From: Deinococcales bacterium
GTDB taxonomy: Bacteria; Deinococcota; Deinococci; Deinococcales; JAAFIG01
NCBI GenBank assembly: GCA_031414595.1
Contig: JANNVX010000018.1
Span: 128,001-192,000 of the forward strand
Direction of reading: 5' to 3'
DNA length: 64,000 bases
The notes beneath the pieces are model-generated. The model was not told the origin of the DNA. It did not search any database and saw only the letters and a list, made by a program, of their open reading frames with translations. The position numbers and the translations under genes were made by a program. This document shows positions 1 to 64,000 of this stretch, piece by piece. How positions within the stretch are numbered: position 1 is the first letter of the stretch; the number at the start of each line of letters is the position of its first letter.

Positions 1-86
1 TCAAGGGTCAGTAATGCTGGGGTCTGAGCGATGACAACAGAAGAAAGGGCAATAAAAGCAAGCGAGATTAAACTAGGGATTTTCAT
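1..86 (-). CDS. 5' end of a secreted protein, probably a second TolC-family protein (runs off window)
   Basis: ATG at 86 overlaps the stop of the upstream gene (ATGA); reads MKIPSLISLAFIALSSVVIAQTPALLTL, a signal peptide plus 'LTL' start like the neighbouring TolC. Confidence 0.55.
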   Translation of the reverse strand, partial: MKIPSLISLAFIALSSVVIAQTPALLTL

Positions 87-1465
87 AATAGACTCCTAAA
101 ATCGGTGTACTCGAGTGGCTTAAGGCTGGCAAAGAACTGATAGGTACTTAAAATGCTTTGCTGACTGGCATTTTGGACTTCTCGAGTGGCTTGGGCTTCG
201 AGTAGTTTGCTTTGCTCGAGTTCCAGTGTGGTGCTGAGTCCTGCGGTCACTCGAGCTTCGGTATCGGTTCGGCGCTGCCGACTGGTTTCAAGGTTGGCTT
301 TTGCCAATTCCACTTGGGCATTGGCAGCGAGGTATTGGAAAAATTTAGTTTGTACCTCGAGTTCGATGTTATTTTGGGTGTTCTCAAGAATAAGCTGCGT
401 GGTTTGTAGCACAGCTTTAGCGGTGTCTATTCGAGCCTCATTGCTTGGGGCAAGAATCGGAATACTGATTTGCAAACTAATGCTGGTGGCACTGGCACTA
501 CTGGCATTGGGGCTGTACGCACCGTTTAGGCTGAGTACGCCGGTGCCTAGATTCAGGCTTGTTCCGATTTGTGTACCTGTGGGTTTGCCATCGCTGCCGA
601 TACCACTGACCGTGGCGTTAATACCAAAATTGGGTAGCCACCTATCTCGTGTGGCGATTGCCAAGTTATCTTCGGCTTCGCGTAAGTTAATCAAAGCCCG
701 ACGAAGGTCTTGTCGGCTGATTTGGGCTTGTTTGATGTAAGCAGCTAAGTTACCTTCTTCGATTAAAATAGGTTTAAGGCTGCTGACTAAAATAAGCTCT
801 TTAGGGGTTTGCCCGAGGTTAATCAAAAAACCACGAATGGTGTTGTTTTTGAGACTCCCAATGGCTTGTAGGTTAGCTTCAGCACTTTTTAGTGCAGCCT
901 CGGCTGTCAGAACAGCTTCTCGAGTTGTGGTTTTGGCAACCAATTGCGCTTGGGTGATTTGCAAGCGCAACTTGGCAAAAGTCAGGTTTTGAGTTGCCAG
1001 TACCAGATCGGATTGTAAAAGTTGAATCGTCAAATACTGGTTAAGCAGTTGCAATTGTAAATTACTTCGGGTCTCGAGTAAATCGAGTTTAGCCCGTTCC
1101 AGATTGCGTTCGGCAACACGGACAGCATCAAAAGCTGGACTCCACGGCAGGACTATAAGACTGGCTTGGGCATTGACCGAACCCATAAAAGCCGTACCAT
1201 TCAAAGCTGGGTCAGTAGGACTCGAGACTTGATTGCGGCTGCCCTCTGCACCAATCGTGACGGTCAAACCAGCCGCACCTCTGGCAATAGCAAGGCTGCG
1301 TTCTGCCGTCAAGTACACTTGGTCAGATGTTCGCCAAGTGAGGCTCTGGGGTAATAATTTCCAAGCCTCCTCGAGCGTCAAAGCTGTTTGTGCCAAAGCA
1401 ACTGGTGTTAAACATAAAAGTAGGCTTAGGGTAACGAATGTTGCTGTTAATAAAAATCTCTGCAT
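83..1465 (-). CDS. TolC-family outer membrane efflux protein
   Basis: Signal peptide, 'LTLEEA' N-terminus, two coiled-coil/beta OEP-like halves; start moved to ATG 1465 with AGGAGG RBS. Confidence 0.8.
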   Translation of the reverse strand: MQRFLLTATFVTLSLLLCLTPVALAQTALTLEEAWKLLPQSLTWRTSDQVYLTAERSLAIARGAAGLTVTIGAEGSRNQVSSPTDPALNGTAFMGSVNAQASLIVLPWSPAFDAVRVAERNLERAKLDLLETRSNLQLQLLNQYLTIQLLQSDLVLATQNLTFAKLRLQITQAQLVAKTTTREAVLTAEAALKSAEANLQAIGSLKNNTIRGFLINLGQTPKELILVSSLKPILIEEGNLAAYIKQAQISRQDLRRALINLREAEDNLAIATRDRWLPNFGINATVSGIGSDGKPTGTQIGTSLNLGTGVLSLNGAYSPNASSASATSISLQISIPILAPSNEARIDTAKAVLQTTQLILENTQNNIELEVQTKFFQYLAANAQVELAKANLETSRQRRTDTEARVTAGLSTTLELEQSKLLEAQATREVQNASQQSILSTYQFFASLKPLEYTDFRSLL

Positions 1466-1518
1466 CTTTACCTCCTGATGCAGAGTTTCTACGATTACTT
1501 TCAAGGTTTACTCGAGGG

Positions 1519-1540
1519 TTTGACAAGATTTGGTCAAGTT
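1519..1540 (-). promoter_or_regulatory. 11-bp-period direct repeat, putative OmpR-family binding site
   Basis: Minus strand AACTTGACCAA-ATCTTGTCAAA; same motif at 2095-2127 and 2194-2237. Confidence 0.5.
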
Positions 1541-1567
1541 TCACGAGGTTGTACTTAAAGGTCAATT

Positions 1568-2044
1568 TCAATTGCCAATGACCACACTAAAGGCAATCGA
1601 ACCTTGTTGTTTGGTCAACGGATTAACCAAGTTCATGGTCATCGGGTATGTGCCACGTTTCAAGCCAGAATCGAGTTTAATCTCGAGCCGGATGACATCG
1701 TAATTGGCTTGGAACTCGGCACGTTTGAATTTGACATTGATTCCAGTCACCACACCAATCGTTTGGGTTTCAAGAGCTTTTTCTAACCGACTGGTTTCAA
1801 TTGCACCAATCGCAAATTTGGGGATTCGTACCGCCAATTCCACGTTTCTTGAGCGCAATAATTCGCCAAAGTTACGTTCTGGTAATTCCCTAGCAATCCC
1901 ATTGGCATGACTCTCAAGGTTAATGTAGATTCGGGCTGGGTCTATGCCGTTTAAGTCACGGGCTTCGAGTGGTGCAAAACCTTGGGCAAACGCAGCAATT
2001 CCTAGGGCGAGGCTAATTGCACAAGCAGCAATTATTTTTTTCAT
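1568..2044 (-). CDS. Hypothetical secreted protein
   Basis: MKKIIAACAISLALGIAAFA signal peptide; AGGAG RBS. Confidence 0.75.
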   Translation of the reverse strand: MKKIIAACAISLALGIAAFAQGFAPLEARDLNGIDPARIYINLESHANGIARELPERNFGELLRSRNVELAVRIPKFAIGAIETSRLEKALETQTIGVVTGINVKFKRAEFQANYDVIRLEIKLDSGLKRGTYPMTMNLVNPLTKQQGSIAFSVVIGN

Positions 2045-2193
2045 GTTCAACTCCTATGTTCGAGGTTATCTCGACTTGGCTATTCTGGGCTGCCTTTGCC
2101 AAGTTCGATTCGAGCTTCTGTCAAGGTCTTGGCGACTTTTCGGGCTTCATAAAAATCCTTTGATAGACAGCATTTTCGATGTTTTTATGGCTA

Positions 2194-2237
2194 GTCTTGT
2201 GCAAATCTTGATAAATTCTTTGAGTAATCTTGGTAAA
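2194..2237 (+). promoter_or_regulatory. Four 11-bp direct repeats, putative response-regulator operator
   Basis: GTCTTGTGCAA ATCTTGATAAA TTCTTTGAGTA ATCTTGGTAAA just before -10 TAAACT (2244-2249). Confidence 0.55.
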
Positions 2238-2256
2238 ACCACTTAAACTGCTGCTT

Positions 2257-2937
2257 ATGAATCCCAATCCTTTAATTTTGATTGTTGAGGATGAACCCGA
2301 TATTGCTGGGTTACTCGAGGCATACTTGCGCCGCGATGGTTTTAGGACTGAACGAGCAGCCGACGGCTCGAGTGCCATGCGTTTGTACAAAACCGCCAAA
2401 CCAGATTTGATTTTACTGGACGTAAATATCCCAGACATAGATGGTTTTGAGGTGTTGCAAAAAATTCGCAGTACCAGCCAAACCCCAGTGATTATGGTCA
2501 CGGCGATGGCAGAGGATTTGGATAAATTACTGGGCTTAAAACTTGGTGCAGACGATTACGTGGTTAAACCATTTTCACCGCTCGAGGTCGTGGCTCGGGT
2601 CAAAGCTGTGCTGCGCCGAGTTGGAACACAAACCGCAACACAACCCTTGCGTTTTGCCAACCTTGAACTCGACCCTGTGGCAGTCCGTGTGCGCGTGGCA
2701 GGGCAAAGACTCGAGACCACCTTGACCGAATACCGTATCTTGGAGCATTTGCTGCGCCACCCAAACCGCACCTTTACGCGAGGTGAACTCCTCGAAATCG
2801 CCTTACCCGAATCTGATGCTTTAGAGCGGGTGATAGACACCCATCTGGGCAATTTACGCAAAAAACTAGAACGGGCTGGAATACCCGAAATGATTGAAAC
2901 TGTGCGTGGCATGGGTTTTAGACTATGCCTCGAGTGA
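2257..2937 (+). CDS. OmpR/PhoB-family response regulator (BaeR-like)
   Basis: ILIVEDE, LILLD, GADDYVVKPF receiver motifs and C-terminal wHTH ETVRGMGF. Confidence 0.95.
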   Translation: MNPNPLILIVEDEPDIAGLLEAYLRRDGFRTERAADGSSAMRLYKTAKPDLILLDVNIPDIDGFEVLQKIRSTSQTPVIMVTAMAEDLDKLLGLKLGADDYVVKPFSPLEVVARVKAVLRRVGTQTATQPLRFANLELDPVAVRVRVAGQRLETTLTEYRILEHLLRHPNRTFTRGELLEIALPESDALERVIDTHLGNLRKKLERAGIPEMIETVRGMGFRLCLE

Positions 2938-4178
2938 AGGCTTTATGGTTGTATTGGCGCAGAAAAATGCGTTCAATCGGTTCAGATTTAGGTTGGACAA
3001 TGTTTGGCTTAGTGACCTTTACAGTGATTGCTGTTTTTGTTGTGATTACTTATATTTATCTTCTTTACTGGGATAATTTTAGTAAGTTTAGTGCTGAAAT
3101 TTTAGCCAAGCGCTACAAAATTTCGGAAACTGCACTCGATAAATTGGTAGATGAAGCCAGTTTGCGGGTTGAACAAAAATTTGACTCAAGTTTTCTTGAC
3201 CCTTCGGAACAAATTTTTCTATTTGTACTATTTTTAACCATGGTCTTGTTGCCAAGTTTATTGGCTTGGTGGTTGTCACGCCGCTTTGCCAACCCACTGA
3301 CTGAATTATCCAAAGCAGCCCACCAAATTACCAATGGTGATTTCTCGGCACGGATCAAATTAACCAAGAATCTCGAGAAACGCGAGGATGAAACCGCCTT
3401 GTTACTTAAAGATTTTAATGTCATGGCACAATTTTTAGATAACTTTGAGCAGGAACGCAAATACAGTTTAGCGGCAGTAGCCCACGAACTTCGTACCCCA
3501 GTAACAGTCCTGCGCGGACGGCTCGAGGGTGTACGTGACGGTGTGTTGATGGCTGATACGGCTGAGCTTGAGAAATTACTGGGTCATGCGGATTTACTTT
3601 CAAAACTGATTGATGATTTACAACTGCTTTCCCTTGCCGAAGCTGGCGAACTACGCCTCGAGAAACGAGTTTTTATAGTTCAGGATTTACTTTCACGAAT
3701 TCATGCCGATTTTCTGCCTAAAGCCGAGCAGCAACAAATCACCCTACGATTGCAGCAGCCACCAGAAATGGTGCAAATCAATGGCGACCAGCAACGTTTG
3801 TATCAAGTCTTGAGTAATATTCTTAATAATGCCCTACGCCACACACCGGCTGACGGACAAATTAGATTGCAATTGTGGGTACTTGAAAAAACCGTGCAAC
3901 TCGAGATTCAAGACTCTGGTGCGGGGTTCTCTGAAGAAACCATGCGTCGGGCTTTTGAACGTTTTTACCGCAGTGCAGACCGCGCCCGAAAACATGGTGG
4001 CAGTGGACTTGGTTTAAGCATCTCAAAATCGTTAATCGAAGCCCACAATGGTCAAATTCAATTGATGCCAAGCCAGCAAGGGGCATGTATACGACTTACT
4101 TTGAAAAAAATTGACACCAAAATGCCAACACCAAAAAACTATTCTCGAGCCACTAACAAGGGTATAAAACCAAAGTAA
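2925..4178 (+). CDS. Sensor histidine kinase (2 TM, HAMP, HisKA, HATPase; BaeS-like)
   Basis: AHELRTP H-box, NILNNALRH N-box, DSGAG and GSGLGLSI G-boxes. Confidence 0.95.
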   Translation: MPRVKALWLYWRRKMRSIGSDLGWTMFGLVTFTVIAVFVVITYIYLLYWDNFSKFSAEILAKRYKISETALDKLVDEASLRVEQKFDSSFLDPSEQIFLFVLFLTMVLLPSLLAWWLSRRFANPLTELSKAAHQITNGDFSARIKLTKNLEKREDETALLLKDFNVMAQFLDNFEQERKYSLAAVAHELRTPVTVLRGRLEGVRDGVLMADTAELEKLLGHADLLSKLIDDLQLLSLAEAGELRLEKRVFIVQDLLSRIHADFLPKAEQQQITLRLQQPPEMVQINGDQQRLYQVLSNILNNALRHTPADGQIRLQLWVLEKTVQLEIQDSGAGFSEETMRRAFERFYRSADRARKHGGSGLGLSISKSLIEAHNGQIQLMPSQQGACIRLTLKKIDTKMPTPKNYSRATNKGIKPK

Positions 4179-4196
4179 AACCCAGAAGGTGGTGGA

Positions 4197-6488
4197 TCAT
4201 TCAAGTAAATCGGTTAATTGCCGAGGGTTGACATCAATCCGTACCCGCACACCACCTTCACGGTAGCTTCTAGCAGGTTCTAGCAGTTGGGTTAGGCGTT
4301 CTCGAGTATCAGCCCGTACAAGTAACTGATAAACAAAAAGCCCTTTGACTCGAGCAATTCCAGCCGGCGCAGGACCAAGCAGTTCTAAACTAACTGCGCC
4401 TCGGTCACGGATTAAGCCACCCAGTTTACTCGAGGCAATTTCGGCATCCCCAACCCGACGGGCAGAAACTTGAATCTGTGCCATTTGTGCAAAAGGCGGG
4501 TACAAAAAGGCTTGGCGGCTCTCGAGTTCACTCTTTGCAAAACTGCTGGAATCTTCAGAATTTTGAATTTGTTGAATAGCTTTATGTTGCCCATCAAAGG
4601 TTTGAATCAACAGTAACGGCGCTCGAGTCGGATGCCATTCTAAGAGTTGCCGCAAGAGCAAATGGAAGCGTTCACCCGCCCTAAAATCGGGACTCGAGTG
4701 CATTGTATCGGCAAAGGAAATAGCGATTAAAGCTAAGTTTGGCGGTGGCGGCAAGCCCAACACAGCCGTTGTACCAACAACAATTCCACTTTCGCCAGCG
4801 TAAATAGGAGTTAAGTCATCTTTGAATTCGCGGTCAAAACGAAACAGGTTGGTTTGCGGTAAAAAACCACGTAACTCACGGACAATCCATTCACTGCCAG
4901 GTCCTTTTGGGGACAGCACTGTCCCTTCACAATTGGGACAACGGGTTGGCGGAACGGTGCTGTAGCCACACTGATGACACTCGAGGGTTCGAGCCGCCGC
5001 ATGGAATTTAAGGGCGACATCACAATGCGGGCAGTACGGAATCCAAGCGCAGTCTTTGCAACGCAGCATCGCGCTGTAGCCACGGCGCGGCGCAATGATC
5101 ACAGCTTGACGACCTCGTTCAGCAATTTGGCGCAGCACCCGTTTTAAGTCAGTGGAAATCGGAAATGAATCCCGAGCAATTGGCATATTCGACATTGGTC
5201 CGGTCTCTGGGGCTTTTGGGGCGGCATTAAAATCCACGACATGGATTCGAGCCGTGGGTGGCGGTAAAACTACCCCGTCTAAGTCAAGGCTTTCGGTGGC
5301 GGGTACACTGCCAACAAATAAAACTCGAGCCTTGGCATGTTTGGCGCGGGTTAAAACTGCATCTGGGATAAAAACCCGAGAGCCACCATGAAGTTTCCAA
5401 GCATCGGATAATTCATCCTCGAGAATAATTAAAGCCAAATCTGGGAGTGGCGCAAACAACGCCATTGGCGTTCCAAACAAAATCGGGATTGTTCCAGTGG
5501 CGCAAAAGCGCCAAACCGCTTCGCGTTCCAGTGGACGCAAAGCCCCGTGCAGCATGGCACTTTTTGCCAGTTCGCCAAGTGCCTTGTATGCCCGCTCGAG
5601 TCGTACATGGTCTGGTGCGAGATACAGCACACAATGCCCATTTTTGACGGCTTTGAGGATTAAGGATTGTAAGACCGCGAAACGCTCACGGGGTTTTGCT
5701 CCATGTAAACGCGCAGTAGCCAATCCCTCGAGTTTTTGTGCTGCCGCCAGATGCACCGCTTTGACAATTGGTCGCTCAAAAGATTGCCCAAAATTCGGCA
5801 TGGTCAGAGGTAACGGCTCGAGTTCGCGCCTTGCCGCACCCTTCTCGAGTAACTTCGAGACCATGCTCGGGCTGACCCCAGCCTCCAGTCCCCAAGCCTT
5901 CAAGGTGTAAAAACCACCCGCTTCGCGCAGTACCTCGAGGGCTGCCGTTTGTTTATCGGTCAGGGGCAGGTCTGCGTTGGTGGCTTGAATAATTTCACGG
6001 CTTGGCAATTCTAAGCGCACATCCTCGAGTAACAAACCCTGTCCACGTAAAAAATCTAAGATACTTGGGTCAAGGGCTGTTGCATTTTGGCGCTGCTCGA
6101 GTAGTCGTGCTTGTTCTGGCAGGGTTTCTAAGTTTATTCCAGCCACCAATTGTACACGGTGACTAAAATTTGGCTCGAGACCAAAGGGCATAAAATCTTG
6201 ATAGACCAAACCATCAAAACTTAGGCTTTGTTGTGCCACAGCTAGAAGGGCAGCGCAAGCATCGGGCGTAAAAATTGGTTCAGTGTCCAGAACTGCAATC
6301 GTGTCTTTGATGCTTGTGGCACGGTCTAACGTGCCGTCTAAGACTGCTAGTACCACCCCGACCCTCGAGCCACCCTGCCACGGCACAAGCACCCGCTTAC
6401 CAAGACCAAGGTGCGGTTTGCCAATGGGTTGGAAATCATAGGCTGGAAGTGGCAATGCCACAGCCACGCGCCAACGAGGGTACTTCAT
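4197..6488 (-). CDS. priA: Primosomal protein N' (PriA), ATPase motifs degenerate
   Basis: RRGY + CxxC-CxxC-CxxC-CxxC zinc region, DFRAGER, YPPF, LGPAPA, RIDVNP. Confidence 0.9.
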   Translation of the reverse strand: MKYPRWRVAVALPLPAYDFQPIGKPHLGLGKRVLVPWQGGSRVGVVLAVLDGTLDRATSIKDTIAVLDTEPIFTPDACAALLAVAQQSLSFDGLVYQDFMPFGLEPNFSHRVQLVAGINLETLPEQARLLEQRQNATALDPSILDFLRGQGLLLEDVRLELPSREIIQATNADLPLTDKQTAALEVLREAGGFYTLKAWGLEAGVSPSMVSKLLEKGAARRELEPLPLTMPNFGQSFERPIVKAVHLAAAQKLEGLATARLHGAKPRERFAVLQSLILKAVKNGHCVLYLAPDHVRLERAYKALGELAKSAMLHGALRPLEREAVWRFCATGTIPILFGTPMALFAPLPDLALIILEDELSDAWKLHGGSRVFIPDAVLTRAKHAKARVLFVGSVPATESLDLDGVVLPPPTARIHVVDFNAAPKAPETGPMSNMPIARDSFPISTDLKRVLRQIAERGRQAVIIAPRRGYSAMLRCKDCAWIPYCPHCDVALKFHAAARTLECHQCGYSTVPPTRCPNCEGTVLSPKGPGSEWIVRELRGFLPQTNLFRFDREFKDDLTPIYAGESGIVVGTTAVLGLPPPPNLALIAISFADTMHSSPDFRAGERFHLLLRQLLEWHPTRAPLLLIQTFDGQHKAIQQIQNSEDSSSFAKSELESRQAFLYPPFAQMAQIQVSARRVGDAEIASSKLGGLIRDRGAVSLELLGPAPAGIARVKGLFVYQLLVRADTRERLTQLLEPARSYREGGVRVRIDVNPRQLTDLLE

Positions 6489-6754
6489 CTTTTTCGATAC
6501 GTGCGTTTGCTTCGACGCTCAATACCAATAATCCACATTTTATGACTTTCCACGCCAATATAAAAAATAATTCGATCTGGAGGAACTTTTAATCGCAAAT
6601 ACCCAGAATTTTGAACTGTTTCAATATCCCCAGCTTGATGGCTAACGTACATCAGAATTTTCTCGAGTAAACGTGATTGTTGTTTTTTAGTAAAGGTTTT
6701 CTCGAATAACAGTTGAACCTCATCTGAATCCCAGTCCCATCCTGTTACAATCAC
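6485..6754 (-). CDS. RelE/ParE-family toxin
   Basis: 89 aa; LRLKVPPDRIIF...IIGIERR...Y resembles the RelE RLRVGDYRIIY...HR..Y pattern. Confidence 0.6.
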   Translation of the reverse strand: MIVTGWDWDSDEVQLLFEKTFTKKQQSRLLEKILMYVSHQAGDIETVQNSGYLRLKVPPDRIIFYIGVESHKMWIIGIERRSKRTYRKR

Positions 6755-7014
6755 AATCGTTTACCTCGTTGTTCAACAACATCAATCAACGATTGCTCAT
6801 AAGATGAGGCTGCTTCACCTTTTGGAATTTGAAGCATATAATCTTGCAATTTCACCTTGGCGCTCATCTTTTCTGAGACTGGAATTTCAGGGATTTCAAT
6901 TTCAGAAATGATTTTCTCGAGCGCTTGTTTACGACTTCTTAAACCATGTATTTTACGAAAAGCATCCAAGCGAACCATAGCCTTTTTGGAAACCACTTGT
7001 TCAAGCATTGTCAT
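6751..7014 (-). CDS. Putative antitoxin
   Basis: 87 aa, RHH-like N-terminus, ATGA overlap with the toxin, -10 TAGAAT 6 nt upstream. Confidence 0.5.
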   Translation of the reverse strand: MTMLEQVVSKKAMVRLDAFRKIHGLRSRKQALEKIISEIEIPEIPVSEKMSAKVKLQDYMLQIPKGEAASSYEQSLIDVVEQRGKRL

Positions 7015-7074
7015 AACACTATTCTACTCTGTCTCAGCCGTAAAACCAAGTTTGTCTCGAGGACATACCATAAC

Positions 7075-8682
7075 TTAGGGTGTGCGAATTGCAAAGTTCT
7101 GGGTTTTTGCTTCGCCTTTGCTCAGACTTAAACTGATGTTAGGAGGGCTGGTTCTGGTCAAATGCCCAACCAACCAAGCATCGTATTGGGTTAAACGCAC
7201 ATAAACTCCAGGCTTATTAGGTAAGGCACAACCGATACCAAAACTAACTACACCAACTTGACGTAAACCTGTTTGATTTGCCACATAAAGTGGTCCACCA
7301 CTGTCACCTTGGCAAGTGTCAATAAAACCAGCCGCAAAACCAGCGCAAAGCATGTTAGTGGTAATGGATAAACCAGACAATTGAGCAGCACAGGCAGCAT
7401 TTGAAATAATTGGCACACTGGATTCTTGAAGGTCACTTGGAAATACTTGTGGGTCATTGCCGTTAAGTGCGCCCCAACCGACAATTAAACCATTGACCCC
7501 TGCGGCGGCTAAGGCTGTTTCACTAGGCAAAATAGCGCGAATGGTGTCTTTGTTGCTTGGAAGCGATAATTTAAGCAAAGCAATATCATTATCATTCCCA
7601 AGGCTGTTGTAACTGGGGTGAACAATAATTTGTGCCACACTTAAGCGAGTTAATGGATTCTCGAGTTTAGTGAAACCGATGGCGACGTTAATACTTGATG
7701 CAGAACTCACAACATTGTTTTCTACGACGCAATGAGCGGCGGTTAGAACCCATTCGGGAGCAATCAGGCTGCCACCACAAAATTGTGCATTGAATGGATT
7801 CCCCACGCTCGATTGTAAAAGCGCCACGATTGAGTTCCACTTGCCAATTGGCGCAACTGTGCCACCAACAATTTGCGTGGTTAAACGACCAGAATTCACG
7901 CCTAGACTCGAGCCGTAGCCAACTGGCATTTCGTGACGCACACGGTAAGAACCAGCCTTAAGGCGGTTAAAACTATAATTGCCATTGGCATCGCTTAGGG
8001 TTTGGGCTTCGAGAGTATCCGGTGAACCATTGTTATTATCATCTAACCAAACAGTCCAACCACTTCGGGCGGTATCTAGCCCATCTTGACTAGAATTTTT
8101 GTTCTGGTCAAAGAACAATTTTCCACTGACCAGCGCACTTTTTGTAATTGCAATCAATGCAGTTTGGCTCTTACTTGGGTTTGCAAGACTGGTGGCAGTG
8201 ATTGTGACATTGGTGCTGCTGTCTGGCGGAGTGAACAAACCAACACTGGTAATTGTTCCAGCCGTGGCACTCCAAGTCACACCCGTATTACTCGAGCCTG
8301 TCACCAATGCACTTAAAGTCACGATTTCTGCTGACTCGAGACTTGCAGGTGCGGTGAAACTAATACTCACTTCGGGGGCGGCGGTCACATTAACGGTTGC
8401 CGAGCCAGATTTTGTGGCATCTTGTTTACTGGTCGCAGTAATGGTGACACTACCAAGTGTATTTGGGGCAGTGAACAAACCACTTTGCGAAATCGTGCCA
8501 GCACTGGCTGACCATTGCACCGAAAGGTCGCCTGTACCAACAACGGCTGCATTGAATTGCTGCGTTACAAATGCTTGTACACTGACAGTTAAAGGCGCAA
8601 TACTGATGCTTTGAATACTGTTAGGGGTAGGACAAGCCGTTAAAGCACAAGCCAACAAGACTATTAAAATTTTATTCGACAT
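7075..8682 (-). CDS. Lipoprotein: Ig-like repeats + SdrD-B-like domain + trypsin-like (S1A) serine protease
   Basis: Lipobox LTAC; IVGG, TAAHC, DIALL, GDSGGP. Confidence 0.9.
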   Translation of the reverse strand: MSNKILIVLLACALTACPTPNSIQSISIAPLTVSVQAFVTQQFNAAVVGTGDLSVQWSASAGTISQSGLFTAPNTLGSVTITATSKQDATKSGSATVNVTAAPEVSISFTAPASLESAEIVTLSALVTGSSNTGVTWSATAGTITSVGLFTPPDSSTNVTITATSLANPSKSQTALIAITKSALVSGKLFFDQNKNSSQDGLDTARSGWTVWLDDNNNGSPDTLEAQTLSDANGNYSFNRLKAGSYRVRHEMPVGYGSSLGVNSGRLTTQIVGGTVAPIGKWNSIVALLQSSVGNPFNAQFCGGSLIAPEWVLTAAHCVVENNVVSSASSINVAIGFTKLENPLTRLSVAQIIVHPSYNSLGNDNDIALLKLSLPSNKDTIRAILPSETALAAAGVNGLIVGWGALNGNDPQVFPSDLQESSVPIISNAACAAQLSGLSITTNMLCAGFAAGFIDTCQGDSGGPLYVANQTGLRQVGVVSFGIGCALPNKPGVYVRLTQYDAWLVGHLTRTSPPNISLSLSKGEAKTQNFAIRTP

Positions 8683-8758
8683 AAGACAGCTTATCAAGTA
8701 AATTCAAAAATAGCCTGAAATCAAAAAAAATGCGGTTTCTAACGCAAAATACTCGAGC

Positions 8759-11700
8759 CTAATAAAATTCTTTGATTAAACTTCGCCAAGGTAATTCAGG
8801 CTCTAAAGGCATATCGTGACCAATAAAGGCTTTGGCTAATTTCTGAACATAAAAACCAGAACGTTTATCTTGCAATAAACTTATAGCAAGGCGCTTTGCA
8901 AACATCGGGTTTAGGTGTGCTAAAGGCTCGAGCAGGTTGGATACACATTCGTAGGCGTTTAGAGCAGAGACAATTTGAATACTTTCAAAAACAGTTTTTA
9001 AGTGCTGGGTGGGAATTGTTTTACCTATTTTTTGATCGATATTAACCTTAAGTACAGCAGCCCAAGCAATAAAGGCTCGAGCTTTGAAAGTGGTATTTTC
9101 AAGTAAGGCTTGGACTTTTTGGATTTGCTGTTCTTGCAAGTAGACTCGAGCCATGCTTGTAATTGTTTCTTCTTTGATTTCATTTAGGGCTAAGTCCATT
9201 GCTGTTTGGTATTGCTTTAAGGCTTTTGGCAATTCTCCAAGCTCAAAATAGACATGCCCAATTCGTAAAATGCAATGAGCAGCCCGTAGGGTATTGCCTG
9301 TGTGCTGACAAAGTGCAAGGTTATCCTGTCCTAGTTGTAAGGCTTCTTGGTATTGTCCAAGGGCGCGTAAAGTCTCTAGTTGACCGTTGCCAAGGGCTGT
9401 TAGCATTCGCTGGTCGCCCAAGTTACGGACTTCTTTGGTGCTTGTTTTGAGAATAGCCAGCGATTCTTGGTATTTACCTTGGAATTGTAAAGCTGTAGCG
9501 AGGTTATTTTGAACCGATTGTAAATTGCGTTGGTCACGAAGTTGAATTAGTAATTCCTCAGCTTCGAGCAATTCTTGTTCGGCGCGTGCGTACTCACCGT
9601 TTCGTCCTGCCAGTATTGCCGCATGAATTGGGATTAACGACATGACCCGAATATTAGCGCCGCTTCGAGCCGCTTCTAAGGCGCTTTGGGCTTCTTCAAG
9701 TTTCCCAAGGATAGCAAGCACATCACAAAGTTGTAAGTAACTTATGGATTGTTCAAATTCATCGGCGGTTTTGCTTAATTGCACGGCTTTTTCGGCAAAC
9801 TCAAGACCTTCTAAGGCTCGAGAAGTACGAGAAAAGAGCATTGCCAATTGACGTAAACGAATCAGGTTTTGTTCATTTGATAATAATTCTGGTTGTGCCA
9901 AAGCAAATTCGGATTCGGATTCTTTGAATAGCCCTAGATTGGCTTTGGCATGACCTCGTTGCAAAGCAAATTGTGCAGCTAATTCAGGTGGTAAATCTGA
10001 ATGAGGGAGTAAAGCCGATAATTCATTAAAACGATTGCACAGTACATGCAGTATTGTTAAGCCTTGAAGGGCAGAACTCAGCCTCTCAAATTGCTGGTTC
10101 TCGAGTGTCCAAGTCCAAGCAGCACGGGCATTGTGGTAAATCAAATCCACATGGCGTTTGGTCTCCAAGTAGGCTTCGAGGTCTTGAGTACGGTAACGTA
10201 TGGGCAGTGCTTGTAGCAACTCAAAGTAGTGTGTGGCATGAGCCTGACGGGTTTGCCCTAAGCGCTCAGGATTTTGTGCAGCTTGCTCGAGTACAAATTG
10301 CCGCAGTAGCGGATGTAACTCAAGTCGTGTCTCAGTTAAACGCAATAAAGAGCGGTCTGTCAGAGCAACAATCGCAGCGCGGCTTGCCCCACTGACGGCT
10401 CGTGCCGAAGCCAAAGTAAATTCGCCCACAAAAACCGCCAAGGAAACCAGAGTTTGTTGTTCTGCACCCCCAAGTAAACGCCATGAAGAATCAAAAACCG
10501 CTCGAACGCTATGATGTCGTGGATTGCGGTCTTTAACGGGTCGCTCGAGAAAATCTAAATCCAATTGAACTTCAGCAGCAATTTCTTCTAAGCTCATGTG
10601 CCGAATCCAAGAAGCTGCTAATTCTATGGCGAGTGGCGAACCTGCTAAGTGTTCGGTCAGAACCCCGATTTGCTGTTCAATTTTGGTATCTGGGTCAAAA
10701 CTGGCTTTGACCCTTATGGCACTTTGAATAAATAAAGTTTTAGCAGCTTCAAAACTCAAACCAGATAACTCGAGAATTTGTTCGCCTTGCAGTTGTAGCA
10801 CACTGCGCGAAGTCGCCAGCAGCTTAATTTTTGCGGCGGCGCTCAGCAAACGCTGCACCCAATGTCCAATCTCGGGCAGATGCTCTAAGTTATCAAGTAC
10901 CAACAAACAATGTTTATCGCGTAAATAATCAAATAAAACCGTTTCGGCTTGACTGTTTGGTGGGGTTAAACCCAGTGCCAACAAAACACTTTGGCTTGGG
11001 TCGTCGGTGCTGCTGATGTTTTCAAAAGAAACCCAATACGCACCATCCACAAAATTATTCTGCCAAGTCCAAGCCGCCTCGAGTGCCAAACGGGTTTTGC
11101 CATTGCCACCAATGCCCAGAATCGTCAGTAAACGCCAATCGGTATCTGCAAAAAAATCGTGTAGCACAGTCAGTTCGGCTTCGCGCCCGACCAGTGGCAC
11201 AGTTGGGGCTGGCAAGGGTGGGCGAATGGTTTTGACTGGGCTTGGTTTGGCTAAGTTGGCAATGATTTCTTTGGCTTCTGGGCTTGGTTCGGCTGCCAGT
11301 TCCTCGGCTAGAATTTGGCGGTAACGTTCAAACTGCTCTAAAGCCAAATGGTTTGCGCCTTGGGCGGCGTAATAGCCAATCAGACCAAGCTGGGCAATTT
11401 CGGAAGTTGGCTCGAGTTGTAAGTATTTTTTCCAAGCCAGTTCTGCGTGAGTCACATCCAAATTTGCCAGAGTTGCCAGAACTTGGGTTTGTAAACCAAG
11501 CAATTCTTGGCGATACGTCTCTGCCCAGTCCTCGTATAAATCTTCAGACATTGGCTGACCATCTATAAAATTGGCGGCTTCTAGGAGTTTGGCTGCGTCT
11601 TTATTGGCAATACCTTCTCGAGCCAATGCCATAAAATCGCTCACATCAACACTTAGTCCGCCGATTGGCTCGAGTCGCACCACCCCAGAGACCAGTTTTG

Positions 11701-11956
11701 GCGCAACCAAATCGCCCAAGGCTTTGCGTAAATTATATAGCGCGTTGTACAACTGCGCGGCGGCGGCTGTTGGGTCGAGGTCTGACCAAAGGTGTTCAAT
11801 TAAGCTATCTCGGGTTAGTGCATGGCTAGGCTCGAGGGCTAAGAGTTTTAATAAACTACGCACTTTACGGCGAGGCAGGCTTTTGATGGCTTGCGGTTCG
11901 CCATGTAAGCGAATGGCAAACTGACCCATCACAGTAATCGAAAGCGCCTCGCGCAT
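8759..11956 (-). CDS. AfsR/SARP-like regulator: wHTH-BTAD + STAND (NB-ARC) ATPase + TPR
   Basis: N-terminal SARP pattern, GIGGNGKT Walker A, LLVLDNLE Walker B, GSPLAI, LHPLL, TPR C-terminus. Confidence 0.88.
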   Translation of the reverse strand: MREALSITVMGQFAIRLHGEPQAIKSLPRRKVRSLLKLLALEPSHALTRDSLIEHLWSDLDPTAAAAQLYNALYNLRKALGDLVAPKLVSGVVRLEPIGGLSVDVSDFMALAREGIANKDAAKLLEAANFIDGQPMSEDLYEDWAETYRQELLGLQTQVLATLANLDVTHAELAWKKYLQLEPTSEIAQLGLIGYYAAQGANHLALEQFERYRQILAEELAAEPSPEAKEIIANLAKPSPVKTIRPPLPAPTVPLVGREAELTVLHDFFADTDWRLLTILGIGGNGKTRLALEAAWTWQNNFVDGAYWVSFENISSTDDPSQSVLLALGLTPPNSQAETVLFDYLRDKHCLLVLDNLEHLPEIGHWVQRLLSAAAKIKLLATSRSVLQLQGEQILELSGLSFEAAKTLFIQSAIRVKASFDPDTKIEQQIGVLTEHLAGSPLAIELAASWIRHMSLEEIAAEVQLDLDFLERPVKDRNPRHHSVRAVFDSSWRLLGGAEQQTLVSLAVFVGEFTLASARAVSGASRAAIVALTDRSLLRLTETRLELHPLLRQFVLEQAAQNPERLGQTRQAHATHYFELLQALPIRYRTQDLEAYLETKRHVDLIYHNARAAWTWTLENQQFERLSSALQGLTILHVLCNRFNELSALLPHSDLPPELAAQFALQRGHAKANLGLFKESESEFALAQPELLSNEQNLIRLRQLAMLFSRTSRALEGLEFAEKAVQLSKTADEFEQSISYLQLCDVLAILGKLEEAQSALEAARSGANIRVMSLIPIHAAILAGRNGEYARAEQELLEAEELLIQLRDQRNLQSVQNNLATALQFQGKYQESLAILKTSTKEVRNLGDQRMLTALGNGQLETLRALGQYQEALQLGQDNLALCQHTGNTLRAAHCILRIGHVYFELGELPKALKQYQTAMDLALNEIKEETITSMARVYLQEQQIQKVQALLENTTFKARAFIAWAAVLKVNIDQKIGKTIPTQHLKTVFESIQIVSALNAYECVSNLLEPLAHLNPMFAKRLAISLLQDKRSGFYVQKLAKAFIGHDMPLEPELPWRSLIKEFY

Positions 11957-11992
11957 TGTGTTTACTCTAGCAAATTTTGGTGTGCTGGGTTG

Positions 11993-12033
11993 CAAAAGCC
12001 AAACCCACAGGAAAAATCTTTGTGGGTTTGGCT
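11993..12033 (-). terminator. Rho-independent terminator after the globin gene
   Basis: 13-bp stem AGCCAAACCCACA / TGTGGGTTTGGCT followed by a T run on the minus strand. Confidence 0.7.
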
Positions 12034-12045
12034 CGAGCGGTGTGT

Positions 12046-12456
12046 CTAAGCTGGCTTCATGGTTTGCGCCAAAAGCCTATAAGCGGCTATCCATGCCTCA
12101 CGCAGTTCTGGGGTGAAATCCTCGCCCATTGTGGCTTCAAGTGTCCAAATCAGGGCTTCGCCAACCGCGTTGTAATCTGTGTTTTTGACTTTGTATTCGG
12201 TTTTGTGCTTTGCCCCAAGTTCTTCTATTCCTTGCACATCTGGGCGCTCGAGATTCTGGACAATTGAACGCAGCATATCCAGTAGTTTCTGGCTTTGCTT
12301 GACCATATCGCCTTGGAACATCTGCTTAAAATGCGGTTGAAGGTCAAACAACCTCTGATAAAAAATCTCACCAAAGAACGTTTCAAAACTGGCTTCGCCG
12401 CTTGGGATGAGTTGGGCAAAACTGTTTTGCACCAATTGGATTTGAGTTGCGTTCAT
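12046..12456 (-). CDS. Single-domain globin (flavohaemoglobin/Vitreoscilla-like)
   Basis: IFYQRLF (TyrB10), KQMF (PheCD1), GlnE7, LGAKH (HisF8), VGEALIWTL, EAWIAAY. Confidence 0.9.
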   Translation of the reverse strand: MNATQIQLVQNSFAQLIPSGEASFETFFGEIFYQRLFDLQPHFKQMFQGDMVKQSQKLLDMLRSIVQNLERPDVQGIEELGAKHKTEYKVKNTDYNAVGEALIWTLEATMGEDFTPELREAWIAAYRLLAQTMKPA

Positions 12457-12506
12457 CAGCTTACCTTCTTGCCAACATAATGGTTGCCTACCGACCGAGG
12501 TGGAGT

Positions 12507-14501
12507 TCAAAGGGCGAAATTGGTGTTATCCACCGCCGATGGTGCGGTTGCGCCTGTTGTGGTTGCCCCGTCACCAAGTTGCCCACTGGCATCTGCCCCC
12601 CAACAATACGCCATTCCAGCCGTAGTCACACCGCAGCTATGCAAACTCCCGGCTGTCAGACTCGAGTATGTGTATCCATTCGCCACCGCCGATGGTGCGG
12701 TTGCGCCTGTGGTGGTTGAAGCATCGCCAAGTTGCCCATCGGCATCTGCCCCCCAGCAATAGGCTTGTCCATTGGTGGTCAGAGCGCAGTTGTGGTCAGC
12801 GCCAGCCTCAATGCTCGAGAATGTAAGCCCACCATCCACCGCCGATGGCGCAACAAAAATTCCAGTCAGCGCACCATTGCCAAGTTGTCCACTGAAATCA
12901 TTTCCCCAGCAATACGCCGTTCCAGCCGTGGTCACACCGCAACTATGCGTACCGCCTGCTGAAATACTCGAAAAGCTGTAGCCACCATCCACAGGCGAAG
13001 GTGTGGTGCTGGTAGAACCCGTGGCTGTAAGCGCATTATCGCCAAGTTGCCCAGCATTGTCACGTCCCCAACAATAGGCTTTTCCAACAAAGTTCAGACC
13101 GCAAGTATGGGATAGACCAGCCGAAATACCCGAGAATGTATGTCCGCCAGACACAAGTGAAGGCGTGGTGCTGGTAGAACCCGTGGCTGTGAGTGTATCA
13201 TCGCCAAGTTGCCCAAATTCATCAAACCCCCAGCAATACGCCGCTCCAGCCGTGGTCACAGCGCAAGTATGCTCTCTTGCAGCCGAAATACTCGAGAATG
13301 TAAGTCCGCCAGACACAGGCGAAGGTGTGGTGGTGCTGTTGATTGCGCCATTGCCAAGTTGTCCTCTGAAATCATCTCCCCAGCAATACGCCGTTCCAGC
13401 CGTGGTCAGAGCGCAGGTATGGCGTAAACCAGCTGAAATACTCGAGAATGTATGTCCGCCAGACACAGGCGAAGGTGTGGTGGTGCTGATGATTGTGCCA
13501 TCGCCAAGTTGCCCAAAAGTACCTTCTCCCCAGCAATACGCCTGTCCAGTGCTACCGATACCACAGCTATGCGAATTTCCAGCGCTGATTCGTCCTATTC
13601 CCAAGGCATGAATACTGGTGTTCAGCGTCGAGGTAAAGACATCATTTACGACATCAGAAGCCAAACTGGTTGTGCCACGATTCAGACCAAACTGCATCAA
13701 ACGGCTGGCGCTCACACCTGTGCCACGGGTTTCGGCAGCCGTGATGCTCTCGCTGGGAAAAACACTGCGGGTTACTCGAGACACCGATTCATCAAATACC
13801 AAAAAGTTCATCACAAAGCCATACGCCGAAGCAGATTTGGGAACACGCATCGCCACTTTTAAGACACCTGCTCCATTCACTGCAATCTGTCTGGAGTTAG
13901 CGACACATGCAGTTGTACAACGGGCATTAAATCCATAATTAAGGAGTGTATCTCCTGCCGTCATCGCACCGGCTGTGGTGGCAGCACTGGTTGCAGCCGC
14001 AACCTCGGCACTGGTGAAGGCTTGGAAACCACCAAACGTATCTATTGCCAGATTGCTCAAAACAGGTGATACCGGTATGGCTAACTTGGCTTGGCGGGTT
14101 TGCTCGGCTTGATTGCTGATTCCACCCCAATTGGCGATGCTTTTGATAGCGGTGCCGCCCAAATTTCCACTTTTGGCAAGGGCATAAAGGGTGAGGTTTT
14201 GAAACACTTGACTGCTCGAGGTGTTGGTTATTGCAAAAGAAGCAACCAAATAGGTGTACGCCGAATTGGTGGGCGTAATCACTTGGGTGATACCAGTACC
14301 AAGGGTTAAATCGGTTTCTCGAAAGGTCACGGCTTGGGTTCTCAGTGGCTGTTCGAGTTTGGCGCTGGCATAACCATCTTGAGAGAAACGTACCTCGAGT
14401 ACCCCCAAAACTTCAGACGCATTGTTTGGGATTGAGGTTTGCTGACAAGCGGCTGCCCCAAGGCATAATGCACTTAGAAATAGAACCTGACGGTAATTCA
14501 T
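12507..14501 (-). CDS. Lipoprotein with C-terminal RCC1/BLIP-II beta-propeller
   Basis: Lipobox AAAC; seven SAGxxHTC...AYCWG..GQLG repeats. Confidence 0.9.
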   Translation of the reverse strand: MNYRQVLFLSALCLGAAACQQTSIPNNASEVLGVLEVRFSQDGYASAKLEQPLRTQAVTFRETDLTLGTGITQVITPTNSAYTYLVASFAITNTSSSQVFQNLTLYALAKSGNLGGTAIKSIANWGGISNQAEQTRQAKLAIPVSPVLSNLAIDTFGGFQAFTSAEVAAATSAATTAGAMTAGDTLLNYGFNARCTTACVANSRQIAVNGAGVLKVAMRVPKSASAYGFVMNFLVFDESVSRVTRSVFPSESITAAETRGTGVSASRLMQFGLNRGTTSLASDVVNDVFTSTLNTSIHALGIGRISAGNSHSCGIGSTGQAYCWGEGTFGQLGDGTIISTTTPSPVSGGHTFSSISAGLRHTCALTTAGTAYCWGDDFRGQLGNGAINSTTTPSPVSGGLTFSSISAAREHTCAVTTAGAAYCWGFDEFGQLGDDTLTATGSTSTTPSLVSGGHTFSGISAGLSHTCGLNFVGKAYCWGRDNAGQLGDNALTATGSTSTTPSPVDGGYSFSSISAGGTHSCGVTTAGTAYCWGNDFSGQLGNGALTGIFVAPSAVDGGLTFSSIEAGADHNCALTTNGQAYCWGADADGQLGDASTTTGATAPSAVANGYTYSSLTAGSLHSCGVTTAGMAYCWGADASGQLGDGATTTGATAPSAVDNTNFAL

Positions 14502-14644
14502 TTGTTGCTACCTCCTTGTTCGATGATGGGGTCATCAAACAAACCATTGATTGGAATTGAAAGCCCAGTCAGCAAGGTGTAACTGGCGTGCTGCTCGAGA
14601 CAAGGGGCTTGGTAGGGCTTGCGTTTAATATCTATCGGTTTCAT
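14498..14644 (-). CDS. 48-aa peptide with a lasso/PqqD-type RiPP leader-like motif
   Basis: AAGGAA RBS; MKPIDIKRKPYQAPCLEQHASYTLLTG...; ATGA overlap with the RCC1 gene. Confidence 0.6.
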   Translation of the reverse strand: MKPIDIKRKPYQAPCLEQHASYTLLTGLSIPINGLFDDPIIEQGGSNK

Positions 14645-14686
14645 CGGTTTTTCCTTTTTATAACTGAATGAGGTCTTCAAGTTTGC

Positions 14687-15073
14687 TTATTCAAACCAAT
14701 TGGTAACAATGAACTGGCTTAAAAGCGGGTTTGCACTCAGCCAAGCCTCCTTGAGTTCTGTCTTAAAATCTTCCCCGAGCGTCATCTCGAGCGTCCAAAG
14801 CAGTGCCGAAGCAACGGCGGTTTTTTTGAGGTCATTCGGCGGGATGTGATGCAGTAAAAACGCGGCGGGTAGCTCGAGATACCCAATGATTAAACGAAGT
14901 AAGTTTAGTAATTGCTGGGCTTGAAGGCTTATATCTGTACCAACAACTTCGGGTTGAAGATTCCGTAAACGCTGATAAAAAATTTCGCCAAACAGCACCT
15001 CGAGTGCTTCGTCTCCAATTGGCACAAGTTGCACAAAACTTTCTTGAACCAATTGGATTTGAGCCTGTGTCAT
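14687..15073 (-). CDS. Degenerate globin paralogue
   Basis: QIQLVQ.SF, FGEIFYQRL, LLWTLE..LGEDF..EL.EAW shared with 12046-12456; CD corner and F helix shortened. Confidence 0.75.
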   Translation of the reverse strand: MTQAQIQLVQESFVQLVPIGDEALEVLFGEIFYQRLRNLQPEVVGTDISLQAQQLLNLLRLIIGYLELPAAFLLHHIPPNDLKKTAVASALLWTLEMTLGEDFKTELKEAWLSANPLLSQFIVTNWFE

Positions 15074-15123
15074 ACAATCCTTCGATAACCAAGGGGCAGA
15101 GAATTCTGCGCCGCTTAGAATTT

Positions 15124-15777
15124 TTAGTCGGGGATGTTAAACCGTGTCTTGATTTGTTCATAAGGCATGGATTTCCAATCAATTTTTGCCCCTGCTCCTG
15201 CCAAAGCCACAACCCCAGGAATAATCACATACCGATACTCGAGACCTTGCGGAAAAGTAACCATCAGAGGTTGACCCGGGTAGGCTTCGGCAACACCACT
15301 ATCAAAGCGGCAAGTTTTGAAAGTATGTCGAAAAACTTTGAGTTTACCTACTGTGTCAAGGGTGTAATGGATTTGGTTGGTTGCGCCACCTGCATCTGAG
15401 ATATAAGGTAAGGCGAATGGTCCAATACCGCCAACTCGGAAATATACGACAATCATGGATTTGTTAATCACATCGGCAGTAAGGTCTGGTCTGGTTATTG
15501 ATCGTAAACGTATACAAGTTCCGTCGGAAGTAATATTTGAAGCCGATGCGGTTGGGTCAGAAAACCAAGGGCTGTAACGAACATCACTTGGACCCGCAGG
15601 ACCTGTTGGACCCGTTGGACCTGTTGGACCCGTTGGACCTGTTTCGCCCGTTGGACCTTGTGGACCTGTTACACCAATCGGACCCGTGTCACCTTTTGGA
15701 CCCGGAGTGCTATTACAAGAAACCATACCGCCAATTAAACTTGCCGAAATGAGTGCTAACGCAAAGAACTTTTTCAT
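15124..15777 (-). CDS. Collagen-like (Gly-X-Y) lipoprotein
   Basis: Lipobox MVSC; about 13 GXY triplets (GPT-rich); AAGGAG RBS. Confidence 0.85.
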
Positions 15778-15977
15778 ATTTTACTCCTTGGTGTTGAGCT
15801 TTAGGGCATCAACTGAAAATAGACTTAGACTTCTACCGAAACTGAAATTCCTAACCAGTGGTTATGCACTACATTGGGCGCGGGGCTTTGTTCATAACCA
15901 CTCCTTAAGTTCGTTATTGCTGTGTACTCGAGCCTTGGGTCTTGCTTGCTCTTGAGAGACAGTATGCAAAACAACCC

Positions 15978-16020
15978 CTCTACAAAATCTCTACACGGTT
16001 TTTGGGCGTGTAGAGATTTT
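15978..16020. promoter_or_regulatory. Direct plus inverted repeat, putative regulator site
   Basis: CTCTACA repeated at 11-bp spacing (15978, 15989); AAAATCTCTACACG / CGTGTAGAGATTTT inverted repeat. Confidence 0.4.
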
Positions 16021-16230
16021 TATTGAAAGCTGTTCAGGACGGCGCTAATTGTTGTTACGGCTCGAGACTGATTGAGAAAGCACAAGATTTTTCTTGGTGT
16101 TTCGCGGCAGCTTTAGCTGGGGACTCGATAAATTGCAGTGCATTGGTCAGTGTCTCGAGCCTAAAACTTCTAAACTCTGGTCGTCTGGCACTTGACAGGC
16201 TTGGTATACCACTGATACTCTCTAACCAAG

Positions 16231-16290
16231 ATGCAAAATGCCTTGATTATTGTAGTGGTCGTAGCCCTAACCTCGGGGGTCGCGGCGTAG
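16231..16290 (+). CDS. ilvB leader peptide
   Basis: MQNALIIVVVVALTSGVAA, rich in Ile/Val/Leu; TTGACA at 16192 upstream. Confidence 0.85.
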   Translation: MQNALIIVVVVALTSGVAA

Positions 16291-16338
16291 TATCAGTTTG
16301 AAGCCAAGCGACCCCCGCCAAAAGCGGGGGTTTTTTTT
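16275..16338 (+). terminator. Attenuator: antiterminator/terminator of the ilv leader
   Basis: GGGGGTCGC can pair with GCGACCCCC; terminator CCCCCGC-CAAAA-GCGGGGG-T8. Confidence 0.85.
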
Positions 16339-16395
16339 CACTCGAGAGAATAGTAAAAGTTAAAAGAAATTTTAAAAGTTCCACAGGAGAAAATC

Positions 16396-18093
16396 ATGAC
16401 TGGTTCAGAAGCCCTCTTAAAAACCCTCGAAGCGCACGGTGTGCGGCATATCTTCGGGCATCCCGGCGGGGCAATCATGCCCGTCTACGATGCGCTCTAC
16501 GACAGCCCAATCCAGCATATCTTGGTGCGGCACGAACAAGGCGGAGGTCACGCTGCCGAAGGCTATGCAAGGGCGACAGGTGGACTAGGTGTTTGCATGG
16601 CAACTTCTGGACCTGGCGCGACCAACCTTGTGACTGCTCTAGCCGACGCAATGCTGGATAGCCTGCCAATTCTAGCGATTACAGGAAATGTTCCAAGCCC
16701 ACTTCTTGGCACAGATGCGTTTCAAGAAGCCGATATTACGGGTATCACCATGCCGATTACCAAACACAATTTCTTGGTTCGTAATGCCGATGATGTCTCG
16801 AGAACTGTGGCAAAAGCCATTGCAATTGCGCTTGAGGGTCGCCCAGGTCCAGTGCTGGTGGATATTCCCAAAGATGTGCAACAAGCCCAAACCAATGCCG
16901 AAATTGTCCAGCCCCACGCCAAACCGCCACGTCTCGAGCCAAACCCAGAAATCATTGCCAAAGCGGTTGCCCTGATTAAAAGTGCCAAGCAACCGCTTTT
17001 AATTGTCGGCGGTGGTTCATGTGATGCCGCCCCGCAAATTCTCGAGTTTGCTAAAAAAACTGGAATGCCCGTGATTACCACTCTGATGGGACTTGGGAAT
17101 TTTCCAGCCTCAGACCCACAGTGGCTTGGAATGCCCGGAATGCACGGTAGTGTTGCTAGTAACCGCGCCATTTCGCAGTGCGATGTGCTGATTGGACTTG
17201 GAATGCGTTTTGACGACCGTGTAACTGGTAAAACCAGCCGCTTTGCCAAGAACGCCCAAATTATTCATATAGATATAGATACTGCTGAACACAACAAACT
17301 GATTCCAGCCTTTATCCCGATTCACTCCGACAGTGCTGCCGCGCTCGAAGCCCTGACCCACCAAGTCACGCACCTCGAGACCCCAGAATGGTGGGAAAAA
17401 CTACGCGACTGGCAAGCCCGTCAGCCCAAACGTCCAATATGGGGCGCAGCCGAAGCCATAAAAATGATTTCGAGCCAGTTAAACGGTAACGATATTGTGG
17501 TTTCAGATGTCGGGCAACACCAAATGCTGACCGCCCAACTTCATCCCTTCGAGCTTCCCCGCAAATGGAGCAATAGCGGTGGGGCTGGCACAATGGGATT
17601 CTGCCTTCCAGCCGCCATGGGTGCAGCCGTAGCCATTAACGCCCACGATGGTGGAGATGCCAAAGGTGTGCGGGTCATCGGCATTGCTGGCGACGGCTCG
17701 AGCCAAATGACGATTCAAGAACTGGCAACGCTTCGTAAATACGATATTCCCGTGAAATTCGCCGTGATTAACAACGGTTACTTAGGTATGGTCAGACAAT
17801 GGCAAGAAATGTTCCACAGCAAGCGTTACTCCGAAGTGTATCTCGAGGACAGCAACCCAGATTTTCCGATTTTAGCCAGTGCTTACCGAATTCCCGGATT
17901 TGCCGCCGATAACGCCGCCGATTTAGAAAAAGCCATTCGTTCATGGCTCGAGGTAGACGGACCCGCCGTTCTGGAGGTGCGAGTCCCACAAGAAGCCAAT
18001 GTTTTCCCAATGGTTCCTGCCGGCAAGGGCTTGGATGAAATGTTAGACGATGACCCGAAATTTAATGAACCCAAGGCACTTGTCCCAGCCTAA
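16396..18093 (+). CDS. ilvB: Acetolactate synthase large subunit
   Basis: FGHPGGA, RHEQ, TSGPGATN, DVGQHQM, GDGS..M, GMVRQWQ. Confidence 0.97.
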   Translation: MTGSEALLKTLEAHGVRHIFGHPGGAIMPVYDALYDSPIQHILVRHEQGGGHAAEGYARATGGLGVCMATSGPGATNLVTALADAMLDSLPILAITGNVPSPLLGTDAFQEADITGITMPITKHNFLVRNADDVSRTVAKAIAIALEGRPGPVLVDIPKDVQQAQTNAEIVQPHAKPPRLEPNPEIIAKAVALIKSAKQPLLIVGGGSCDAAPQILEFAKKTGMPVITTLMGLGNFPASDPQWLGMPGMHGSVASNRAISQCDVLIGLGMRFDDRVTGKTSRFAKNAQIIHIDIDTAEHNKLIPAFIPIHSDSAAALEALTHQVTHLETPEWWEKLRDWQARQPKRPIWGAAEAIKMISSQLNGNDIVVSDVGQHQMLTAQLHPFELPRKWSNSGGAGTMGFCLPAAMGAAVAINAHDGGDAKGVRVIGIAGDGSSQMTIQELATLRKYDIPVKFAVINNGYLGMVRQWQEMFHSKRYSEVYLEDSNPDFPILASAYRIPGFAADNAADLEKAIRSWLEVDGPAVLEVRVPQEANVFPMVPAGKGLDEMLDDDPKFNEPKALVPA

Positions 18094-18114
18094 AAACCAA
18101 AGAACGATGTGTGG

Positions 18115-18143
18115 CAGGGCGAACACAGAGGTTCGCCCCTACG
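18115..18143 (-). repeat. GTAG-type REP
   Basis: Minus strand CGTAGGGGCGAACCTCTGTGTTCGCCCTG; near-identical to 27541-27573. Confidence 0.75.
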
Positions 18144-18171
18144 AAAATTGACAATGTACAGGAGAGACCAA

Positions 18172-18723
18172 ATGAAACATATTTTTAGTGCCTTCCTTAA
18201 AGACGAACCCCGTGTTCTGACTCGAGTCACCAGCTTGTTTGCACGGCGTGGCTACAACATAGATTCACTTTCGGTCGGTGCAACTGAAGAACGCGGTATC
18301 TCGAGAATGACCTTTATTGCCGAAGCCCCAGAGATTATGGCAGACCAAATTCAACGCCAGTTAGAAAAACTCGAGGATGTGCTTAAAGTCATTAACCACG
18401 CCCATGAAAAATTTGTTGACCGTGAATTGGTGCTGTTAAAAGTAAAAGTCTTACCAGAAACACGGCTCGAGATTCGGATGATTGCCGAGGACTTCCGTGC
18501 GCGAAATGTGGATGTTGGTTCTAAATCCTATGTTTTTGAAGTGACTGGCGATGAAGGCAAAATCACGGCGTTTATACAGCAAATGCGTCCGTTTGGCATT
18601 ATCGAAACCATGCGAACAGGTCGTGTGGCACTGTCTCGAGGCAGCAATGCCGATATTTCCAGTCAGGTTTACGAAGGCATCAGCAACGCCTTAGAGCATC
18701 CACTTCATTCAGCTAAAGCCTAA
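18172..18723 (+). CDS. ilvN: Acetolactate synthase small subunit
   Basis: ACT domain LFARRGYNIDSL, RELVLLKV, RTGRVAL. Confidence 0.95.
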   Translation: MKHIFSAFLKDEPRVLTRVTSLFARRGYNIDSLSVGATEERGISRMTFIAEAPEIMADQIQRQLEKLEDVLKVINHAHEKFVDRELVLLKVKVLPETRLEIRMIAEDFRARNVDVGSKSYVFEVTGDEGKITAFIQQMRPFGIIETMRTGRVALSRGSNADISSQVYEGISNALEHPLHSAKA

Positions 18724-18752
18724 GCCCTCATTCAATTCCCGCAGGAGGTTTT

Positions 18753-18938
18753 ATGAATCAAGAATCGCTTCTCGAGCAAATCCAAGGCAGTGCCAGCAGT
18801 CTCCTCGAGATAATTGCCGACTTAAAAGCAGGGGAGATGACTGCCCTGCAACGTCTGCAAACCCAAGTGCTGACTTTGAATGCAGAGACGCACCGCTTAG
18901 AGGCGGTTTTTGAAAGCCCGATTTACCTTGGTGGTTAA
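18753..18938 (+). CDS. Small hypothetical protein
   Basis: AGGAGG RBS, TAATG coupling to next gene. Confidence 0.55.
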   Translation: MNQESLLEQIQGSASSLLEIIADLKAGEMTALQRLQTQVLTLNAETHRLEAVFESPIYLGG

Positions 18939-19348
18939 TGGATGTTAAACAACGCACATTAAAACTCAACCAACATCAGAGAGCCGAACTTGTCTCGAGA
19001 TTACTTGAACTTGGAACTGTCGAGATGGTAGATGTTCTGCAAGAAGTTTTTGAAACTAGAGTGCCAGACCTTGAATCTCGAACGGAGCAAAAGTTTTGTC
19101 TTGGAATTGCAACTATAAAGCCAAAATTCGCATCACAGCATTTGCAAGATTTGAGGTCAAAAGATGGAGTTTGGCTAAAAGTTGTGCCATACACTGATTG
19201 GAAAAATTACCAAGCTACTCATGAAGATTTTGTAATTCCTGAAGGTTTTTATGAATCTGGGCGTTGCCCATCTTGTCTCATTGATTTAATTTCGAGCCAA
19301 AGACGGGCAATTTGTCCAATTTGTGGTCAAAGTATTTGGTTGACTTAA
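18938..19348 (+). CDS. Hypothetical protein with C-terminal zinc ribbon
   Basis: CPSC...CPICG. Confidence 0.6.
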   Translation: MDVKQRTLKLNQHQRAELVSRLLELGTVEMVDVLQEVFETRVPDLESRTEQKFCLGIATIKPKFASQHLQDLRSKDGVWLKVVPYTDWKNYQATHEDFVIPEGFYESGRCPSCLIDLISSQRRAICPICGQSIWLT

Positions 19349-19358
19349 GAAGAGATTT

Positions 19359-20483
19359 TTAAATGGTTGGCGCGACATCTACATCAAATAATTTTCTGTT
19401 CCCACTCGAGAAACTTGCGCCCTTCACCAGTGGCATGACCAATTCTCCAAAGCGGCGGCATTCGTCCACGTGCGGGTAGCCACTGAAAATAAAGTTTTGG
19501 ATGCCCATGTCCACATAGCCCTGAATTTTGGCGGCGACTTGTTGAGGACTTCCAACAATTGCTACACCCACACCACTTCGAGCCATGCCCACACCCGCCC
19601 AAAGGTTGTCTTCGATAAAGAAGTCGTTTTTCTCGAGGGCGGCTTGCAGAATTTTAATTTGATTACCTTGCCCAGTGCTGTCAACTTTGGCGTAACTCTT
19701 CTCAAAATTAGCTCGGACTTGCGGGTCTATCTTAGAAATCATGCGTTCGGCTGCTGCAATGGCTTCGCTTTCTGTTTCACGTACCACCACATGGGTTCGT
19801 AGCCCGTAACTGACTTTGCGCCCATACTCGAGACTCAGTTCGTTCATGCGGTCAATTCGGGTTTGAATCATGGCTTTGGGTTCGCCCCAGAGCAGGTACA
19901 CATCGGAAAGTTCGGCAGCGATTCGCATGGCGGCTTCGGATGCCCCACCAAAGTACAACGGGATTCGGTACGGCGGCTTAGGCTCGAGAACACTGCCAGA
20001 GTATTTGTAGTGCGCCCCTTCGTAGTTAATTGCCCCTTCAGAATCCCAGAAAAGCCGTAGTAATTTCATAAATTCATGGGTGCGTTCGTAACGTGTTTCA
20101 TGTGGGCTGTAATCGCCATACATCGCATTTTCGGCGAGACTCGAGCCAGTCACAATGTTGATTCGCACCCGATTTGGAAAGAGATTGGCAAGGGTCGCCA
20201 CCATTTTGGCGTACATCGCGGGGTCAAACATGCCCGTGCGAACCGCTACCAGCAACCCAGCGTTTCGGCTACGCGCCAAAGCTGCGGTTGCCACGGTGAA
20301 ATTCTCGTGGTAGCTGTGGTAATTGGTAGCAGTCAGCAGACTCGAGAAACCCATTTCACCAGCCGTGTCTATCAAGTTCGAGATATGCTCGAGGGTCGGT
20401 TGGCGCGGTGGGAGTTCACGAGTCCCAAGGTACTCACCGTCGTGTTGGAGAACGCAAAACCATAAGAAATCAAGTTCATTCAT
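19359..20483 (-). CDS. Luciferase-like (LLM) flavin-dependent monooxygenase, SsuD-like
   Basis: INIVTG, PLYFGGAS, YGLRTHVVVRETE, IFSGYPH. Confidence 0.9.
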   Translation of the reverse strand: MNELDFLWFCVLQHDGEYLGTRELPPRQPTLEHISNLIDTAGEMGFSSLLTATNYHSYHENFTVATAALARSRNAGLLVAVRTGMFDPAMYAKMVATLANLFPNRVRINIVTGSSLAENAMYGDYSPHETRYERTHEFMKLLRLFWDSEGAINYEGAHYKYSGSVLEPKPPYRIPLYFGGASEAAMRIAAELSDVYLLWGEPKAMIQTRIDRMNELSLEYGRKVSYGLRTHVVVRETESEAIAAAERMISKIDPQVRANFEKSYAKVDSTGQGNQIKILQAALEKNDFFIEDNLWAGVGMARSGVGVAIVGSPQQVAAKIQGYVDMGIQNFIFSGYPHVDECRRFGELVMPLVKGASFSSGNRKLFDVDVAPTI

Positions 20484-21129
20484 AAAAGTCTTTCCTTTCA
20501 AAACTCGAGGCTGAAGTATTCCACTGCGAAGCAGCAGTAAGCCGTGTTTCCTCGAGATACTTTTTCACGATTTCGTAACCAAGAGTATACCCTGTCCATC
20601 TCGGAATTCCACGTTCTTGAGAACCGAAAAACCAGTCATTGTGTGCATAAGTTTGGCTGTGAAATTCTTCTTGTGCCTGCGAGAGTAATGCTGAAATTTG
20701 ACTTAACTCGAGTGCATTGGCATAAATTGAAATTTGTCCCTGACGAAAATCCATTTCAAAAGCACAAGCTAAACCTTCTGTCACTAACGCCTCGAGCAGT
20801 GTTTGACCATATCCCACGCTTGTGTACCTAGCGCAATGATGCAATTCGTGGGCAATTGTGGCTGCAAGTTCTGTTTCGATGTTTGAATCAAAATTTGGAT
20901 TTGATGGGTCAATATGAATAAAAGCATAGGCTGCATTTGGCGAAAAACCACTAAAACCAATTTCAGGAATTGTCCAAGATGGTTTAACGTGAATAATCAC
21001 ATCGGTTTGTTTGGTTGGAATCAAGTCGGCTATCTGAGCGCAAGTATGGTCGGAAATAATTTTAATACGCTCAATTTGACTCGAGCTTAACCCTTTTGTA
21101 TTGGCAAAAAAAACAGATTCCAAAGTCAT
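20476..21129 (-). CDS. DUF2268-type putative zinc protease
   Basis: AHELHH, EGLA, PRWTGYTLGY. Confidence 0.8.
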   Translation of the reverse strand: MTLESVFFANTKGLSSSQIERIKIISDHTCAQIADLIPTKQTDVIIHVKPSWTIPEIGFSGFSPNAAYAFIHIDPSNPNFDSNIETELAATIAHELHHCARYTSVGYGQTLLEALVTEGLACAFEMDFRQGQISIYANALELSQISALLSQAQEEFHSQTYAHNDWFFGSQERGIPRWTGYTLGYEIVKKYLEETRLTAASQWNTSASSFERKDFYE

Positions 21130-21155
21130 AATTTATTCTACTTGAAAAGCCAATT

Positions 21156-21608
21156 TTAGCTTTGCGGTACAACTAAACTCGAGAGTGTAACAATTTCGAG
21201 GTCAGGATTTTTTATTCGACTATCATTGGTTAAAAATACTTCACAGCCAGTCTCGAGAGCAGTCGCTAAATGTATAGCATCAGGGGTTTTTAGGTTTGGT
21301 TGCAAAGCCCGAAGTTCGGCAGCCCGAACTAGAATCTGACGTTCTATTGGAACGACAAGCAAACCGCCTGCGCTCTGGATGGCTTCTTCAAAAAGCTCTT
21401 GTAAGGCAGTGTTGTTTTTTCTTATTGGCATAACAAGCGCTTCAGATAGTGCTAATTCGCTGGTAACTGCAAAAATTTCATATTGAGTCGCGGCATTGAT
21501 AATAGCATCAGATAGCTCTTGAAAATCTGGATACTGTTCGATGCTGTAAATGAAAATACTGGTGTCTAAGTAAAGCTGTTTTGCTAAAAACTGGTCTATT
21601 ATTCCCAC
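21156..21608 (-). CDS. VapC PIN-domain toxin
   Basis: LYLDTSIFIY, TSELALSE, LKTPDAIHLATA, FLTND. Confidence 0.9.
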   Translation of the reverse strand: MGIIDQFLAKQLYLDTSIFIYSIEQYPDFQELSDAIINAATQYEIFAVTSELALSEALVMPIRKNNTALQELFEEAIQSAGGLLVVPIERQILVRAAELRALQPNLKTPDAIHLATALETGCEVFLTNDSRIKNPDLEIVTLSSLVVPQS

Positions 21609-21856
21609 GAATCACGTTCTCCTCGTAGGTACGCATCAGCATCGGCTGGCGTTGCTCCGTAAACCCCTTTACCTGCTCCAAGAAGTTCAGAAAGTCTACT
21701 TTTAGGGTTTTTTAAGCGTATTTTCTCGAGTTCCTGCATTTTAAGTAGGAACTGATTACGGCGTTTCAAACGCAGAATCTCGAGGTTCTTCTCGAGCAAA
21801 AGCTGTTGCCAGTCTATTTTTTCTGCTTCTATTGGTTCGGGTCGCTCGGCAATCAT
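21599..21856 (-). CDS. VapB-type antitoxin
   Basis: Upstream of and overlapping vapC; C-terminal GKGVYG...AYLRGERDSWE. Confidence 0.7.
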   Translation of the reverse strand: MIAERPEPIEAEKIDWQQLLLEKNLEILRLKRRNQFLLKMQELEKIRLKNPKSRLSELLGAGKGVYGATPADADAYLRGERDSWE

Positions 21857-21872
21857 GATTCACCTCTAAAAA

Positions 21873-22351
21873 CTATCTTACTCCAAGAATTGGTTGCTGC
21901 TCGAGAAACTTTTTGTTGGCTTGTTCATCCCAAGGGAAACGATGCAGCCTGTCTGGGTAAATCATTTGCAGTACCGTAAAATCATCAGATTCATAAAACC
22001 ACTGGGCAGCCCCTAAAAACTCCGAGTAATGGTGTTTTGGAACATCCACAAACATCACTTCATAACCCTCGAGTATGTCTGTTACCACTTGCCCATGCAC
22101 AAATCTCGAGCCAGATTTTATTTTGTCACCAACAAATTAATTAAGCTGTGCATCGTCTCGAGCCGCAGTCCAAAAAGAATAATTTCTGGATGCCCTAAAG
22201 CTGCCGTAAAACCCACCGAGAATGCAAAAGCACTGCCTTCGTCATCCTCGGGAATCATCGTCACTTGCCAGCCGTAATCGCGTACTGTCTCGAGCAATTC
22301 GCGCTCAAAGTCGTCTAGGTCTGGGTTTTGTAGTCGGGTCTCGAGATTCAC
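21873..22351 (-). pseudogene. DUF4262-like protein split by a frameshift near 22130
   Basis: N-half GW...FAFSVG...HPEIILFGL and C-half LQMIYPD...FPW lie in different frames. Confidence 0.7.
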
Positions 22352-22354
22352 AAC

Positions 22355-23185
22355 TTAGCCCTTGACGCTTCCAGCCGTTAAACCAGAAATAATCTTTTGC
22401 TGGAAAATCAAAATAATCGTGATGATGGGGATAATCGCAATGGTAATAGCCGCACTAATAATGCCCCACGGGAAACTAAACTCGCCTTGGTAGAGCGCCA
22501 CGGCGGGCGGCACAGTGCGGGTAGCTTGGTTACTGGCAAAGGTCACAGCCAGCAAAAATTCGTTCCAAGAGTTGACAAATGCCAGAATACTGGCAGTAGC
22601 AACGCCTGGTGCTGCCAGTGGCACGATAATTCGCCACAGTGCGCCAAATCTCGAGCAACCATCCACCATTGCAGCATCCTCGAGGTCTTTAGGGATGCCT
22701 TGAAAAAATGCAGTTAAGGTTAAAATGCTGATTGGCAGGCTAAAGGCGGCGTATGGCACGATTAAACTTAAGTACGTGCCTAACCAGCCAAAAGAACGCA
22801 TCATTTGGTAAAGCGGCACAATTAAACTGACCACCGGAAAGATACTGGCTGCCACTATCAGGGTTTGAATGATGCCGCGCTGCGGTAAGTTGACTCGAGC
22901 TATCGCGTATCCAGCCAGCGCCGCGATGGTCACACAAACCAAGGTGCTGATGCTCGAGACAAAAATGGAGTTAAAGAAGTATTTGAGGAACGGCTGTTGT
23001 ACAAAAACCTGTTCGTAATTGGTGAATGCCCAGCTTTGCGGTAAATAGGAAATCGGGCTGGTTTGCAGTTCGATGTCATTTTTGAAACTGGTCAGTACCA
23101 CCCAGACCATTGGGTAGACTCCATTGACCACCAGCAGTACCAAGGCAAAAACAACAAAGGCACGGTTGAGAATTAGATTTTTCAT
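22355..23185 (-). CDS. Carbohydrate ABC transporter permease (MalG-like)
   Basis: DLEDAAMVDG EAA loop, SWNEFL. Confidence 0.93.
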   Translation of the reverse strand: MKNLILNRAFVVFALVLLVVNGVYPMVWVVLTSFKNDIELQTSPISYLPQSWAFTNYEQVFVQQPFLKYFFNSIFVSSISTLVCVTIAALAGYAIARVNLPQRGIIQTLIVAASIFPVVSLIVPLYQMMRSFGWLGTYLSLIVPYAAFSLPISILTLTAFFQGIPKDLEDAAMVDGCSRFGALWRIIVPLAAPGVATASILAFVNSWNEFLLAVTFASNQATRTVPPAVALYQGEFSFPWGIISAAITIAIIPIITIILIFQQKIISGLTAGSVKG

Positions 23186-24120
23186 GTCTCTGTCCTGACA
23201 AAGCGCACGTAAATAGCGGTGATTACCAGTGCCAAAACAAAAAGCCCGAGCGAGACTGTTGCGCCGTAGCCAAAATCGGTGAATTCGACCGTGGTTTTTT
23301 GAATGTACATCCCCAGTGTCTCGAGATTTAACGCCCCAGCTTGCTTAAAAGCGTAAGGAATATCAAAGACTTGCAGTGCCGAAAGGGTACGAAAAATCAG
23401 GGCAACAGCAATCGCGGGGCGTAGAAGCGGTAAGGTGATGCGCCAAAAAATTTGCCAACTGCTCGCGCCGTCTACTGTGGCGGCTTCCTCGAGTTCTATT
23501 GGAATACTTTGTAAGCCTCCAAGCAGAATCAGTGCTACAAAACTTGAGGTTTTCCAGATGGTCGTGACCACAAAAGCAATCACTTGGGTATCTGGTTGCA
23601 GCAACCAACGAATCGGTTGTTCGATCAGGTTAAAGCGCAGCAAAAGGTCATTAAAAAGCCCAAATTGCGAATTGAACATCCAAGCAAACATTGTGCCAGC
23701 AATCACTTGAGGCATTGCCCACGGGAGAAGTAGCGCAATTCGTACTACCCAGCGCCAACCAGTTTTGACATTAGCAAGCAGCGCCAAAGGTAAACCGACC
23801 AGAAACGAACCAACCACGGTTAAAATTCCAAACCAAAGGGTGCGCCAGAACGCATCTATAAAGGCTTGGTCTTTAAATAGCCTCGAGTAATTTTCTAAGC
23901 TGGTGCTGACTTGACTTGGGTCGGCGATTTCTTGCACCCGAAAAGTCAGTAATAATACGTTAATCATCGGGTATAAAAAAATGCCAATCAGCAAAATAAA
24001 GGCTGGTGCGAGCAACATCCAGCCAAATTCTCGTTCGGCTAATTGCCCAGTCATAAAACGTTGCCAAAAACCAGAAAAGCCCCGATTAACTCGGGGCATG
24101 AGCGGTGAAGGTGAAGCCAC
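23182..24120 (-). CDS. Carbohydrate ABC transporter permease (MalF-like)
   Basis: ELEEAATVDGA EAA loop, LLLPWA. Confidence 0.93.
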   Translation of the reverse strand: MASPSPLMPRVNRGFSGFWQRFMTGQLAEREFGWMLLAPAFILLIGIFLYPMINVLLLTFRVQEIADPSQVSTSLENYSRLFKDQAFIDAFWRTLWFGILTVVGSFLVGLPLALLANVKTGWRWVVRIALLLPWAMPQVIAGTMFAWMFNSQFGLFNDLLLRFNLIEQPIRWLLQPDTQVIAFVVTTIWKTSSFVALILLGGLQSIPIELEEAATVDGASSWQIFWRITLPLLRPAIAVALIFRTLSALQVFDIPYAFKQAGALNLETLGMYIQKTTVEFTDFGYGATVSLGLFVLALVITAIYVRFVRTET

Positions 24121-24125
24121 AAACC

Positions 24126-25421
24126 CTACTTAATCAATGGCTCGAGGGCGGACTGCATATCGGTCAGTGCTTTATCTACGGTTTTAGAACCAGCCACGAC
24201 CGCATTGACATTGGTGCGGATAATTTCAGAAACCTTCGGATAATTGGCGGTCACGGGGCGTGGACGGGCTTTTAAGATAACAGGGTAGAGGTCATCGTAG
24301 TGTGGATTGGCTCTCAGGACATTGTTGTTGTTGTACAGCGCTTTACGCACCGGTAAGAAACCACCTTTGATGCTGAATTCTTCTTGGGCTTTGGTGTCAG
24401 ACATATAACGCAGCAATTCAAAGGCTTTTTGCTTGTTCTTGCTAAAATTCGAGATACCCCATGAAGCCCCACCTTGGCAGGTGCTGCTGCCGACTTTTGA
24501 ACCCGCAAAGGCGGGCAAACGAGCCACACCAATGTTGCCTTTGACGGCTGTTGGTCCGGAAGTTGGTCCGCCGTTGCCTTGGAAATGCGCCCAAGCATAT
24601 GCCCAGTTCAAACCGAACAAGACATTGCCTTGCTGCATCATGCGACGGCTGTCATCGGTGCGAACTTCTGCCATTAGGGCTGGCGAAATCTTGGTTTTGT
24701 TGATTGAATCTACCCAGAGGTTCAGGGCTTTTTTGCCAAAGTCATTATTGACATTGACCTTACCACCCTGCAAGAAATCGCCGCCAGCTGCCCAGAATGG
24801 TTGCAAGAACATACAAACCGCGCCTTCAATCGGTGCGCCTTGGAAATTCAAGCCTTGGAGGTTTGGATTACCTTCGGCTGCCAAAATCTTTTGTGCAGTT
24901 GCGGTAACTTCTTCCCAAGTTTTAGGCACAGCCACTTTGTACTTCTCGAGTAGGTCTTTACGGTAATACAAGAACTGTACATCGGTGGTGGCAGGCAATG
25001 CCCAGAGTTCAGTGCCAATGGTCGTGGCTTTGACCGGACCCGGAACGTAACCGTCAATAAATTCTTGGCGGTCTTTATCGCCACCAAAGTATTTATCGAG
25101 TGGCTCGAGCCAACCTTGGGCTTGGAATTGGGCTGGACGAATCACATCAATCAGCATCACATCCAAACTTGGGTCTTTTGCGCCTAGCACGGTAGATAAA
25201 TACGCGCCTTGTAACTCTGAGGTTGCACCACCAAGCTCGAGAACCACTTTAGTACCGGTCTTCTTTTCAAAGCGGTCAAAAATCGGTTGTAGCAAATCTG
25301 GACGAAAGGTTGAACCCGCAAAAACCCGTAAGGTACTACTCTGAGCGCCAACTTGTGAGAGTGCCAATGCACCAACTGCCAAGCCAATACCACCAAACAT
25401 AACCAATGTTTTTAACTTCAT
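24126..25421 (-). CDS. Sugar ABC transporter substrate-binding protein (trehalose/maltose-like)
   Basis: Start MKLKTL with AGGAG RBS; LYYRKDLL, NWAYAW, ARPRP. Confidence 0.88.
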   Translation of the reverse strand: MKLKTLVMFGGIGLAVGALALSQVGAQSSTLRVFAGSTFRPDLLQPIFDRFEKKTGTKVVLELGGATSELQGAYLSTVLGAKDPSLDVMLIDVIRPAQFQAQGWLEPLDKYFGGDKDRQEFIDGYVPGPVKATTIGTELWALPATTDVQFLYYRKDLLEKYKVAVPKTWEEVTATAQKILAAEGNPNLQGLNFQGAPIEGAVCMFLQPFWAAGGDFLQGGKVNVNNDFGKKALNLWVDSINKTKISPALMAEVRTDDSRRMMQQGNVLFGLNWAYAWAHFQGNGGPTSGPTAVKGNIGVARLPAFAGSKVGSSTCQGGASWGISNFSKNKQKAFELLRYMSDTKAQEEFSIKGGFLPVRKALYNNNNVLRANPHYDDLYPVILKARPRPVTANYPKVSEIIRTNVNAVVAGSKTVDKALTDMQSALEPLIK

Positions 25422-25485
25422 GAGACTCCTCCTAAACTTTTTGAACTCAGTCAATATACAGCACCGAACCCAACTTGAGAAGCAC

Positions 25486-26052
25486 CTATCCCAATTCGGA
25501 TTCTTCAAAAGGCACATAGTAAGGAAATAAATCCTCGACGGGCATAGACCAATTGGGAACAGCATCACCAGCGTGGGCAAGTTCACCTCGAGTAAAAACT
25601 CGCACAGACTCCCCCACGATATGCAGCCGTACCACCTCCAAAGCAAGTAAATCCACATCCCAAACGGCTAATGTACCAGCCAGAAAGTAATCGTTGATTT
25701 TAGCAGCAATCTCTCGGTCAGCCGTTTTTCCATAATCATGTTCAGAACGCACTTCTATGGCAAAAGTCGGAGCGCGGTCTAAGAATTTCATACCCGAGTG
25801 CGCTCCACGAATAAAGGCTGCATCTGGACTAAAGGATTTTCGATTTGGTAAATCTACCAAGAATCCCTTGCCGTCTGCCACGGCATAGCCAAGTTTGGAA
25901 GCTCGAGCAAAAGCCCGTAAACTTGAATAAATCTCATCGGCGGCAAAGCCCGGTAAAAATCCAGTTGGCGACAATGTAATCAACCTCCCATGCGCTAATT
26001 CTGCCTTGCCAGAAGTGGCGTATAAATCTGCGATAGAAGCAGTTGTAACCAT
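25486..26052 (-). CDS. Uma2-family endonuclease
   Basis: ELAHG, PDAAF, APTFAIEVRS, KINDYF.AG..VW.VD. Confidence 0.88.
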   Translation of the reverse strand: MVTTASIADLYATSGKAELAHGRLITLSPTGFLPGFAADEIYSSLRAFARASKLGYAVADGKGFLVDLPNRKSFSPDAAFIRGAHSGMKFLDRAPTFAIEVRSEHDYGKTADREIAAKINDYFLAGTLAVWDVDLLALEVVRLHIVGESVRVFTRGELAHAGDAVPNWSMPVEDLFPYYVPFEESELG

Positions 26053-26067
26053 AGCCTCGAGTATAGG

Positions 26068-27504
26068 CTATGGGAGGGTGATACTGATGTATTTCAGTTC
26101 AAGAAACGCCTCGAGACCCCAACGCCCACCTTCGCGTCCGACCCCCGAGTTTTTCATACCACCAAATGGGGCTTGAGGTGCCATCGCACTTGGCACACCA
26201 TCATTAACGCCAACAATGCCGTACTCGAGGGCTTCGGCGACACGGTACGCCCTGCCAATGTCTCGAGTCCAAATGTATGCCGCTAAGCCGTACTCGGTGT
26301 TGTTTGCCCAAGCTACTGCATCGGTTTCGCTTGAGAAATTTACAAGCGGAGCAACCGGACCAAAGGTTTCTTCGGTCAGAATCCGCATTGATGGCGTGAC
26401 ACCAGACAAAATTGTTGGTTCAAAGAAAAGCCCGCCAGTCGCATGACCACCCGTGACGATTTTAGCGCCTTTCGCTACAGCATCCTGAACGTGTGCCTGT
26501 ACCTTCTCGAGTGTCGCCTTATCCACCAGTGGACCAATGGTTGTGTCGGCATCAAGCGGATTACCCAGCTTAAAACTCTTGGCTTGGGCTGCAAAAGCCT
26601 CTTCAAAACTCGAGGAGAGTGTTTCGTGGACATAGACTCGATTGGAGGCTACGCATTGCTGCCCAGCGTTCCTAAACTTAGAATTAGAAACGGTGAGCGC
26701 GGCTGCCACGACATCGGCATCTTCAAAAACAATAAATGGTGCATGACCGCCCAACTCGAGCGACAAGCGTTTAAGGGTCGGTGCAGCTTGGGCGTAAAGC
26801 AACTTGCCGACTTCGGTACTACCCGTAAACGTAATCTTGCGAACTCGAGCGTCCGACATAAAAACTCGAGAAACTTCTATCGGGTCTTGGCAGGGCAGTA
26901 CCTGAAAAGTATCTTTTGGCGCACCAGCTTCGAGCCAGAGCTTGGCGAGTAACAAGGCGGTCAGGGGCGATTGTTCGGCGGGTTTTAAGACCACCACACA
27001 TCCAGCCGCCAGTGCAGGCGCGACTTTACGGGCAATCATTGCCGCAGGAAAATTCCACGGAGTCACGGCGTACACAACTCCAACAGGTTCGGGTCTCGAG
27101 AAGGCGCGTTTTTGGGCAAAACGACTTGGAATAATTTCCCCAGCGATGCGTTCAGCTTCGGCGGCGTACCACTCGATGGCGGTGGCGCTGTAAATACTCT
27201 CGCCCCTCGACTCGAGCATTGGCTTACCCATCTCCAAGGTCATGGCAGTGGCAATTTCTTCGGCATTGGCACGAATTAATGCTGCCCATTTTTGCATGAT
27301 GATACTGCGCTCGAATCCAGAAGTGTGCTTAAAACTCGAGAAAGCCGTGACTGCTGCCTCGAGTGCTTCTTTGGCTTCGGGGATGCCACAATCGGCAATT
27401 TCGGCGACGGTGCTGCCGTCAAAAGGATTGATGACCGAGAAAGTTTTGTCTAGGGTTTGCCAACCACCAGCGAGAAGGGCTTGACGGGCAACAGTTTGAT
27501 ACAT
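26068..27504 (-). CDS. gabD: NAD(P)-dependent succinate-semialdehyde dehydrogenase
   Basis: TPWNFP, FTGST, LELGGHAP, FRNAGQQC, EETFGP. Confidence 0.9.
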   Translation of the reverse strand: MYQTVARQALLAGGWQTLDKTFSVINPFDGSTVAEIADCGIPEAKEALEAAVTAFSSFKHTSGFERSIIMQKWAALIRANAEEIATAMTLEMGKPMLESRGESIYSATAIEWYAAEAERIAGEIIPSRFAQKRAFSRPEPVGVVYAVTPWNFPAAMIARKVAPALAAGCVVVLKPAEQSPLTALLLAKLWLEAGAPKDTFQVLPCQDPIEVSRVFMSDARVRKITFTGSTEVGKLLYAQAAPTLKRLSLELGGHAPFIVFEDADVVAAALTVSNSKFRNAGQQCVASNRVYVHETLSSSFEEAFAAQAKSFKLGNPLDADTTIGPLVDKATLEKVQAHVQDAVAKGAKIVTGGHATGGLFFEPTILSGVTPSMRILTEETFGPVAPLVNFSSETDAVAWANNTEYGLAAYIWTRDIGRAYRVAEALEYGIVGVNDGVPSAMAPQAPFGGMKNSGVGREGGRWGLEAFLELKYISITLP

Positions 27505-27540
27505 AGAAAACTCCTTGGAAGAAATTTGGGATTATGTTAT

Positions 27541-27573
27541 CTCACAGGGCGAACACAAGGTTCGCCCCTACGG
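27541..27573 (-). repeat. GTAG-type REP
   Basis: Minus strand CCGTAGGGGCGAACCTTGTGTTCGCCCTGTGAG. Confidence 0.75.
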
Positions 27574-27882
27574 ATTTAGGGGTGGATTTGCGTTTAAGTA
27601 TTTTGTGATGATTGGTTCAGATTCTTTCCAGACAAATTCGAGAGGCTTAAGTGCTTCTTTGAGTGCATGAGCCTGTTGTTGCAAAATCAATTTATCTTGT
27701 TCCCAATAAATACCCAATTTGACATTGGAAAAATTACGAATTAAATCTGGAAGGTTATGGGCATGGTTGGCAGTCAATTGTGCAACTTTGAGATTGTCGC
27801 AGTAACGAATAAAAATCGTAGTTGCATACAAGATTTCTAACACTATGTTCTCAATTTCTCGAGGGCAAGTTTTTGTCTGCAT
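27568..27882 (-). CDS. Hypothetical protein
   Basis: 104-aa AT-rich ORF co-oriented with the operon. Confidence 0.55.
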   Translation of the reverse strand: MQTKTCPREIENIVLEILYATTIFIRYCDNLKVAQLTANHAHNLPDLIRNFSNVKLGIYWEQDKLILQQQAHALKEALKPLEFVWKESEPIITKYLNANPPLNP

Positions 27883-27905
27883 ACCAGTTCCTAAACTTAA
27901 ACAAA

Positions 27906-28079
27906 TTAGTTCAGTCCAAAGCGCTCACGCAATTGCTCAAGCGTCAATGTAACACTCAAACCAGCTTTAGATTGAGCGATTGACTGCTCTAAACGCTTTA
28001 GATTAGCCTCGCCAAAGTTACCGACAAAATCATGAGCAGGCTTGATGCTTTTTTTTCGTTTAGGACTTACTTTCGGCAT
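27906..28079 (-). CDS. 57-aa protein resembling the C-terminal half of YefM/Phd antitoxins
   Basis: GAGGA RBS; MPKVSPKRKKSIKPAHDFVGNFGEANLKRLEQSIAQSKAGLSVTLTLEQLRERFGLN (below ORF-track cutoff). Confidence 0.55.
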   Translation of the reverse strand: MPKVSPKRKKSIKPAHDFVGNFGEANLKRLEQSIAQSKAGLSVTLTLEQLRERFGLN

Positions 28080-28087
28080 TGAATCCT

Positions 28088-28471
28088 CTACTCGTCTCGA
28101 GACTTGTCGGGTAATTTGCCACCAAAAGATATAACCTGCCGAATCTTTCCGAACTTATCAAACTCCACCACATCCATGCCTTCGGATTCCATGCGGTTCT
28201 GGTCTTGTAACCATAATCCCCAACCGTAACGCACCCAAAGCCCATGTTCGTGTTTTTGAAAACCACTGGTAAACTCGAGGCGGTCAAAAGCCACGCTGCT
28301 GTGGACTTTGGCAATAAATTTGGCAATCACGACTGCGCCACTCATATGGGCAAGTGGGTCAAAGAGTTGTATCCCCGGATGAACGACACTGGCAAGTTTC
28401 TCGAGGCGAATGCTTGAATCGCGGGCGTTCCAGGCTTCTAAATAGGTTTGTAAACTGGCTTCAAAACTCAT
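28088..28471 (-). CDS. SnoaL/NTF2-like protein
   Basis: YLEAWN...FDP...EGMDVVEF...GKI..V.SF; ATGA overlap. Confidence 0.75.
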   Translation of the reverse strand: MSFEASLQTYLEAWNARDSSIRLEKLASVVHPGIQLFDPLAHMSGAVVIAKFIAKVHSSVAFDRLEFTSGFQKHEHGLWVRYGWGLWLQDQNRMESEGMDVVEFDKFGKIRQVISFGGKLPDKSRDE

Positions 28472-29973
28472 AATTGTATCCCTCCAACCCAAGTGCTTTC
28501 GAGATTCCACTCGAGAACGGGGGTGTTGCTGTTGGCGTAAATGTTAAAATCGGCGTACTGACCAACTTCTAGTGTACCACGATTGTTTTGGTCATTACTC
28601 GAAATTGCGCCATTCAAAGTGAAGGCTTCGATACTTTCTTCAAGTGTGACTTGATTGCCAGTTCTAAAAGGCTCGAGGGTGGCGGCGTGAATGCCCACCA
28701 AAGGACTGACTTCTTTGACTACAGGCGCATCACTCGAGAAGACCGTGGTTAGTCCAGCCTCCATCATGGCACGAAGGTTATAACAATGCGTTGCAAAGGC
28801 TTTTGGTAGGTATTTGGCAAAGTTTCCAGCCAGTTCATGCAGAAAAATTGGTTGTGGTACAACAATCACATCAAGTGCCTTGGCTCTAGCCAAATGGGTT
28901 GGGTTTGCCAATCCAAAGTGTTCGATTCTATGTCGAATGCTTGGATGAGGGGATTTTGCCAGTCGTTCGTACACCGTTAAAATCTGGTCAAGCGCAACAT
29001 CACCAATTGCGTGCGTGCCAATCCGAAAACCGTTTTGGTGTGCCTCGAGTGCCAGTTGGTACAATTCCTCGGTCTCAAAACGCAGTACCCCATGACTTGG
29101 AGTATCGGTGTTTTGGTAGGGGAGACTGACCGCAGCCGTCGCACCACTTAAGCCACCATCGGCAAAGAATTTAACACTGTCCACCCGCAGGAAACCCGAG
29201 ACGAATTTCTCGGGTAGCGGATAGGTCTGGTTTCCGCCATCTGGACGACGAATAAACAGCAGATTGACCCGAATTGGTAGCGCATTTTCTGATTCGAGTT
29301 GACGGTATGCCTCGAGCAGCGTTGGGTCAACCGCAGGGTCGGTGCAACTGGTGATGCCGTGCTGAGCAAGCCAATCTAAACCCGCCAGAATAAATTTTTT
29401 GCAATCCTGTACGCTAAAAGCGGGCATGGCTTTTAAGACTAAGCCGTGGGCGGTTTCAAAAAGCATTCCATTCTCGAAATGAATTTCACCGCCGTGTGGC
29501 ACGGGCGTAGCAGCATCAATCCCTGCCAAATTCATTGCCCTCGAGTTGACGGCGTGAATATGAGCGCAAGTTCGGGTCAGCACTACAGGATTATGCGGCG
29601 CAACCGTATCCAGTACAGTTTTATTGGGGCTACCACTCAGCTTGGCTTCGTTCCAACCACGCCCGAGTAACCACTGCCCAGCCTCAAGGGTACTAACTCG
29701 AGAACGCACCAAGTCGTACACTTCCTCGAGTGTGCTTGCATCACGTAAATCCAGCATTGAGGTGCGAAGATGCCCAACTTTCCAAACGTGGACATGGGCA
29801 TCGTTCCAACCGGGATAGATTGCCAAACCGCCTAAATCTATGGTTTCTCGAGCTTCGAGGTTTGGATTATCCAGCGCCACAATTTTCCCGTCTTGAATGC
29901 CTAGGCTGGTAGCAGTTTGCCCTCGAGTTACCCAAATTTTTGCATTGATGAACATTAAGTCAATCATTGACAA
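28468..29973 (-). CDS. YtcJ-like metal-dependent amidohydrolase
   Basis: DAHVH, KFFADG, HAIGD, HRIEH, SSDAP. Confidence 0.9.
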   Translation of the reverse strand: MSMIDLMFINAKIWVTRGQTATSLGIQDGKIVALDNPNLEARETIDLGGLAIYPGWNDAHVHVWKVGHLRTSMLDLRDASTLEEVYDLVRSRVSTLEAGQWLLGRGWNEAKLSGSPNKTVLDTVAPHNPVVLTRTCAHIHAVNSRAMNLAGIDAATPVPHGGEIHFENGMLFETAHGLVLKAMPAFSVQDCKKFILAGLDWLAQHGITSCTDPAVDPTLLEAYRQLESENALPIRVNLLFIRRPDGGNQTYPLPEKFVSGFLRVDSVKFFADGGLSGATAAVSLPYQNTDTPSHGVLRFETEELYQLALEAHQNGFRIGTHAIGDVALDQILTVYERLAKSPHPSIRHRIEHFGLANPTHLARAKALDVIVVPQPIFLHELAGNFAKYLPKAFATHCYNLRAMMEAGLTTVFSSDAPVVKEVSPLVGIHAATLEPFRTGNQVTLEESIEAFTLNGAISSNDQNNRGTLEVGQYADFNIYANSNTPVLEWNLESTWVGGIQL

Positions 29974-29994
29974 CCTCCTTAAAAGTGCTATAGT
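29967..29994 (+). promoter_or_regulatory. Sigma70-type promoter for the sRNA
   Basis: TTGACA (29967-72), 16-nt spacer ending TGc, TATAGT (29989-94). Confidence 0.7.
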
Positions 29995-30000
29995 GATTTT

Positions 30001-30097
30001 TAGAAATGGCTCGCAGCCTGAAAAGTGACCGGATGGTCGCCTGCCGAAAGGATAGGAACGAGTCGCAAAAGAACCTCATAATAGGGGTTCTTTTTTT
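30001..30097 (+). ncRNA. Structured small RNA convergent with the DUF3800 gene
   Basis: Closing stem 30007-13/30059-65, hairpin GTGACC-GGAT-GGTCGC, GAAA-tetraloop hairpin, then terminator hairpin and T run. Confidence 0.7.
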
Positions 30098-30690
30098 AAT
30101 TCTTTGAGCGTAATTTTTGACCGAAGAATTTCTAAGAGTTTTTCAGAATCTTCTCCTCGTTTTTGGCGATGGACAGCACCTGCAATAAAGTCTGCGAGTT
30201 GTAGTAATTCTGTCCTTGTTGAATCTACAAAAGTAAGGTCGGCAATTTCAGCGGCTAGTGTTTGACGAATATAAGACTTAAATAACCTCTTAAATTGACG
30301 ATTATGCGTTCCATCTAAGCGAAAACGAGCTTTGGAAAAATCATTCTGAAAAACCAAGAGTGCTTGAGCAATCATCCACTGATAAGCATCAATACCATTT
30401 TGAGAGAAAAAACTTAATTCGAGGCTCGTTTTATCAATAGTGAATACTCGAGCTTCAAAATCAAGTGTTGAAATAAACTGAGCCAGATTCAAACGGCGAG
30501 AATTGTTCATTTTGCTAAACTTAAATTCATCACGTTGACCTAGAGATTTTTGAAAATCTGCCAGCGCAATTGCGACAGATGTGGCTCGTTCATCATTGGC
30601 AAAAATCACCATTGCAACGACAAAATACCGACTCGAGTTCTGCTCGAACTTAAAACCCGCATCACCACTTTCGTCTACAAAAACCAGCAT
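30076..30690 (-). CDS. DUF3800-family protein
   Basis: N-terminal VFVDESGD, EFKF, C-terminal DS...LQLADFIAG. Confidence 0.88.
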   Translation of the reverse strand: MLVFVDESGDAGFKFEQNSSRYFVVAMVIFANDERATSVAIALADFQKSLGQRDEFKFSKMNNSRRLNLAQFISTLDFEARVFTIDKTSLELSFFSQNGIDAYQWMIAQALLVFQNDFSKARFRLDGTHNRQFKRLFKSYIRQTLAAEIADLTFVDSTRTELLQLADFIAGAVHRQKRGEDSEKLLEILRSKITLKELKKEPLL

Positions 30691-30692
30691 AC

Positions 30693-31358
30693 TTACCACA
30701 TCACCGCTTTATTGCGCCAAACAATCAGAATGCCGTAATTGGCACAACTGGCATCCTCGAGATAGTCTGGAATCACCCCATGAATTCTGTAACCGCGTTT
30801 AAGTTGAATACTCAGCACAGGGTCAAAGCGCTCACCACGAATGACTTGATGGAGGTATTCCTCTATCGGCATCTCGAGTTTCACCGCGCCGTAACCCTTT
30901 GGCATTGCCCCAGCGTAATGCCCATGCAGTCCAAGCCGTACCACAAGGTCTTGACGGGCTTTATAGAGCAAACTCGAGAGTCCTTGACTGCGATACTCGG
31001 GCAGCACCCCAATGTCTGCCCCGTACAACCAATGGGCGGTGCTGTCATGGGTGGTAAAAAATCCTTCACCCACGGCTGGAAAGAACTTATGCTGATAATG
31101 ATTAAAGTCCAACTCGAGCATGATGTCACTCGAGCTTGCCACCACTTTATTGTCGAGCGTGTCCAGCACCACATGCTGCCCATCTGGAAAAATTTTGATG
31201 TGCGAAGCAAAATGATGTGCCGACATGATGTCTGCTTCGGCAAGCTCAGGAAAAGAAACCCGTTGAATGTTCTCGAGGGCGTGGGTCATGTCTATAGTGC
31301 TATTGACGACGACATAACGCCCGTCAGAACTCGAGACCAGCGCTGGAAGATTGGTCAT
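30693..31358 (-). CDS. GNAT-family N-acetyltransferase
   Basis: LYGADIGVLPEYRSQGLS motif A, DPVLSIQL. Confidence 0.82.
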   Translation of the reverse strand: MTNLPALVSSSDGRYVVVNSTIDMTHALENIQRVSFPELAEADIMSAHHFASHIKIFPDGQHVVLDTLDNKVVASSSDIMLELDFNHYQHKFFPAVGEGFFTTHDSTAHWLYGADIGVLPEYRSQGLSSLLYKARQDLVVRLGLHGHYAGAMPKGYGAVKLEMPIEEYLHQVIRGERFDPVLSIQLKRGYRIHGVIPDYLEDASCANYGILIVWRNKAVMW

Positions 31359-31375
31359 AAATTACCCCAAATTAA

Positions 31376-31442
31376 CCGTAGGGGCAAGGCATGCCTTGCC
31401 CTTATTGTGATGTGGTGGGTTAGGTAAGCCCAACCCCTACGG
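31376..31442. repeat. Inverted pair of GTAG-type REPs
   Basis: CCGTAGGGGCAAGGCATGCCTTGCCC (+) and CCGTAGGGGTTGGGCTTACCTAACCC (-). Confidence 0.7.
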
Positions 31443-31443
31443 T

Positions 31444-32808
31444 TTACGCATTTACAAGTTCTTTGGCTTTATGAACCGCATAAGCCGCACGAATTGCCCC
31501 TTGCACCACGCTTAGGGCTTCGTGCAGCATGGCAGGGTCAATATCAAGTTGAGGCAAGAACCGAATGCAGTTGCTGTACAAACCGGCTCTGAGCAGTATC
31601 ACACCACCCTCGAGACAACGCTTGGCAACATCGGGGACAAGTTCGAGCCAAGGTTCTTTACTTACTTGGTCTTTGACAAATTCCACCACCATCATCCCGC
31701 CGATACCACGCACATCGCCAACACAGGGTAACTCGAGCATCATCGGTTCAAACATCTGGCGCACGGTCTTTTCGATATGGGCTGCGCCAGCTTGTAAATC
31801 AGAGCTTTGGAGTAATTCCAGTGCCTCGAGCGCCGCGACACAGGCTAACGGGTTACCGCCGTAAGTGCTGCCGACCCCACCAATATGAGCGCTGTCCATG
31901 ATTTCGGCTCGAGCCGTGATTGCACTTAAGGGCAGTCCAGCCGCAAGGCTTTTGGCACTGATAATTATGTCTGGAATGACATTGCTATGTTCAATTGCCC
32001 AAAGTTTGCCAGTCCGCCCAGAACCACTTTGGATTTCATCGGCAATCATGACTGCACCAATGCGGCTACAGACTTCACGAATCTTCTCTAAGAACTCTTT
32101 TGGCACTGGAATAAATCCACCTTCGCCAACCACAGGTTCAATCACGATACAGGCAACCGCACTTGGGTCAATATGGCTAACCATTGCATCGTCTAAGTTC
32201 TTGCAGCACCACGCTAAATAATCCTCGCTCGAGATACCTTTTGGGGTGCGGTACAAGTTTGGCAGTGGCAAACGATAAACTTCTGGGGCAAACGGACCAA
32301 AACCTTTTTTGAACAAACCCCATTTGCTGGTCATTGCCATGGTGAGGTTGCTGCGTCCGTGGTATGCCCCCTCAAAGACAATCACGCCGGCTCTGCCCGT
32401 GAATTTCCGTGCCATTTTGACCGCGTTTTCTACGGCTTCTGCGCCACCATTGGAAAGAAGGGTTTTCTTGGGGTAATCGCCAGGTGTTAAACGGTTTAGG
32501 ACTTCGCAGACTTCAACATAGGGTTCGTAATTGGCGACAATACTGCACATATGTAAATACTTATCAACCTGAGCGTGAACTGCATCAGTGACGCTTTTCG
32601 GACGATGCCCAACTGCCAGAACCCCAATTCCACCCGCCAAATCAATAAAGGTATTGCCATCGGCATCTTTGACCAAACTACCTTCGGCACTAACCACCGC
32701 AATTCCATTTGCCATGGCTAAACCGCCACTTACCGCTTTGGCGCGACGTTCATTTAATTCCTTAGACTTTGCACCAGGAACACTTGTGACCAAATCAATA
32801 AAACCCAT
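31444..32808 (-). CDS. gabT: 4-aminobutyrate aminotransferase (class III PLP)
   Basis: GAEAVENAVK, AYHGR, EPVVGEGG, ADEIQSG.GRTG, AKSLA. Confidence 0.88.
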   Translation of the reverse strand: MGFIDLVTSVPGAKSKELNERRAKAVSGGLAMANGIAVVSAEGSLVKDADGNTFIDLAGGIGVLAVGHRPKSVTDAVHAQVDKYLHMCSIVANYEPYVEVCEVLNRLTPGDYPKKTLLSNGGAEAVENAVKMARKFTGRAGVIVFEGAYHGRSNLTMAMTSKWGLFKKGFGPFAPEVYRLPLPNLYRTPKGISSEDYLAWCCKNLDDAMVSHIDPSAVACIVIEPVVGEGGFIPVPKEFLEKIREVCSRIGAVMIADEIQSGSGRTGKLWAIEHSNVIPDIIISAKSLAAGLPLSAITARAEIMDSAHIGGVGSTYGGNPLACVAALEALELLQSSDLQAGAAHIEKTVRQMFEPMMLELPCVGDVRGIGGMMVVEFVKDQVSKEPWLELVPDVAKRCLEGGVILLRAGLYSNCIRFLPQLDIDPAMLHEALSVVQGAIRAAYAVHKAKELVNA

Positions 32809-32854
32809 AAGACACCTCTTTTACAGTCTCGAGACGAAAAAACGTTATGCCGCT

Positions 32855-32911
32855 TCAGTCAAGAAGGGCTGGCGGCGGAATCGCATCGAGTTGCCACATA
32901 GAAAGGGTCAT
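32855..32911 (-). CDS. Putative 18-aa leader peptide of gabT
   Basis: MTLSMWQLDAIPPPALLD; -10 TAGACT 10 nt upstream; stop 46 nt before gabT. Confidence 0.55.
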   Translation of the reverse strand: MTLSMWQLDAIPPPALLD

Positions 32912-32960
32912 GGTTGGCTCGAGTCTACAGGTTTTGAGGGCTTAGGGCAACAAAGCAGTT

Positions 32961-33010
32961 ATGGGCTTTGAGCTATGGGCTGTGAGAAAAGCTCAAGGCT
33001 CAAAGCCCAT
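32961..33010. repeat. Heptamer-built inverted repeat downstream of glnA
   Basis: ATGGGCTTTGAGC / GCTCAAAGCCCAT. Confidence 0.55.
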
Positions 33011-33021
33011 AGCCAAGTCCT

Positions 33022-34365
33022 CTACAGCATCTCGAGGTATCGCTCTAATTCCCATTCGTGAACTGTAGCGGCATACAATTTCCATTCAGCACGTTTGGCA
33101 TGTAGAAAATGACTGTAAATATGGTCGCCAAGCGCATCGCGGATTACACGGTCAGACTCGAGTTCGTTCAGGGCTTCACGTAGCGTGGTGGGTAGGTTTT
33201 TGACTTTATGTTTGCGTTTGTCACGGACACTCATGTCGTAGATGTTGCGTTGAATCGGTGGTGGCGGCTCGAGTTTGGTTTGAATGCCGTGTAATCCAGC
33301 CCCCAAAATGGCGGCAAAAGCAAGATACGGATTGGCGGCTGGGTCTGGAATGCGAAGCTCAGTGCGTGTGCCTACACCACGCCTTGCAGGTACGCGAATC
33401 ATGGCGCTGCGATTACTTGCACTCCATGCGATGGTCGTGGGGGCTTCAAATCCGGGGACTAGGCGTTTATAACTGTTGATGATTGGGTTGGTAATCGCTA
33501 CCATCCCCGAGGCATGTTCGAGCAAGCCACCAATAAAAAACTGGGCGGTTTTAGAAAGCTGAAATTGTCCCTTGGGGTCTAGGAAAGTGTTTTGGTCGCC
33601 CTTAAATAAACTCAAATGTAAGTGCATTCCACTGCCGGGCATGGTAGCGACAGGTTTGGGCATAAAGGTGGCGTGGAGGTTGTGGGCAAGCGCAACCCGC
33701 TTAACCACGAACTTAAAAGTGGAAATTGCATCGGCAGTCTCGAGTGCATTGGCATACTTAAAGTCTATTTCATGTTGTCCGGGCGCAACTTCGTGGTGTG
33801 CTGCTTCGACTTCAAAACCAAGCTCGAGTAAATGATTGACCATATCGCGTCTGGCTTCTTCGCCTTTATCGAGTGGTGCAAGGTCAAAGTAACCAGCCGC
33901 ATCATGGGTGATGGTCGTGGCGGTGTCATTAGCACTGCGCTGGAATAAGAAAAACTCGAGTTCAGGTCCAAAATTGGCTTTGTCAAAACCCGCTTTGCTG
34001 GTTTTTTCAATCATCCGTTTTAAGGCAAATCTCGGGTCGCCTTCAAAGGGTTTGCCGTCGGGTAGGGCAATATCGCAGATGACTCTGGCTACCCGTCCGC
34101 GTTTAGCGTCCGATTCGCTAAAAACAGGATAAACCCTAAAAGTCTCGAGGTCTGGGTGAAGCAGCATGTCTGATTCTTCGACTCTTGTAAAGCCTTCGAT
34201 ACTGCTGCCGTCAAACATAATCTGCCCATCTAAGGCTTTGGAAAATTGGTTGATTGGCACTTCGACGTTTTTGGCTACGCCAAGAACATCGGTGAATTGA
34301 AGTCGCAAAAAGCGAACCTGTTCTGCTGCTAGGGTTTTAAGAACTTCGGCGGTTGTGGTTGGCAT
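33022..34365 (-). CDS. glnA: Glutamine synthetase type I family
   Basis: FDGSSIEG, HHEVAPGQHEI, FMPKP, GSGMH, NSYKRLVPGFEAP, ELRIPDP. Confidence 0.9.
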   Translation of the reverse strand: MPTTTAEVLKTLAAEQVRFLRLQFTDVLGVAKNVEVPINQFSKALDGQIMFDGSSIEGFTRVEESDMLLHPDLETFRVYPVFSESDAKRGRVARVICDIALPDGKPFEGDPRFALKRMIEKTSKAGFDKANFGPELEFFLFQRSANDTATTITHDAAGYFDLAPLDKGEEARRDMVNHLLELGFEVEAAHHEVAPGQHEIDFKYANALETADAISTFKFVVKRVALAHNLHATFMPKPVATMPGSGMHLHLSLFKGDQNTFLDPKGQFQLSKTAQFFIGGLLEHASGMVAITNPIINSYKRLVPGFEAPTTIAWSASNRSAMIRVPARRGVGTRTELRIPDPAANPYLAFAAILGAGLHGIQTKLEPPPPIQRNIYDMSVRDKRKHKVKNLPTTLREALNELESDRVIRDALGDHIYSHFLHAKRAEWKLYAATVHEWELERYLEML

Positions 34366-34467
34366 GATGTCACCTCTAAACGTGCAAGATGATACCTTAT
34401 TTTTGTGCAATGTGCGAAATGTCCTTAAGAATCTGTAAGCTCTAAGGTCAAAATTGTTGTTGTGTCT

Positions 34468-34839
34468 TTAGTTTTGTTGTACAGATTGTTCGGTATTCGA
34501 GTTTTTTGTGGTTTCATCGGCAGCAAAACTTAAGGGTTCTTCGGGCGATAAATCTTTTGGGGTGCTGTCTTGCTCGAGTAACTGTGCCATGACGCTTTCA
34601 CGGTCTCGCATCGTTTGGGTTAAGCGGTCTATCTCGAGTTTTAAGGGTTCTAAACCCGCCAAGTCGGTAGAATTGGCATGGTACGCTCTGCCTAGCCGAG
34701 CAAATTGTTGTTCGCGCTCGCGCTCGAGTCGAATCAGTTCAAGCCGCAGTCGTCCGATACGTGCGCCTAACTCGCCTTTTTCTTTGGCGACATTCCAGCC
34801 TTGTTGCAGGGTGTTTTTGAGGTTCTCGAGTAAGCTCAT
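34468..34839 (-). CDS. Hypothetical coiled-coil protein
   Basis: GGAG RBS; helical repeats. Confidence 0.65.
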   Translation of the reverse strand: MSLLENLKNTLQQGWNVAKEKGELGARIGRLRLELIRLEREREQQFARLGRAYHANSTDLAGLEPLKLEIDRLTQTMRDRESVMAQLLEQDSTPKDLSPEEPLSFAADETTKNSNTEQSVQQN

Positions 34840-34967
34840 AGTAGCTCCGTTGGGCGGCTTGGTACTTTCGGTGTGAGATTTCCCACGTTTTGTTATCGTA
34901 GCAAGTCCTTCTTTCAAGAATCTTACAGCACAAATTAAATCCAGCCCACCTCTAATTGGAGGTCTAA

Positions 34968-36236
34968 TTAGCTTAGAAATAGTGCGATTGCCTCGGTGTA
35001 CAACTTAGCACTCAGTACAAGTTGGTCAATCCGAATAAATTCATTGGCTTGATGCGGAATTTCGCGGTCTCCCGGTCCGATGGTGACAATTGGCACACCA
35101 GCTTGGTGTAGAAAAGTTCCATCGGTCGTACCGGGTACACCACCATAACGCGGTTCACGCTTTAAGACGGTGCGGCTGGCTGCTTCAAGAACCGTAACAA
35201 TTTTGGCTTCTGGGTCGGTGGCAGTCCAAGGGCGGTCATCAATAATTTCGTACTGGGTCTGGGCATCGGCAATCGAATCAAGAATCTGGCGCAACCGAGT
35301 ATGGATTTCCGAGTGGTCAATCCCCGGAACAGTGCGAATATCTAGGGCTAAAAGTGCTTCGCCGGGCATGACATTCAGTTGTGGCAAACTGCCCGCTTGT
35401 AGCACTGTTGGTGTGATGTAAGGCTTACCCAATAAGGGGTGAGCTGGCGTTTTGGCTTGTAATTCTGCCTCGAGTTGCCCAATGCCTAACACAGCTTTAG
35501 CCAACCACGGAATCGGATTGATTCCCGCATATGGCATCGCGCCATGGGCTTGTTTACCGATAAAACGCATGGCGACCCGAATACCGCCGCGCTGAAATAA
35601 GCAAAGTTCTAATTCTTCGGGTTCACAAATGATTGCGCCGTCTGCCACAACTCCATTTTTTTTGTGCCAACTGTGCCGAATCATTTGTTTAATCCCAGAC
35701 ATCATCCCTTCTTCATCACATGGAATTAAAAGCCGCAACTCGCCGCGTAAATTAAGCACGCCCTCGAGAACAAGGTTTTTAATGGTTTTAGCGGCGACAA
35801 TGGCAGCCGCCAAACCACCCTTCATATCGGCACTGCCACGACCCCAAAGGATGCCATCTTCTATCTCGCCAGAAAATGGGTCACGGGTCCAAGCACTGCG
35901 TTCGCCTTCGGTCACGACATCGGTATGACCCTCGAGAATCAGTAAAGAGCCGAGTTTACCAGTATCAAAACTCGCCATTAAATTGAGGCGTTGGGGTGCA
36001 ACTTCCTCGAGTTGAATTTCAAAACCAGCTTGCTCGAGGTATTGGGCTAAGTACCGTGCGACTCCAATCTCATGTGGACGATTTGGCGCAGCCACCGAAT
36101 CCATTCGCACCAAATGTTGGGTTAAATCTATAACTTCTTGTTCATTCAGCCCAGATGCAATTGGTTCGTCTAGCCAAGATACAATTGGTTCGTCTAGCCC
36201 AGATACAATTGGTTCGTCCAGCCCAGATGCACTCAC
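34968..36236 (-). CDS. M20-family metallopeptidase (ArgE/DapE-like)
   Basis: GHTDVV, GRGSADMKGG, DEE, CEP, HQANE. Confidence 0.9.
   Translation of the reverse strand: MSASGLDEPIVSGLDEPIVSWLDEPIASGLNEQEVIDLTQHLVRMDSVAAPNRPHEIGVARYLAQYLEQAGFEIQLEEVAPQRLNLMASFDTGKLGSLLILEGHTDVVTEGERSAWTRDPFSGEIEDGILWGRGSADMKGGLAAAIVAAKTIKNLVLEGVLNLRGELRLLIPCDEEGMMSGIKQMIRHSWHKKNGVVADGAIICEPEELELCLFQRGGIRVAMRFIGKQAHGAMPYAGINPIPWLAKAVLGIGQLEAELQAKTPAHPLLGKPYITPTVLQAGSLPQLNVMPGEALLALDIRTVPGIDHSEIHTRLRQILDSIADAQTQYEIIDDRPWTATDPEAKIVTVLEAASRTVLKREPRYGGVPGTTDGTFLHQAGVPIVTIGPGDREIPHQANEFIRIDQLVLSAKLYTEAIALFLS
36149..36230. repeat. 24-bp tandem repeat (about 3.4 copies) in the M20 5' end
   Basis: Unit GCCCAGATACAATTGGTTCGTCTA encoding SGLDEPIV. 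Confidence 0.85.
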
Positions 36237-37189
36237 TTGACCCCAGTACGACCTAAAAATAGTAATAAAACCCCAAATAAAACCACGTACAACACAATCG
36301 CCAATGGCAGTAACCAGCGCCGTTGTGAAGCCTGAACGGTGTTCCCTTCGTAAATCATGGTACTGGTTGGGTCTACTTGTAAGTCCGGCGAATAGCCTTC
36401 ATCTTTATGCAGTTGAGGTAGTGGATAAGGTTTGCTGCGCGGCATTAAACGCTTGACTCTAGCCACCACACAAGTGATGTTGTCGTGACCTCCAGCAGTA
36501 TTGGCAAGCTCGACCAATTCGGCAGTTACCGATTCTACAGGGTCGTAAACACGTTCTAAGGCTACCCTTAACATTTGCTGTTCTGTCACCAAATTCGATA
36601 AACCATCGGAGCAAATCAAAATAATGTCGCCCTCGAGCAGATTCATGCCAAATAAATCTAGGCGCAATTGTGGTCTCGAGCCAAGCGCATTGGTAATCAC
36701 ATTGCGCCATTTATGGTCTCGGGCTTCTTCTTCGCTGAGTAAACCCTGCCGCACCCGCTCGGCGACCCAAGAATGGTCTCGGGTTAGTTGTTCGATTCGA
36801 CTACCACGAATTAAATACGCCCTCGAGTCGCCAACATGCCCAACGATAGCAGCGTTACCATCCACCACCACGGCGGTCATGGTTGTCCCCATGCCCCGTG
36901 ATTCGGCGCGGCGGCTGGCGTGTTGAAAAACCGCTAAGTTACTGCGCTGCATCGCCCTTGGTAAACTCTGGGTTGGTACATCTGCTAATTCACGCATGGC
37001 GGCAACCAAAGATTCAGTTGCCATGTTTGAAGCCACTTCGCCCGTCCGATGCCCACCCATACCATCGGCAACCAAGAAAAGCTCGCCATTAGGCAGCGAT
37101 TCTTTCGCCCAAGTGTCCTCGTTAAGCTCCCGAACTTGTCCCGGATGGGTGAATCCAGCCACCTCGAGTGGCACGATACTCTGCGTCAT
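36233..37189 (-). CDS. PP2C-family Ser/Thr phosphatase with C-terminal TM
   Basis: RELNED, VADGMGGH, GMGTT, HVGDSRAY, CSDGL, GGHDNIT. Confidence 0.93.
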   Translation of the reverse strand: MTQSIVPLEVAGFTHPGQVRELNEDTWAKESLPNGELFLVADGMGGHRTGEVASNMATESLVAAMRELADVPTQSLPRAMQRSNLAVFQHASRRAESRGMGTTMTAVVVDGNAAIVGHVGDSRAYLIRGSRIEQLTRDHSWVAERVRQGLLSEEEARDHKWRNVITNALGSRPQLRLDLFGMNLLEGDIILICSDGLSNLVTEQQMLRVALERVYDPVESVTAELVELANTAGGHDNITCVVARVKRLMPRSKPYPLPQLHKDEGYSPDLQVDPTSTMIYEGNTVQASQRRWLLPLAIVLYVVLFGVLLLFLGRTGVK

Positions 37190-37391
37190 GGTTCTCCCAG
37201 TATACGATGATTAAGTGGTACTTGTGTTCGGTTCATTCTTTTGTCTTTAGTCGCTACCTCAACCTTGGGCATTGCCCCAAACCAATCTGCAAAAGCCATG
37301 TCACCATTGTGACGTATTGGAACACTGAAAGTCAAAAACCCATGTGCTTTGCGGTACAGCACCTAACCCAGAATTCGGCAATACTATCCAC

Positions 37392-38096
37392 ATGAAAACC
37401 GCTCTCATTACTGGAGGCAGCAAGGGCATCGGGTACGCCGTAGCTGCTGCTTTAATCGAAAACAATTGGAATACTGTCATCACAGCCCGTAACCAAAGCG
37501 AACTCGAGATGGCTGCCAATACCCTAAACGCGCTTGGTAAGGGACGCGCCATTGGAATTGTAGCTGATGTCCGCGATTACCCAAGTTTAGAAAAAGCCGT
37601 AAACACCGCTACCAGCGAATTTGTCAGTCTGGACTGCGTGGTGGCAAATGCTGGCGTGGGCATTTTCAAACCTGTCCAAGATTTAACCTTGGAAGACTGG
37701 AACACGGTCATAGACACCAACCTTACAGGGGTATTTTACACCATCAAAGCTGCTATTCCTGCCTTAGAAAAAAGTCAAGGCTATATTTTTAACATCTCGA
37801 GTCTTGCGGGTAAAAACGCTTTTGCAGGAGCCGCCGCTTACAACGCCTCAAAATTTGGCTTAAATGGCTTTAGCGAAGCGATTATGCTTGACCTTCGCGC
37901 TTTGGGCATCAAAGTCACGCAAATCATGCCCGGCAGTGTCGCCACTTACTTTAATAACCATACGCCCAACCAAAAAGACGCTTGGAAAATTCAACCAGAA
38001 GATATTGCTCAAATTATCCTAGATTTGCTGGCAATGCCTGCCCGAACCTTACCAAGCCGCGTTGAAGTTCGCCCAAGCCAACCAACTAAAAAATAG
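37392..38096 (+). CDS. Short-chain dehydrogenase/reductase
   Basis: TGGSKGIG, NAG, YNASK. Confidence 0.92.
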   Translation: MKTALITGGSKGIGYAVAAALIENNWNTVITARNQSELEMAANTLNALGKGRAIGIVADVRDYPSLEKAVNTATSEFVSLDCVVANAGVGIFKPVQDLTLEDWNTVIDTNLTGVFYTIKAAIPALEKSQGYIFNISSLAGKNAFAGAAAYNASKFGLNGFSEAIMLDLRALGIKVTQIMPGSVATYFNNHTPNQKDAWKIQPEDIAQIILDLLAMPARTLPSRVEVRPSQPTKK

Positions 38097-38138
38097 AGGA
38101 AAGGGCAATTTTTTCTCTTTCTTTTGTTACACTCCCTA

Positions 38139-38861
38139 ATGCCCAAATGGTTACGCAATACTTTGATTGTTCTTGGTGCGGTTCTTGCGGCGCTTGGCGC
38201 AGTTGTTTTTGTCGTCTCGAGACCACTTCCCGCCGAGGCAAAAGCCCTTGCCGCCATGAACTCGAGTGTGACGGTGACAATCAAAAACACCGCTTTGAGC
38301 ATTTTGTTTAAGCCAAATAAACCCAGCACAAAAGGTTTTATTTTCTATCCCGGCGCTCGGGTTGCCCCCGAAGCCTATGCTGTGCCACTCCGCGCCATTG
38401 CCGAAGCTGGATACATTGTGTACATCATGAAAATGCCGCTTAATTTTGCGGTTTTTAACATCAATGCCGCCGATAGCATCATCTCGAGTAACTCCAATAT
38501 AAAATGGGCAATCGGAGGACATTCACTTGGCGGGGCAATGGCTTGCAGCTATGCCAAAAATAAAGGTGGTATCTCGAGATTGATTTTCTGGGCTGCCTAC
38601 TGCGATAAAAGTTTTGACTTCTCGAGCAGCCAGATACCCGTCACCTCGATTTACGGTTCTGAGGATGGTCTTGCTACCCCAGAGAAAGTTGCCAATACTA
38701 AAGTTTTTGCGCCACCCAGTACCAAATACATCGAAATTAAGGGCATGAACCACGCCCAGTTTGGTGATTATGGTGAGCAGGGCGGCGATAAAAAAGCCAG
38801 TATCAGTGCCGACCAAGCCAATAAATCTATTATAGAAGCGACCCTTGAGGCGTTGCGCTAA
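38139..38861 (+). CDS. Alpha/beta hydrolase with N-terminal membrane anchor
   Basis: GHSLG, DG, NHAQFG. Confidence 0.85.
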   Translation: MPKWLRNTLIVLGAVLAALGAVVFVVSRPLPAEAKALAAMNSSVTVTIKNTALSILFKPNKPSTKGFIFYPGARVAPEAYAVPLRAIAEAGYIVYIMKMPLNFAVFNINAADSIISSNSNIKWAIGGHSLGGAMACSYAKNKGGISRLIFWAAYCDKSFDFSSSQIPVTSIYGSEDGLATPEKVANTKVFAPPSTKYIEIKGMNHAQFGDYGEQGGDKKASISADQANKSIIEATLEALR

Positions 38862-38889
38862 ACTCATTCCCAAAGCATAAACTATTGGT

Positions 38890-39486
38890 ATGGCATTTAC
38901 AGATTTTACTTTGGAAGTCGTACTTGACAAATTTGAACTCGTACCAGACAGACTTGAGCTATTCTCAGAGCTTTTACCTGTACCACCTTCTGATTGGTTA
39001 CTCGAGACGCTAAAACGTTTTGAACCGCTTGCCTTTACTTCAGAAAAATCGCGTTCAGAATTTATCATTGCCCCTATTTTATCCGAAGTTCGAAGTAATG
39101 CTAAGAATATTTTCACGATTTATTCTGGTCAACGACTAGATGGCGATTCTAGCCTTGGTTTAACTGGTGAATGTGATTTTATTTTTGCTAAAAGTCCAGC
39201 CGTTTTTGCCCTTCGCGCCCCAATAGTTAGTGTGGTTGAAGCTAAGAAACAAGACGTTGAAGTTGGACTTGGGCAGTGTGTTGCCCAACTTTTAGCAGTA
39301 CGGTATTTCAATCAAAAACACGAAACAAACTTCCCAAAACTGTATGGTTGTGTGACCACAGGTGAGGTCTGGCAATTTTTAAGTCTCGAGGGTAATCAAT
39401 TGATTTTAGATGCGAGTCGGTATCAGCTTGATTCTTTACCCGAGATTCTAGCTGTGTTTAAGCGAATTCTCGAGACATATTTATAA
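38890..39486 (+). CDS. PD-(D/E)xK-like hypothetical protein
   Basis: CDF...VVEAKK...GQC.AQ...YGCVTTGE.WQF. Confidence 0.7.
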   Translation: MAFTDFTLEVVLDKFELVPDRLELFSELLPVPPSDWLLETLKRFEPLAFTSEKSRSEFIIAPILSEVRSNAKNIFTIYSGQRLDGDSSLGLTGECDFIFAKSPAVFALRAPIVSVVEAKKQDVEVGLGQCVAQLLAVRYFNQKHETNFPKLYGCVTTGEVWQFLSLEGNQLILDASRYQLDSLPEILAVFKRILETYL

Positions 39487-39518
39487 AAAAAACCCCTCGA
39501 GAATGTTCTCGAGGGGTA
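39485..39518 (-). terminator. Terminator after groEL (probably bidirectional)
   Basis: ACCCCTCGAGA / TCTCGAGGGGT stem next to an A run. Confidence 0.75.
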
Positions 39519-39539
39519 TTGCTGTAAGCGGGGTGATGC

Positions 39540-41219
<1,680 letters not shown>

Positions 41220-41265
41220 TTAGTTTCTAGCCTTTTCGAGCCAGTGACTAGCCGCTAGTAGCTGA

Positions 41266-41556
41266 TTAGATAATAACGGCGAGAATATCGCGTTCAGAAA
41301 GAATGGTGAAAGTTTTGCCGCCGTCAGAAACTTCTGTACCGCCGTATTTGGCAAAGTACACAGTGTTGCCAACTTGAACTTCAACCGCTACTTTTGCGCC
41401 ACTGTCAAGGGTCTTGCCAGTGCCGACAGCGATAACTTTACCGCGTTGACTTTTTTCTTTAGCGGTATCTGGAACGATCAAACCACCAGCAGTTTTTTGC
41501 TCAGATTCTTCAATAATTTCGATGACCACGCGATCACCTAACGGTGCTAATGCCAT
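41266..41556 (-). CDS. groS: Co-chaperonin GroES
   Basis: [27 protein letters not shown]. Confidence 0.98.
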
Positions 41557-41589
41557 TTTGTACCTCCGTACAGAATTAAAACAGATTCA

Positions 41590-41616
41590 TTAGCAGTCTC
41601 GAGTCTCGAGTGCTAA
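41590..41616. promoter_or_regulatory. CIRCE element (HrcA operator)
   Basis: TTAGCAGTC-N9-GAGTGCTAA, one mismatch to consensus. Confidence 0.9.
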
Positions 41617-41672
41617 TCTAAAGAAGAGTATATTGCTACGGTCAAGGTTTCGTCAAGTCCTGCAATAAGAAC

Positions 41673-41693
41673 CTTGAGTGTATGAGACTCAGA
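41673..41693. promoter_or_regulatory. HAIR-like element (HspR operator)
   Basis: CTTGAGT-N7-ACTCAGA versus consensus CTTGAGT-N7-ACTCAAG. Confidence 0.65.
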
Positions 41694-41727
41694 TTTGTAA
41701 ACTCGAGAAATGACGTAAGCTAAGTCC

Positions 41728-42048
41728 ATGAAAACTTTGGCTGGGACTAAAGAAGAATTTGAGATTGGCACGCAAAAAAGCCTTGAGTTTGGCAACGATT
41801 ATGTGCTGGTGTTGCGTTCAATCTCGGGGTTTTGGGCAATCGAAGACCGTTGTTCGCACGACGATAACGAACTGCTGGGCGGCGAAATTACCGAACACGA
41901 AGGCGCTGCTCCAAGTATTAAATGTGTACGGCATGGCGCAAGGTTTAACCTCGAGAATGGCAAAGCGTTATGTTTACCCGCCGTTAAAGCCGTCAAGAGT
42001 TACCGTGCTTGGTGTGAAGAAGATTTGGTCTGGGTTGAAGAAAAATAG
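41728..42048 (+). CDS. Rieske [2Fe-2S] ferredoxin
   Basis: CSH...CVRHGARF. Confidence 0.9.
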   Translation: MKTLAGTKEEFEIGTQKSLEFGNDYVLVLRSISGFWAIEDRCSHDDNELLGGEITEHEGAAPSIKCVRHGARFNLENGKALCLPAVKAVKSYRAWCEEDLVWVEEK

Positions 42049-42300
42049 TTTATTTGTCCACTACCCAAATATCCTTGGGTGTGCCGTCCATACCATCACG
42101 CTGATTGGGGTCATTGCCAAAGTACCGACTGAGAATAATCGGTTGTTCTTTTTCATCTTCTGCGTGACTGGCTGAATAATTCCAGATTGTGTTTGGCAAT
42201 CAAGAACTTGGGTCATGCTTTTGGTGTATATTACTCTGCGCGATTTTTGTTGAATCGCTTATTTCTTAGATACGTGGTCTCGAGCCACACGGAGGTTGTT

Positions 42301-44157
42301 ATGAAACACGAATTCCAAACCGAAGTTAGTCAATTGCTGCATTTAATTATTCATTCGCTCTACAGCCATAAAGAAATTTTTTTGCGCGAACTTGTTTCTA
42401 ACGCCTCAGATGCCTTGGATAAATTTAAGTACGCCACCATCACCGATGATCGTTTTAAGGACGCTACATGGTCGCCACGTATAGATATTCGTTTCACCGA
42501 AGGCACAAATCGGATTCTCGAGATTGAAGACAACGGCATTGGCATGTCTGAAAGCGACTTAATCGAGAACCTAGGCACGATTGCCAAGAGCGGCACAAAG
42601 AACTTTATGGCGCAACTGAGTGGCGATGCCAAAAAAGACTCGAACTTAATTGGGCAGTTTGGGGTTGGGTTTTACAGCGTCTTTATGGTTGCCAGCAGTG
42701 TTGAAGTGGTTTCCAAAAAAGCCGGCGAAGAAAGTGCTTCTAAATGGACTTCTGACGGGCAGGGTGGGTATGAACTCGAGAATGTGCAGAAAGACAGCCA
42801 AGGCACGCTCATTCGTTTGCACTTAAACGACGAAGGCACAGAGTATGCCAACAGGTGGCAACTCGAGCAGTTGATTAAAAAATACAGCAATCATATTGCT
42901 TTCCCGATTTTCCTGCATTTTGAAAAAACTGAGTATGGACAAGACGGCGCAGAAAACACCGTCTCGCAAGCAGTCGAACAAATCAATTCGGCTAGTGCAA
43001 TCTGGTCTAGGGCAAAATCGGACTTAAAGCCAGAAGATTACACCGAGTTCTATAAATCTGTTTCACACGGTATGGACGAGCCACTTTTTTGGTCGCATGT
43101 CAAAGCCGAAGGGACGCTTGAATACACCAGTTTGCTATACATTCCTAAAACCGCACCATTTGATTTGTACCACGCCAATTTTCAAGCTGGCGTAAAACTC
43201 TATGTGCGCCGCGTCTTCATTACCGACGACGACAAAGAACTGCTTCCGACATGGTTGCGCTTTGTGCGTGGGGTGATAGATTCCGAGGACTTGCCGCTCA
43301 ATGTGTCCAGAGAAATCCTGCAACAAAATAAAGTCATGAAGAACATCCGCACTGCCACAGTTAAAAAACTGCTGTCCGAATTCTCGAGAATTGAAAAAGA
43401 AGAACCTGAGACATGGAAGACCTTCATTGCTGCCTTTAACCGACCGCTTAAAGAAGGCTTGTACCAAGATTATGAAAACCGCGATGCACTGGCAGAATTG
43501 GTGCGCTATAACTCGAGCAAGGAAGCTGGTTTAACGGGTTTTGCGGATTACGTTGCCCGAATGCAGCCAGAGCAAAAAGCCATTTATTACATCACGGGCG
43601 GCGCAGAAAGTGTCCTCCGCAACAGCCCGTTACTCGAGGCGTACAACAAAAAAGGGATTGAAGTTTTAATCGCCTCGGACGAAATAGATGAAATTGTGAT
43701 TTCGGGCTACCCCAAATACAAGGATTTTGACCTCAAAGCCGTCAACCGCTTAGAGACTGGCGACGACCTGAAAACCGAAACCGACGAAGCGGCAGCCAAA
43801 GAAGCCGAACCGATTATCGAACGGGTCAAAAAAGCCCTTGGTTTAGAAGTCAAAGATGTCAAAGCCTCGAGCCGTTTGCTCGAGAGTCCAGCTTGTGTGG
43901 TCACCGACGACACCGACCCAACTTTTCAAATGCAAGCTATGATGCGTTCAATGGGACGTGAATCGGATATGCCAGCCGTCAAGCCGATTCTCGAGTTAAA
44001 CCCCAATCACCCTTTGATTACAAACTTAAAAGATGCAACGGATAGTGTGATAGACGATACAGCCCATGTTTTGTTGGCGCAGTCGTTGTTGCTCGAGGGG
44101 GCAGAGATTCCAGACCGTGTGGATTTTGTCAAACGCTTAAACCGTTTATTGGGCTAA
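42301..44157 (+). CDS. htpG: Chaperone HtpG (Hsp90)
   Basis: FLRELVSNASDA, NLGTIAKSGT, IGQFGVGFYS, DLPLNVSRE. Confidence 0.97.
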   Translation: MKHEFQTEVSQLLHLIIHSLYSHKEIFLRELVSNASDALDKFKYATITDDRFKDATWSPRIDIRFTEGTNRILEIEDNGIGMSESDLIENLGTIAKSGTKNFMAQLSGDAKKDSNLIGQFGVGFYSVFMVASSVEVVSKKAGEESASKWTSDGQGGYELENVQKDSQGTLIRLHLNDEGTEYANRWQLEQLIKKYSNHIAFPIFLHFEKTEYGQDGAENTVSQAVEQINSASAIWSRAKSDLKPEDYTEFYKSVSHGMDEPLFWSHVKAEGTLEYTSLLYIPKTAPFDLYHANFQAGVKLYVRRVFITDDDKELLPTWLRFVRGVIDSEDLPLNVSREILQQNKVMKNIRTATVKKLLSEFSRIEKEEPETWKTFIAAFNRPLKEGLYQDYENRDALAELVRYNSSKEAGLTGFADYVARMQPEQKAIYYITGGAESVLRNSPLLEAYNKKGIEVLIASDEIDEIVISGYPKYKDFDLKAVNRLETGDDLKTETDEAAAKEAEPIIERVKKALGLEVKDVKASSRLLESPACVVTDDTDPTFQMQAMMRSMGRESDMPAVKPILELNPNHPLITNLKDATDSVIDDTAHVLLAQSLLLEGAEIPDRVDFVKRLNRLLG

Positions 44158-44166
44158 AAATTACTG

Positions 44167-44190
44167 GAGGGCGAGGCTTACCTCGCCCTC
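44167..44190. terminator. Hairpin between convergent genes (REP-like)
   Basis: GAGGGCGAGG-CTTA-CCTCGCCCTC. Confidence 0.6.
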
Positions 44191-44192
44191 GC

Positions 44193-44543
44193 TTAGAATT
44201 TAGGCTGCTCGAGGGTTTTTACTGCTAAAGTTTCTGGGTCTGAATTGTGCTTATAAGCACTAAACACAGCGCTTAAAGCAGCAAGTAATTCGTCTGGTTC
44301 ACGCACGGTGTACAGCCCTGTTTGCCAAACAGCATTATTGGGTTCACAACGCAAAAACTGCCAAATTTGCCCACTCGAGACGATGCCATGCACAGTAATT
44401 GGTTTAGGGTTTTGGCTGACGCAAGCCGTCATGCCAATCAAACACTGGGCAATTCCAAGGTCAAACTTGTCTTTTTTGGCTTCAATGGCACACAGTAAAG
44501 GCGTGTCCAAATAAGCGCGGCGCGGGGCAATCAGGTAATCCAC
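44193..44543 (-). pseudogene. N-terminally truncated homologue of 38890-39486
   Basis: DY...IEAKK...AQC...HGIVSSG..WQF; N-terminal part and RBS missing. Confidence 0.55.
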
Positions 44544-44580
44544 ATTCTAAACCACTAGCATGAGTCCCTAACAATTGTTC

Positions 44581-44610
44581 TTGACGTATAAACAAACTTC
44601 AACTTATACT
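44581..44610 (+). promoter_or_regulatory. Sigma70-type promoter of the aspS leader
   Basis: TTGACG-N18-TATACT. Confidence 0.7.
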
Positions 44611-44620
44611 CCGCCTAGTT

Positions 44621-44659
44621 ATGAAGTGCTTTTTTGATAATTCCTCCGACGATTCTTAG
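44621..44659 (+). CDS. Asp/Asn-containing leader peptide of aspS
   Basis: MKCFFDNSSDDS. Confidence 0.7.
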   Translation: MKCFFDNSSDDS

Positions 44660-44685
44660 TCGTTGGGGCTTTTGTTTGTTTTCAC

Positions 44686-44715
44686 GCCCCGCTCGAGACT
44701 CGAGTGGGGTTTTTT
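44686..44715 (+). terminator. Attenuator terminator upstream of aspS
   Basis: GCCCCGCTCGAG-A-CTCGAGTGGGG-T6; GGGGC at 44665-69 can pair with GCCCC. Confidence 0.8.
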
Positions 44716-44728
44716 CTTAAGGGGATGT

Positions 44729-46009
44729 ATGCAGCGTACTTTAACAGTTGACTTAAAAAATAACATTGACACAGAAGTTAAACTCGAGGGGTTTGTGCAT
44801 TTTCGCCGTGACCTTGGTGGGGTGCAGTTTTTGGTGCTGCGTGACCGCACGGGTACAGCCCAGTGTGTACTTGGCAAGGGCATTCATATTCCGCTTCTTG
44901 AGTCGAGTGTTCGGGTTTTTGGCAAGGTCGTAGCAAACCCCAGAGCGCCGCAAGGTTTAGAAGTGCAAGTCAGTCAACTCGAGATGATTAGTGTGGCAGT
45001 TGAACCCGCCCCAGTTGAAGTTTCTAAAGAAGAATGGAAAGCCAACCCAGAAACGCTCTTGGATTACCGCTATGTCAGTTTACGCGGCTTAAAAGAACGG
45101 GCGGTGCTTAAAATCCAAGCAGTGTTAATTCAGGGTTTCCGCGAGGCGCTGATTGCACAGGGGTTTACCGAAATTTTCACACCAAAAATCGTCAGTGCTG
45201 GGGCAGAAGGTGGCAGCAGCCTTTTTGAAGTCCAGTATTTTGAACAAACCGCTTACTTGGCGCAAAGCCCGCAAGTCTATAAACAAATTATGGTTGGGGT
45301 CTATGAACGGGTGTTTGAAACTGCCTGTGTCTACCGTGCCGAAGAACACGCCACCAGTCGGCACTTAAACGAGTACATGAGCTTAGACCTCGAGATGGGC
45401 TTTATAGATAGCGAAGAAGATGTGATGGACATGGAAAATCTGGTCTTGGCGTATATGCTTGAGAAAGTCGCCAAAGAATGCACTACCGAACTCGAGTTAT
45501 GTGGTGTTCCAGCCCCGACAGTGCCAGCTAAAATCCCGCGAATTCCACTGTCCGAGGCTCGAGCCTTGTGCATTGAAAAGTACGGCTACACCAATGGCGG
45601 TAAAGACCTTGACCCCGAAGGCGAACGGATTATCTCGAGGCACTTTTTAGAGCATTTTGGGTCTGATTTTGTGTTTGTGACCAAGTACCCACGCAATGCC
45701 CGTCCGTTTTATGCCTATCCGAATATCGAAGATAACACCACCAAGAGCTTTGATTTATTATTTCGAGGCATTGAAATTACCAGTGGAGGACAGCGGGTTC
45801 ATGATTACCAGATACTGCTCGAGAACATGGCGTACCGCAACGTTAGCCCAGAAGGATTTGGGGCGTACTTAGAAGTCTTTAAGCATGGAATGCCGCCACA
45901 TGGGGGCTTAGCGATTGGGGCAGAACGCCTAACTGCTAAAATTCTCGAGATTAGCAATGTGCGGTATGCTCGGGCTTTCCCACGGGACAGGAATCGTTTG
46001 ACACCTTAG
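44729..46009 (+). CDS. aspS: Non-discriminating aspartate--tRNA(Asp/Asn) ligase, short archaeal-like type
   Basis: OB fold, AEGG, YLAQSPQ.YKQ, YRAE, EITSGGQR, GMPPHGG, FPRD. Confidence 0.93.
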   Translation: MQRTLTVDLKNNIDTEVKLEGFVHFRRDLGGVQFLVLRDRTGTAQCVLGKGIHIPLLESSVRVFGKVVANPRAPQGLEVQVSQLEMISVAVEPAPVEVSKEEWKANPETLLDYRYVSLRGLKERAVLKIQAVLIQGFREALIAQGFTEIFTPKIVSAGAEGGSSLFEVQYFEQTAYLAQSPQVYKQIMVGVYERVFETACVYRAEEHATSRHLNEYMSLDLEMGFIDSEEDVMDMENLVLAYMLEKVAKECTTELELCGVPAPTVPAKIPRIPLSEARALCIEKYGYTNGGKDLDPEGERIISRHFLEHFGSDFVFVTKYPRNARPFYAYPNIEDNTTKSFDLLFRGIEITSGGQRVHDYQILLENMAYRNVSPEGFGAYLEVFKHGMPPHGGLAIGAERLTAKILEISNVRYARAFPRDRNRLTP

Positions 46010-46072
46010 TCCTCAAAATTGGTTTTATCGAAATATCAAACCAAAGCAAGTATTGTGTAGACTTTATCGGTC

Positions 46073-46675
46073 ATGCACACCCATGAGATCGAGAAGATTA
46101 GACGCTTCATCCAACGGATTGTCCCCATTCCCAACGACGAGATTGTGGCTTTTTGCGGTCATGCTGTACCCAAGCACTTTTCTAGGCATCAAGAGTTTGT
46201 TCGTCAGGGGGAGGTCTGTGAGCAGCTATTGTTTATCCACCAAGGTCTTTTAAGGTACGCCTTCCTGACCGAAAACGATGAACACACCAAAGACTTTGCG
46301 GTGGACACTTCTAATCCTTTCTGTACAGCCTTTACCAGCCTGATGACCAAGCTGCCTTCACAAATCAGCATTGAGGCACTCGAGGATACTCAGGCTTCGT
46401 GCTGGTCAAGCGATTACTTGCAAGAACTGTGGGATGGTTCGCTGCACTGGCAGACTTGGGCGCGGCGCATGACGCAGGGTATGTACATCCGAAAGGAACA
46501 GCGCGAGATTACTTTTTTGCGTGACAGTGCGCTTGAGCGGTATCAGCATTTCCTGCGTGAGTTTCCTGAAGTTGTCGAGCGTGTACCTCAACACTATGTC
46601 GCCTCATATCTTGGTATCACCCCTGAAGCCCTCTCGAGACTGAGGCGAAGTCTAATCAACTCCGCATTGATTTAG
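46073..46675 (+). CDS. Crp/Fnr-family regulator
   Basis: cNMP-binding-like domain and VASYLGITPEALSRLR HTH. Confidence 0.88.
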   Translation: MHTHEIEKIRRFIQRIVPIPNDEIVAFCGHAVPKHFSRHQEFVRQGEVCEQLLFIHQGLLRYAFLTENDEHTKDFAVDTSNPFCTAFTSLMTKLPSQISIEALEDTQASCWSSDYLQELWDGSLHWQTWARRMTQGMYIRKEQREITFLRDSALERYQHFLREFPEVVERVPQHYVASYLGITPEALSRLRRSLINSALI

Positions 46676-46801
46676 GTCAAGGCGGACGACCTTTGGTTGC
46701 AACTAATCTGCTCTTCAGTGTTCGCCAAGGATAAGAAATGTAACTGCGCTACAAAATTTGCAGACATTACTTAATCCAAAGTGAATCAAAGGAGACTGAT
46801 A

Positions 46802-47959
46802 ATGACACAAACGCAACGACCTATCGCCACAACTTTTGCCGAGTATGCCGCCGCACCGGAAAGCTACCTCAGCATTGAAGGTGTTCCCGCCGAGATTGCC
46901 GCCCGTCTGCCTGGTTTTGCTGATTTTGGCATCAATGGCGACCAACTTGTTCGGGCAGTGCAACAAGCAGGGGGACCAGCCACGCCGGGTTGGGCGAGCA
47001 ACCTAATGCGCCATGGTGATGCAGCCATGGTACTTGGCGAAGCGGCTGAAGCTCGAGGGGATGGAGTGGTGGCAGAACGCGAATTCTTGCTCGCCTCGTT
47101 CTGGTATTTTTTTGCCCGATTCCCGCACATCATCAGTTCTGATGGCGCACAGGCATACCATCGTCATACTCAGGCGTACCTTAAAGCCGCTCGACATTTT
47201 TCGTCCCCGGTTGAGGTGCTAAAGATTCCATTCGAGGCTGCAATCGTGACTGCTTATCTGCGTTTGCCATCAGGTCAATCAAAAACAGGCTTTCCAGTCG
47301 TTGTTATTTGGGGTGGTATTGATGTTTGGAAGAGTGACCTCGAGATTCACGCTCAGGGTGAGGCATTGCTCAAAAAAGGTATCGCGGTACTGGCTGTGGA
47401 TATGCCCGGTACTGGCGAGAATCCATTTCCAGTCTCGAGCGATGCGGAACGGGTTCTTTTAGCGGTTTTGGATGCTGTTGCCCAGCACAAGGCTATCGAC
47501 GGTACGCGAATGGGGTGCTACGGTTTGAGTTTCGGCGGTCACTGGGCGCTCAAAATAGCATTGCTTCGACCAGAACTTCTGGGGGTAGTCAACAATGCCG
47601 GACCCGTGCATCATGCCTTTCAATCAGTGTGGGCGCAGACTTTGCCGATGGGCGCAAGAATCGCACTCTCAAAGGTCATGGGTTTAGAGCCTCGAATTGA
47701 GCCACAAGAATTCTTGACGCGACTTTCAAAACTCTCCTTGGTGACACAAGGTTTACTGCCAGCAAGGCAACACGCCCCATTGTTAAGCCTCAATGGTGAA
47801 CTGGATGAACTCGTGCCAATCACAGACCTTGAGTTCCTTGGACAAAATGGTGTAAAGCAAGACCGCTTAGTCTTCGCACACGACCGACACGTGGCAAGTC
47901 GCAATTGGTCATTGCATGAGTCGTTTGTAACAAATTGGCTTGCCCGTCGCTTGCTCTGA
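46802..47959 (+). CDS. FrsA/DUF1100-like alpha/beta hydrolase
   Basis: GGID..K, DMPGTGE, GLSFGG; AGGAG RBS. Confidence 0.8.
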   Translation: MTQTQRPIATTFAEYAAAPESYLSIEGVPAEIAARLPGFADFGINGDQLVRAVQQAGGPATPGWASNLMRHGDAAMVLGEAAEARGDGVVAEREFLLASFWYFFARFPHIISSDGAQAYHRHTQAYLKAARHFSSPVEVLKIPFEAAIVTAYLRLPSGQSKTGFPVVVIWGGIDVWKSDLEIHAQGEALLKKGIAVLAVDMPGTGENPFPVSSDAERVLLAVLDAVAQHKAIDGTRMGCYGLSFGGHWALKIALLRPELLGVVNNAGPVHHAFQSVWAQTLPMGARIALSKVMGLEPRIEPQEFLTRLSKLSLVTQGLLPARQHAPLLSLNGELDELVPITDLEFLGQNGVKQDRLVFAHDRHVASRNWSLHESFVTNWLARRLL

Positions 47960-48101
47960 AAAATAAGCCTATTCATGGCTCGAGCCAGCAGCTTAAACCG
48001 TGTTTGTCTGGCTTGCTTTCTTTCGCAAAACCAGCGTCAAGTAGACTTGCAAAAACACTCGACCAATACCTGACTTGGAGGCTGCTGAGCTTGTAGTAAT
48101 C

Positions 48102-48536
48102 TTAAATCCCTAATTGACGTTGAACAACTTGGACAACGCTCTGCATATCTTCTGCTGATAAGTACCACAGCATATTTATGTTCGACTGTTGAGCTTAGTA
48201 TTTGTGATAAAAACCTGTTGCACACGCAATTCCGCCCAAAGAATTAATCCAATGTAATTAGGCTTGGGTACTTATACTGCCAATTCTCGAGTCAATCCGC
48301 TGTTTGCCGACCGTTGTGATTTGGTCTGCCATTGCTTTTCTTGGTTCACCATTTAAGGTAATGGCGGTTTCGCTGATATAAATATGCTCGAGTTGGCTGC
48401 TGATTGGTACAACCTGTACACGGTTTAGAACGGCGTTACTGGCATTGATTGAGATGATAATGGCTGGGCGACGTTTACGAATCTCACCACCAACTGACGG
48501 GTCAAAATTGACCCACCAAACCTCAGTGCGTTTCAT
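48102..48536 (-). pseudogene. PemK/MazF toxin interrupted by a MITE
   Basis: WVNFDPSVGGEIRKRRPA...ADQITTV; missing C-terminus SAEDMQSVVQVVQRQLGI lies beyond the insertion. Confidence 0.85.
48161..48272. mobile_element. 112-bp MITE with TA target duplication
   Basis: TIRs AGTACCACAGC / GCTTGGGTACT, flanked by TA at 48159-60 and 48273-74. Confidence 0.8.
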
Positions 48537-48762
48537 CTGCAACATCCAGAACGGTAGCTTCTGCCCACTCAAGAGCATTGGCTTCTCTCTTTTGGTCGGC
48601 TGCCATTAGCGTATAAGCGGCTTCGATTTCGGTTTGCTCAAGCAGTTCTAAGGCACGTTGTACCACGATGGTTTCGCTTTCAAGAGCATGGTTTTCTTTG
48701 TACCTCGAGATAAACTCAAGATGCTGATTTCCCACTTGAATGTGCAAATTTCCATGTGGCAT
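48523..48762 (-). CDS. Antitoxin of the MazF/PemK pair
   Basis: Overlaps toxin start; ...VQRALELL...EAAY..MA.D...EW C-terminus. Confidence 0.7.
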   Translation of the reverse strand: MPHGNLHIQVGNQHLEFISRYKENHALESETIVVQRALELLEQTEIEAAYTLMAADQKREANALEWAEATVLDVADETH

Positions 48763-48866
48763 ATTGTGTAGTGTAAACCAAAAGCCAGTGTCTGGCAAAT
48801 TTGTTTTGCGTTCTGTTTTGTCTGACTAAAACCGTTTAACGCCTTAACCAAGTATGCTGTTAAGAC

Positions 48867-51800
48867 ATGAGCCTTCCCAATGCAGATTTACAACTTCAGC
48901 TTCAAAGACGCTTGGCAAGTGTGGCGGTGCGCCGTTCGGGATTGGCTTTTTGCTTGTTTGGCGAGGCGGGGATTGGTAAAACCAGTGTTGTTGCCCAACT
49001 CCTAAAAGATGCGCCTTTTTTGTCTGGCACGACTCGAGCCGTGACTCCTGTGGCTCAGGTCTTAAAGAATTTGCCACGTCCGAAGCGTTTACCTGCTTGG
49101 CTCGAGACAAAGTTAGAGACCGATTCGAGTCTGCAAACCCTGCTTAGCTTGCTCGAGGTCAATGCGCCTTTTGTGCTTCATGTCGAAGATTGGCACGAAG
49201 CAACGCCAGTGGCGCAAGATTTTTGGTTGCGTTTGGCGTTGGCAGCCCAGCCTAAAAAAGGTGTAGCGGTGATTCTGACCAGTCGGGTGGCGGTTGAATC
49301 GGGTCTCGAGTCGTTGCGTTTGCTACCTTTGGATTTGGTGAGTAGCACCGCCCTTTTGGAAGCTGAAGTTGGTGCGGTCTTGCCCCTCGAAGCCAGTGCT
49401 TGGATTTTTTCTAAAGCGGTGGGCAATCCACTGTTTACCATCGAGTTTTTTCGGCATTTGGCAAGGCAAGGTTTACTGTGGAACGACACCAAACGCTGGC
49501 ATTGGCGTGAACCGCCAAGCGATGCGATGCCATTGACCGTCGAAGCATTGATTGAACAATTGCTGTTTGACCCATCGGACTCGCCAGAAAGCCGTTTGGC
49601 ATTACAAGCCCGTGCTTTGCTCGAGATTCGCGTACCACAACTGCTGCTGGATTCAGATATTTGGGCGCAAGTGGCGGGCTTAGACTTGCCAGAACTCGAG
49701 CTTGCCGAATTGTATTTACGGCGGCGTGGGATTCTGAACAGCAATGGTTTTGTGCATCCGCTTTTTCGGGAAGTGACATTTAAGCAGTTGTCTGGAAGTG
49801 ACAGAGCAGCATTGGCAACCCGAGCGGTGCAGGTTTTTCAAGTGGTACAACCAGAATTTGCGGCTGAGTTTCTGACCGAAAGTCAGTTGCCACCTGAAAC
49901 TGCTTTGAAAGTTTTACTGTCTTGTGCCAATGCTCTTAAAAATCAACCGACTCGAGCCGCACAACTGAGAGCCAAAGCCGCCCAGTTTCTAAATGGTCAA
50001 CCCAAAGCCAAGTTGTTACTCGAGGCATTAGAAGTCTTAACCCACAGCGAACCCAAAGAAGCCTTGGCTTACGCCGAATCCATTCTCGAGATTCCAGATT
50101 TAACAGATAGCACTCGAGTGAACGCGATTTATTATGCGACCAGCGCAATTGTCACCACGACCCGCAATATCGCCGCAGCCGAGACTTCTTTAGCGCGTTT
50201 ACCTGAACAGCAGCAAAACGATGCTCGATACATCAGTTCTTTGCTTGGCTATCTGATGATGTGTGGTCAGCCGACTCGAGCGCTCGAGATGTGGCAAAAT
50301 CGCCCAGAGTTACATGATGTAGCAGAAACTTCGGTGCTGATTCATGTACTATCGGCATTGATGCTGACAGGGCAAGTGCAACAAGCTGAGAACTTATCGC
50401 TCAGTATTTTGCAGCATCCTAAGCTCTTGCCGCGTGAACGGATGAGTGTCCTTAACATTCGGGCGATTAGTTTAGCCCAAATGGGGCAGCTTGGGTTTGC
50501 CAAAGATGTGGCACTCGAAGCGATTGCTTTAGCCGAAAAACTCGAGCAACACAATGCAGTTGGCGCAATGCTTTTTAATCGGGCATTGACTTTAGAGCGC
50601 AGTGGGCAGCGAGAACTGATGCGCGACCATGCCACCCGAGCATTGCTGGCACTCGAGAAAGCTGGTAATCATGGTTTAGCGGCTCAGGCGCAACTGATGC
50701 TGGCTAATCTTGACTTCGAGGCTGGACAAGATGATCGCGCTGAGGAGCGATTGAACACAGCATATTTGTCGTTAAAACAGGGTGCAGAAACGCCTTTTTT
50801 GGTGGCAGTCGAGTTATTTTTGGTGCGTTTTCATTTGCAACGCCAATTGCAATACAGCCAAACTCTAGCTCTAAAATACGCTCGAGATGCCCTGCGTCAT
50901 GCCCAAAATCTAGGGCAGCCAAAACTGATTGCCTCGAGTCAAACGCATTTGAGTTTAGCACTGTTGCAAACCCAAGAAATCCGACAGGCTCGAGAATACT
51001 TAGAAGCTGCTTTGCCTGTGCTTTTAGAAGTTCCAGACAGCAACAGTTTTTATGTGCTGAGCGCCCAAGCCAAACTCCTAGAAGCCGAGCAACAACCAGC
51101 CGTTCTGACTTGGCAAGCCGCGATTGCTCGAGCCGAAGAACTAGGGTTTTTGTTTGATGCTTATTGTTACCGCCTAGAACTGGCACGCTTAGAAAATAAT
51201 CTGGCGATGGCTCGAGAAACCATGCTTTGGTTTACGGCACAAGGCTTACTGTATGGGGTTTATTTGGCAGAGCGGTATTTTCTAGAACTCAAAACCACCC
51301 AAGTCGTTAAGGAATCAGATTTACGGCTCGAGGTTCTGGGGACAATGCAAATCTCAAAGGCTGGTTTAGTCAGTGCCGTCAAAGGACAAAAACGCAAGGA
51401 ATTACTGGCGGTTTTACTCGAGGCGCGGCTTGTCGGGCGCAGCGAAGTCAAAACTTTGGAGTTAGTAGACGCGCTTTACCCCAATAGCCCAGAAGAAGAA
51501 GCACAGGTGTCTTTGCGCCAAACGGTCTTTAAGGCTCGAGCGGTACATGGCGCAAGTGTTATCAGCACTACGGCTAACGGCTATGCTTTAGGCGGTATCT
51601 CGAGTGATGCCGAGGAATTTCTAAATACCAAGAACACGCAACTCTGGCGTGGAACGTACCTCGATGGGCTTGGGGCATCAGAAGAAATTCGTGAAATGCT
51701 CACTTCAGCTTGCCAAAACCAAGCTCAGAACATCCTCGAGACCAACCCCAAAGAAGTGGCTCGAGTGATGCGAATTTTAGTCGAGACCGACCCTTACGAT

Positions 51801-51944
51801 TTGGTCACGCTTAAATTGGCTTGTGCGGCACTGCGTTTAGACAACAATCACCGCACCTTGCAACGGCTGTACGCGGATGCTCGAGCCAAGTTACTTGAGG
51901 TTGGCGAAGTGTTGCCTGAGCGCTGGCAGGAATTTTTGACGTAA
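48867..51944 (+). CDS. STAND/AAA ATPase + TPR + C-terminal wHTH-BTAD regulator
   Basis: GEAGIGKT, LHVEDWH, GNPLF, FVHPLF; C-terminal LEVLG...ELLAVLL...ALYP...GYAL...DPYD. Confidence 0.85.
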   Translation: MSLPNADLQLQLQRRLASVAVRRSGLAFCLFGEAGIGKTSVVAQLLKDAPFLSGTTRAVTPVAQVLKNLPRPKRLPAWLETKLETDSSLQTLLSLLEVNAPFVLHVEDWHEATPVAQDFWLRLALAAQPKKGVAVILTSRVAVESGLESLRLLPLDLVSSTALLEAEVGAVLPLEASAWIFSKAVGNPLFTIEFFRHLARQGLLWNDTKRWHWREPPSDAMPLTVEALIEQLLFDPSDSPESRLALQARALLEIRVPQLLLDSDIWAQVAGLDLPELELAELYLRRRGILNSNGFVHPLFREVTFKQLSGSDRAALATRAVQVFQVVQPEFAAEFLTESQLPPETALKVLLSCANALKNQPTRAAQLRAKAAQFLNGQPKAKLLLEALEVLTHSEPKEALAYAESILEIPDLTDSTRVNAIYYATSAIVTTTRNIAAAETSLARLPEQQQNDARYISSLLGYLMMCGQPTRALEMWQNRPELHDVAETSVLIHVLSALMLTGQVQQAENLSLSILQHPKLLPRERMSVLNIRAISLAQMGQLGFAKDVALEAIALAEKLEQHNAVGAMLFNRALTLERSGQRELMRDHATRALLALEKAGNHGLAAQAQLMLANLDFEAGQDDRAEERLNTAYLSLKQGAETPFLVAVELFLVRFHLQRQLQYSQTLALKYARDALRHAQNLGQPKLIASSQTHLSLALLQTQEIRQAREYLEAALPVLLEVPDSNSFYVLSAQAKLLEAEQQPAVLTWQAAIARAEELGFLFDAYCYRLELARLENNLAMARETMLWFTAQGLLYGVYLAERYFLELKTTQVVKESDLRLEVLGTMQISKAGLVSAVKGQKRKELLAVLLEARLVGRSEVKTLELVDALYPNSPEEEAQVSLRQTVFKARAVHGASVISTTANGYALGGISSDAEEFLNTKNTQLWRGTYLDGLGASEEIREMLTSACQNQAQNILETNPKEVARVMRILVETDPYDLVTLKLACAALRLDNNHRTLQRLYADARAKLLEVGEVLPERWQEFLT

Positions 51945-51962
51945 GTTGACTAGGAGTAAACG

Positions 51963-52436
51963 ATGAATGGATTTGATATTCACCAAAATACCTTGAGATT
52001 AGAGGCTATAGTTGCATCCGAATTAAGCGTCCTTTTAGAGCAACACTCTGTTGGGTCGGCGTTAAATGTAGAACCATCCGCAGGTCTTTTAGCTTCACTA
52101 GAGTTGTATATTCCATCATTGCTTTCTCGCTATTATCCAGAATGGAAAAATGAAACTTTAGATGGGTTCTTTTTAGAAACCGCCCAGAGAATTGATTCAA
52201 TAACTGCCGAGTTTATTGGGGTATGTATTTTGATGAGTGATCAAACTTTGACACCTATTTTCATAAGTTTGACTCTCAGCACATTACACAATTCAATCGC
52301 GTCGTATCGGGTATTTTTAGGAGAGTTAGGTAGTGGTCACCTTGGAATCTCGAGACCACGAGAAAAAGTGTTAATGACTACAGTCGCACGCCTAAAGAAC
52401 ATCAAATGGTCATACCGTATTGGAAACGAATTGTAG
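51963..52436 (+). CDS. Hypothetical protein (AT-rich)
   Basis: AGGAG RBS, 157 aa. Confidence 0.6.
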   Translation: MNGFDIHQNTLRLEAIVASELSVLLEQHSVGSALNVEPSAGLLASLELYIPSLLSRYYPEWKNETLDGFFLETAQRIDSITAEFIGVCILMSDQTLTPIFISLTLSTLHNSIASYRVFLGELGSGHLGISRPREKVLMTTVARLKNIKWSYRIGNEL

Positions 52437-52537
52437 GGTGGGTTCTGCCTGATATTGTCTCGTATACAACGCAGATAAGCCCTATCAAGCCTCTAGCGCC
52501 CGTGAATTTGTTGGTAGCTCGAGACAACAAAAGCCCA

Positions 52538-52705
52538 TCATCTGTAGTTTCTTTTGACTATCGCTAGGTCTAAAACAGTCGGGATTTTCCGATGTTGTTT
52601 TTTGATTTGGGCTTCGGTTTGTGTTTGAGGGATATTTGAACTTATAAAACCTTGCTCGGGTTGTTGTGCTAACCATGCTCGAGCAGTTTTAGGGTCAATT
52701 TTCAT
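52538..52705 (-). CDS. Small hypothetical protein
   Basis: AAGGAG RBS before MKIDPKTARAWLAQ. Confidence 0.35.
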   Translation of the reverse strand: MKIDPKTARAWLAQQPEQGFISSNIPQTQTEAQIKKQHRKIPTVLDLAIVKRNYR

Positions 52706-52882
52706 AATTCTCCTTATCAAAATAGTACAACATGAAGGGTTGGCAGTTCGATTTTTTGTTTTTGTGGGTCACATAAGTAAAAAACTTCACATCGGCAAAA
52801 ATGGCTTCTTAACTAACCCAAAGTAAACCAGCCGTGGCGCAATCTAAGCCCATACTCGAGCCAAGCTCGAGAAGGAGGTTTT

Positions 52883-55852
52883 ATGTTGCTGTTTAGGTTT
52901 TTTGGTGTAATGTCGTTGCTGCTGCTGTGCTTGGTGGCTTGTCCACAACCGATTCAAAATGTGCCGCAAATTGTTTCTTTTACGGCAACACCAAGCAGTA
53001 TCAGCGCTGCTACCAGCGTCAAACTCGAGTGGGTGGTGCAGAATGCCTCGAGCCTGAGCATTAGCCCCAATGTCGGCGTGGTAACTGGCTCGAGTACAAC
53101 CCTTAATATCAGTGCCAGCACAACTTTTGAACTAACCGCCCAGAATATCGCGGGAACAAGCAAAAAAACCGTTTTGGTGACACTAAACCAAAATCTCAGT
53201 CAATTTTTTAGCCCCGATAAAGTCTATTCCCAGCCGATTCCTACAGATACCCAACAGCTTTTACCAGAGGAATTTAAGCGTCAAGTCGAGGCGGGCGAAC
53301 TGCGTTTGGTGACTGCCCAAAGCCAAGCCAGCGCCGTGCAACAGCAGCAACTCGAGTATCAAACCGACTTTGGTTTCTTGCAAGGTTTAAGTCAGCCGTC
53401 AACTGTGGTTATGGACTTGTTGGCTCGAGTGACAGCCAGCCCTAAACCAAACGCCGAACCGCTCGAGATGCAAAATAATTCGGTGGTGCAGTTGCTCAGT
53501 CTTGCCGAACAGGTGCAGCAGCAAGCCCAAGCTGAACGCGATTTGCGCGATGTGGCAAAGCAATTGCTTCGTTACACCGACCTGTACAACTTACTCAGTC
53601 CAGACTACCGTACCGATTTAAGCACCCCCGAAAGTTTGACTGGGCAACCGCTTGAGGTGATTCAAACCGTACTGGCGGCGCTTGAAACACGCCTGACCGA
53701 AATTCCTAATTTAGATGGCGAGACACGGCTCGAGACAGCAGCAGGGGCAAGGCTAACCCCGCAAGTTGCTCCAATTCCCGGTGGCAACCCATACCCAAAT
53801 CAGGATGGTTGGCGTTGCAACCAGAGCCAAACGGGGTTGTACAAGAACTTTTTTTGGTCGCTCAAGAACTTTGTCACCCCAATTCGTGACCAAGGTAGGC
53901 GTGGGATGTGTTGGGCATTTACGGCGGTATCAGCTTTGGAAAGTAAAATTGCAGTACAGACAGGCAATCAAATCAATCTTTCCGAGCAGTTCTTGGTCAA
54001 TAAAGTCAAACACGATTGGGACGAAGAAGATTATCAAGATGGCTACCGCGCCGAAAGTGCTTTACAGGATATGCTCGAGAACAACCAGTCCTTGCCCTTA
54101 GAAAATACTTGGCTTTATAACCTTAGCGATGCTCGAGCCATTTCGGGCGAGGATTCGAGTAGTAAAGCCAGCTACACAGGCAGTTGTGCCGCCTTTACAC
54201 ACCCAAGCAACCCAGCCTTGAATGTGCCAGCCTATAATGGTTCTTGCTCCGAGACTGCCCACCAAAGCGCCTTAAAGTGCAGCACCTTTAACGGCACATT
54301 TTGTGGTTATCAAACCATGACCTTTAGCGGTGTTGGCGGCATCGCCAGCAACCCAACCCGCACGCTTTGGTCTGGCAATGCCAGTAACTTTCCACTGGAC
54401 GAATTACGCTTACGTTTAGCGGGTGGTCAAGTGATTATGGCTTCATTTGGGGTACGGGTTGGTTTTCAAGAAGCCCAGAATGGCTTTGTGACCGATTTTA
54501 GCGACCAGCACCGTTTGGCAGATGGCATCAATCTTGGCTCGGGCAGCAAGGGCGGTCATGCAGTCACGATTATTGGTTTTCTGGATGCTGCCAGCGTCCG
54601 AGCGGCAGCGACCCCGAACGGCAACAGTTTGCCTGTGGTAATCGTACCGGGTGGCGTGCTGAACAACATTGCGGGGTACTTTGTGGTCAAAAACTCTTGG
54701 GGTTGCGTTGGCGATGGCGGCTATTATTACATCCCAGACACCTATGTCCGTCAGTTTTTTAACCGTTTATCGGTACTCGAGTTTGGCGGACGTGGTGCAG
54801 CTTGGAATAATCAAAAAAACCCCTTCCTCGAGACCCTCGGCACAAACGCCAACATAGACACCGATTTACGCAGCCCAACAGCTTTGTTTCGGGTCGCAGC
54901 CCCCCAAGGGCAGCCGTTATCAGATTTAACGGTGCAAATCAGTTCAAATAACCCAAGCGATAATTTCTCGAGCAGTGATTTCTTTGGAATTCGCACCTAC
55001 AGCAGCACTTTTGGCAGCGCGGGAATTCGAGTCTTGAGTATTACGGTTCGCAATGGCACAGCTAACCAGCAAGTAAGATTTTTGACAGTCAATGTTAAAA
55101 ATACTGCTCCAAATGCAATTTTTACCATGCCCAGCCCGATTTATACCTATTCCTCGAGCCTCCCGACCCCAGAATTTAGCCTTGGCATACTCGATAAAAA
55201 CGAAGCTGACCCACAAACCCTCTGCCCAAATGTGCGCTGGGAAGTGGATTTACCAGATTTAATCGAAAGTAACACCATCACCAATACTGTGATTGGCGGT
55301 TGTAAACAAAAAATTCGTTTTGCCAGTGCAGGTTACCGTGAAGTGCGGGTCTCCATCACCGACAGCGATGGTTTAAGCGGCTCGAGTTTTGTCAATGTGC
55401 CAGTGCAGAACCCACCTGTCAATCCGTACCCAATCATCTCGAGCGGCGGCGTGCAGCGCTGGGATAGGCTGAATGCTTCTGGGCTTTGCATCAGGGATTT
55501 TGCCTTACGCACGATGCTCGATTTACGCAGCCAGACCCCGAGTACCAATTGCTCGGGACAACCCAACCCAAGTACCTTTTACGCCAGCATTAGTGTGCAG
55601 AATCCAGATGCTGAATTTTTGGTCTACGACTGGAAATTAACGCTTGTGACTCCAACAGGCAATTACTCGAGCGGGGCGTTTATGACCAGCAGCGCCGAAA
55701 ATTTTGCAATTCCTGTTGTCAATTACGGCTCGGGCGGTACGTTTGCTTGCAATGTCCAAATTCGGTTGTTGCCAAACAACAACAGCAGCCGCGAGCGCAG
55801 CCAAACGGTTTGGTCTGGGCAGTGCCAAGTCGCGGCAGTCGTACCACGTTGA
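52883..55852 (+). CDS. Lipoprotein with papain-like (C1) cysteine protease and Ig/PKD-like domains
   Basis: Lipobox LVAC; DQGRRGMCWAF, LSEQ, GGHAV, VKNSWG. Confidence 0.88.
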   Translation: MLLFRFFGVMSLLLLCLVACPQPIQNVPQIVSFTATPSSISAATSVKLEWVVQNASSLSISPNVGVVTGSSTTLNISASTTFELTAQNIAGTSKKTVLVTLNQNLSQFFSPDKVYSQPIPTDTQQLLPEEFKRQVEAGELRLVTAQSQASAVQQQQLEYQTDFGFLQGLSQPSTVVMDLLARVTASPKPNAEPLEMQNNSVVQLLSLAEQVQQQAQAERDLRDVAKQLLRYTDLYNLLSPDYRTDLSTPESLTGQPLEVIQTVLAALETRLTEIPNLDGETRLETAAGARLTPQVAPIPGGNPYPNQDGWRCNQSQTGLYKNFFWSLKNFVTPIRDQGRRGMCWAFTAVSALESKIAVQTGNQINLSEQFLVNKVKHDWDEEDYQDGYRAESALQDMLENNQSLPLENTWLYNLSDARAISGEDSSSKASYTGSCAAFTHPSNPALNVPAYNGSCSETAHQSALKCSTFNGTFCGYQTMTFSGVGGIASNPTRTLWSGNASNFPLDELRLRLAGGQVIMASFGVRVGFQEAQNGFVTDFSDQHRLADGINLGSGSKGGHAVTIIGFLDAASVRAAATPNGNSLPVVIVPGGVLNNIAGYFVVKNSWGCVGDGGYYYIPDTYVRQFFNRLSVLEFGGRGAAWNNQKNPFLETLGTNANIDTDLRSPTALFRVAAPQGQPLSDLTVQISSNNPSDNFSSSDFFGIRTYSSTFGSAGIRVLSITVRNGTANQQVRFLTVNVKNTAPNAIFTMPSPIYTYSSSLPTPEFSLGILDKNEADPQTLCPNVRWEVDLPDLIESNTITNTVIGGCKQKIRFASAGYREVRVSITDSDGLSGSSFVNVPVQNPPVNPYPIISSGGVQRWDRLNASGLCIRDFALRTMLDLRSQTPSTNCSGQPNPSTFYASISVQNPDAEFLVYDWKLTLVTPTGNYSSGAFMTSSAENFAIPVVNYGSGGTFACNVQIRLLPNNNSSRERSQTVWSGQCQVAAVVPR

Positions 55853-55949
55853 CCGATGGGCAACTCGTACCGAATTAAACGGCAAAACCCCTGTCTCGAG
55901 CAACCAACAACTAACAGCTTTTGGCGCATAGTAAGCGCAGGAGGGATTC

Positions 55950-56150
55950 ATGGTCAAAGAACGAATTGCTTACCGAGTTTGCCCAAAGTGTGCCAGAGCC
56001 GTGCCTTTGGGGAGTGGGGAAAAATTTTGCAGCAACGATGGCGAGAAATTGCTCGAGGCTTGCCCAAAGTGTAATGCCCCCATTACCAGCCCATACGCAC
56101 GATTTTGCTCGAGTTGTGGTCAAGATTTTTTTACTAAGGAGAAGCCATGA
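55950..56150 (+). CDS. Double zinc-ribbon protein
   Basis: CPKC..CSND..CPKC..CSSC; AGGAGG RBS; ATGA overlap with next gene. Confidence 0.8.
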   Translation: MVKERIAYRVCPKCARAVPLGSGEKFCSNDGEKLLEACPKCNAPITSPYARFCSSCGQDFFTKEKP

Positions 56151-59125
56151 AGTATTTATTCCCCATGATTTTGTCGGCTTTATTAGCGTGTAACCCGCCA
56201 ACGCCGCCTATAGAAAATAAAATTCCCGTAGTCGGGTTTACGGCTTTAGCCACTGTCCAAGCGGGTACAGCCCTTGGTTTCTCGAGTACCTCTACTGACC
56301 CTGACGGCGACGCTTTAACGCTCTCTTGGGATTTTGGTAATGGGGTGCGTGGCGGCGGCGCAAGTATTGCCCATGTCTACCCCAAAGCGGGTTCGTTCAC
56401 GGTCAAACTTACGGCAGCCGATGGCAAAGGCGGAGTCTCGAGTGCGGAGAAAACCGTAACTGTCACAGCCAATAGTATTGTGGCTGGGGCAGCGCTCAGT
56501 GTGGTTGGCTCAATTTTTGATGCTGTTGGCGCACCACTGGCAGGTGTGTCTGTGCAACTAGATGGTGCAACCCTAGGCTCGAGCGATACAAACGGCAAGG
56601 TCACTTTGTCTGTACCGACTGGAATTCCAATCAACTTGGTCTTTGATAAAACTGGGTTTAGCCAAGGGTTTGCCGCCCTCGAGTTCCCGAAAGGTTCTAA
56701 CGCCAGCAATGCCGATTTTACGGCAACGCTGTTGGCTCGAGCCGCTGCCCAACCGATGAACGCCAGTACAGGTGGCGCAATCACTGGCACAGACAATGCC
56801 CGTCTCGAGTTACCCGCCAATGCTTTGGTCAAACCTGATGGTACGCCCGTAACGGGAACGGTCAATGTCAGTTTGTCGCCTGTGGATATTAACGACCCTC
56901 TCGAGAAAAGCGCTTTCCCTGGCAGTTTTGAAGGCGTGCAACCCAACGGCATAAGCACCGGCATTGTTTCCTTAGGTACAACCGAATTTGCCCTCGAGCA
57001 GGGTGGGCAGCGTCTGACCTTAAAAGCAGGGGCGAGTGCCAAAGTGCGCTTGCCGATGTACGCCAACACTAACCTCGATGGCAGCCCGATTAAATTAGGC
57101 GATAGCATTCCACTTTGGAGCTTAAACGAACAAACGGGCGATTGGGTACAAGAAGGCATAGGTGTGGTGGTGGATTCGGGTCCTGGAACAAGGGCGCTCG
57201 AGGCAACCGTGACCCATTTTAGTTGGTGGAATGCGGATATTGGTTTCATCCCAAGTTTTCCAAAACCCAAGTGTATTAACGATGTTCCGGGGCAGTACGA
57301 CAGTATTTTTGAACAAGCCACATTCTGTAAATTCTTAGCCGAACTCGATAAACCAATTCCCGCTCTAAACTCGAGTTTACGTCCTCAAGCCGACCCGCCA
57401 CGCTTACCTGCTTTTGCTGCCACAACCAATTTGCCAATTGTGGGGGGTTTTGGGTTACCCGTCCCAGCCGACACAAACATTCGCTACACAGGTTGTATTG
57501 CCAATAATACTTTTTGTGGTTCGGTGGTGAAAAACTTTGTGGCTGGCTCGAGTGAAACTTTTGAAATTCGCCTTAAACGTACTGACACCGAAGATATTGG
57601 ATTGCCATTTGATGCAGTCCGCAACATCAATGCGATTAAGCGTTTTACTTTTGACAGCAGCACCAATCCAAATGGGGTCAATATCACCTTAGAGCGCAGT
57701 GCAGGCTCGAGTTTTACTGGAACAGCTTTTTTACTCGACCCACAAGGCAACGAAATCAGTAACAAAGGCATTGGTGGCACAAGTCAAATCCTAGAATCAC
57801 GATTATTTGCCAGTGGTAAACACATCCTCGAGATTCGCCCTAGTGCCGGCTCGAGCGGTGGTATTAGAATCCGAGTTGAACGCAAAAATTTTGTCGTCAC
57901 CAGCAATTGGACAACACTGACGCAAAGCGCCATTAGAATTGAGGATAATCCGAATGTGGTACTGAACAATGCTGGGCAGGGTGCAGCATTTTGGATACAA
58001 AAAGATGATTCTATTCAACCAACGCAATACGCATTAAACAGCAGCAGTTTTGATGCGACCAACAACACATGGGATGCTGTTCAACTGCTCGAGACGCAAA
58101 GCACTGATTACCCAAATGTTGCACTGGGTGTGGCTGGTAACAATGATAAAATCATGATTTGGACGCAGCGTGCCGCTACAAACACAGTGCGTTGGAGTCG
58201 CCGTATTGCCAGCAGTAACGCTTGGAGTGCTGCCACAAACCTTGCGATTGTCAGTGCCAATAAATACGCCACCAATCCACAAATTAAAATGGACTCGAGC
58301 GGCAATGCTGTGGCGCTCTGGCTCGAGTTTGGTGGTGGTAATTTTGGAAATCAAATTCGCTTGGCACGATTCACAGCCACAACTGGAATTTGGGCAGTAG
58401 AAACCATAGCGGCTGGAAATTTTCCAGATACACCTGTATTGGCACTGGACGCAGCAGGAAACGTAGCAGTGCTGTACTTCGATTTTTCTCCAAGTCTTGG
58501 CTATTACTTCAAGCGCAACCTCGCAGGTGTGTGGAGTACCGCCACCAAATTATTCACCCCGAGCGCCGCGCCAAATGGTTTTACTTCGACCAAACTCGAG
58601 TTAAGTGCCAGTGGTAATGGCATGGCAATCTGGGATGACGCTGGAACACTCCGTGCTAGGGCTTATGATTTTGGCACAGACACATGGAAACCCGTCCAGA
58701 GTTTTGCTGGTACAAACGCTAAAATCGGGCTAAACTCGAGCGGAAATGCCAATTTAGCCTACCTCGAGTTTGCCAATCCAGCCGCTCTGTTCGCCCGGAC
58801 GTACATTGCCACAACCGACACATGGAGCGCCAGCCAAACCATTTCTGACTCGAGCAATGGTGGTGTGAACTTTGCTTTGAATAACCTCAACATGGCTTTT
58901 AACCCAACAGGCGATGCGGTCATAACCTTTGTTAAAGGGCAAGAAACCTTACTGTCTTCTCGAGCCTCGAGTGCCAGTGCTTGGACAACCCCAGTACCAG
59001 ATGGTGCTTTTGAAACTCGTCGAGTTGCCTTGGACGACACTGGCAGGGCTGTGATTCTGCGAGTTGGATATAACGCCACGCTTTTCAAATACGAAGTTCA
59101 AGTTAAACGCATCAACATTCGCTAA
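56147..59125 (+). CDS. Large PKD-domain lipoprotein with carboxypeptidase-regulatory-like and repeat/propeller regions
   Basis: Lipobox LLAC; DPDGD..WDFG PKD; HFSWWNAD; repeated D..GNA...W units. Confidence 0.8.
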   Translation: MKYLFPMILSALLACNPPTPPIENKIPVVGFTALATVQAGTALGFSSTSTDPDGDALTLSWDFGNGVRGGGASIAHVYPKAGSFTVKLTAADGKGGVSSAEKTVTVTANSIVAGAALSVVGSIFDAVGAPLAGVSVQLDGATLGSSDTNGKVTLSVPTGIPINLVFDKTGFSQGFAALEFPKGSNASNADFTATLLARAAAQPMNASTGGAITGTDNARLELPANALVKPDGTPVTGTVNVSLSPVDINDPLEKSAFPGSFEGVQPNGISTGIVSLGTTEFALEQGGQRLTLKAGASAKVRLPMYANTNLDGSPIKLGDSIPLWSLNEQTGDWVQEGIGVVVDSGPGTRALEATVTHFSWWNADIGFIPSFPKPKCINDVPGQYDSIFEQATFCKFLAELDKPIPALNSSLRPQADPPRLPAFAATTNLPIVGGFGLPVPADTNIRYTGCIANNTFCGSVVKNFVAGSSETFEIRLKRTDTEDIGLPFDAVRNINAIKRFTFDSSTNPNGVNITLERSAGSSFTGTAFLLDPQGNEISNKGIGGTSQILESRLFASGKHILEIRPSAGSSGGIRIRVERKNFVVTSNWTTLTQSAIRIEDNPNVVLNNAGQGAAFWIQKDDSIQPTQYALNSSSFDATNNTWDAVQLLETQSTDYPNVALGVAGNNDKIMIWTQRAATNTVRWSRRIASSNAWSAATNLAIVSANKYATNPQIKMDSSGNAVALWLEFGGGNFGNQIRLARFTATTGIWAVETIAAGNFPDTPVLALDAAGNVAVLYFDFSPSLGYYFKRNLAGVWSTATKLFTPSAAPNGFTSTKLELSASGNGMAIWDDAGTLRARAYDFGTDTWKPVQSFAGTNAKIGLNSSGNANLAYLEFANPAALFARTYIATTDTWSASQTISDSSNGGVNFALNNLNMAFNPTGDAVITFVKGQETLLSSRASSASAWTTPVPDGAFETRRVALDDTGRAVILRVGYNATLFKYEVQVKRINIR

Positions 59126-59137
59126 AAGGAGTTTTTT

Positions 59138-60355
59138 ATGAAATTACTAGCCCCAATTATTCTGGCTGCCTTGCTGGTGGCTTGCCCCAACCCAAGCCCG
59201 ACCAACCGCGCTCCAATCGCTGCTTTTACCATTTCGAGCAACCCTAGTACAGTTGGCACAACCCTCAATTTTAATGCCAGCACCTCGAGCGATCCAGACG
59301 GCAATGTTTTAACGTATGCTTGGAATTTTGGTGATTCCAGCACAGCAATCGGCGTGACAAGCTCGCACGCATTTGCAACCGCAGGTAGTTTCACAGTTAT
59401 ACTAACCGTCTCGGATGGAAAACTCAGCACACCAATCACCCAAAATCTAACCATTAACCCTGCTCCCTTGAGCTTTGGTAAAATCACCTATACCTATCAA
59501 AATAATGTCTATCGAGTCAGCGCCCAAGCTGGCGCAACCCCAGAGAATGTCTCGGCGCTGATCACCACTGGCACACGCAAACCAGAGCGCCGCTTAAACA
59601 TCTCGCCTAATGGTACATGGCTGGTTCTCGAGACCCAAAACTTAGATGTCGGATGTGATGGCAATTACTGCCTTGCGGTTGCCCCAAGCGCCAATCCTGC
59701 CAGTGCCGCAGTGGTACGCACCCCAAATTTAGTTCAAGACTCCCAAGGTTTCCCTGCCATCTCCAGCGACGGCAACCTGATTGTTTACACCGCCAGTGGT
59801 GGCGCACATAACTTTGACCTCTGGGCAATCCGTAAGACTGCTAATACTTGGGCTGCGCCAGTGCAGATTACCCAAACCAGCACCCAAAACTACAACGACC
59901 AGCCCGCCATCTCGAGCGACGGCAGTAAGGTTTTGTTTGATTGCGGGGTTGTGGCTTTTGGCGAAGGTAACACCAGTATCTGCGAAATCGGCACAAACGG
60001 CACAGGTTTCAGGGTTGTGGTTTCCCCGAGTAACGCCCCCTCGAGTATTGCAAGTAAAGGACCGACCCATCATGCTGATTATTTGTCCGACGGAAGTATT
60101 GCCTTTGACACAGCTTGGGATGCCGATGCAGTCTGGAAAATTCTTGGCAACACCATCAGCAAAGTCTCGCAGGTCAACAACAACGTCGCTCCATGTGGAC
60201 TAAGCGGTGGCAAAGTTGCTTCGCTCTGGCTCGAGCGCAGTGGCAATACCAATGGTTATCACGAACTCATCATGACCGATAACAACGGAGCGAATCTTCA
60301 AACCATTGTCACGGGAATTGACATCGAAGACATCGGTATTGGCTGTGGAGGGTAA
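59138..60355 (+). CDS. PKD + TolB/PD40-like propeller lipoprotein
   Basis: Lipobox LVAC; SDPDG..YAWNFGD; PAISSDG repeats. Confidence 0.8.
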   Translation: MKLLAPIILAALLVACPNPSPTNRAPIAAFTISSNPSTVGTTLNFNASTSSDPDGNVLTYAWNFGDSSTAIGVTSSHAFATAGSFTVILTVSDGKLSTPITQNLTINPAPLSFGKITYTYQNNVYRVSAQAGATPENVSALITTGTRKPERRLNISPNGTWLVLETQNLDVGCDGNYCLAVAPSANPASAAVVRTPNLVQDSQGFPAISSDGNLIVYTASGGAHNFDLWAIRKTANTWAAPVQITQTSTQNYNDQPAISSDGSKVLFDCGVVAFGEGNTSICEIGTNGTGFRVVVSPSNAPSSIASKGPTHHADYLSDGSIAFDTAWDADAVWKILGNTISKVSQVNNNVAPCGLSGGKVASLWLERSGNTNGYHELIMTDNNGANLQTIVTGIDIEDIGIGCGG

Positions 60356-60385
60356 AGGTCAAAAAACCGTAGGGGCGGGGCTTGT

Positions 60386-60676
60386 ATCATACACTCCGAC
60401 TTAATCAAGAAAAACGTGTGCAACGCGAAAAAATCCTCCCCTGTCGTTAGACAGATGGGAGGTGGCGCGAGTGCAACGAGTGACGGAGGGGTCTGCGGCG
60501 CGTAAACGAAGAGACGCTGTGCAGACCCCTCCGACGCGCTTCGCTTGCCACCATTAGCACGCAGTGCTAATCGTCCTGCTTCGCGGGGAGGACAAAATCC
60601 AAGTGCTGAGTCACGAATTGAAACATAAGATTTACTGGTATAAACAGCAAAAACGATTAAGTCGGAGTCAATGACT
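60386..60676. mobile_element. ~290-bp MITE-like element inserted in a REP
   Basis: Perfect 14-bp TIR core ACTCCGACTTAATC (60393-406) / GATTAAGTCGGAGT (60655-68); TTGT on both flanks. Confidence 0.7.
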
Positions 60677-60735
60677 TTGTGTTCGCCCTGTGAGACAACA
60701 TGATTTGAATTCGCCCTGCTCGAGAAAGGAAACCC

Positions 60736-61428
60736 ATGAAAAATAAATCCCTGATAGTTGCTTTTATTCTCGGCTCGAGCTTCATCGCTTGGGCTGCCTC
60801 GAGTACGCTTAAACTCAGCATTAACGGCACAGCGTACAGCCCAGCTGTAATTGTGCAGAACGGCAAAACCTATATCCCGCTCGAGGCGCTACAAAAAGCT
60901 GGGGTCAAAGCCATTGTTTCTAAAACCGAGGTCAAGCTCGAGTTGCCGGGCTTTGTCGGTGGCGCAAACCAACGGGCATCACTCGAGGGCTGCCTTGGTG
61001 AAACGCTTTTTAATGGGGTCTGGCGCATTAAAACCACCAAGCTCGAGGTGCTTAAAACCGATAAACTCGGCTGGGGCTTAACGCTCGAGGTCAAAAATGG
61101 AAGTCCAGCCACAATCACGCCAGTGGATGCTGGTTTTGATGGGACTGGACAAGGTATTCAATTGGCTTTTGCCGATGCCAGCACGCTTAACGTCGATGCT
61201 ATGGATGTCCAGAGAGTCACTTTTGCCAGTTTGCCGCCGGGTGGTGCAGTAACGCATCAGCTTAAATTCTTTTATCCGTTTGGGACAGCCGATAGTGCTA
61301 TAAAAACCCCGACGAAGTTCCTGCTTGAGCTTAATCCAAAATCTATTGGCGACAGTACCAAAGCCAAAGGGGTGGCGTTTAGCGTACCTAATCCAAGTTT
61401 GCGGGTGCGCTTGGATTGTCAAAAGTAA
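60736..61428 (+). CDS. Hypothetical secreted protein
   Basis: Signal peptide; NGKTYIPL motif like copper-amine-oxidase N-terminal domains. Confidence 0.7.
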   Translation: MKNKSLIVAFILGSSFIAWAASSTLKLSINGTAYSPAVIVQNGKTYIPLEALQKAGVKAIVSKTEVKLELPGFVGGANQRASLEGCLGETLFNGVWRIKTTKLEVLKTDKLGWGLTLEVKNGSPATITPVDAGFDGTGQGIQLAFADASTLNVDAMDVQRVTFASLPPGGAVTHQLKFFYPFGTADSAIKTPTKFLLELNPKSIGDSTKAKGVAFSVPNPSLRVRLDCQK

Positions 61429-61694
61429 AATTGCTTGTATTCAACTGGAGACTTGGGCTTAGGTTTTGATTATTGTGGGATAAAAGAACCCTTAACCGCC
61501 CCTTTTGGAAAACTACTTCTGCTTTGGTTGAGGGCAAAATTATTGTTGCTTCCTGATTGAAATTGCAAGAGCGTAGGCAAGTTTTAGCGCAGAAATTTCA
61601 CAAGAACTATTGACTATTTTTATCACGACACGATTTGACGCACTAGCCAACGAAACTCACCTTCGAGCGGTTTTAAGCCCTCGAGAGGAGTTTT

Positions 61695-61829
61695 ATGTTC
61701 AAGCGTGTTGTACAAATTTTACTCGCCGTCGTCCTTTTAGCCGTGGTTGCTGCACCTAATGCCAGTGTCACAACCCCAACCCCAGTTTTAATTGCTGGTG
61801 ACGACCCCGGTGGTGGAACAGGCGGTTAA
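61695..61829 (+). CDS. 44-aa secreted peptide, candidate signalling pro-peptide
   Basis: GAGGAG RBS; MFKRVVQILLAVVLLAVVAAPNASVTTPTPVLIAGDDPGGGTGG. Confidence 0.75.
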   Translation: MFKRVVQILLAVVLLAVVAAPNASVTTPTPVLIAGDDPGGGTGG

Positions 61830-61838
61830 TTTTAGGCG

Positions 61839-61873
61839 GTAGCGCCAAGAGCATCAGCTTTTGGCGCTACAAT
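61839..61873 (+). promoter_or_regulatory. Hairpin after the peptide gene, overlapping the -10 of the TPR gene
   Basis: GTAGCGCCAAGA / TTTTGGCGCTAC stem; TACAAT 61868-73 lies 7 nt before ATG 61881. Confidence 0.55.
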
Positions 61874-61880
61874 ACTGACC

Positions 61881-63533
61881 ATGCGAATCAGTCCGACCAA
61901 TCAATGGAATGAATACTACATGCAATACAAAAAACTGGTTCGTCAACAACATTGGTTTGCTTTGCAGCAATCCTTTCCAGTCGTCTTGCGCTTGGCGCGT
62001 AATGTTAAACAGCATCAGGATTTCTTAAAAATGATTGAACCACTGCAAAGCATCATCTTAAATCCGTCGAATCATCTGATTTATGCTGAACTACTACTTC
62101 GCGCTCGAGCTTTTACCAAAGCCCTACATTTTCTCGAGACCCTGATGCCAAACCCAAATGCCTTATCTTTATATGCTCTTGCCTTACTGCGAAACCAGCA
62201 ACCGATAGAAGCCCTGAAACAAGCCCAAATTGCCTTACCCACAGGTATCCGTTTAGACCTTGCCTACCGAGTGATTGCCGAAGCCAGTTTTGAGATGCGT
62301 TTACCAAATTGGCAAAAAGCATTTGGCAAAGCAGTTGACCACACCAAAGGTCGTCAGTGCGGCTATGTCTGGATAGAATGGGGACGAGCTTTAGAACTTG
62401 AACTTCAAGGGGCTGCCGCTCGAGAATGCTGGGCAACAGCCCAAGATTTTTTTGAGCAAGATGCCTATTACCAAGCCCAAATCATGGCGAATATGGGTTT
62501 ATCCTGTGTTAAAGAATTAAAACTCGAGGAAGCAGAAGGTCATTACGCCCAACTCTTGAAACGCGCTTCACACCCAGAAGCCAAGAGTTTTCAGTCTCAA
62601 GCCTGGCGCGGTTTTGGTTTATCTTGGCGAGCCGCAGGAGAATATCAACGTGCGCTATTTGCTTATGAAAAAGCCTTAAAACTCTCCAAAGAACCCTTTG
62701 ATAAAATCCAAGCCCAACGTGGCATCGGTCATACCCTGCGCTTACAAGGTTATCCAAGCCAAGCTCTAACGCACCTACAAAAAGCCTTGGCAATCCAAAA
62801 GAAAAATAATCTTCCCCTGACCATTTACCCAGACTTAGCGGCAGCACGGCTTAGCAACGGCAACATCGAAGCTGCCTTAAACGACCTCGAGCAATGGCAA
62901 GGCAGGGGCGAAGACGAGGAACGCCGTCAGATTGTCTTTGCCGAAATCGCACGGCAACACCAAAATCCTAACCTTGCGCTCGAGTATGCCCAAAAAGTAC
63001 GTTGGTACAGCCTTTGGGGACGTGAAGAACTCAAATGTTTTGCAAAACTTCAAGCCTTATTGATGAGCATGAACCTGACCTTACCTGAATCACCACCAAG
63101 CAATGCAGAATTTCAGATTGTGGTCAGAGCCAGAGGGACATTGCAAATCAGTATTAACCAACGCCGCCTGAGCATTAACCCTACCAGTCGGGCGGCACAA
63201 CTCTTGGTTTTACTGCTCGAGCATCATCAGTCTCGCAGCGCCCGTGATTTACTCCTCGATTTTTATCCAAACACCACCAAGGTTGAAGCTCGAGCCAAAC
63301 AAAAACTAATTTCAAAAGCTGTGGCTGCTTTACGTGAAATGCTTGGTTGGAATGAAAGTGTGATGCAAAAAGGTGGGGTTTATAGCCTCGACCCGAACAG
63401 CATTTGGCATTACGATGTACAAGAAGCACGGGGAAAAGGCGAAGCGGTTGCGGTGTTTATGACGGGTGTAAGTGAAGATTGGGTACTCGAGCGAATACGA
63501 TCTTTTGATCATCAACCACGCGATTTGAACTGA
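61881..63533 (+). CDS. TPR protein with C-terminal SARP/OmpR-like winged helix
   Basis: Several TPRs (e.g. QAWRGFGLSWRAAGEYQRALFAYEKAL); C-terminal G.L.I...LLVLLL...FYP...LREMLG...GVYSL; no P-loop. Confidence 0.8.
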   Translation: MRISPTNQWNEYYMQYKKLVRQQHWFALQQSFPVVLRLARNVKQHQDFLKMIEPLQSIILNPSNHLIYAELLLRARAFTKALHFLETLMPNPNALSLYALALLRNQQPIEALKQAQIALPTGIRLDLAYRVIAEASFEMRLPNWQKAFGKAVDHTKGRQCGYVWIEWGRALELELQGAAARECWATAQDFFEQDAYYQAQIMANMGLSCVKELKLEEAEGHYAQLLKRASHPEAKSFQSQAWRGFGLSWRAAGEYQRALFAYEKALKLSKEPFDKIQAQRGIGHTLRLQGYPSQALTHLQKALAIQKKNNLPLTIYPDLAAARLSNGNIEAALNDLEQWQGRGEDEERRQIVFAEIARQHQNPNLALEYAQKVRWYSLWGREELKCFAKLQALLMSMNLTLPESPPSNAEFQIVVRARGTLQISINQRRLSINPTSRAAQLLVLLLEHHQSRSARDLLLDFYPNTTKVEARAKQKLISKAVAALREMLGWNESVMQKGGVYSLDPNSIWHYDVQEARGKGEAVAVFMTGVSEDWVLERIRSFDHQPRDLN

Positions 63534-63642
63534 GTTAGATGCACTCAGGTTATCAGAGTACAGATACAAATTGTAAATAAAAGCGACCATCAGGCGACAG
63601 GGGTGGAGTATTGTCGTGTTAATTCGCTATTAGGAGTAACCC

Positions 63643-64000
63643 ATGAAAGCTACTCAGAAAAAAACCATTCGTTTACAACAAGTACAAAAACTGCTCGAGG
63701 CTGCACCACGCACTTACCAAGACCTTTGTAATCGGCTCGAGATAGACCACTCACCAGCCAGTATACGGGCTTTACAACGTGATTTAACCGATCTTACCAA
63801 CCAAGGTTTTGAGATTACCTCTCAAGCAACACGCCCTGAGAAGTTCAAAATTACCAAAAGTCCACCGCCACGCATGAAACCCGACGAAGCCCTTGCTGCC
63901 CATATCGCTTTGCGTCTGCTGTACCACCACTCGAGCAACCCACCAAAAAGTTATCAGAACGCCCTCGAGAAGATTTTACTGACCATGCCACCGCAAATGC
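63643..64000 (+). CDS. HTH regulator, probably WYL-domain (YafY-like); truncated by window end
   Basis: AGGAG RBS; MKATQKKTIRL...SIRALQRDLTDL...MKPDEALAAHIALRLLYHH; the WYL domain itself is not visible. Confidence 0.65.
   Translation, partial: MKATQKKTIRLQQVQKLLEAAPRTYQDLCNRLEIDHSPASIRALQRDLTDLTNQGFEITSQATRPEKFKITKSPPPRMKPDEALAAHIALRLLYHHSSNPPKSYQNALEKILLTMPPQM

Follow-up and report, generated by a model that had tools for sequence, protein, structure and literature searches.

Peptide signals read by cytoplasmic TPR receptors are framed as a speciality of Bacillota and their phages (PMC10075063, accessible part of the text). In these RRNPP(A) systems (Rap/Phr, NprR/NprX, PlcR/PapR, AimR/AimP), a cytoplasmic, all-helical receptor of TPR type is encoded beside the gene of a pro-peptide of ~40-60 aa, which has an N-terminal export signal and its active part at the C-terminus, and one genome carries several paralogous pairs whose peptides differ. 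The cassette that we describe here, from a Deinococcales MAG, appears alike in each of these respects. It differs in its phylum (Deinococcota), in a DNA-binding domain that is a predicted C-terminal SARP/OmpR winged helix and not an N-terminal XRE-type HTH (a Rap-type N-terminal effector domain is lacking as well), in a peptide gene that lies upstream and has a putative terminator of its own, and in tails that share an acidic-Pro-Lys...Gly-Gly or a Cys...Cys pattern. The output domain resembles that of the SARPs (AfsR, EmbR, DnrI, ActII-ORF4) in its winged-helix fold, AfsR being the best match, and in the spacing of its presumed target promoter, and large SARPs also carry TPRs. However, the order in the cassette regulator is reversed (TPR first, winged helix last, in place of an N-terminal OmpR-type winged helix with BTAD), the wing is followed by a single helix where SARPs have a full BTAD, the NB-ARC/AAA ATPase is missing, and both phylum and targets are different.

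Raising cas expression at high density, when infection risk is high, is also the idea behind the control of CRISPR-Cas by acyl-homoserine lactone (AHL) quorum sensing in Pseudomonas. Such control operates too in Serratia (PMC5179492). AHLs act through global regulators of LuxR type whose genes lie elsewhere, while each CRISPR-Cas locus would here contain a peptide-receptor pair. WYL-domain regulators (Makarova et al. 2014, PMC4012209, where the words TPR, tetratricopeptide and Deinococcus do not occur) are known from defence and DNA-damage genes (BrxR, CapW, PafBC, DriD), and the gene between our receptor and cas3 encodes such a protein (HTH-WYL-WCX), although as a neighbour and not as the finding itself. 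The closest catalogued relative is a table row in Shah et al. 2018, "Mrub_1490, C3a198, III-B, TPR protein" (PMC6546367). The receptor matches the PADLOC-DB models PDLC01171 "TPR" (E 6.8e-107, residues 31-540) and PDLC01092 "C3a198" (E 4.2e-68, residues 39-538), a III-B-linked paralogue matches them at 1.2e-102 and 6.4e-84, respectively, and by these profile matches it belongs to the catalogued CRISPR accessory family C3a198/"TPR repeats containing protein". Both are likewise linked to cas cassettes, yet the catalogue entry holds a name only ("TPR protein"), and the family studied here is additionally linked to type I-C/I-E systems via the WYL gene and to non-cas genes. In the searchable portion of the literature, "C3a198" occurs in PMC6546367 alone, and no DNA-binding domain, peptide gene upstream or target box is mentioned; we found no printed description of the peptide, the winged helix or the box of this cassette.

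The window, i.e., the whole 64-kb stretch of DNA that was analysed, contains the following features of the cassette, all on the forward (+) strand.

61624..61657, +, upstream block CACGACACGATTTGACGCACTAGCCAACGAAACT, putative promoter/operator of the peptide gene (conserved among orthologues)
61686..61690, +, Shine-Dalgarno sequence AGGAG of the peptide gene, 4 nt 5' of the ATG
61695..61829, +, pro-peptide gene, 44 aa (sequence, codon-position bias, tail motif)
61839..61870, +, GC-rich terminator-like hairpin with a 14-bp stem (folding of the 51-nt intergenic stretch)
61868..61873, +, -10 box TACAAT of the receptor gene, 7 nt before the ATG
61881..63533, +, receptor/regulator, 550 aa (Pfam TPR, models, PADLOC models)
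61893-63068, +, TPR superhelix, residues 5-396 (Pfam TPR and model)
63114-63509, +, predicted SARP/OmpR-type winged helix and one further helix, residues 412-543 (models, fold/profile matches)
63525..63553, +, sigma-70-like pair TTGAAC - 17 nt - GGTTAT (read by eye)
63583..63614, +, SARP-type box GCGACCA-4 nt-GCGACAG, 8 nt, TATTGT (-10), with an 11-bp period
63643..64000, +, start of the WYL gene for a 328-aa HTH-WYL-WCX regulator (Pfam WCX 6.2e-12, PADLOC WYL model)

Pfam recognises only TPR families (TPR_1/2/12) in the receptor, with no ATPase and with neither Trans_reg_C nor BTAD reaching E 0.1. Its AlphaFold model (pLDDT 93.2, pTM 0.90) is all-helical over residues 5-396 and turns into a beta/alpha winged helix at 412-543, a part that models equally well alone (pLDDT 93.5). 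In a fold search with the C-terminal 149 residues, AfsR in a transcription-activation complex came first (E 1.2e-5, TM 0.66, 166 columns), followed by EmbR and then PhoB, and profile matches are to CadC, CarR and AfsR; by these models the C-terminal domain is a winged helix of the SARP/OmpR type. The N-terminus is not hydrophobic (by eye), as would befit a cytoplasmic receptor. Peptide-bound Rap (8rte) and RapI (both Z 18.5), NprR with NprX (17.9) and AimR (15.7) are among the top structural matches of the model, and PlcR reaches 13.2, but its likeness to Rap, NprR and AimR is no better than that to generic TPR proteins (Cut9 19.8, MalT 18.8, LGN 18.7), and since the latter score equally well, common descent with RRNPP is not shown. 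Foldseek with the whole model and a PDB profile search returned generic TPR proteins only, and that RRNPP receptors are missing there does not count as a sign of difference. A complex prediction of the TPR domain (residues 1-400) with pro-peptide residues 15-44 scored 0.02, which counts neither way.

The pro-peptide starts with MFKR, i.e., a basic N-terminus, and continues through a hydrophobic h-region and a T/P linker to a tail ending in ...LIAGDDPGGGTGG, where the junction reads LIA(G)|DD and the tail (G)DDPGGGTGG. Against two orthologues the small ORF shows 36 nucleotide differences each, spread over codon positions 1/2/3 as 9/2/25 and 9/3/24, and this third-position bias (25/36 and 24/36 substitutions) indicates that it is coding. 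A GGAG-type site precedes the peptide ORF in most paralogues as well. The block at 61624-61657 is near-identical in five orthologous loci, while the flanking upstream DNA diverges, and we regard it as the putative promoter/operator of the peptide gene; a CGAC-type repeat may lie within it (61624-61646), although this is uncertain. The short tail is, on comparison of relatives, the best-conserved and most evidently constrained part of the pro-peptide: among five orthologues, one substitution falls in the last 12 residues versus 10-11 elsewhere, and 13/13 tail residues are identical between two paralogues whose receptors share 58% identity.

Tails come in two classes, Gly-rich (...A|DDPKxGxGG) and Cys (...V|DDPKPCxxC), which cluster on the receptor tree. 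Counted by eye, 39 of 48 peptides have A, G or S just ahead of the acidic residue that opens the tail; Val, which makes a poor site for signal peptidase, often takes this position in the Cys class (8/48 peptides). Where the junction lies 12-25 residues beyond the hydrophobic core, as in several peptides, a second protease would be needed. The DDPK core is common to paralogues, a conservation above expectation for private signals. From sequence features we propose that, as in RRNPP pro-peptides, the export signal is N-terminal and the mature part C-terminal. Three other identities for the peptide were considered and rejected: a lipoprotein (no lipobox precedes the Cys), a double-glycine leader (the GG sits at the extreme C-terminus) and a member of a RiPP cluster (no enzymes nearby).

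The 51-nt intergenic stretch between the two genes folds at -28.1 kcal/mol into a hairpin (61839-61870) that is terminator-like and probably ends the peptide transcription unit. The 3' arm extends into the -10 box of the receptor gene, whose start has no Shine-Dalgarno sequence, and because this box lies only 7 nt before the ATG the receptor mRNA is probably leaderless. Leaderless mRNAs make up ~47-60% of mRNAs in Deinococcus deserti (PMC4007540, accessible part of the text). A comparable hairpin of different sequence occupies the same position in most of the 21 loci that were folded, several with a T-run; it begins 5-16 nt 3' of the peptide stop in most loci, and the order of terminator hairpin, -10 box and leaderless start is kept in most of the 21. 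TAnnnT is found 5-8 nt 5' of the start in many family members (by eye). An Rfam search of hairpins and 5' leaders gave no known RNA family, only CRISPR repeats below the gathering score, and a comparison of k-mers shared by the peptide promoter and the downstream promoter, a sign of autoinduction, gave nothing convincing. An earlier note, made from the letters of this DNA, had already described the small ORF with its strong ribosome-binding site, basic N-terminus, hydrophobic core, T/P linker and short polar tail, the hairpin, the leaderless 550-aa TPR gene and a C-terminal winged helix without ATPase, all of which were recovered here; it had not recognised the SARP/OmpR type, the WYL-cas/cmr operons downstream or the catalogued family.

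Pairing of peptide and receptor extends far beyond this locus. The source genome carries the receptor and five paralogues, all six with a signal-peptide ORF upstream and the paralogues with different tails. In 41 related genomes, 57 family genes come with 200 nt or more of upstream sequence, and the peptide ORF is present at 53 of them (51 by an automatic test, two by eye), two of the remaining four being partial and two none or unclear, and in other genera of the phylum it precedes 16 of 20 sampled family genes. The automatic test for a hydrophobic small ORF upstream is positive for 52/61 family genes compared with 235/1,088 long ORFs of the same genome, a background of 22% that applies to this loose criterion. 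A regular expression for the tail, composed after the peptides had been seen, hits 5 of 2,406 hydrophobic small ORFs genome-wide, and all five adjoin family genes; no orphan peptide genes were found elsewhere in the source genome. A recognisable peptide is missing at a few family genes (L049, L071, L127, L129, L131, L134). The conserved tail spans three taxonomic families, and the one-to-one, same-strand, directly adjacent pairing persists across paralogues of only 22-36% identity. By these counts the pairing is not due to chance.

The receptor family is confined to Deinococcota, with ~196 clusters among 1.84 billion in an exhaustive profile search. A protein search with a single sequence and then with an alignment found only 10 true relatives because of its word index, and a single-protein genome scan returned only four near-identical fragments. 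The cassette is present in genomes of cultured, harmless Deinococcus- and Meiothermus-like bacteria and is found repeatedly across the Deinococcus-Thermus group, in many cases immediately ahead of a CRISPR-Cas operon. The earlier note had placed the system outside Firmicutes, in agreement with relatives that are Deinococcales, and its idea of an RRNPP-like module was to fall if homologues lacked adjacent peptides. As peptides accompany the five paralogues and the great majority of relatives, the idea survived in its pairing and conserved tail, while the likeness of fold to known peptide receptors proved unspecific.

Downstream of the receptor lies the WYL gene, which extends 629 nt past the end of the window and is followed by cas3-cas5-cas8c-cas7-cas4-cas1-cas2 (type I-C; cas families were read in locus L074). 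PADLOC WYL and Cas3c models match the downstream genes. Across the family, the cassette precedes either a WYL regulator and type I-C/I-E cas genes or type III-B cmr genes, the latter in two paralogous cassettes of the source genome. Cas genes follow 3/6 loci in the source genome and 14/40 in relatives. Only about one third of cassettes are seen beside cas genes, and many contigs end too early to tell. The box at 63583-63614, 29 nt 5' of the WYL gene's ATG, is the only match in the 64-kb window (0.01 expected), and its pattern occurs once in each of 19 distinct loci, always just past the stop of a family gene. The exact box is not universal: among WYL-linked loci, 12 of 20 carry it in the near set and 5 of 18 in the far set. 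Its spacing equals the rule published for SARP target promoters, in which direct repeats follow an 11-bp period and 8 bp separate the 3' one from the -10 (PMC10936776; PMC10972967, accessible parts), which marks it as a candidate target of a SARP-type regulator.

We postulate, with a probability of roughly 55%, that this is a Deinococcota-specific, multi-copy cassette in which an exported, Phr-like pro-peptide and a TPR-winged-helix receptor switch the downstream WYL-cas promoter. A separately transcribed small gene, closed by the terminator, would encode the pro-peptide, i.e., a Sec-type signal sequence with a short polar tail, and the leaderless gene a cytoplasmic regulator with the N-terminal TPR superhelix as sensor and the C-terminal SARP/OmpR winged helix as output. 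We infer that the pro-peptide leaves the cell and is cleaved behind the small residue preceding the acidic start of the tail, here at LIA(G)|DDPGGGTGG, which would free a peptide of 9-10 residues. This peptide would build up outside the cell with cell density, be re-imported by an Opp-type permease and bind in the TPR groove. The source genome encodes at least 13 OppA/DppA-type binding proteins (SBP_bac_5), which is permissive only for such import. Binding would switch the regulator's hold on the two 11-bp-spaced direct repeats, which overlap the -35 region, and with it the promoter immediately downstream, which would drive the HTH-WYL-WCX regulator and the type I-C CRISPR-Cas operon; by analogy with SARPs, activation is the expected sign. 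Paralogous cassettes of this genome, with different peptides, head the two type III-B cmr operons and other genes.

The cassette resembles a peptide quorum-sensing switch of the Bacillus kind that is coupled to adaptive immunity. At slightly less than even odds, we further propose that it is the Deinococcota counterpart of RRNPP, convergent or very distantly related, and provides a private peptide channel for each CRISPR-Cas locus (I-C, I-E, III-B), in which a secreted peptide of 7-13 residues would be read by a TPR-SARP hybrid activator that turns on the WYL-cas or cmr operon. If so, adaptive immunity would be tuned locus by locus to cell density or to the presence of kin, and the Cys-tailed paralogues would serve other gene sets likewise. 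A second, independent lineage would generalise the design, with the same logic but another DNA-binding module, reverse domain order and another phylum, and synthetic biology would gain dozens of naturally occurring triplets of peptide, receptor and promoter that appear orthogonal. To our knowledge, the control of CRISPR-Cas expression is poorly known outside a few model species; a dedicated activator that senses a peptide and is encoded in the locus itself, ahead of a WYL regulator, would add a control layer that is new and open to direct tests, and would assign a function to the catalogued, uncharacterised accessory gene C3a198.

Among the alternatives, an output role for the peptide is the least improbable, although we consider it unlikely. 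The peptide would then be a secreted or membrane-anchored product (antimicrobial, surface-active or a signal for another receptor), merely co-located with or regulated by a TPR-winged-helix protein that senses, e.g., a protein partner. TPR domains bind proteins more often than free peptides, and in the structural comparison RRNPP receptors do not outscore generic TPR proteins. Secreted secondary metabolites are the classical targets of SARP-type regulators (PMC10972967, accessible part), and the paired cysteines of one tail class could form the disulphide ring typical of secreted bioactive peptides. However, Pfam searches of 6 own, 40 and 20 related contexts found no conserved modification enzyme, dedicated transporter or immunity gene beside the pair, no peptide genes away from a receptor were found in the source genome, and strictly adjacent pairing maintained at such low paralogue identity is a hallmark of cognate signal-receptor pairs.

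More doubtful still is a cis-acting leader (monitoring or arrest) peptide whose job ends at the ribosome or translocon, with a ribosome paused on the acidic/Pro/Gly tail masking the 5' arm of the hairpin and so allowing read-through into the receptor gene. Acidic/Pro/Gly runs are known stalling sequences, the secretion-monitor leaders SecM and MifM also have an N-terminal export signal, conservation peaks in the last 10-13 codons, and the hairpin mostly starts within reach of a terminating ribosome. Yet read-through is not needed, since a well-placed -10 box and a leaderless start of the receptor gene itself come right after the hairpin; many hairpins have T-runs like ordinary terminators, Cys-class tails (e.g., PCASC, PHCC) are not Pro/Gly-rich, a generic arrest motif would not need different tails within one genome, and the TPR sensor would be left without a ligand. 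A third rival would take the ORF for a frame that is open by chance within a promoter, with the TPR regulator alone being real. It finds an argument in the commonness of short hydrophobic ORFs upstream of genes under the loose test, but the comparative data already refute it, and we hold it to be extremely improbable: third-position bias, the strong Shine-Dalgarno, recurrence in relatives with a tail conserved across families, and a tail motif found nowhere else in the genome all contradict it.

The sigma-70-like pair overlaps the end of the receptor gene, TTGAAC being its last two codons (Leu-Asn), and is a possible constitutive promoter for the downstream operon; in this family of genomes the cas-linked members again show TTGAAY/CTGAAT plus the stop and, behind it, ...CTCAGATAAT (by eye). 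No CRISPR array was seen 3' of cas2 in the 560 nt left before the contig end, and in two loci arrays lie directly upstream of the peptide gene. In some relatives (L100, L141, L142), WYL and Cas3 form one reading frame.

The earlier note had described a 44-aa ORF with a ribosome-binding site, followed by a hairpin and a leaderless gene for a 550-aa TPR protein, and all of these elements are present:

61695-61829, plus strand: peptide ORF, 44 aa, reading MFKRVVQILLAVVLLAVVAAPNASVTTPTPVLIAGDDPGGGTGG, preceded by an AGGAG site
61839-61870, plus strand: hairpin with a 14-bp stem, beginning 9 nt past the peptide stop
61868-61873, plus strand: TACAAT box, entered by the 3' arm of the hairpin
61881-63533, plus strand: receptor ORF, 550 aa, its ATG 7 nt past TACAAT, without a Shine-Dalgarno site

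The 51-nt intergenic stretch between the two genes has a folding energy of -28.1 kcal/mol. A Pfam scan of the receptor finds TPR families only and no ATPase domain, and its AlphaFold model (alignment of 53 relatives, pLDDT 93.2, pTM 0.90) consists of a helical repeat (residues 5-396) and a beta-alpha-beta winged helix (residues 412-543), in agreement with the C-terminal winged helix and missing ATPase previously proposed. Upstream of this cassette lie three secreted-looking proteins, two with PKD domains (56147-59125, 992 aa; 59138-60355, 405 aa, also with a PD40 repeat) and one without a Pfam family match (60736-61428, 230 aa).

The same genome (4.49 Mb, 120 contigs) contains five further regulator copies (mutual identity 22-36%, one pair 58%), each directly preceded on the same strand by an ORF of 43-59 aa whose N-terminus is basic, whose core is hydrophobic and whose short tail is polar (...IIAEDEPKIGTGG; ...AHAEDGGKVNTGG, in two copies; ...VLAENGPHCC; ...LVGDCPGGMVC). 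A profile search of 41 genomes (this one and 40 relatives) recovered the regulator from all 18 members of the genome's own taxonomic family (3-13 matches per genome) and from two other families of the order. From 66 matching frames, five without an N-terminus were left out, and 52 of the 61 tested passed an automatic peptide test (ORF of 25-110 aa ending within 450 nt upstream, hydrophobicity averaging 1.8 or more over 15 residues), one pass (L053) being false, over a tRNA-like stretch; four of the nine failures have <200 nt of upstream sequence. Inspection by eye found a peptide in L027 and L070, the tail alone in L036 and L053 and no upstream peptide in L049, while L071 is not a clear case. 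The expectation that homologues would also carry upstream signal-peptide ORFs is thus borne out for 53 of the 57 family genes having enough upstream sequence, and for 16 of 20 loci (strongest matches) from other genera, 14 automatically and two by eye. As a control, the same test was passed by 235 of the 1,088 own-genome ORFs that reach 400 aa, which a positional filter reduced to 137 and the tail motif to four, every one a family member; genome-wide, the tail regular expression, designed post hoc, matches five of 2,406 hydrophobic small ORFs, and all five adjoin family genes.

Aligned at their junction (marked here by a slash), the peptides run hydrophobic-hydrophobic-small and then start acidic, with either a Gly-rich tail (e.g., A/DDPKTGSGGG, AG/DDPGGGTGG, A/EDGGKVNTGG) or a two-cysteine tail (e.g., V/DDPKPCASC, A/ENGPHCC, G/DCPGGMVC). 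Read by eye in 48 peptides, the residue just ahead of the acidic start is Ala (22), Gly (16), Val (8), Ser (1) or Phe (1). Ala, Gly and Ser agree with what signal peptidase I requires at position -1, and AHA/EDGGKVNTGG reads as a textbook candidate site. The window peptide ORF differs from each of two orthologues by 36 nt (codon positions 9/2/25 and 9/3/24), and because substitutions concentrate at the third position, the small ORF is under coding selection. The tail is the most strongly selected part: across five orthologues the last 12 residues vary once (T/S), and in the paralogue pair with 58%-identical receptors 13 of 13 tail residues are the same and 12 of the first 30 differ. On a quick ML tree of 45 locus-derived receptors (eight metagenome proteins left out), tail classes change 4 times versus 11.6 in shuffles, a clustering expected anyway since the genes are linked.

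The gene architecture is kept even where the sequence diverges. Of 21 loci folded, most have a strong hairpin 5-16 nt past the end of the peptide gene, with unrelated sequences and in several cases a T-run, and a TAnnnT box beyond it, 5-8 nt before the receptor start codon (by eye). This points to a separate transcript for the peptide gene and a leaderless mRNA for the receptor. Such mRNAs are usual in the phylum and make up 47-60% of all mRNAs in Deinococcus deserti (PMC4007540). The control pass rate is what a chance ORF has in its favor, and beside the codon-position pattern we give that explanation virtually no credence; the cassette is almost certainly real and selected. A cis-acting leader or arrest peptide would fit the hairpin that closely follows the peptide stop, and we regard it as highly unlikely given the separate TAnnnT box of the receptor gene. 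As a separate observation, a conserved GC-rich hairpin (GGCGCGG...CCGCGCC) is present in the 5' leaders of many peptide genes (L003, L004, L014, L025, L045, L059 and L061), ~30-90 nt ahead of the ORF. Within it lies CCGCCAAGA or, in reverse complement, TCTTGGCGG, and it matches no Rfam family; CGCCAAGA is found in the window's terminator stem too.

In the PDB, the C-terminal profile has weak matches to CadC (E 1.3e-3), CarR, AfsR and EmbR, and the domain folded alone (pLDDT 93.5) finds as its best Foldseek match AfsR in a transcription-activation complex (E 1.2e-5, TM 0.66, 166 columns), followed by EmbR and then PhoB-type effector domains. These profile and fold matches identify the output domain as a winged helix of SARP/OmpR type that has a single additional helix and lies C-terminal to the TPRs. 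When the sensor domain was compared with 48,161 chains by VIA-align, RRNPP receptors were among the top structural matches (Z-scores: phage phi105 Rap with peptide 18.5, RapI 18.5, NprR-NprX 17.9, RapH 17.1, AimR 15.7, PlcR 13.2), yet level with generic TPR proteins (Cut9 19.8, MalT domain III 18.8, LGN 18.7), a ranking of the modeled fold that is compatible with a peptide receptor and not diagnostic.

Downstream of the window copy come an HTH-WYL-WCX gene (328 aa) and, just past the window end, cas3, cas5, cas8c/csd1, cas7, cas4, cas1 and cas2 (type I-C). Two paralogues have cmr2...cmr6/csm6 (type III-B) directly downstream, and the other three precede a LuxR-type gene, a lipoprotein-like gene together with one of RCC1 type, and unknown genes (51 of 85 own-genome neighborhood ORFs Pfam-scanned). 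Among 40 downstream stretches of relatives (≤8 kb, nine shorter than 3 kb at contig ends; 175 of 186 ORFs scanned, the farthest 11 dropped), cas genes occur in 14 (I-C 8, I-E 3, Cas6/Cas3-type 2, Cas3 alone 1) and WYL-WCX is the next gene in 19; in a wider sample WYL is next in 18 of 20, with Cas3 visible in three within 3.5 kb (32 of 47 ORFs scanned). In the tree, receptors linked to WYL fall into two supported clades, both Gly-class, and those linked to III-B into a third. One cassette (L008/L081; same peptide tail, in the form GDDPGGGSGG, and 73%-identical receptor) orthologous to that of the window (L001/L074) heads type I-E whereas the latter heads I-C, which suggests that the regulatory module is exchanged, i.e., may move, between CRISPR-Cas types. 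Two loci have a CRISPR array immediately ahead of the peptide gene (L025:329-869, L061:3374-3552; Rfam CRISPR-DR9, below gathering score), the cassette thus being embedded between array and cas genes.

In Meiothermus-like genera, HTH-WYL-WCX and Cas3 (HD and helicase) form a single ORF of ~1,078 aa:

L100, 4690-7923, minus strand: WYL-Cas3 ORF
L141, 2545-5784, plus strand: WYL-Cas3 ORF
L142, 113-3349, minus strand: WYL-Cas3 ORF

The first 316 of 1,009 positions in the PADLOC "Cas3c" model match the window's stand-alone WYL protein. Cassettes away from cas genes precede genes for giant DUF11 surface proteins (L082, L083), WXG100-like genes (L078/L089), a LuxR/GerE regulator (L079/L084) or plasmid-partition ParA-ParB-integrase genes (L096), so the family is not limited to CRISPR control. 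Upstream of the paralogue on contig C72 (L075) are two genes, the first of which could encode a pro-peptide processing protease:

L075, 4746-6419, minus strand: subtilase (Peptidase_S8)
L075, 6451-9189, minus strand: large classical SARP-like gene (BTAD, AAA_16 and TPR, 912 aa)

Between the receptor stop and the WYL start lies a possible target of the regulator:

63583-63614, plus strand: putative SARP-type box, GCGACCA-TCAG-GCGACAG-GGGTGGAG-TATTGT

Its two heptamers have an 11-bp period and the second is 8 bp from the -10 box; SARP promoters are described, in the accessible text of PMC10936776 (see also PMC10972967), as direct repeats separated by 11 or 22 bp with the 3' repeat 8 bp from -10. 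The pattern KCGAY-N6-KCGAY-N10-TANNNT has one match in the 64-kb window versus 0.01 expected, and is present once each in 32 of 143 loci (19 distinct places after overlap removal), at most ~110 nt past a family gene's stop in all 19: 12 of 20 WYL-linked near-set loci, 5 of 18 far-set loci and two loci cut before the next gene. Three further loci have variants by eye (TCGAC/TTGAC, GCGAC/TCGTC, TGGACGA twice), and III-B-linked paralogues have other repeats, ATGCTCT-4-ATGCTCT, ~11 nt from -10 (by eye, of low weight). In several loci the -10 is only 6-7 nt before the WYL start, so this gene would be leaderless there too. It is quite probable that the regulator acts on this putative box. Separately, a candidate promoter overlaps the receptor 3' end at 63525-63553 and at the same spot in L003, L004, L007, L008, L014, L019, L046 and L048; many family proteins end Leu-Asn (TTGAAY or CTGAAT), then stop, 16-17 nt and ...CTCAGATAAT, and the last two codons thus seem to serve as the -35 hexamer of a downstream promoter.

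A profile (A3) covering the last 149 residues and built from 42 of 45 locus-derived sequences (three near-duplicates dropped) matched 222 of 301 genomes of the phylum at E ≤ 1e-8, including G265 (weak match; flagged unpublished), on which none of the other results depends. Strong matches (E < 1e-20, frames of ~530-600 aa) are limited to family f1 (9/9), f3 (chiefly genus g7) and genera g13, g18 and g19 of f5; g9 has one weak match in 31 genomes, f2 weak matches only and f4 none in 14 genomes. Among 1.84 billion cluster representatives, the profile has 196 matches at E ≤ 1e-10, of which 92 reach ≤ 1e-30; almost all of these proteins measure 520-600 aa and carry the domain at their C-terminus. 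The family is small and uniform. Two PADLOC-DB models match the window receptor end to end, PDLC01171 ("TPR repeats containing protein", 6.8e-107) and PDLC01092 ("C3a198, TPR protein", 4.2e-68). The name C3a198 was found in the literature in PMC6546367 only, whose available part has it as one table row of type III accessory genes (Mrub_1490, three members, subtype B). Nothing on this system was found in the accessible portions of the literature on RRNPP in Deinococcus or outside Firmicutes, on CRISPR with quorum sensing, peptides, TPR or WYL (Deinococcus included), or on Deinococcus peptide pheromones. A preprint on CRISPR-linked genes mentions TPRs in STAND NTPases only, the words TPR, tetratricopeptide and Deinococcus are absent from the WYL/CARF paper, and Deinococcota go unmentioned in the RRNPP_detector paper. 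For AHL systems, regulation of cas genes by quorum sensing is known (PMC5179492).

The best-supported account is that of a Phr-like pro-peptide paired with a TPR-SARP hybrid activator: the pro-peptide would be exported, its C-terminal tail would be the ligand, and the activator would drive the adjoining WYL-cas operon, with cmr operons and other genes as the targets of its paralogues. We put the probability that the peptide is the regulator's ligand at about 0.5. The main reading is weakened by the non-specific TPR fold matches, the imperfect cleavage sites of the Cys class, the few family genes without a peptide, the "DDPK" core common to paralogues and the presence of cas genes in just about one third of the examined neighborhoods. 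A peptide exported without any role in sensing would leave the TPR protein to sense something else; the one-to-one adjacency of peptide and regulator across diverged paralogues points the other way, and we consider this reading unlikely.

Finally, CTCGAG occurs 23,235 times in the whole genome (G000) where base composition predicts 972, a 24-fold excess and roughly one site in every 193 bp. It lies inside coding sequence too, has many sites between window positions 61300 and 64000, and is like a highly iterated palindrome; GGGCCC (0), CGATCG (3), CGCGCG (3), GGCGCC (3) and GACGTC (4) are near-absent, ~800-970 being expected.
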